This document shows, in pieces, positions 1 through 25,889 of a stretch of DNA of 25,889 bases (position 1 is its first letter; each line of letters begins with the position of its first letter). Position numbers and translations under genes: made by a program. Below the pieces are notes generated by a model. The model ran no database searches and had not been told where the DNA came from. It worked only from the letters and a program-made list of their open reading frames with translations. This DNA comes from a virus (taxonomy: Duplodnaviria; Caudoviricetes): positions 1 to 25,889 of IMG/VR virus record IMGVR_UViG_3300020045_005572; one strand, 5' to 3'.

Positions 1-1094
1 TTTTATTCTGGCTGAAACTGATGCTCAAGTCCCGTGGTTATAAAGTTCAGGATCACCGGGCCGACAACTTGGTAACGATCTCCCGGGGAGGTATAACGAA
101 TTACTTTTATGTATTTGGCGGAAAAGATGAACGATCTCAGGATCTAATCCAAGGGATCACACTGGCCGGAATCTTCTTTGATGAAGTAGCGCTGATGCCT
201 GAATCATTTGTTAATCAAGCCACCGGGCGTTGTTCTGTTGAAGGTTCAAAGTTTTGGTTCAACTGCAATCCGAGTAATCCGCAGCATTGGTTTAAAATTA
301 ATTGGATTGACAAGAAAGACCAGAAGAATTATTTATATCTCCATTTCACCATGGATGATAATCTCAGCCTAACGGAAAAGATAAAAGCCAGATATCGCTC
401 AATGTATAGCGGTGTTTTTTATGAGCGTTTTATTCTTGGCCTCTGGAAGGCAGCAGAAGGGGTCATATATCGACAATTTGCCGACAACCCCAGTAAGTAC
501 ATCATTGAGCTGACCGACGAGTTAAAAGAGCAATTAAGACGAGATCTTGAGTTCATATCAATCGGCATGGACTTTGGGGGGAATCGATCCCTAACAACTT
601 TCGTGGCCACCGGCTTTACTCATAACTTTAGAATGGTCTATGTTTTAGCCGATCATGCAATTAAGGGCCAGAAGGGCGACATCGATAGCGATATTGTCAA
701 TCAGGAATTCATTGCGTTTTATCGTGAATTAGAGCAGCTTTTCCCGGGTGTCCCAATCCGATATTGCTTTGCTGATAACGAGGCTCAATACCTGATCAAT
801 GGCCTATACAAAGCCTGTAAGAATGCTGGGTTGCCAATCAAGATTGGCGATAGTGCCAAGGTTAAGATCGTGGAGCGTATCCGGTGCTGCAAAGCTGTAT
901 TGAACCGGGAACGCATTAAGATCCTAAGCTGTTGTACGGCACTGATTGGCGGGCTCTCATCGGCGGTCTGGGACAAGAAGGCCAGTGACGCTGGCAAAGA
1001 CGTACGGCTGGATAACTTCAGTACAGACATTGACATCCTTGATGCCTTTGAATATTCATATGAGCAATTTATAAATAAACTAATCGGAGGTTAA
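1..1094 (+). CDS. terL: Phage terminase large subunit (PBSX-type), 5' end outside the window
   Basis: Walker B 'GIFFDEVALMP', coupling motif 'FNCNP', 'DDNLSL', RNase H-like nuclease acids 'IGMDFG' and 'DILDAFEYS'. The reading frame runs to the left edge. Confidence 0.93.
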   Translation, partial: LFWLKLMLKSRGYKVQDHRADNLVTISRGGITNYFYVFGGKDERSQDLIQGITLAGIFFDEVALMPESFVNQATGRCSVEGSKFWFNCNPSNPQHWFKINWIDKKDQKNYLYLHFTMDDNLSLTEKIKARYRSMYSGVFYERFILGLWKAAEGVIYRQFADNPSKYIIELTDELKEQLRRDLEFISIGMDFGGNRSLTTFVATGFTHNFRMVYVLADHAIKGQKGDIDSDIVNQEFIAFYRELEQLFPGVPIRYCFADNEAQYLINGLYKACKNAGLPIKIGDSAKVKIVERIRCCKAVLNRERIKILSCCTALIGGLSSAVWDKKASDAGKDVRLDNFSTDIDILDAFEYSYEQFINKLIGG

Positions 1095-1097
1095 ACC

Positions 1098-1259
1098 GTG
1101 AACATAAATGCAGTGGTAGATTATTTGAATAAAGTGAACGGTTATGACGTTCCGACAAGCTATTACGCCTACATCCAAGAGTGGGAAGATTGGTGGAAGG
1201 GTTATTATAAGCCATTCCATGATTTTACAGAGACTGGGTACAGTGGGAGAATTTCATAA
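1098..1259 (+). pseudogene. Phage portal protein, N-terminal fragment only (53 aa)
   Basis: GGAGG RBS at 1086-1090 and GTG at 1098, directly after terL. MNINAVVDYLNKVNGYDVPTSYYAYIQEWEDWWKGYYKPFHDF resembles the W..W..G....FH start of A118-type portals. Stops at TAA 1257-1259 inside oppositely oriented sequence. Confidence 0.7.
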
Positions 1260-1396
1260 TCCCATCCCCGCCCACTCTGACAGTGGGTGCAAATATCTTT
1301 AAATTTCTGGCCCATAACCTTGACTGTAATAAACCCTGCTTCCAAATAGTCGCCGTGGCATTTATGACACAGTGTTTCGATGTGCGGCTTATCCAT
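1205..1396 (-). CDS. Small zinc-finger-like phage protein; C-terminus probably chimeric with antisense portal sequence
   Basis: CHKC and CTHC pairs; start overlaps the stop of the upstream 1389-1526 ORF. Confidence 0.65.
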   Translation of the reverse strand: MDKPHIETLCHKCHGDYLEAGFITVKVMGQKFKDICTHCQSGRGWDYEILPLYPVSVKSWNGL

Positions 1397-1526
1397 CAGT
1401 CACATTGCATCCGCTATAATAAATACACCCCGTTTGTTTCCCGGGATCTTTTAATGTCTGCTTATCCAAACATTCACCATCCCGGCAATATTGGCATTCT
1501 TTTTTATCACATTTATTATCTGGCAT
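1389..1526 (-). CDS. Cys-rich microprotein (45 aa), not in the ORF track
   Basis: Manual translation MPDNKCDKKECQYCRDGECLDKQTLKDPGKQTGCIYYSGCNVTDG; GAGGG upstream; tightly packed with neighbours. Confidence 0.6.
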   Translation of the reverse strand: MPDNKCDKKECQYCRDGECLDKQTLKDPGKQTGCIYYSGCNVTDG

Positions 1527-1527
1527 A

Positions 1528-1683
1528 TTAACCCTCGCTATCCGGCCCTTCGCTATAATCTTTTGCGCATTGCTTTGAATCAGGTATTAAATACATGCAT
1601 CCATCGCCAGATACGCTACATTGATATCTTCCAGAATCTAGATCATATTTGGCGCATTCACAACCCTTTTTATTTGCAGACAT
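1528..1683 (-). CDS. Cys-rich microprotein (51 aa), not in the ORF track
   Basis: Manual translation MSANKKGCECAKYDLDSGRYQCSVSGDGCMYLIPDSKQCAKDYSEGPDSEG; RBS AGGAAGGA upstream of ATG 1683. Confidence 0.65.
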   Translation of the reverse strand: MSANKKGCECAKYDLDSGRYQCSVSGDGCMYLIPDSKQCAKDYSEGPDSEG

Positions 1684-1710
1684 ATTATTTTCCTTCCTGA
1701 ATTTATTGCA

Positions 1711-1735
1711 TAAAAAAGACGCCCTTTCGGACGCC
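1711..1735 (-). terminator. Rho-independent terminator downstream of the late-activator gene
   Basis: Minus strand GGCGTCC-GAAA-GGGCGTC-TTTTTT; G-U pairs work only on this strand. Confidence 0.7.
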
Positions 1736-1778
1736 TATATAATTTCGTTTAAATGCGGCTTAATTAGGAAACCTCCGC

Positions 1779-1810
1779 ATTATAAATCTTACCATTCATT
1801 TCACTGAAAT
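1779..1810 (-). promoter_or_regulatory. Putative late promoter with a palindromic activator site
   Basis: Perfect palindrome ATTTCA-C-TGAAAT at 1798-1810 and minus-strand TATAAT at 1784-1779, just downstream of the activator gene. Confidence 0.4.
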
Positions 1811-1828
1811 TGTCGGCAATGTTTTTAA

Positions 1829-2260
1829 TCACGCCAGCTTTATTAGATCCAGCGCTTTATTAGTCAGGTTATATACCTGCTTGACGCTGTAATCCATTCT
1901 CTCCGCAATCTCGCCTTGACTCAAGCATTCGACATAGGTCAACTGCAATACCGTCCGCAATTTCGGCATTTTCACCGTATCCAGATATTTAAGTATTTTT
2001 CGACGTTCCTCCACACATTTTAGGATTTCACGCTCTATTTCTTCCTGGAGCGGTATCCACTTAATGACATGATCCCCAATATCCATACTATCCCCACCCC
2101 TTGGCATATCGGTAATTGTATTTGTCATTTTTGTGGCACCAGTCATCAGTTTTTCCAAATCATTCTGGAGACTTACCGCCAGCTCTATCTGATACTCATA
2201 TCCCCTGAGTATTTCATCTTTCCGCTTATCCTTCGGCCGACAAACCGCTTTATTTGACAT
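1829..2260 (-). CDS. Late-gene transcriptional activator (ArpU/RinA-like, sigma70 region-4 HTH)
   Basis: C-terminal 'LRTVLQLTYVECLSQGEIAERMDYSVKQVYNLTNKAL'; 'ITDMPRGG' motif; last large gene of the early operon. Start reassigned to MSNKAV (ATG 2260, RBS GAGGGG). Confidence 0.8.
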   Translation of the reverse strand: MSNKAVCRPKDKRKDEILRGYEYQIELAVSLQNDLEKLMTGATKMTNTITDMPRGGDSMDIGDHVIKWIPLQEEIEREILKCVEERRKILKYLDTVKMPKLRTVLQLTYVECLSQGEIAERMDYSVKQVYNLTNKALDLIKLA

Positions 2261-2282
2261 CCGCTTCCCCCTCTGATAAAAT
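2254..2282 (+). promoter_or_regulatory. Antisense sigmaA promoter
   Basis: TTGACA 2254-2259, 17-bp spacer, extended -10 TGaTAAAAT (TAAAAT 2277-2282). Confidence 0.7.
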
Positions 2283-2288
2283 AAATTT

Positions 2289-2323
2289 GCGAGTATTCTA
2301 TCTGGGGCGGAAGCCCTTTTTTT
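2289..2323 (+). ncRNA. Putative ~35-nt antisense RNA ending in a terminator
   Basis: Follows the 2254-2282 promoter; ends in GGGGC-GGAA-GCCCT followed by a T run (2304-2323). Start is estimated. Confidence 0.45.
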
Positions 2324-2333
2324 ATGTCTGCTT

Positions 2334-2459
2334 TTAATTTCTCCGATACTTAAACCATTCCACGGCGGCAATTCCGATTAGTGCCGCAATAGCAAGACCA
2401 GCCGTTGCTGCCGATCCAGCCACTACCAATATGAATATTCCTAATGCTATCTCTCCCAC
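2334..2459 (-). CDS. Small membrane protein (41 aa), not in the ORF track
   Basis: AGGAGG RBS and GTG at 2459; MGEIALGIFILVVAGSAATAGLAIAALIGIAAVEWFKYRRN (hydrophobic stretch plus basic tail). Confidence 0.65.
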   Translation of the reverse strand: MGEIALGIFILVVAGSAATAGLAIAALIGIAAVEWFKYRRN

Positions 2460-2855
2460 TCAAAACCTCCTATAATTCCCTCTATTCCCAACACAAAACA
2501 TCCGGCCTCTGTAATTTGGCATATAGCCATAGTTTTTCGGATTACTTTTCGTCCGGTATTCACTTTGGTAGATTTTCTTTTTCTCTGGTGGTGCATAAAA
2601 CTCAAAAATATCTAAGCCCCACTTTGTTATTGGCTCAATTACTGGTCGTATCGCTTTAGCAACGGCTTCCTTCAGCTCTTTAATTGCATTGGCCCTTCTT
2701 CTGATTACTTCATAAATTTCAACAATTTGGTGGTTGCTATATCCCATCAATTTGCAGGCCCCATAAAACGACTCATCTTTTTCGACTTCTTCCACTTTCC
2801 AATCAGACCACCCAACATGTTCAATACGTGCTCGATACCACATCACCACTATCAT
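2460..2855 (-). CDS. Hypothetical phage protein
   Basis: 131-aa ORF coupled (ATGA overlap) to the upstream methyltransferase. Confidence 0.65.
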   Translation of the reverse strand: MIVVMWYRARIEHVGWSDWKVEEVEKDESFYGACKLMGYSNHQIVEIYEVIRRRANAIKELKEAVAKAIRPVIEPITKWGLDIFEFYAPPEKKKIYQSEYRTKSNPKNYGYMPNYRGRMFCVGNRGNYRRF

Positions 2856-4453
2856 GCACTCAACCTCAACAACCCATTATCTTTCAGCACATTTTGAACA
2901 TCTTCATCATTCCGGCATCGTTCATAGTTCTTTTCCCCTTGGAAGTTATTGATCGCTTCTTTTTCTTCCGGTGAAAGGTTGTAATATTCCTTCTTCCCAT
3001 ACGCTGGCGGCAACCAGTTCCTTTTCCTGGCCACAAAGATATTCAGTAGCTCTATGGCTTTTTCGTCTGTAAACTCAATGTGACACGTCCCTTTCTTGTA
3101 AAATGTGAGGTTGAAATACTCAAACTCAATGTTTTTCGTCTGGCCGTTGTCTCTGGCGTCCTTCAGTTTTTGTCTAATTCCAGAATCCACGACGGTCTTT
3201 TTGCCTTTGCTCAGGTAACTCAAAACCTTTTCCATTTCAATGACTTTCTGATCAGCCTTGTAATCCGGATCAAAGTTACCGCTCCACGAATCATAGGCAT
3301 TTAGCCAGATAATGGCTTTCTTGCCGATCTTCCAGGCTTTGTTAGTCTTCCATGCGTCATAGTAAAGCGTGTTCTTGCCATCATAGGCTTTGGTTGTCAC
3401 ATCATCGAAAAACGCTTCGATCCCGGCTTCAATGTTTGATCCCAGGTTCTGGTATAACAGCTGCTGCAATTGTCGGATGTTGAACAGGGTCACGTCATAC
3501 TCTGCAAATTCTTCAATCTTGCTGTTTAGATCATAATAAGCATCAGTGGTAACAATCTCTGTGATCGCCTTGAGATTAAAGATCGTTTTCCAGTACTTGT
3601 GCCGGGTCTTGCTGATCAGTTTATTAATCATCGTTTTGCGGTCATCTTCTAGATCATTTCTGCCTGACCCAATGGCCAGATTAATAAAACACTCCTTATT
3701 TTGGATTTCATCGCCTGAAATTAATACCGGCTTGATCCTGAAGTATTCCTCGATAAACTCGACCCCGACTTTGACTTCATAGTCGTAGGATTCGATGATC
3801 CCGGTCACTGGATCGCCACTGATCAAAGAAGCATAATCTTTAACCAGGTCTTCATATTTCTCAGCCTTTTCCATCTTATCCAGGATTAAACTGGCATCCA
3901 TCTTAATAATTTCTGGGAATATCACACTAATCAGCGCAACCTCGACCGCTGTTTTTCGTTCGGCGTCAATAAAGGCATTTTCAATATATTCGATGTCGGC
4001 CTTGTATTCTTCCAGTATTTTGATGATATTTTTTCTTAAATTTGTGTGCGGGTTTCGGATCGTTTCAGCATTCAAAATGCAAACCACTTGTCCCCCACGC
4101 CTTTTTTGCATCGCCATAGCTCGCTGAAGGTGCTTATCGCCGTTAGAAAACGGCGGGTTCATCATAATGCAGTCATAACTTTTAAACGTCTCAAAGGTTA
4201 GGAAGTCGTCATGAATGACATTGATCTTTTCGCCTTTGAGGATGTGCTGGAACTCTTTTTCAATCTCGATGGCATCGATGGTCACAGTTCGGTGCCGATA
4301 ACGGGCTTTCGTCAATTCTAAGATTTTCTTGCAGATATGGCCTTTCCCGGCCGATGGTTCGAGGATTACCGGGTTTCTTCGTTGATCGCTTAATTTTGAA
4401 TACATTTTTTCAATTAAATCGTCGGGTGTTGGGTAATACTCAGTCATCCCCAT
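2852..4453 (-). CDS. Amino (N6-adenine type) DNA methyltransferase fused to a DUF4942-like C-terminal domain
   Basis: 'YYPTP', SAM-binding 'ILEPSAGKG', catalytic 'MMNPPF'; C-terminal 'YFNLTFYKKGTCHIEF...WLPPAYGKK' typical of DUF4942 proteins. Confidence 0.85.
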   Translation of the reverse strand: MGMTEYYPTPDDLIEKMYSKLSDQRRNPVILEPSAGKGHICKKILELTKARYRHRTVTIDAIEIEKEFQHILKGEKINVIHDDFLTFETFKSYDCIMMNPPFSNGDKHLQRAMAMQKRRGGQVVCILNAETIRNPHTNLRKNIIKILEEYKADIEYIENAFIDAERKTAVEVALISVIFPEIIKMDASLILDKMEKAEKYEDLVKDYASLISGDPVTGIIESYDYEVKVGVEFIEEYFRIKPVLISGDEIQNKECFINLAIGSGRNDLEDDRKTMINKLISKTRHKYWKTIFNLKAITEIVTTDAYYDLNSKIEEFAEYDVTLFNIRQLQQLLYQNLGSNIEAGIEAFFDDVTTKAYDGKNTLYYDAWKTNKAWKIGKKAIIWLNAYDSWSGNFDPDYKADQKVIEMEKVLSYLSKGKKTVVDSGIRQKLKDARDNGQTKNIEFEYFNLTFYKKGTCHIEFTDEKAIELLNIFVARKRNWLPPAYGKKEYYNLSPEEKEAINNFQGEKNYERCRNDEDVQNVLKDNGLLRLSA

Positions 4454-4826
4454 ATTTCCCCTTCATTTCCCGTAAAATCCGCTCTTTTATTTCCGGCGTG
4501 ATTTCTTCGGCGGTGCGGAAGTAGTTCCCGGCGTTGTATGAATAAAAATCTCTCATATAACCACGCCACATAACTTTAGTGCTATCTTCATCAGCAGTAA
4601 CGCACCAATAATATTCTCCTTCTTTCGGTTTCCATGGTAGTTTTTCGATTGTGAAAACTCCCCGAATTAACTCAACTATGGTCGTATATCCCATATTGTC
4701 ACCTCTCGAGTTAATCAAAATACACTCATCATCGAAATAATATGGGTTTAAAACCAATTCTTTGATGTTGAATATCTCCCCAATCTCAACCCCTAGAACC
4801 TTCAAAACTTCCGGCATATAATTCAT
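4440..4826 (-). CDS. Hypothetical phage protein
   Basis: Likely start MNYMPEV at 4826 (GGAGG RBS); 'KLPWKPKEGEYYW...GNYFRTAEE' is a recurrent motif in Firmicutes phage proteins. Confidence 0.7.
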   Translation of the reverse strand: MNYMPEVLKVLGVEIGEIFNIKELVLNPYYFDDECILINSRGDNMGYTTIVELIRGVFTIEKLPWKPKEGEYYWCVTADEDSTKVMWRGYMRDFYSYNAGNYFRTAEEITPEIKERILREMKGKYGDD

Positions 4827-4915
4827 CGCTTGCCCTCCCGATACTTCCGCCCATACCATCCCCACACCGAACCGGTGGCAAATGCCAGGATCAAGGCCAT
4901 TACTTCAAACGGCAT
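4823..4915 (-). CDS. Small single-TM protein (30 aa)
   Basis: MPFEVMALILAFATGSVWGWYGRKYREGKR; RBS GAAGGT; stop overlaps the next ATG. Confidence 0.5.
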   Translation of the reverse strand: MPFEVMALILAFATGSVWGWYGRKYREGKR

Positions 4916-5235
4916 TTTCGCACCTTCACTTTCTAAGCTCCCAGCTACTGCATTGGAGATTGTATCCAGCGTTCTTAAGTGTTTGAAGATCAATCTCATC
5001 TGGGTTACTTTCTTCCGCATCGCAAATTGGATATATTTCTTTTACGCTGCCAAATTCCCAAGATTCAAGTGTTTCCGATCCCCAGTCGCTCCAATGCTTA
5101 CAGCTAAAGCAATTCTTCAATTCCGGGTTTTTCTTGCAACTATGTCTATCTGGCGTTCTAAAATCCTTCCCGCAATGTTCACAATGATATCTGGTTACTG
5201 CTTTCATTGCTTTGGTTTCAGGCATTTTCGCACCT
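4911..5235. repeat. 15-bp direct repeat GGCATTTTCGCACCT at 4911-4925 and 5221-5235
   Basis: Exact copies; on the minus strand each reads AGGTGCGAAAATGCC, the RBS plus start codon of two successive genes. Confidence 0.8.
4926..5225 (-). CDS. Zn-finger-like hypothetical phage protein
   Basis: 'YHCEHCGK', 'CKKNPELKNCFSCKH'; start MPETK with GAGGTG RBS. Confidence 0.7.
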   Translation of the reverse strand: MPETKAMKAVTRYHCEHCGKDFRTPDRHSCKKNPELKNCFSCKHWSDWGSETLESWEFGSVKEIYPICDAEESNPDEIDLQTLKNAGYNLQCSSWELRK

Positions 5236-5565
5236 CTCAAAATAAAACTCGAGTTTTTTTGGTGTTGGCGTCACAACCCCAAATCTCACAGCGTTTTTAT
5301 AAGTCACACTATCCCGCATCAATCGCTCGTGCCACTTTCCAATTTCCTCTCGGAATTCTTCGATGCCATACGTGGATTTATAATGATTGCAAGACCTGCA
5401 GGCAGGCAACATATTTTCTTTTTCATCCAAACCGCCCCGATTTATTGGGAAAACATGATCCACTTGCATATCTGCGATACTTATCTCGATACCGCAATAT
5501 GCACAATGGCCACCGGTTTTATTGTGGATTTCTTCCCTTTCCACTTTGCTCAGTTTTTTACGCAT
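5218..5565 (-). CDS. HNH endonuclease
   Basis: 'HCAYCG...VDHVFPINRGG...NMLPACRSCNHYK'; start MRKKL overlaps the thyX stop (TAATG). Confidence 0.88.
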   Translation of the reverse strand: MRKKLSKVEREEIHNKTGGHCAYCGIEISIADMQVDHVFPINRGGLDEKENMLPACRSCNHYKSTYGIEEFREEIGKWHERLMRDSVTYKNAVRFGVVTPTPKKLEFYFERCENA

Positions 5566-6248
5566 TATTTCCCCTCCTTGCAACTCATTTCCCCCTCTGG
5601 GCACGAGCCACTCACACACGGCGCACCCGCATTTTTAAACAATATCGGTGCAATTTGCTTGCACTGTTTGAGCATCTGTTCAGCCATTTCCCGGATTTCC
5701 CATTGCGCCCGGTTGCAACAGCGCTTGTTGAAAAAGTGTAGCAACGTGCGAACGTTCATGGTGCAAACGATGGATGTGGTGCAGGCACCAGGCAGCACAT
5801 ACCGGGCATCTTCTTGAGCCTGCTCTTTGGTTCTGCCGGCTGCGATTAATTTAAGCACTAATTGTGAATATGCAAAATTGATCTCGTACATAACGTCTTT
5901 AAAATCTTCCTTATCGTCTGGATCATCAGCTATGAACGGCGGTATTACATAATCAAACTCGCACTCGCTCACATATCTCTGACTTTTTTGGCTATAAGAC
6001 GCTATCCGGTGACGGACCAACTGGTGCGATAACGCCCTACTCACCCCATCAATCCCGAATGTGAACGAAGCGTGTTCAAGTGGGCTTTCGTGGCCCATAT
6101 CCACCAATTTCGTCAATAGTTTCTCGACCGCTTCATCCGTCAGGTTCTCCATGATTTTGTCGACGGGGCTGCTGGAATAGCATAATTTGGCAGCGGCGGC
6201 CACCAACCGCTCAGGGTTTGGGGTATGTTCTAATATTTTTACTTGCAT
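5565..6248 (-). CDS. thyX: FAD-dependent thymidylate synthase
   Basis: ThyX signature 'RHRIASYSQKSQR', plus 'GHESPLEH', 'EDARYVLP', 'RAQWEIR'. Confidence 0.96.
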   Translation of the reverse strand: MQVKILEHTPNPERLVAAAAKLCYSSSPVDKIMENLTDEAVEKLLTKLVDMGHESPLEHASFTFGIDGVSRALSHQLVRHRIASYSQKSQRYVSECEFDYVIPPFIADDPDDKEDFKDVMYEINFAYSQLVLKLIAAGRTKEQAQEDARYVLPGACTTSIVCTMNVRTLLHFFNKRCCNRAQWEIREMAEQMLKQCKQIAPILFKNAGAPCVSGSCPEGEMSCKEGK

Positions 6249-6376
6249 TTATCAACCTCGCATTCCTCTGGCTTATAAAACACCAACTCATTCCGCTCCA
6301 CACTTTCCAGCTCCAACCGCACGTCCAGCGGTTTACAGTGGTTCCCGATTCGATTCGGGCATTTATAACAATTCAT
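6239..6376 (-). CDS. Cys-rich microprotein (45 aa), not in the ORF track
   Basis: AGGAGG RBS; MNCYKCPNRIGNHCKPLDVRLELESVERNELVFYKPEECEVDKCK fills the gap between dcm and thyX. Confidence 0.6.
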   Translation of the reverse strand: MNCYKCPNRIGNHCKPLDVRLELESVERNELVFYKPEECEVDKCK

Positions 6377-6391
6377 GATTCCTCCTAAAAT

Positions 6392-7747
6392 TTATGAAGC
6401 CATGGTTCTTTCTACTTCCAAAACATTTGCCATTACCAATTCTCTGGCAAATACCGGCGGTACCGCATTACCGCACCGCTTAACCTGTTCTGTTTTTGTG
6501 ATCTTCTTACCGTCCGAATCGTAATCAATTATGTAATCCGGCGGAAATCCATTTGCAGTGAACAATTCCCGGGGATCCAACATCCGCATTCCGATATCAA
6601 TTATTTGGTAATCAGTCCCGCGAACTGTCACCAATCCAAAACGATCATGGCTTACAACCGTTCCGCATGGTTCTTTGAGATCCTGGCCAATCCCCTGACC
6701 ATAGTATTTTATTAAGAATGCTCTGACTTCTCCCAGATGACCGGGGCCGGCGACTATTGTATTGACTGGATCTCTGGAATCAGTACCGATCATATGGTTA
6801 TTCATCTGGATAATGTGCGATGATATCAGTGCGTATCTTGGACTTCCATCGATCGTCATAATTGGATCATCTATTTTTTGACCTCTTACTTCGTGATTTA
6901 ATGTTTCCGAATGGTATTGGATCAACATTGATGTTTGATCTTTGATAAAAAACGGATCAGGATTATCGACAATAAATTTCTTTATTCCTTTTGCGATCCG
7001 CTCCATGGTCTTATCCGCCAATGGCCGAACTGTGTGCAATCCATGTTTTTCTTTTATTTGTTGCTTTGTGTCAAATATCGATGGACATGGTTTTGAAAAG
7101 TCAAGCACATCTGATACCGGTGTATAAGGTTTTAAGATCCCCATTGCTACCTCTTTGCTGTTCCAGGGCCCATGGCTTTTCGCTGGCCACGATATTGGAA
7201 GTCCATCACACCGGGAAACCATGAAAAATCGTTTCCGCTTAGTTGGTGCCCCATAATCAGCTGCAATCAATTCCCGAAATTCTACCTGGTACCCGATAAT
7301 TTTCAACTGCTCAACAAAGCTATTAAAAGTCTCGCCGGTTTTGCTTTTATCCGGTTGGTTGTCTTCACCCAGCGGCCCCCATGTCTTAAATTCTTCCACG
7401 TTTTCTAAAATTATGACTGTTGGCCGTACCTGCATCGCCCATTTGACCGCTACCCATGCTAGCCCCCGGATGTTTTTGTCTTTTGGTTTACCGCCTTTGG
7501 CCTTGCTGAAATGAGTACAATCCGGGGAAAACCATGCCAGATCAACCGGTTGTCCTCCACACGCTTTCACTGGATCTACATCCAACACTGATTCGCAATA
7601 ATGCTTTGTATGCGGATGGTTTACCTTGTGCATTGCAATTGCCCCAGGATCATGATTGATCGCAATATCAACCGGTCTACCCATGGCTTGCTCAATTCCT
7701 TCACTGGCGCCACCGCCTCCTGCAAAGTTGTCAATTATTAATCCCAT
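6392..7747 (-). CDS. dcm: DNA (cytosine-5)-methyltransferase, orphan
   Basis: Motif I 'DNFAGGGG', IV 'FSPDC', VI 'ENV', VIII 'RKRFF', X 'GNAV'. Confidence 0.93.
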   Translation of the reverse strand: MGLIIDNFAGGGGASEGIEQAMGRPVDIAINHDPGAIAMHKVNHPHTKHYCESVLDVDPVKACGGQPVDLAWFSPDCTHFSKAKGGKPKDKNIRGLAWVAVKWAMQVRPTVIILENVEEFKTWGPLGEDNQPDKSKTGETFNSFVEQLKIIGYQVEFRELIAADYGAPTKRKRFFMVSRCDGLPISWPAKSHGPWNSKEVAMGILKPYTPVSDVLDFSKPCPSIFDTKQQIKEKHGLHTVRPLADKTMERIAKGIKKFIVDNPDPFFIKDQTSMLIQYHSETLNHEVRGQKIDDPIMTIDGSPRYALISSHIIQMNNHMIGTDSRDPVNTIVAGPGHLGEVRAFLIKYYGQGIGQDLKEPCGTVVSHDRFGLVTVRGTDYQIIDIGMRMLDPRELFTANGFPPDYIIDYDSDGKKITKTEQVKRCGNAVPPVFARELVMANVLEVERTMAS

Positions 7748-7842
7748 ATACCACTCCTTATTACTTCACGCTTCAAGCACCTAAACATACAAATTCTTAT
7801 ATCGCCCGTATAGTTCTCGCATTCCTCGCAAATCAGCTTCAT
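7738..7842 (-). CDS. Possible Cys-rich microprotein (34 aa)
   Basis: MKLICEECENYTGDIRICMFRCLKREVIRSGIWD; ATGA overlap with the upstream stop. Confidence 0.4.
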   Translation of the reverse strand: MKLICEECENYTGDIRICMFRCLKREVIRSGIWD

Positions 7843-8342
7843 CCCAACCCCATGCTTTCCCGCATCGTCCCGCTCTGGGCCATTCGTTCGGCCGCACCAC
7901 GCTGGCCATAGCTGCCAAATTCTTTCCGGGCGACACTGTTGTATTCCGGAATGCTTACTGCCGGCGCTTTAACTTTTGCGCCCCACCCAAACCGCTGGGC
8001 ATCGGTTAACCCCGATACCGTGCGTGTAGAGTGTGATTTACTCCATCTGACGCTAATTTCCGTCGTATTTTTCTTTGAGCATTTGGTTGAGCATGTTAGT
8101 TGATTTCCATTCGCCGGTAAAAATACCTCGCCGCATTGTTTGCAGGTGGCGTATTGATAATATTGCTCAAACTCACCTCCGAACGCCTCAACAAGCCTTT
8201 TGATGGTCGGATTCCCACCCTCACTTTTGCCGGTTGTGATCATACTGATCGTCGTTCTTTCGATACCGGCAATCCTACCTAGTTCCGCAAAGGATATGTT
8301 CCGCTCCTTCGCAATTCCGATTATTCTCTCCGCTAATGTCAT
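7839..8342 (-). CDS. XRE-type HTH protein with a central Zn-binding motif
   Basis: N-terminal HTH 'ISFAELGRIAGIERTTISMI'; 'CKQCG...CSTKC'. Confidence 0.75.
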   Translation of the reverse strand: MTLAERIIGIAKERNISFAELGRIAGIERTTISMITTGKSEGGNPTIKRLVEAFGGEFEQYYQYATCKQCGEVFLPANGNQLTCSTKCSKKNTTEISVRWSKSHSTRTVSGLTDAQRFGWGAKVKAPAVSIPEYNSVARKEFGSYGQRGAAERMAQSGTMRESMGLG

Positions 8343-8575
8343 TTTTCATCCCTCCTGTAAATTTCTATGACGTTTAAAGCCTCTTTAAAGAGTTTTTCAA
8401 GCTGACCCATATTCCCGGTCAAAACTCCGTTATTTTTCGTTGTAATGGCTATTGAGTCCTCAAATATGATATATCTCGCGATGCCTTCGAACTCTTTCGA
8501 CTCAACTGGCAGCCCTTCGACTCTGTCGTTGTTATAATATTTCTTGTTGTGGATCTTTCGCAGGTTCTTGATCAT
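8339..8575 (-). CDS. Hypothetical phage protein
   Basis: Start MIKNLR with GGAGG RBS; coupled to the downstream gene. Confidence 0.6.
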   Translation of the reverse strand: MIKNLRKIHNKKYYNNDRVEGLPVESKEFEGIARYIIFEDSIAITTKNNGVLTGNMGQLEKLFKEALNVIEIYRRDEK

Positions 8576-8972
8576 TGTCCACCTCCACGATCTCAACCAA
8601 TACCCCGGGTTCTTTCTTATTCACCTCAAAATGATCCTCGAACCCGGTGATGTTCTTCCAGCCGTCATTTTCCAGAACGCCCAGCTTCACCAGCGCATCC
8701 TGAATAAATTTCTTGGCAAAAGCAATATTGTCCAGATCCCGTTTTTGGTTTTCCTCAACCCAGGTATATTTGATATGAACCGGGTTCTTGATCTCAATTC
8801 CTCTAAGCTTATTCATCACACAATATGCGACGTATTGATCCGTTTCATCTTTGAGCTTTGCACCCTTTTGGCGGTGGGTTCTATTAGCCCGGGTGTATTC
8901 ATTCAGGCCGGGCAGCTTCCCGGGGATGAAGAAGGTGTAAATGCCGTTGCTGAAGCTATTCATTTTTCTCAC
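8532..8972 (-). CDS. rusA: RusA-family Holliday junction resolvase
   Basis: 'RDLDNIAFAKKFIQDALVKLGVLENDG' acidic RusA motif; location after the replication genes. Confidence 0.82.
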   Translation of the reverse strand: MRKMNSFSNGIYTFFIPGKLPGLNEYTRANRTHRQKGAKLKDETDQYVAYCVMNKLRGIEIKNPVHIKYTWVEENQKRDLDNIAFAKKFIQDALVKLGVLENDGWKNITGFEDHFEVNKKEPGVLVEIVEVDNDQEPAKDPQQEIL

Positions 8973-9177
8973 CCAGATACTCTCTCAACTGACTTTCTGT
9001 GACAAAATATTGATTTCCCATCCAACGCCGGGGATATGTTTTTATTTTTCCTGTTCTCAAATACCTTTGTACCGTCGCAACGCTGACTCCTAAAATCTTT
9101 GATAGATGTTTTGTTGTGAATGCTTTTTCACCCATCATGGTTGTGCTGATGCATTCTGCGTTTTCTAGATCAATCAT
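8956..9177 (-). CDS. Small HTH DNA-binding protein (excisionase/MerR-like)
   Basis: 'FTTKHLSKILGVSVATVQRYLRTGKIK...YFVTESQLREYL'. Confidence 0.75.
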   Translation of the reverse strand: MIDLENAECISTTMMGEKAFTTKHLSKILGVSVATVQRYLRTGKIKTYPRRWMGNQYFVTESQLREYLGEKNE

Positions 9178-9397
9178 AATGGCACCATTCCTGATGAGCT
9201 TCGCAAGAACTACCGCAATTTAAACATGTGTATTCAGAATTCGAACTATGCCCGGAAACCTCAGTTTTATCAATTTGAATGTTTGTAGATCCGCAAACAT
9301 CACATTTTATAAGTGCGCCTTTGTGTTTTCTCGACCATCCCAGATACGCAATGCAATCTTTGATTCGATCTAGAAAACTTGATTTTTTATCACTCAT
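9170..9397 (-). CDS. Zn-ribbon hypothetical protein
   Basis: 'CDVCGS...CLNCGS'. Confidence 0.65.
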   Translation of the reverse strand: MSDKKSSFLDRIKDCIAYLGWSRKHKGALIKCDVCGSTNIQIDKTEVSGHSSNSEYTCLNCGSSCEAHQEWCHYD

Positions 9398-9515
9398 CCC
9401 GTAGTTCCTCCTTCAAGTAAAAATCCGTACACGTCAACACCTCGGCGTTGATGGCTACACCATGGCACATTCCGCTGTTTTCGACGTGGTTTTCGCAGTT
9501 ATGGCAGTTAATCAT
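9390..9515 (-). CDS. Cys-rich microprotein (41 aa), not in the ORF track
   Basis: MINCHNCENHVENSGMCHGVAINAEVLTCTDFYLKEELRDE; overlaps both neighbours. Confidence 0.55.
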   Translation of the reverse strand: MINCHNCENHVENSGMCHGVAINAEVLTCTDFYLKEELRDE

Positions 9516-10030
9516 CTTACTTTCCTCCTATCATTTTTAAACCCATTAACACTCAACGCCACGGCGTCTTCGCCAACATCATCCCCACAACTGTTCCGCT
9601 TTCTCTTTTTACAGATAAAACAATACTTATCGCAGATTATTTCTTTGACAGCTTCAACCGTATTGGCATTTTCATATGCTTCCAGCCAATTATTGAAGTC
9701 TGACGCATTCTTCCAGGTCGGGTTGCCAAAATCCATCATCCGCTGGTAGAGAAATCGCCTTTTTCGATCCTGCAATGTGGCGCTGTGATCTTTCCGCGGG
9801 TTTTTCGGTCTATCGTTGGCTTTAAAAGCATGGAATACATAGGTTCCATCTTTCAGGCGTTTCCCCCAGGCGTCTTTCGGCATCCATGACGGAATGTCGC
9901 TAAACATATAATTATTGGGGCTGGTGTATATTTCGCCATCTTTATGGACGATGTCGTCAATAACCGGGGTAGATGGTTCGTTGCTGATTGGTTGGAACAT
10001 TGTGATCTGGCTATGGATTTCGCACATCAC
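9512..10030 (-). CDS. Hypothetical phage protein
   Basis: 172-aa ORF coupled within the operon. Confidence 0.6.
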   Translation of the reverse strand: MMCEIHSQITMFQPISNEPSTPVIDDIVHKDGEIYTSPNNYMFSDIPSWMPKDAWGKRLKDGTYVFHAFKANDRPKNPRKDHSATLQDRKRRFLYQRMMDFGNPTWKNASDFNNWLEAYENANTVEAVKEIICDKYCFICKKRKRNSCGDDVGEDAVALSVNGFKNDRRKVR

Positions 10031-10434
10031 TTTTCTTGCTCCAGAGGGTATTCATTAATATTGTCGATTCTATACATTCCTGGTTCGCGATTATATTTCT
10101 TCATCCATTCCAACACTACTTTTGTTAATTGGTCATCCAGTTCTGCTATTTCTTCTTTTTTCTTCAAGCTGTACGGTTCCCATGATTCGGCCGCTTCCCC
10201 ACAATAGTCCCACGCATCTTCCGCCATTCTGTCTAGGATGTCCGTGCTATCAACAGATACTCCAAAAGGCACTGTTTCGCCAATATAAACAACCGTTGGT
10301 GAATCGCAGTATTCGTAATCTTCAAGATCAATAGCTGTTTTCACATCTTCAATGCATTCACCCACCGTGTCAAAAGTGCCATTATTCCACAGTTCAGCGT
10401 CTCCATTAAGATTCCATGTGTATTTTTTAATCAT
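10027..10434 (-). CDS. Hypothetical acidic phage protein
   Basis: 135-aa ORF with a 4-bp overlap. Confidence 0.7.
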   Translation of the reverse strand: MIKKYTWNLNGDAELWNNGTFDTVGECIEDVKTAIDLEDYEYCDSPTVVYIGETVPFGVSVDSTDILDRMAEDAWDYCGEAAESWEPYSLKKKEEIAELDDQLTKVVLEWMKKYNREPGMYRIDNINEYPLEQEK

Positions 10435-10946
10435 CCCTGCACCTCCAATAATTCAGAAATTCGGTAAAATTCACTCCCTAATATTTCGATGTAGCCCATA
10501 TTTTCATCGAGCTTTTCATCATTCGTTCCTGAGATCGACCAGTAAAACCGATCTTTATATCTTAGAGTCTTTGAATAGTGGCTTTCCCCATATTTACACA
10601 CTTTCCAGATATCAAACATTTGTGGGCGAGGCTCACTCATTCTTCCGATCGGAATGTTTTTTTCTTCTAGCTTTTTCTTCCATAATTTTCCAATTTGCGA
10701 ATTCATCTTAAAAGCCCGCATACCACGATCATTTTGTTTCTTTAACTGGCCGCTAAAATTATCCAAGTCTTTTGTTGTCGGATTTATGAAGAATATATCT
10801 CCTAACCAAGCGCATTCAGTAGTTTCGAAATTTAATTCTTTAGCGAATTCTCGTACTAATTCACTTACAATATCGTGATAATCAAAATACTCACGCTTTT
10901 GCTTACCAAAGTCAGAATCTGTTATGTCAAAAAAACGTTCACGCAT
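10431..10946 (-). CDS. Hypothetical phage protein
   Basis: 171-aa ORF, coupled; C-terminal 'EILGSEFY'. Confidence 0.7.
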   Translation of the reverse strand: MRERFFDITDSDFGKQKREYFDYHDIVSELVREFAKELNFETTECAWLGDIFFINPTTKDLDNFSGQLKKQNDRGMRAFKMNSQIGKLWKKKLEEKNIPIGRMSEPRPQMFDIWKVCKYGESHYSKTLRYKDRFYWSISGTNDEKLDENMGYIEILGSEFYRISELLEVQG

Positions 10947-11451
10947 TCGGCCCTTCCTCCATCACTTCCATTACTTCACTAACTTGATCTGAAATAACCT
11001 GCAAAAATTCATATTGTTCTCCTGAACCAAGGTTTTCCATGACTTCACTTAGTAAGCTGTCAAACTGCAGTAAATAATTTATGAGATTTTTTGCTTTTAA
11101 TTCCTCAACCGTCAAAGACTCATTTTTCAAATCGCCCAAAGATATCCCGGCATCCTCATACATTTTTAGTCTGCCTCTTAGCTCTGCTGCCTGAACTGAT
11201 ACTGTGTATAAGATAGCCAATTCGCAATCACACTCCATGCAAGCACCTTCCATCAGGTCTTCGGGTTCAACCTCGCATCCTTTTTCTTTTGCACGTTTCG
11301 AGATATATTCGCAAAGATCAACGTCTTCTTGCCCGTCTGCGTATCGCAGAACCGCATTCCCATCTTTTCCGTATGAATAATTCAGCATTGTTTCGGTGTT
11401 GTTTTTTGGTTCATCTGTTGTCAACCGCGTTATTTCCATTGGATCTTTCAT
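10939..11451 (-). CDS. Hypothetical phage protein
   Basis: 170-aa ORF with 'RLKMYEDAGISL', a recurrent Firmicutes phage motif. Confidence 0.7.
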   Translation of the reverse strand: MKDPMEITRLTTDEPKNNTETMLNYSYGKDGNAVLRYADGQEDVDLCEYISKRAKEKGCEVEPEDLMEGACMECDCELAILYTVSVQAAELRGRLKMYEDAGISLGDLKNESLTVEELKAKNLINYLLQFDSLLSEVMENLGSGEQYEFLQVISDQVSEVMEVMEEGPNA

Positions 11452-11630
11452 TATTCCAACCCATTCTCTTTCAGAATCCGATCACACGCAGCCCCGAAGA
11501 CAGTGGCGATCATTACATATTCCTCCATTGTCAGCCCCAACGCCATGGTCTTGGTCATTTCCATGAGGTTCCGGGCCTCGGCCACGCCGATTGTTTCCGA
11601 TTTTGATGCTATTTTTGGTTCGTTATTCAT
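11451..11630 (-). CDS. Hypothetical protein (59 aa), not in the ORF track
   Basis: MNNEPKIASKSETIGVAEARNLMEMTKTMALGLTMEEYVMIATVFGAACDRILKENGLE; overlaps both neighbours (ATGA and TAATG). Confidence 0.65.
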   Translation of the reverse strand: MNNEPKIASKSETIGVAEARNLMEMTKTMALGLTMEEYVMIATVFGAACDRILKENGLE

Positions 11631-12406
11631 GATTTATCCAACTCCTTCGGAAACTCCCGGCGCATGTTTTCTTCGCCAATGATCGGTACCAGGCTATCTT
11701 TCATGAAAACGGGCGTCTTAGTTTTATCGCATTGCTCAACAATTTCATCAATCCATTCTTTTTCTGGCACTACCTTGTCTTTTCGATTGCCGGTTTCAGC
11801 GCCGATAATAACCCATTGTGTATTTTCAAACTCACCATATGGGTTGATATTCCACTTTTCAGTTAACGGTTCGATGCTAATAAACGTATTGTATTTAGTG
11901 GCATCATTTTTGGGTTTTACAAACCGCTTCATTCGACTGTTTGTCGCCGTACTCCCATACCACATATTAGGAGCGCTTATTATCAAGCCTTTGTTCACTA
12001 ATTCTGAATATCGTTTCGGGTTTTTCGTCAAAAACAAATAATTATGCTGTGGTGCATTGGCACAAGCCTTCATAACTTCGACGATCCATTCATCCGGTAC
12101 CCAATCGCCAAAGAGATCAGCCATGGAGCAGACGAAAATGTTTCGACCCTTCTTCCAGTTATTGGGAATCACCAACCGTTCATTGTAAAACGTTGGTTTA
12201 AAGCCAAATGGAAAGGCGCATCGATAGGTGCCTTCGTATATCCCGCTGGAGATCATTTCGCTGTGCTCCACTTTATTTGCAAAGACTTCAGTGCTACATT
12301 TAAATCGATTAGCAATTTTTCTCGCATAACAGTATTCACAACCATGCAGGCAGCCTGTTACTGGATTCCATGTGCTATCGCACCATTCTATTTTTGTTTT
12401 TTCCAT
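11627..12406 (-). CDS. DUF5131 / phage Gp37-Gp68 family protein (radical-SAM-like Cys motif)
   Basis: 'TKIEWCDSTWNPVTGCLHGCEYCYA', 'FVCSMADLF', 'LTKNP', 'SIEPL', 'WVIIGAETG', 'PVFMK'; start MEKTK with AGGAG RBS. Confidence 0.88.
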   Translation of the reverse strand: MEKTKIEWCDSTWNPVTGCLHGCEYCYARKIANRFKCSTEVFANKVEHSEMISSGIYEGTYRCAFPFGFKPTFYNERLVIPNNWKKGRNIFVCSMADLFGDWVPDEWIVEVMKACANAPQHNYLFLTKNPKRYSELVNKGLIISAPNMWYGSTATNSRMKRFVKPKNDATKYNTFISIEPLTEKWNINPYGEFENTQWVIIGAETGNRKDKVVPEKEWIDEIVEQCDKTKTPVFMKDSLVPIIGEENMRREFPKELDKS

Positions 12407-12548
12407 GATCTTTCTCCTTTTCTCCATACACCACAATCCTCGGACACAGCGGATTCAAATCATCCGGATCCAATCTGCAGTGCAGTCCGTCGCTTTTTAT
12501 TATTTTTTGATCGCATTTTTCGCAATCGTAGTTAAAACCATCGATCAT
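12375..12548 (-). CDS. Possible Cys-rich microprotein (57 aa)
   Basis: MIDGFNYDCEKCDQKIIKSDGLHCRLDPDDLNPLCPRIVV...; ATGA overlap with the upstream stop. Confidence 0.5.
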   Translation of the reverse strand: MIDGFNYDCEKCDQKIIKSDGLHCRLDPDDLNPLCPRIVVYGEKEKDHGKNKNRMVR

Positions 12549-13078
12549 GCTCCAATCCCATCACTCAGCGCCAATATCTTATTTTTCACATCCTCTGGCA
12601 ATGCTAGGTATTCCCGATCCTGTTCTTTCCGGCTTCTGAAAGCTCTCATGAAGTTTGACTGCACCACGCTATTGACCGTTTCAGCATCCATGCCCGCCCA
12701 GCTTCTCAGCATTTCTGGTGATCCGACTGATCTTTGAATGATTTCAGGTAGCTTTTTAAATTCATCCTCGGCGTGCCAAGCTGAATTCTTGATTGCTTTA
12801 AATGCCAACTCCCAGGCTTCCATTTCGGTCATTTCCGGGGGCGTGGTGTTTTTAATTAGCCGATCCATAATTATTCCAGGTGCTGGCGGAAAGTTTGATT
12901 TATGTATTGCCATGATCACATCAACAGCATTACTGACATCCTGATAAGCCCAATCTTTGAATATTCGCGCCCATGAATTAACAACCGCTATTGCATCGAA
13001 CTTGGTCATGTCTTTATAACCGGCAGGGTAATTCGTTTTTAAGACAGACAAGATCTGCCCAGCTTCTTCTTTATTCAT
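12545..13078 (-). CDS. Replicative helicase loader/inhibitor (G39P-like)
   Basis: 'MNKEEAGQILSVLKTNYP...W...F.D...FPP'; immediately follows the initiator. Confidence 0.75.
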   Translation of the reverse strand: MNKEEAGQILSVLKTNYPAGYKDMTKFDAIAVVNSWARIFKDWAYQDVSNAVDVIMAIHKSNFPPAPGIIMDRLIKNTTPPEMTEMEAWELAFKAIKNSAWHAEDEFKKLPEIIQRSVGSPEMLRSWAGMDAETVNSVVQSNFMRAFRSRKEQDREYLALPEDVKNKILALSDGIGA

Positions 13079-13910
13079 CTTTTAGATCTCCATTCATTAG
13101 CAATTCCAGGAATTGATTGTTTGTGTCATTTCCATTGGTGCCGCCTCTGTTTCGGTAAGTCCCACCTTTGTCTTGCTCCCGCGCAAGCCAGCCGGTAATG
13201 AATTTCAAAATCCCAGCTTTTGTTTTTCGTCTTGTCGGGTTACTGTCTAACCACCCCTTCATATTTCGAAGTTGCTGCTCAACATCCACAGCCGGGTATA
13301 GCTCTTTCCATTGATCAACCTGTAACTGATTTACCAAATAACAAGATTTATCATTAAGAACCAGGCTGATAATGGTCGGATGGACTTCTTCAGGTATGGA
13401 CGCTGAGTCATCAGCTCCATGCAATAAACTATCCTCACCTAACCTATCCTTACCTATCCTTACCTTACCTAACCTAACCTTACCTATGCTGTCGTTTGGT
13501 TGACAAGTGACGGACATATGGTTGTCACTTGGTTGACAAGGTGCGGAAAGCACGGTTTCATCAGGTTTTTTCAATGTATAAGCCCCGTTGCTTTTCTCAA
13601 ATAATGAAGATCGTTCCTCTTTATAAATCGTTTCATTGATTCTGTCTTTCCGAATGTAGTTGTGTATTTTCCAGTGCTTGATAACGATGATTCCTGTCTC
13701 AAATAAGATTACAAAACTCTTCGCTATCAGCAATTTCATATCGTCATCATTGCATCCAACCATGCGCTGGATCTTTTTTGGGCTATTGATAAACCCCTCA
13801 TCATCGGCCCGCATCGACAGATGAAAGTATAAAACTTGTGAGCTGACCGGCATATCCAGGAATGCGTCACTATCAATTATTGTTTTTGCAAACATTCTTC
13901 TATCAGCCAT
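13071..13910 (-). CDS. Phage replication initiator (replisome organizer)
   Basis: 'MADRRMFAKTIIDSDAFLDMP...QVLYFHLSMRADDEGF' N-terminus; internal repeats; C-terminal 'KFITGWLAREQD'. Confidence 0.88.
   Translation of the reverse strand: MADRRMFAKTIIDSDAFLDMPVSSQVLYFHLSMRADDEGFINSPKKIQRMVGCNDDDMKLLIAKSFVILFETGIIVIKHWKIHNYIRKDRINETIYKEERSSLFEKSNGAYTLKKPDETVLSAPCQPSDNHMSVTCQPNDSIGKVRLGKVRIGKDRLGEDSLLHGADDSASIPEEVHPTIISLVLNDKSCYLVNQLQVDQWKELYPAVDVEQQLRNMKGWLDSNPTRRKTKAGILKFITGWLAREQDKGGTYRNRGGTNGNDTNNQFLELLMNGDLKDE
13428..13540. repeat. Putative phage replication origin (iterons) inside the initiator gene
   Basis: Tandem 5-mers (AACCT/TACCT/ATCCT) at ~13428-13487; TTGGTTGACAAG at 13496-13507 and 13529-13540; inverted pair CAAGTGAC (13504-13511) / GTCACTTG (13524-13531). 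Confidence 0.6.
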
Positions 13911-13928
13911 TCAATTTCGAAACCCTTA

Positions 13929-13946
13929 CGGGGCAGTTAAGCCCCG
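13929..13946. other. GC-rich hairpin between ssb and the initiator gene
   Basis: CGGGGC-AGTTAA-GCCCCG with no strong U tail. Confidence 0.45.
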
Positions 13947-14000
13947 CCCTTTCGCCGAATTAATAGAATACTGGTCTTTTATATTAAGATTTATAAAAGC

Positions 14001-14438
14001 TTAGAAAGGTATATCATCATCATCTGCCATCAGGTGGAAGTCTTCGTCCATGTCCATTACTGACATGTTCGCGCTATCGCTTGATTGCTGGGTGTTGGCG
14101 TTGGCACTACTGCCGCCGTCCTTCTTACTCTCAAGGAATTCTAATTCCTCAACAACAACCTCAGTTACCCAGCGTTTTGTGCCATCTTGGGCGTCGTAAC
14201 TTCTTACCTGTAACCGGCCAACGATACCGATCCGGCTTCCCTTCTTAGTGTACTGGCCTAATACCTCCGCCGTTTTTCCCCATGCCTGGCAGTTAATAAA
14301 ATCAGCTTCTTTCTGGCCGTCCTTGTTCTTGAAGCGACGGTCCACGGCCAGCGTAAAACTGGCCACGGCCTTGCCGGATGTGGTGTTTTTTACGTCAGGA
14401 TCTCTCGTAAGTCTTCCAACTAAAATTACCTTATTTAT
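14001..14438 (-). CDS. ssb: Single-stranded DNA-binding protein with a probable ATA start
   Basis: The frame extends 24 codons upstream of the tracked GTG to (I)NKVILVGRLTRDP; 'ADFINCQAWGKTAE'; acidic tail 'DDDIPF'. Confidence 0.93.
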   Translation of the reverse strand: MNKVILVGRLTRDPDVKNTTSGKAVASFTLAVDRRFKNKDGQKEADFINCQAWGKTAEVLGQYTKKGSRIGIVGRLQVRSYDAQDGTKRWVTEVVVEELEFLESKKDGGSSANANTQQSSDSANMSVMDMDEDFHLMADDDDIPF

Positions 14439-14573
14439 GGTGGTTACCTTCTTTCTTTTCGATTGGTCGCCCCGTTACTGGGGTAGTCATGACCGTGCAT
14501 GTTAAGCAAACTTTATCTGGGTGGTATGGGCACTGGTCGCCTAAGACCAGGCAATGCCGTTTCTTCTCGTTCT

Positions 14574-15279
14574 TTAACATACTTCCACCTCAGCCCCTGT
14601 CACTTCCTGCACCCGCCGTTTAAACTCATCCTCGTTCGAATTGCCATCTGACATATGCAGTAGGTAAATCTTTTTCAATTGGCTGGTATCGTTCGCCTTA
14701 ATAAATTCCAATAATGTTTCGATACTCATATGCGACCGTATAACCCGATTTTTATGAGCCTCTGGTATACTTCCGTTTTTTACGTTTTCCTTGATGATTT
14801 CCGTCGAATAATTGCATTCAGCCATAATGATGGATAACCGGTCAAAGGTATATTTCAAATAATAGGTGTCGGTGAAGAATAATAGCCGTTCGCCGGTCGC
14901 CGTGCTTTCGATCAGAAATCCCAATGGCTCCGCTGCGTCGTGCTGGACATCGAACGGTAATATCTGGAAACTTCCAATTTTCCGGGTGATCTGTTTGTAA
15001 AGAACATTTGCCCGGTGGTGATGGGATAACCCCAATAGTTCCAACGTCCCTTTACTGCTGTAAATCTCCACGCCTTTTTTAATCAGATCCTTGGCTGCTT
15101 TTGAATGGTCAAAGATGTTCGTGGCTTATTAAACAACCATCGATTTTATGCAACTGGAACTGCAATGCTTTCTGAATTTCCCGTGCCGGAACCCCGCATT
15201 CCAGCAGCAGGGAGGTTTGCCCATCGCTGATGCGATAGGCGTTTCCTTTGCTAGAAGATGCTATAACTTTAATTTCCAT
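14574..15279 (-). CDS. MBL-fold metallo-hydrolase (YycJ/WalJ-like putative exonuclease), split by a +1 frameshift at 15114-15108
   Basis: Frame 0 (15279-15109): MEIKVIASSSKGNAY...GCLISHEHL-stop. The +1 frame from 15110 continues DHSKAAKDLIKKG into the tracked 165-aa ORF ('HDA', 'TDT', 'ECNY', 'LLHMSDGNS'). The joined product is 234 aa with an intact HEHLDH. Confidence 0.85.
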
Positions 15280-15282
15280 AGG

Positions 15283-16146
15283 TTATAGAAAATCCGGCTG
15301 GCCATAGTCCGCTTCGGCCTCGGCCTGTTCTGCTGCTAGAATCTGTTGTTTTTCGGCTTCGGACGGTTCGCTGGTGACAGGTTCCGGGTCGATCTCATAT
15401 TCAACTTCTTTAAAATCAATTGTTTCTTTATTGGCATTGGCGTCAATTTCTCTCTGGACTTTTGATTCTTCATTCTCGGACGCCATTACTTCCTGCATTT
15501 CGCTGGACATAACGCCGTAGGTACCAATCAGCCGGCGCAATACTGTTTTAATGGCCATCTTGTCAAATTCTTTAAACCATGGCGTCCCGCCTTTACCGCT
15601 CTTGTAAGCCTGGCTGTATTTCTTGCCCCACGCTTCCACTTCTTCTTTTGACATATACAAGGTCTTTTCGAACCCGTTAAGCAGTTTGAAATAAGCAAAG
15701 TACCCGATGATTGTTTTTTCGCCTTTACTATCCAGTTCTACCTCGCCGGATAGATCAAGGTCGCCTGATAGTTTGTTTTGGCCAATATATTCGCCCTCAT
15801 AGACAACATCGGCATTGATGTTTCGATACATGCCGGAACGCTGGGCCAATTGGATCAAGCCTTTGTAGCCAATCGTGAAAGTAGGGACGTTATTGTAAGG
15901 AACCACATAAGCGAACCCCAGGGACTTAACCAGTGGTAATTTCAGCGACGCCGCCTTTAAGCACTCCATGGCCACCGCCTGAGGATCGCACTTTTGCAAG
16001 TACGGATCCCCGGAATAAAGGTCGATCATGGAACTAAGAAACGCCCCGCTATTCTCCTTCAAACTATTTTTAATCTGCGCCCGGATCGTCTTGTCGTTCA
16101 GGACGCTCTTAAATTCGTCCACTCTTGCTATGCTATTTGTTGCCAT
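15283..16146 (-). CDS. recT: RecT-family single-strand annealing recombinase
   Basis: 'LGFAYVVPY...FTIGYKGLIQLAQRSGMYRNINADVVYEGE', 'PWFKEFDKMAIKTVLRRL'. Confidence 0.92.
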   Translation of the reverse strand: MATNSIARVDEFKSVLNDKTIRAQIKNSLKENSGAFLSSMIDLYSGDPYLQKCDPQAVAMECLKAASLKLPLVKSLGFAYVVPYNNVPTFTIGYKGLIQLAQRSGMYRNINADVVYEGEYIGQNKLSGDLDLSGEVELDSKGEKTIIGYFAYFKLLNGFEKTLYMSKEEVEAWGKKYSQAYKSGKGGTPWFKEFDKMAIKTVLRRLIGTYGVMSSEMQEVMASENEESKVQREIDANANKETIDFKEVEYEIDPEPVTSEPSEAEKQQILAAEQAEAEADYGQPDFL

Positions 16147-18104
16147 TCTTCTTTACCTCCATTTATTTGTAATTCTTTGTATTTTTCGTCAACTACTAAT
16201 TTAATCACTTGCAACTCCGTTTCTAACAACTGGGTAACACTTTCGGCGTTGTCCACGATCAGCGGCATCTCCGCGCCCCAATGATTCGACAGTGCATCGA
16301 TGATCTCGATACCGGCATTAATCTTGCCGGCATTGTTGGCGGTTCCAAATGGGATCAGTCCCTCGGCACATGGCACCATAACCTCGCAGCACTCTTTTAG
16401 GCCACCGTTTATCTGATCATCGAATAACTTGAACCGGACGTTTTTAAACCGGTTATTAATGCTTTCAGTCAGCATGGATACCTTGGCCTTGATGAACTGT
16501 TCGCACAGGAAAACATTGGCTTCCAGCTTTTCGTATTCAGCGGCCAGACCTTCCTCTTGAAGTTTCAGCTCTGCGATCCGCAATTCCTGTTTTTCGGCTG
16601 TTTTGTAATCAGAAAGTTTATCTTTCAGGCCGGATACTTTGGCCTTAATCTGGTCGATTTCGCCGTTTAATTTGGCAATCTGTGGAGCAATATCGGCAAC
16701 TGGGGTGTTGATCTTATTGGTAATTTCATTCAACTCAGACTGTAACGCCTTGCCTATCGCCGTAGCTGCGAATGGAACCGGATCTTTGACTAATCCAAGG
16801 GCTGCCTGGTGGGCTTGTTGCAACTCTTTGAGTCCGTCGCCGGCTTTAATAAGATTTGCTTCTTCCAGTTTAAGATCAGCGACCAGCTTTTCCAGAATGG
16901 CCTTGCTGCAATTTTCAGATCCTTCTTTATTAATTGCCTCAAGCTGTTTTGACTTGCTGAGATTAAAAGCTGCTTTCGCTTCTTCAATCTTTTCTAGTTG
17001 CAACTCCTGTCCACATGTTGGGCAAATCTTCTCACCATCCCATTGCTGTGCTGCAACTGCACGATATTTCCCCGATAATTTAACTTGCTGTTCTCGCTTA
17101 TAAGCGATTGTCGATTCAAATTCAAGCACTTTTTTTCTTTGGCTATTGAAGGTAATCTCAGCATTTCTCACCAGATCCGCACTTTTGATCAGGGCCTCCG
17201 ACTGTTCAGACATTTCTTGATTCTGCAATCTGGCATACTCAGTCGATTTCTGGATTAGTTTGTTATTGATCTCTTTCTTCTTTTCGGTCAGAGCATCGTC
17301 GACCTTGCCGTTTTCAAGATTCAGCTTTTGTCTTTGCAGTTCGGCAATGTCTGCTTCATGCTCGATGATTTCTTTTTCGAAAGTTTTCGGGTAAATGTCG
17401 CCAACATCCGGTTTCGCCTTTTCAGCTTCATCAATCCGTGACGGGATGCTTTTCAGATCCTCATTGATCTTGGTCATGGATGACTTTGAAATCTTCAGAT
17501 AATCATCAATGGTAATCTTCTGACCATTTTCGCCGTTAATGATAGTTGCTAGCGGTGCCAGCTCTTCACTGGATGCAATGACCTGATCATCGGTGACGTC
17601 TCCACAAACTGACAGCAATAGTTCCCGCCGATCCGTCCATTTAAGATCTACTGGGAAGAAAAAGGGATTGGTCAAGACCTTGGCCATTTCAGGACTACAG
17701 ATCTGCTCAATGCGCTTGGCATACTCGCCAGCTTTAACCGGGATATCATTCAAATAATATTCAGTAGTGTGGCCAGTAAAAGTACTTTTCGATGCGCCCC
17801 GCTTTTTAGTCCAGATCTCCATGAATTCTTTTTTAAGCTTCAACCGCTGGCCGGTATCTGCGAAGGTCGCCTCCACACTATGAGCTAGGTTATGAACTTC
17901 TTCTCCGTTGGCGTGTAATGTCTTGGGCGAAAAGTTCTTTCCGCCATCCAACGGCTTGTCATATAGCAGCCAGGTAATGGCGTTGCCGATGGTGGTCTTG
18001 CCGGTAGCATTGTCGCCCCGGACTTCAATGTCCGTCCCATCCGACGTGATTGCCAGAGATTTAATCCCCTGAAAATTTTTGAGTTCTAAAGATAGTAATT
18101 TCAT
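16128..18104 (-). CDS. Rad50/SbcC-like coiled-coil ABC ATPase
   Basis: 'LELKNFQGI', Walker A 'GDNATGKTT', long coiled coil, zinc hook 'CPTCGQ', Walker B 'LIVDNAES'. Confidence 0.88.
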   Translation of the reverse strand: MKLLSLELKNFQGIKSLAITSDGTDIEVRGDNATGKTTIGNAITWLLYDKPLDGGKNFSPKTLHANGEEVHNLAHSVEATFADTGQRLKLKKEFMEIWTKKRGASKSTFTGHTTEYYLNDIPVKAGEYAKRIEQICSPEMAKVLTNPFFFPVDLKWTDRRELLLSVCGDVTDDQVIASSEELAPLATIINGENGQKITIDDYLKISKSSMTKINEDLKSIPSRIDEAEKAKPDVGDIYPKTFEKEIIEHEADIAELQRQKLNLENGKVDDALTEKKKEINNKLIQKSTEYARLQNQEMSEQSEALIKSADLVRNAEITFNSQRKKVLEFESTIAYKREQQVKLSGKYRAVAAQQWDGEKICPTCGQELQLEKIEEAKAAFNLSKSKQLEAINKEGSENCSKAILEKLVADLKLEEANLIKAGDGLKELQQAHQAALGLVKDPVPFAATAIGKALQSELNEITNKINTPVADIAPQIAKLNGEIDQIKAKVSGLKDKLSDYKTAEKQELRIAELKLQEEGLAAEYEKLEANVFLCEQFIKAKVSMLTESINNRFKNVRFKLFDDQINGGLKECCEVMVPCAEGLIPFGTANNAGKINAGIEIIDALSNHWGAEMPLIVDNAESVTQLLETELQVIKLVVDEKYKELQINGGKEEWQQIA

Positions 18105-18112
18105 AATCCCTC

Positions 18113-18271
18113 CTAATTTCCTACATACAACCGGGCCTTAACCCGCATCAGTGACCGCATGGCCCGGTTGGGGCTCGTTGGCCAGCAATAATAGCAAACG
18201 AAACTGTTTACATCGACCGGTTGGTCTACATCAAATATCATCCCGCATAACGTGCATTGTCGTTCGTGCAT
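18113..18271 (-). CDS. Cys-rich microprotein (52 aa), not in the ORF track
   Basis: GGAGG RBS; MHERQCTLCGMIFDVDQPVDVNSFVCYYCWPTSPNRAMRSLMRVKARLYVGN (two CxxC). Confidence 0.6.
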   Translation of the reverse strand: MHERQCTLCGMIFDVDQPVDVNSFVCYYCWPTSPNRAMRSLMRVKARLYVGN

Positions 18272-18383
18272 TTTTTAATCCTCCAATTAATTTTCATTTA
18301 TCGATTCAAAACAAATTCGTCCTTCGCTAAAATCCTCACCGCATTCCAAACAAAGAAATGTTTCGGTATATTCATCGCCGTTT

Positions 18384-18563
18384 TCAAGTCACAAGCCCCC
18401 CGCCTTCACATCGCCCTAGCGCTTTATATTCCGGCTCCAATCCATTGGCTTGTCTAAATTTATCGATGGCTTCCTGAAACTTATTCGGGTTGCCGATCCG
18501 CTCCGCATAGTCTCTTTTCTTGCTTACATAATAAGCAGTCGAATACTTTTCGCCTCGCTCCAT
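18384..18563 (-). CDS. Hypothetical protein (59 aa), not in the ORF track
   Basis: GAGGT RBS; MERGEKYSTAYYVSKKRDYAERIGNPNKFQEAIDKFRQANGLEPEYKALGRCEGGGLVT. Confidence 0.5.
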   Translation of the reverse strand: MERGEKYSTAYYVSKKRDYAERIGNPNKFQEAIDKFRQANGLEPEYKALGRCEGGGLVT

Positions 18564-18566
18564 GGG

Positions 18567-18797
18567 CTACCTCGCAACCCGGCGGTGTTGGATTTGAACT
18601 ACTTTGCTGTTTGCCCCTTTGACTGGGGCCTGCAACCCGCTGACTTCTTCCAGGTCGGTGATCATCTCGCTGATAATCTTTACGGCCACACCGATGCTGC
18701 CTTTCTGGATAAAGTTAAAGAACTTGGTTTTTTCGCTCATCGCCTCATAAGCTTCTTTCTTGCCAGCCAACTTGCATAATAAATTCTGCATGTCCAT
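18567..18797 (-). CDS. Hypothetical phage protein
   Basis: 76-aa ORF with AGGAG RBS. Confidence 0.6.
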   Translation of the reverse strand: MDMQNLLCKLAGKKEAYEAMSEKTKFFNFIQKGSIGVAVKIISEMITDLEEVSGLQAPVKGANSKVVQIQHRRVAR

Positions 18798-18865
18798 GTT
18801 TTTTCTCCTAAAAATATTCCCCCGATTTTAAATACCAGAGCCGGGAAGGAGGTTGAACCCGACCC

Positions 18866-18894
18866 TTGATTTCCGCATCCTGATGTGGTAAAAT
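18866..18894 (+). promoter_or_regulatory. Antisense sigmaA promoter
   Basis: TTGATT 18866-18871, 17-bp spacer, extended -10 TGgTAAAAT (TAAAAT 18889-18894). Confidence 0.7.
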
Positions 18895-18900
18895 TCTTGT

Positions 18901-18960
18901 ATAGTAATTTCATATGTTTTTTTGAAGGCATCCGCTGTAACGGGTGTCTTTCTTTTTTTT
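18901..18960 (+). ncRNA. Putative ~60-nt antisense small RNA ending in an intrinsic terminator
   Basis: 11-bp stem GAAGGCATCCG / CGGGTGTCTTT (18924-18951) with G-U pairs valid only on the + strand, followed by a T run. Start is estimated. Confidence 0.55.
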
Positions 18961-19141
18961 ATGCACTTTTGCTACCTTTTGCGTTTTTCATCACTTCGTC
19001 GTAAGGTGTGATGAATGCTGCGATGTTAAGTTCGATCTTTGATGCTTCAATGAGTTGTTCGTGTGTAAAAATCCCATACTCTGCCAGTGCCTTTTTCTGC
19101 ACTTCCAAGTCAACCCCGCGCGAATAATCTTTCTCCTTCAT
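18959..19141 (-). CDS. Hypothetical phage protein
   Basis: Likely start MKEKDY with GGAGG RBS. Confidence 0.55.
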   Translation of the reverse strand: MKEKDYSRGVDLEVQKKALAEYGIFTHEQLIEASKIELNIAAFITPYDEVMKNAKGSKSA

Positions 19142-19709
19142 AATTTGCGGACCTCCTTTCATTCATAATTAAGTGTTTTCTGGGTTGTATTTTTTTTGTT
19201 ATTTTTTGTGGAACTATTGTTTTATCCATGGCCGACACTGCAAAGCCGATATTGGCGATGGTGCTTTCGAGCAGTTCCTTAACAAACGAGCTGGCGATGT
19301 CCATCTCTTCCTCGTCGATCTGTCCGTCAAGCACTACCCGCCGCATTTGCCTGTCCATCGCCTGAACGTCTTCCAGCTCAACCTGGTAATTTATAAATGC
19401 CTCCGATAGACTGTTTGACTTTGCATCGCAAAAGATACTGCCGAATATTTGATTTGTCTCACGCAGGTACATGATCCCCATGTAAAGCTGTCGCATCTTA
19501 CGGTGAGTCGGATCAGGGTCGGTAATGTAGAGATCCATCATTTCCAGTACGATTTCCTCTGGTGGCATGTTTTTCCGTGAATAACTCGAATAGGTTTCAT
19601 AGTTGTAAAGGGTATGAATTGATATGCTCAGCGCACTTGCCGCCTCTTCCTGACTGATGCCGGAATGAAGTCTGTACATTTTGAGTACATTCTTGCAGTT
19701 ATCATTCAT
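19110..19709 (-). CDS. XRE HTH transcriptional regulator (possibly CII-like)
   Basis: 'KMYRLHSGISQEEAASALSISIHTLYNYE'; C-terminal 'DGQIDEEE'. Confidence 0.75.
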   Translation of the reverse strand: MNDNCKNVLKMYRLHSGISQEEAASALSISIHTLYNYETYSSYSRKNMPPEEIVLEMMDLYITDPDPTHRKMRQLYMGIMYLRETNQIFGSIFCDAKSNSLSEAFINYQVELEDVQAMDRQMRRVVLDGQIDEEEMDIASSFVKELLESTIANIGFAVSAMDKTIVPQKITKKIQPRKHLIMNERRSANYEGERLFARG

Positions 19710-19845
19710 TCTTTTTTGACTCCTTTCGTTATATAATTTTGGTATAAACCGCTAAGCAATCCCCGCTTGACTCTCAGGCCGCTCCCCGATTGGCCGATCC
19801 CAACATTTTATGCAGACGTTCTCTCCATTCCTCAGCCGGCCCCCG

Positions 19846-20205
19846 TTACAGTAGGCCGGCTTCTCCCATACATAAATCGCCCAGGTCAAAGAACTCATCC
19901 TGAGCATCCAGTAATTGTTGTTCAACAATATAATTTTCCAATTTTTCGCATTCTAGCTTTTTATCCATCCGCTGAAGATCTGCCATCGCCGCCGACAATA
20001 GGATTGATTTGAATTCAAGTTGGTTCTCCAACTCTAAGATGCGCTGGTCTTTATCAGCTACTTGGCCAAGTAAGGCATCAGACTTGTTTCTGAGCGTCGC
20101 TATCTCCGCCTGTTGGTTTTGGATGGTCTTTCGGTGCACCAGGTTTCCTTGGTTGCGGTTGTCTCTGTTCCACTCATTTTTTGTTGCGGTTGCTGTTTTA
20201 TTCAT
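19846..20205 (-). CDS. Coiled-coil hypothetical protein
   Basis: Heptad-rich; likely start MNKTATA (AGGAG RBS). Confidence 0.6.
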   Translation of the reverse strand: MNKTATATKNEWNRDNRNQGNLVHRKTIQNQQAEIATLRNKSDALLGQVADKDQRILELENQLEFKSILLSAAMADLQRMDKKLECEKLENYIVEQQLLDAQDEFFDLGDLCMGEAGLL

Positions 20206-20377
20206 TTGGTTCTCCTTCTCCGATTGCTTCACCGCTCCAACATTCTTTACAAACATCTTTTATAGCGCCTTCTTTGTGGTAATTGATGCCATCAGCGTGG
20301 GCTGGGCAATAGTTGCCAATTATCGTTTCGTCGTCCAATTCCGGCCACTTCTTTCGGCCTAGTTCTAAGTTAGTCAT
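20198..20377 (-). CDS. Small Cys-containing phage protein
   Basis: MTNLELGRKKWPELDD...YCP...CKECW; AGGAG RBS. Confidence 0.55.
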   Translation of the reverse strand: MTNLELGRKKWPELDDETIIGNYCPAHADGINYHKEGAIKDVCKECWSGEAIGEGEPNE

Positions 20378-20390
20378 GCGGTTCTCCTTT

Positions 20391-20639
20391 CTACTCAAAC
20401 TGATCATAAATATTATTTAGCATCTCCATAACCGGGCCATTCTTATACAGAACAAGTATTTCCGCTGGCCCGTGAATGAATCTGACATCGCCGGTTTTGC
20501 TATCGATCAAAATCGAATAGTCTGCACACTTCCCGGCGAAACTCGCCCCAACCGCCGTAACCTCTCCCGTATCCGGGTTGTGACAAACAGCTCCCCCAAT
20601 ACCATGGGCCGTCTCGACCAATTTTTCATAAAATGTCAT
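20391..20639 (-). CDS. Hypothetical phage protein
   Basis: 82-aa ORF with an ATGA overlap. Confidence 0.6.
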   Translation of the reverse strand: MTFYEKLVETAHGIGGAVCHNPDTGEVTAVGASFAGKCADYSILIDSKTGDVRFIHGPAEILVLYKNGPVMEMLNNIYDQFE

Positions 20640-21160
20640 ATCGCCGACTCCGTATCTTGATCAAGCATCGTTTTTGCCATTCCATCAATTTTCTGCTCTT
20701 GCATTCTTTTGTCCAAATCGATTTTGTTTTTTCTTTCTTCAATTGCTTTTTTATCCGGGTGCCAGGCATCAATTCCCTGCATTACATAGTCGTAATTCCG
20801 CTTCTTTGTTCTGGCAATTGAACTGCCGCAATTGTAATTTTTCTTTAAAAACCCATAGCAGTCACGAATATAAGTTTGGAAGTAAACGCTTGGGTATTCA
20901 CAGAATTTACGCACTCTCGTCATAACTCTGGAACGGAGCACTTTGTTTTGTTCATCAGTGATCTCGTAATCCAGTTCGAGGTTTGTGACCTTGGTGCTGA
21001 TTTCGTTTAGCATGGTATCATGCTCACTAACATCCTTTAATAACTGGGTGAGATTGGATTCCATTAAACCTAACCGCCGTTCAACGCTCTGCCCATGGAG
21101 CACGGTACTCTTTGCAATTTCCGCCAATTCAGTCAACTGTGTTCTTTGTACTTGTTGCAT
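20636..21160 (-). CDS. ORF6C-like domain protein (antirepressor-associated)
   Basis: Coiled coil then 'ITDEQNKVLRSRV...YGFLKKNYNCGSSIARTKKRNYDYVMQGIDAWHP'. Confidence 0.65.
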   Translation of the reverse strand: MQQVQRTQLTELAEIAKSTVLHGQSVERRLGLMESNLTQLLKDVSEHDTMLNEISTKVTNLELDYEITDEQNKVLRSRVMTRVRKFCEYPSVYFQTYIRDCYGFLKKNYNCGSSIARTKKRNYDYVMQGIDAWHPDKKAIEERKNKIDLDKRMQEQKIDGMAKTMLDQDTESAI

Positions 21161-21163
21161 TTT

Positions 21164-22033
21164 TTATTCTCCTTCAATGTTATTTTTGATGGTGTACAAC
21201 CACCCCTCAAGCGCATTCAATGCTGTCAGATAATCTTTCCGTTCATGACCATCAAGCAGGTCTGCGTAATCATTAATCCATGCCAAACCGCCAACATCGG
21301 TTAAAAAATTGTGGACTTTGCCGCAAAAGGTGATGGAACTTTTTTTCACCTTAGTCTCGATTGTTTTGCTGTCCGCTTCATATTGCTCAATTTTTCTGTT
21401 GAGTTCGTGAATTTTAACCAGTGCGTCACTTTCCCGCTTGGCCATCTGTTGGAACAGTTCCGGGGTAGTGTCTTCATCCATCCGCCGCTTTAGTTGTTGG
21501 TTTTTAAATTCAGCTATTTCCAGGTCTGTTTTGAGTCTTTCCAGTTCTGCTTTGGTTTCTCTATAATCCGCCGGGGCCACTTCGATTTCTTTGATTATTT
21601 CTTTGGTCACCTCGATTTCTTTTGGTTCCAGTAGTAGTTTTTGCTCAAGCTCTTGAATTTTCAGGTCAGCCTGCTTTTTAGCTTTGATCACTTCTTGCAG
21701 CTGCCTGGTGGTCATTTCGTCGATGGGGTTGGAGTTGATAAAGTCTTGTCGCTGGTCGGGCGGCAGGTCTAGCAAAGCGAAGATTTTTGTTTGCCCAATA
21801 TTCGCAATCGCTTGCGAATTTGGAAACTCACTTGCGACTTTCATAAATTGGTTTGCTGTTCTTTGGCTAAACTCAACCTTTTCTTCCAACCATTTTCCCC
21901 ATCCACCATGTGGCAATTGTGATTTAGCTTCAATCAATCTTTTGCCGATCTCGATGATCCCGGTAGCCGTCTGGTTTTTATAAAAATTGATCTCTGTTTC
22001 GATAACTTCAAGCGGTCTTTGTATCTCGTTCAA
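21164..22033 (-). CDS. DUF3102 domain protein
   Basis: 'IIEIGKRLIEAKSQLPHGGWGKWLEEKVEFSQRTANQFMKVA'; TTG start with AGGAG RBS. Confidence 0.8.
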   Translation of the reverse strand: MNEIQRPLEVIETEINFYKNQTATGIIEIGKRLIEAKSQLPHGGWGKWLEEKVEFSQRTANQFMKVASEFPNSQAIANIGQTKIFALLDLPPDQRQDFINSNPIDEMTTRQLQEVIKAKKQADLKIQELEQKLLLEPKEIEVTKEIIKEIEVAPADYRETKAELERLKTDLEIAEFKNQQLKRRMDEDTTPELFQQMAKRESDALVKIHELNRKIEQYEADSKTIETKVKKSSITFCGKVHNFLTDVGGLAWINDYADLLDGHERKDYLTALNALEGWLYTIKNNIEGE

Positions 22034-22046
22034 ACGGTTCTCCTTT

Positions 22047-22274
22047 CTAACTCGCTTTATTGCAAGTACTCATTTCGATTACCTCGTTGTCAAAAAAAAT
22101 TTCTTCAATCGGATATCCGAATATTAGTGAAATTTGATTCGCTTCTTCAAGCGAGAACTTTCTTTTTCCCCGCTCTTTTAGGCTATACGCATTTTTGCTT
22201 TTCAAACCAATCTTTGTAGCCATGTCACTTTGAGTATAACAATTCTTTTTTCTTAACTCTCTAAGTTTACTCAC
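22047..22274 (-). CDS. Cro-like XRE HTH regulator
   Basis: GGAGGT RBS and GTG at 22274; 'KLRELRKKNCYTQSDMATKIGLKSKNAYSLKERGKRKFS'; divergent from the repressor. Confidence 0.88.
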   Translation of the reverse strand: MSKLRELRKKNCYTQSDMATKIGLKSKNAYSLKERGKRKFSLEEANQISLIFGYPIEEIFFDNEVIEMSTCNKAS

Positions 22275-22398
22275 TTTATCACCTCCCCGTCTCTTAGTAC
22301 TCATATTGATTACTCATATAATATACTCAAAATGATTACTTGTCAAGTGTTGAGTGAACTTTTCGAGAACTTTATTTACAAGTAACCATTTTGTATAT
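22066..22398. promoter_or_regulatory. 17-bp repressor operator repeats, consensus GTAMTCA-N3-TGAKTAC
   Basis: GTACTCATTTCGATTAC 22066-22082; GTACTCATATTGATTAC 22297-22313; ATACTCAAAATGATTAC 22323-22339; weaker copies at 22354-22370 and 22382-22398. Confidence 0.75.
22318..22346 (-). promoter_or_regulatory. Lytic (cro) promoter
   Basis: Minus-strand TTGACA (22346-22341), 17 bp, TATTAT (22323-22318); an operator sits in the spacer. Confidence 0.75.
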
Positions 22399-22403
22399 AG
22401 AAT
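22375..22403 (+). promoter_or_regulatory. Lysogenic (cI) promoter
   Basis: TTTACA 22375-22380, 17 bp, TAGAAT 22398-22403; a weak operator sits in the spacer. Confidence 0.7.
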
Positions 22404-22434
22404 AGACTTAATAATAAGTAAAAGGAGATTCTTA

Positions 22435-23175
22435 ATGAAATTTGGGAATAGATTAAAAACACTGAGATTATCTAAAGATATGACCCAAGAAGAATTAGGG
22501 AGTCTTCTTGGGAAAACAAAAAACAGTATTTCGCAATACGAAACCGGAAAACGCGAACCTGATCTGGAAACGCTAATGATTATTTCCGAGTATTTTGATG
22601 TAACATTGGATTATCTATTGGGTAAAACCGAAAACCCTCATCACGGGGATTCTGATTATGAATTCGCGATTATGGTTGGGTCAAAAATTAGAACTTTAAT
22701 GAACTTAAGGGGAATCAGCGAGAAAGATTTTGAAGATAAATTTATGCCGAATCAACCTACTGAATTTGGATATTTTGATTTTAGTCATGTTGAGTCTGGG
22801 GAATATGGTTTTGGCATAAGCATAATTAAAGATATTGCAAAATTTTTCAATTCATCGGTTGATTACCTTATTGGAATTACTGATGACCCTGCCCCAAAAG
22901 ATAGTGCCAACCGAGACAAAACCGACCCCATCACCATCGCAGACTGGCCAGTCTTCATGGCATCCCTTCCAGAAGACCAGGCCATGCACTACCAGGGCGT
23001 AGATTATCCCGATGATCAAAAAATAGCCATCATGGAAGAAGCTGAAAAAGCAAAACAAAAGAAATTGAAAAAAATAAAACGGTTTGAAGATTTTACTGAC
23101 GATATCATAGATGAAGCATATCGATTTGCTAAATACCAAGACGAACAAAGAAAGAAAATGAACGATGAAAATTAA
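22435..23175 (+). CDS. CI-like prophage repressor with two tandem XRE HTH domains
   Basis: Start MKFGNRLK (AAGGAG RBS); HTH1 ends 'VTLDYLLG', HTH2 'VGSKIRTLM...SSVDYLIG'; no S24 peptidase motif recognisable. Confidence 0.85.
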   Translation: MKFGNRLKTLRLSKDMTQEELGSLLGKTKNSISQYETGKREPDLETLMIISEYFDVTLDYLLGKTENPHHGDSDYEFAIMVGSKIRTLMNLRGISEKDFEDKFMPNQPTEFGYFDFSHVESGEYGFGISIIKDIAKFFNSSVDYLIGITDDPAPKDSANRDKTDPITIADWPVFMASLPEDQAMHYQGVDYPDDQKIAIMEEAEKAKQKKLKKIKRFEDFTDDIIDEAYRFAKYQDEQRKKMNDEN

Positions 23176-23200
23176 CAGGCTTTATTAAAGTCTGTTTTTC
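23174..23200 (+). terminator. Putative terminator after cI
   Basis: AACAGGCTT-TATTA-AAGTCTGTT-TTT, imperfect stem. Confidence 0.45.
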
Positions 23201-23275
23201 AAATTATCAACAACAATTAATTTAATTCTAACTTGGTGTTAAGCAAAATAGTTTATACTGATAAGGAGTAGTTGT

Positions 23276-24061
23276 TTGGATTATGAACATGTAAAAGAAA
23301 TAGAGCGGCCAATAGGAAATGGATGTACAAAACCATTACTTGCACGCTTAAATAATGACATCCCGGTTGTTATTAAATTGTTCAACAACGTCGAGGGCAA
23401 TAAAACACTAATAAACGAACTTGTTTGTTATAAAATTGCGAAGTTGCTTAAATTGCCAATCCCAAATGCAATGCCATGTTTTATTGATTCCAATACCATT
23501 GACGGATTTAATGAGATTAAACCTGAAAATTATGGAGTGGCCTTTGCTTCCATGTACCTAGAAAAATCAACACCATTAAATCCGTTTGTCATCAGGAAGC
23601 TCTCAAATCTTGATGACTTTTATAAATTGCTGGTCTTTGACCATCTTATTTACAACAAAGACAGAAACATCAATAATTTGATTCTCCGTTTTAAGAAAAA
23701 TGATATGTCATTCTATCTGATTGATCATAGTCATGTATTTAAGAATGAAACAATATGGGATAAATATTGCTTTCAAACCGGAATAGCGACGTTTGACGTA
23801 CGAGATACCGAGATTTTAAACTCAAATCGCGATGCCTACAACATGTTTTACAGTCATCTATCAGTGTCCAAAGAAAAACTGACTGAATGCGCAAAACTGT
23901 TTGATGAAACGCTATCCTATGATATACTATCCGAGGTACTAAAATGCATTCCACCCCAATGGGGGATGACGCTTGAGGATTCGATTGCATTATTGGATTA
24001 TCTCGATTATCGATTAAACAATCTGGAAACAGTCTGCAATACTATTTACGAAAACCATTAA
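23276..24061 (+). CDS. HipA-like (PI3K/PI4K-fold) kinase
   Basis: Gly loop 'GNGCTKP', 'VVIK', 'LINELVC', catalytic 'FDHLIYNKDRNINNL', Mg-binding 'LIDHSHVF', C-terminal 'IPPQW'; TTG start with AAGGAG RBS. Confidence 0.85.
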   Translation: MDYEHVKEIERPIGNGCTKPLLARLNNDIPVVIKLFNNVEGNKTLINELVCYKIAKLLKLPIPNAMPCFIDSNTIDGFNEIKPENYGVAFASMYLEKSTPLNPFVIRKLSNLDDFYKLLVFDHLIYNKDRNINNLILRFKKNDMSFYLIDHSHVFKNETIWDKYCFQTGIATFDVRDTEILNSNRDAYNMFYSHLSVSKEKLTECAKLFDETLSYDILSEVLKCIPPQWGMTLEDSIALLDYLDYRLNNLETVCNTIYENH

Positions 24062-24073
24062 GGAGGTTCCAAA

Positions 24074-24829
24074 ATGAACAAGATACAATTCACATCTTTA
24101 AAGTATTACAATTCAATCATATCTGAAGAATGTCTTTATGTTGGTATCCTTTTTAATGATCTAACAACAAAAAAAAGAACCTTCAAAACGATCCAGAACT
24201 TTAAAAGATTGGCGACTTTTGACGATGAGATCGATATAGATTTTGTTAAACTGTATCTCCAAGGCATTCAGTACGAAATAGAGAACACGTTGCTTAATTG
24301 CCGCAATGAATTTCAGATTGAAGATTACATAAGAAGATATGCAAACGAGTTTAGATTTTCAAAAATAACCACTGTCGAGACGGATGATATTGATTTCGTT
24401 GAGAACACGAGTAAGCTATACTTAAAATTTGATTATACAAAAAGGCACCGCCTAAACAAAGAAGAAGAGTTAAGGCAAATTAGAACCATTTTGAAATCAG
24501 CAAATATCAAGTATTCCAGCGAACCAATCAATGGTTATTACAACGAAACGATACGTTACGATTACGTCGTCAATGATTATTTAATTAAATTATTTTCATT
24601 TGAAGATAAAAAGAAAATAAGTAAAATGACGAGCTCTGCGCGCAACTGGTCTTTTATTGCAGATGAAGTAGGCGATAAATATAAAACACTATTCTTTTAC
24701 GACACGCGATTGCCGGATGATCCGGACTATGATGTCATCATTCAAATTTTAGAAAAGCATGCTCATAGGGTGTTCCCGATTCAAGAAGGTCTGGAATTTT
24801 TAATTACCAACCACGAAAAAACAGCATAA
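24074..24829 (+). CDS. DUF3037-like protein, partner of the kinase
   Basis: N-terminal 'SLKYYNSIISEECLYVGILF' resembles the DUF3037 Y-x6-E-x3-VG motif; 12 bp after the kinase with an AGGAGG RBS. Confidence 0.7.
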   Translation: MNKIQFTSLKYYNSIISEECLYVGILFNDLTTKKRTFKTIQNFKRLATFDDEIDIDFVKLYLQGIQYEIENTLLNCRNEFQIEDYIRRYANEFRFSKITTVETDDIDFVENTSKLYLKFDYTKRHRLNKEEELRQIRTILKSANIKYSSEPINGYYNETIRYDYVVNDYLIKLFSFEDKKKISKMTSSARNWSFIADEVGDKYKTLFFYDTRLPDDPDYDVIIQILEKHAHRVFPIQEGLEFLITNHEKTA

Positions 24830-24873
24830 ACAAAAGACGATGTTAAGAACGCTAACATCGTCTTTTGTTTTTT
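24828..24873. terminator. Strong, potentially bidirectional intrinsic terminator
   Basis: Perfect 18-bp inverted repeat AAACAAAAGACGATGTTA / TAACATCGTCTTTTGTTT plus a T tail. Confidence 0.85.
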
Positions 24874-24944
24874 ACATATGTCAAACTTTTGATGAACTTT
24901 AATAAATCATGATGATTTCATCTAAAATTTGCACGTTCTATCGA

Positions 24945-24974
24945 TTTACAAGGGCTAAGCAATCAGTATATACT
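24945..24974 (+). promoter_or_regulatory. Putative sigmaA promoter of the membrane protein gene
   Basis: TTTACA, 18 bp, TATACT; AGGAGGAG RBS downstream. Confidence 0.55.
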
Positions 24975-25006
24975 TTAACTAAACTAATTAGGAGGAGTAA
25001 CAGAAA

Positions 25007-25672
25007 ATGGATGAAAATGTAAAAGTTCCTTGGTGGCAAAAAACGTGGGTAGTTGTTCTCGCTTGTATCTTCATTCCGCCGGCTGGGCTTGCGCTGTTGT
25101 GGATCGGGCAAAAGGGTGGCATGGTCATGAGGGTTGTCTTGACGGTTATACTGGGTTTCTACTCACTTGCGTGGTTTGGCGGAATCGTCGGCGGGAGCGC
25201 ATCAAGCGATAACGAACCAGTCGCAAAGACGGAAGTTGTTGCCGAAGATAAAGTTGTAACAGAAACTGTCGTCGAAGAAAAGAAACCGGCCGTACAAGAA
25301 GCAGTGGCGCAACCGGCCGCGAAGACAGGGATTAATGCCGAAGCGTTTACTTCTGCCGTAAACAGCTTTGCAGCAACTTTTAACGACCAAGATGCTGGTG
25401 TGGCAATTTACCCTGAAAAAATCGACGTCTCAGATACAGGCATTACTGCAACTGTAGATTTTGCGCTTAGCGACCTTACTGCATGGTCGGTTTCAGATGA
25501 TACGAGCAAAAAAGAGTTTATCAATACAATAGGTCAGACTATCAACACCATGGCAGTGGCAAATTGTTACGACACCAAAAGTACCGTTGGGGCATCAGTT
25601 ATTTTGGTATCTCCAAGTGGGTTAGAATTAGGCGAGTACACCGTATGGGGAAACGTAAAACTTAACAATTAA
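25007..25672 (+). CDS. Membrane-anchored exported protein (candidate superinfection exclusion)
   Basis: 'PWWQKTW' plus two hydrophobic segments, a low-complexity E/V/A/K linker, then a globular domain; located in the lysogeny module. Confidence 0.75.
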   Translation: MDENVKVPWWQKTWVVVLACIFIPPAGLALLWIGQKGGMVMRVVLTVILGFYSLAWFGGIVGGSASSDNEPVAKTEVVAEDKVVTETVVEEKKPAVQEAVAQPAAKTGINAEAFTSAVNSFAATFNDQDAGVAIYPEKIDVSDTGITATVDFALSDLTAWSVSDDTSKKEFINTIGQTINTMAVANCYDTKSTVGASVILVSPSGLELGEYTVWGNVKLNN

Positions 25673-25716
25673 TAACAGATTTTTAACATTTGTTAACAAT
25701 AACCATATTTTACCGT

Positions 25717-25740
25717 GGGAGGATTAACCCTCCCTATTTT
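25717..25740 (+). terminator. Putative intrinsic terminator
   Basis: GGGAGG-ATTAAC-CCTCCC-TATTTT. Confidence 0.55.
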
Positions 25741-25799
25741 CAATCAATAATCTTCGCAAAAATTTATCATCGATTAATCATACCTAAAGTCTTTTATCA

Positions 25800-25821
25800 T
25801 GCTAGAATAGTACAAACGTTC
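25800..25821 (+). promoter_or_regulatory. Extended -10 promoter with a LexA (Cheo) box-like site
   Basis: TGcTAGAAT 25800-25808, then GTAC-AAAC-GTTC 25810-25821, one mismatch to GAAC-N4-GTTC. Confidence 0.5.
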
Positions 25822-25837
25822 TTGTATAGGAGGGCTG

Positions 25838-25889
25838 ATGTATCATTTCGAATTAAAACAATCCAATGCAATTCATAAAAAATATAAGA
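25838..25889 (+). CDS. 5' end of a gene running off the window
   Basis: AGGAGG RBS, ATG at 25838, open frame MYHFELKQSNAIHKKYK to the edge. Confidence 0.55.
   Translation, partial: MYHFELKQSNAIHKKYK

Follow-up and report, generated by a model that had tools for sequence, protein, structure and literature searches.

The window analyzed here, an entire viral contig of 25.9 kb (25,889 nt), carries a gene for an MBL-fold hydrolase that is interrupted inside its catalytic HxHxDH motif by the heptamer CTT-TGA-C. This break is most likely a programmed, prfB-type +1 frameshift and not a mutation or an error, given its presence in 53 divergent clusters of homologs, the CTTT spacer found in nine out of nine family hits of a spacer control, purifying selection on both halves of the gene, and enrichment of CAT and UGA-C at the site; on these sequence features, programmed recoding at CTT-TGA-C appears highly probable. 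We also consider it quite probable that the insert originated through a homing endonuclease, and the reading as a whole, namely, that a prfB-type +1 slip would restore the enzyme and that the insert would be the immunity mark of a lost HNH homing endonuclease, seems probable on balance.

The minus strand reads AGC CAC GAA CAT CTT TGA C CAT TCA, which confirms the letters of CTTTGAC at 15114-15108 in the HxHxDH motif given in the preliminary description. The two products proposed there were likewise reproduced: in frame 0, translation from ATG 15279 yields a 56-aa peptide with the SHEHL-stop end, and +1 reading through the site yields 234 aa, continuing D-H-S-K (SHEHL-DHSK). The +1 frame is uninterrupted from shortly 5' of the site to TAA 14576-14574; two stops shut it five codons 5' of the site, and its first start is GTG 15071, none being present ahead of the D57-H58 codons. 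Both halves match phrog_392, at adjoining profile positions. The features, in the direction of transcription, are the following.

16128..18104, minus strand: SbcC/SMC-like coiled-coil ATPase, the first gene of a conserved ATPase-RecT-MBL module
15283..16146, minus strand: recT, single-strand annealing protein, abutting the MBL start
15109..15279, minus strand: ORF1, the N-terminal 56 codons of the MBL-fold hydrolase, H-E-H-L then TGA (phrog_392 positions 6-61, E 1e-18)
15108..15123, minus strand: putative recoding signal CAC GAA CAT CTT TGA C (E-site CAT, P-site CTT, UGA-C), with one T more than in in-frame relatives
14574..15110, minus strand: ORF2 (+1 frame), 178 aa from D57-H58 to the C-terminus (phrog_392 positions 63-246, E 4e-54), holding the remaining invariant residues H113, D137, H183, and H208
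14001..14438, minus strand: ssb, downstream of the MBL gene (phrog_44, E 7e-59)

The early operon order is hence SbcC-like ATPase, recT, MBL-fold hydrolase, ssb, and the ATPase lies near 27 of the 45 shifted loci that have enough flank. The slot between recT and the MBL gene, filled by an HNH endonuclease in many shifted relatives, is empty in the window. The named in-frame homologs at 80-84% come from Acetobacterium, and we infer from this that the host is an Acetobacterium relative. The ssb frame opens with ATA-AAT-AAG-GTA (I-N-K-V-I-L-V-G) at 14438-14436 of the minus strand, with no ATG and with a purine-rich stretch before it, as would result from an unusual start codon, from mutation, or from an error. 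Elsewhere in the window (23276-24829, plus strand), a HipA-like kinase (PF20613) is followed by a 251-aa phrog_7610 protein of unknown family next to the repressor, possibly a defence or toxin-antitoxin pair.

The assignment of the enzyme to the MBL-fold hydrolases (PF12706/PHROG 392) relies on the HxHxDH motif, the downstream His/Asp ligands, and the profile match, all of which are present. A natural homolog, 90% identical (P0002), passes PF12706 (41 vs. the cut-off of 27), and its predicted fold has a mean pLDDT of 94.7. The pair recT-Lactamase_B_2 has been described in Firmicutes prophages where no other exonuclease is recognisable (PMC8093625), and WalJ/YycJ of Bacillus subtilis is listed as an MBL 5'-3' exonuclease (PMC9836290). 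Chromosomal homologs (about 30% identity) were found in 308 of 400 genomes searched; in Clostridia, the two of them examined for context adjoin rlmH, one standing after murA. The present gene resembles the recT-Lactamase_B_2, PHROG 392, and WalJ genes in that an MBL gene lies beside recT and HxHxDH and the further ligands are invariant, and the passages on recT-Lactamase_B_2 and WalJ in the two papers cited make no mention of recoding (PMC8093625, PMC9836290). Because of the recT-Lactamase_B_2 context, the listing of WalJ and the chromosomal homologs, the enzyme is probably a WalJ-like exonuclease partner of RecT. The earlier label of a recombination nuclease thus agrees with the RecT gene context and the likeness to WalJ, and nuclease activity is a prediction from these two. 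An Apyc1-like annotation goes back to a match of limited length (E 3e-6 to 4e-4, over profile residues 16-65), and PF23023 was seen just among precomputed hits.

The heptamer CTTTGAC has nine copies in the window; the bare heptamer is frequent by chance, and the weight is carried by its position and recurrence. A single T inserted by mutation or sequencing error had been mentioned in the preliminary description as giving the same picture, and continuity of all close homologs as pointing that way. The best 80 viral loci include 79 continuous ones, as a private mutation or error in the window contig would predict, yet the remaining one (L003, 90% aa identity) is broken identically. The same break recurs in L375, in a Logan contig from run X4 (independent, less than 90% identical, with identical letters over the site and no gap), and in 52 other clusters, which refutes the error explanation at the family level and leaves it a negligible probability. 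Contigs from runs X1 and X6 have one base fewer at the site. In scans with the CTT-TGA-C pattern, family members made up 14 out of 18 and 28 out of 34 viral loci, 51 out of 69 metagenome loci, and six of the 120 matches listed in a genome-locus scan. Clustered at 95% identity, the 95 full-length shifted rows fall into 53 groups (35 at 60%), their median pairwise identity being 40% (range 24-93), so that the count over divergent homologs suggested earlier gives 53 clusters with the identical CTT-TGA-C break at HxHL|DH.

The controls point in the same direction. With any four bases permitted as the spacer, CTTT occurred in nine out of nine family hits, and with two bases the family accounted for none of three hits. 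The in-frame HEH-CTN-GAC scan retrieved family genes in 26 out of 29 loci, CTT being used in only five, compared with 14 loci for the comparable shifted pattern. In a survey free of any pattern, 78 of the best 120 short homologs ended exactly one residue past HxH, this residue being Leu in 64, Gly in nine, Tyr in three, and Phe and Arg in one each, and the ends of the other 42 were scattered; with a Leu-biased profile, used in an earlier survey, 92 of the best 120 ended there. Nine short homologs of 55-56 aa with the HxHG end (P0213, P0224, P0250, P0253, P0257, P0262, P0266, P0272, P0277) likely represent a class of Gly-to-Gly hops, like L460.

The interrupted alleles are a minority, since among 400 genomes sampled regardless of the motif eight of nine prophage-type copies are continuous, the ninth being differently broken at the same motif; all 20 chromosomal homologs examined are continuous as well. 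In-frame homologs exist at 89-92% identity to the window clade. On the tree, shifted alleles are intermixed with in-frame ones, and 22 changes are counted, at least ten of them forced (20 changes when the variable motif residue is masked), the tree being a quick IQ-TREE one and the counts not separating gain from loss. In the window clade, in-frame L001 is nested among three shifted rows, which is compatible with reversion or recombination. No cultured phage with CTT-TGA-C was retrieved by short blastn or seen among the rows listed (two lists of 60) out of 236 tblastn records, and a search of sequencing runs listed no run carrying more than 14% of the window's words and no RNA run. A two-piece match from S. 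aureus was set aside as an unrelated contig with several scattered breaks. Two genes of a different, beta-CASP-type MBL family (L124:2302-3724, about 470 aa, Pfam Beta-Casp and RMMBL; and L255) have the identical CTT-TGA-C break at HxHL|DH; no endonuclease of the shift-linked subfamily was seen near either (the L255 flank is short).

Several features of the site resemble a working recoding signal. The His codon ahead of CTT is CAT in 40 of 41 shifted clusters (70% level) vs. seven of 25 in-frame ones, the gene-wide fraction being 0.55; of 51 metagenome loci, 50 have UGA-C as the stop, C and T both being permitted, and in the viral UGA-T scan the family contributed one of 12 hits. It has been reported that shifting at the RF2 site is greatest with A:U pairs at positions 2 and 3 of the E-site (PMC2377451), that UGA-C is a poor terminator (PMC12421855), and that CUU-U is the most efficient shift site (PMC5009743); by analogy, both CAT before CTT and UGA-C would favour shifting. 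The codon signature could partly stem from cassette descent or DNA recognition instead of recoding. As had been stated before, no internal Shine-Dalgarno (SD) element is present: the median duplex energy is 0, same as in in-frame genes. Likewise, no RNA structure above shuffles was detected beside the site (folding z-scores from -0.7 to +1.5 in six stretches). Since the SD-less CUUUGA of Flavobacterium shifts at about 7% and loss of the SD from prfB is common in Firmicutes_A (PMC10798248), the absent SD should be no obstacle to shifting; the yield would be a few percent. The SD at the gene start is stronger in endonuclease-linked copies (-7.8 vs. -3.9 kcal/mol, counted without tree correction) and weak in the window (-3.3), where the MBL start may rely on coupling to recT.

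The protein is under constraint on both sides of the break. Pooling six disjoint shifted pairs gives a dN/dS of 0.11 in the N-half and of 0.15 in the C-half, in line with the selection on both halves that the preliminary description had proposed to look for, and all eight invariant His/Asp residues are kept in the aligned shifted rows. The unshifted 56-aa product has only H53 and H55, two of these eight residues, and so would be inactive, in agreement with the earlier suggestion that it is catalytically dead. Restoration of the frame at another level, i.e., by transcriptional slippage, RNA editing or a suppressor tRNA, or by assembly of the two polypeptides, has a parallel in the MobA system with its split, reassembling enzyme (bioRxiv 10.1101/2022.08.31.505936). 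We regard it as very unlikely: the T run is just three long, no tRNA gene was found in the window or in 21 loci (flanks only), and ORF2 has no start ahead of D57-H58, so that re-initiation would drop two metal ligands; the matched codons at the stop-hops described below indicate P-site tRNA re-pairing.

Other kinds of break occur at the same codon. In the cultured Cellulophaga phage phi18:3 (L419:1201-1950, KC821620.1), the gene is annotated as two CDS and its motif reads CAC CAA TGA CAG GAC CAT (Gln-stop-Gln); phi46:3 is here 99.9% identical to phi18:3, and phi13:2 is continuous. A scan for HxH-NNN-TGA-N(1-4)-GAC gave at least 36 family rows among the 120 matches listed: CAG-TGA-CAA (six), CAA-TGA-CAG (two), CTT-TGA-CTA (one), GGC-TGA-A-GGA (one), and TAT-TGA-C (26). 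Among the matches listed with a stop and a three-base spacer, the flanking codons are synonymous in nine out of nine family rows (three lineages) vs. none of 27 non-family rows. A hop between synonymous codons would restore HxHxDH exactly, and readthrough would not; CAA-TGA-CAG, CAG-TGA-CAA, CTT-TGA-CTA, and CTC-TGA-CTT (the last from phage MT838995.1, see below) therefore look like natural stop-hops. Separately, a prophage-type homolog found without a pattern (L397:2020-2040, minus strand) has TAA and one base right after the second His; it is a single case, with an imperfect landing codon.

These variants also bear on the explanation that the immunity scar simply kills the gene and the broken allele hitchhikes with the endonuclease, with no useful recoding. 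Linkage to the endonuclease, presented below, requires no translation, and the landing codons are poor in two variants, L397 and TAT-TGA-C, where just two of three bases match (26 rows). The dN/dS values are, however, 0.06-0.16 on both halves, this range being that of the CAG and TAT lineages, the eight invariant residues are retained, and synonymous flanks are found in four out of four in-frame-stop lineages, counting MT838995.1, with a chance of about 0.06 per lineage. We thus assign to a dead scar only a very small probability and favour functional recoding.

The origin of the insert is suggested by the gene next to it in many shifted relatives. Pfam NUMOD4+HNH_3 is encoded immediately upstream of the MBL gene in 11 of 43 shifted loci and in none of 53 in-frame ones. 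With a profile of the endonuclease subfamily and clustering at 95% identity, 18 of 50 shifted and none of 74 in-frame clusters are positive, and at 60% the counts are 12 of 33 vs. none of 30; these exclude loci whose upstream flank is shorter than 300 nt, the profile was built from 11 of the positives, and, as most loci were fetched by broken-motif patterns, an endonuclease beside an intact motif was detectable only in about 110 in-frame loci. The endonuclease is a homolog of PDB 1U3E (E 8e-21), which we take to be I-HmuI, and its HNH active-site motif is matched in 18 out of 20 copies. It also precedes 24 of the 26 TAT-TGA-C rows listed and, in L120, a shifted gene from a distant MBL subfamily, and in 59 out of 59 (redundant) rows with its C-terminal domain a broken motif lies 144-179 nt further on. 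In a prospective test, the best GenBank phage match to this domain alone, MT838995.1, had the motif CAT CTC TGA CTT GAT CAC, a fourth synonymous hop.

Some loci show possible traces of a travelling cassette with a replacement 5' part ending near the resume codon. In L334, L083, L313, and L351, only four of 28 loci, an orphaned MBL 5' stub of 12-46 codons lies upstream of the endonuclease, and a complete second start comes after it. One sharp breakpoint is seen between L098 and L371, identical over 1500 nt upstream and divergent from 9 nt past CTT, which could be an assembly chimera. Endonuclease identity tracks that of the C-half weakly (rho 0.39, vs. 0.60 between the halves), and among tree-independent pairs about three of nine go in the same direction and none in the opposite one (p 0.25, in an underpowered test). 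Lower divergence of the N-half as a homing signature was discarded as unspecific, the same being seen in 15 of the 17 pairs of in-frame genes. In shifted L090, L347, and L369 and in in-frame L287, the upstream slot is occupied by a second ORF resembling an endonuclease, without a Pfam match, unrelated ORFs of L114 and L173 being excluded from these counts.

The subfamily is absent from 32 of 50 shifted clusters. L003 and L375 have no endonuclease, and no match to the subfamily and no stub was found in the window; a stand-alone 133-aa HNH protein at 5218-5619 (minus strand) belongs outside the shift-linked NUMOD4 subfamily. L326 and L350 have the endonuclease, and L363 and L366, shifted and 85-87% identical, are without it, which is compatible with endonuclease loss, the direction being unproven. 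A profile search of 401 genomes of one phylum yielded a single match, without the subfamily C-terminus, beside a terminase-like gene. The window most likely represents a late stage, a scar without its endonuclease.

Taken together, the proposed sequence of events is as follows. The endonuclease would nick the HxHxDH codons of in-frame alleles, where the DNA of the gene is most conserved. It would travel in a cassette together with a new ribosome-binding site, a substitute for the first ~56 codons, and a short insert containing a stop, the terminus of the cassette lying at the DH codons. The insert would spoil the endonuclease target, and the surviving inserts would be those that translation can undo, with a slow UGA and re-pairing of the P-site tRNA just ahead of GAC, either +1 at CTT-T or by a synonymous hop. 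In the window, the extra T would place UGA in the HxHxDH codons, where paused ribosomes would slip +1 (CUU to UUU) and, in a minority of passes, yield the 234-aa enzyme. The CTT-TGA-C form would dominate because a single added T turns CTT GAC (Leu-Asp) into the best bacterial +1 site. The endonuclease may later be lost, with the scar staying or reverting, and dependence of the yield on RF2 would be a by-product.

This last point departs from the preliminary description, where setting the dose of the enzyme via RF2 was put forward as a possible purpose of the shift, a claim that finds no support here. Cleavage immunity is the origin suggested by the linkage to one homing-endonuclease subfamily and by the convergent stop-hop variants. 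With UGA as the stop, the yield would be sensitive to RF2, whether or not this is selected for. The possibility that the shift persists chiefly because it sets or gates the dose through host RF2, the endonuclease being a passenger or a historical source, is unlikely in our estimate but has several observations in its favour: the signal copies that of prfB (NAT CTT TGA C), 32 of 50 shifted clusters, window included, keep the site without the endonuclease, synonymous sites are well diverged (window vs. L003, dS about 0.9-1.3), and every hop variant fetched uses UGA, although the pattern required TGA and the UGA-only use of hops is therefore built in. On the other hand, most homologs are in frame, some at 89-92% identity to the window clade, so that no dose limit is required; the enriched CAU, CUU, and UGA-C all increase the full-length yield, and the stronger start SDs of endonuclease-linked copies likewise argue against dose limitation; and the endonuclease linkage and the orphaned stubs are left unexplained. 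We know of no feedback link between the MBL enzyme and RF2.

The best reading, cleavage immunity followed by recoding, is likely a minimal analogue of the T4 MobA/gene 60 cassette. The T4 gene 60 insert blocks nicking and outlasts the endonuclease, and the origin and purpose of its bypass have been called unique and a puzzle (bioRxiv 10.1101/2022.08.31.505936). Both systems link a stop-containing insert, placed in a conserved part of an enzyme gene, to a free-standing HNH endonuclease encoded beside that gene. A cassette with a replacement gene start and a terminus near the landing codon, an insert that outlasts the endonuclease, and recoding that restores the protein would be further points in common, all of them proposed for the present family; as with MobA, the endonuclease is linked to interrupted and absent from intact alleles, here at the family level, the window itself lacking it. 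They differ in the target (topoisomerase there, an MBL hydrolase of temperate-type phages here), in the size of the insert (1, 4, 6 or 7 nt here vs. 50 there), in that no stimulatory hairpin or mini-SD was found here, and in the convergence of several recoding modes on one codon. With its 1-nt insert and its prfB-type site, the gene of the window is no gene 60 bypass proper. Upstream of TAT-TGA-C genes, the HNH gene is replaced in L495 by an ORF with what we presume to be a GIY-YIG-like motif and is internally deleted in L453; these resemble stages described for MobA.

With prfB the site shares the CUU-UGA-C slippery stop, the NAU codon in the E-site, and the strong preference for C after UGA (PMC10798248, PMC12421855). 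It differs in having no internal SD, which is not universal in prfB either (PMC10798248), in its product, an MBL-fold hydrolase and not a release factor, so that there is no autoregulatory loop, and in its location within a catalytic motif, with C as part of the Asp codon, and patchy distribution in the family. Stop-hops have been known from the synthetic constructs of Weiss et al. (1987), with no natural in-frame case known in 2016 (PMC5009743), whereas the candidates here are natural and under purifying selection (one lineage tested). Recoding in a recT-linked MBL gene was not found in the openly licensed literature searched; the supplementary tables of GeneTack (PMC3711429) could list it.

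The inserts of this family form a graded natural series, 1 to 7 nt long, all at a single codon of the same enzyme, and many of the 56-aa "pseudogene" fragments annotated in databases, of which at least 110 clusters were seen, probably belong to working genes as their halves. Given alleles with and without the interruption that are about 90% identical, and the cultured pair phi18:3/phi13:2, the endonuclease-immunity origin of recoding is directly testable. It seems to us evenly balanced whether one endonuclease family drove the repeated emergence of minimal recoding signals at one codon, i.e., the prfB +1 shift in dozens of lineages together with natural stop-hops (+6) and one hop each of +7 and +4, possibly co-opted later. 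If so, the pressure that endonucleases exert on catalytic motifs would be a general way for new programmed recoding to arise, and endonuclease-free lineages such as that of the window may have co-opted the site, making phage recombination responsive to the efficiency of host termination.
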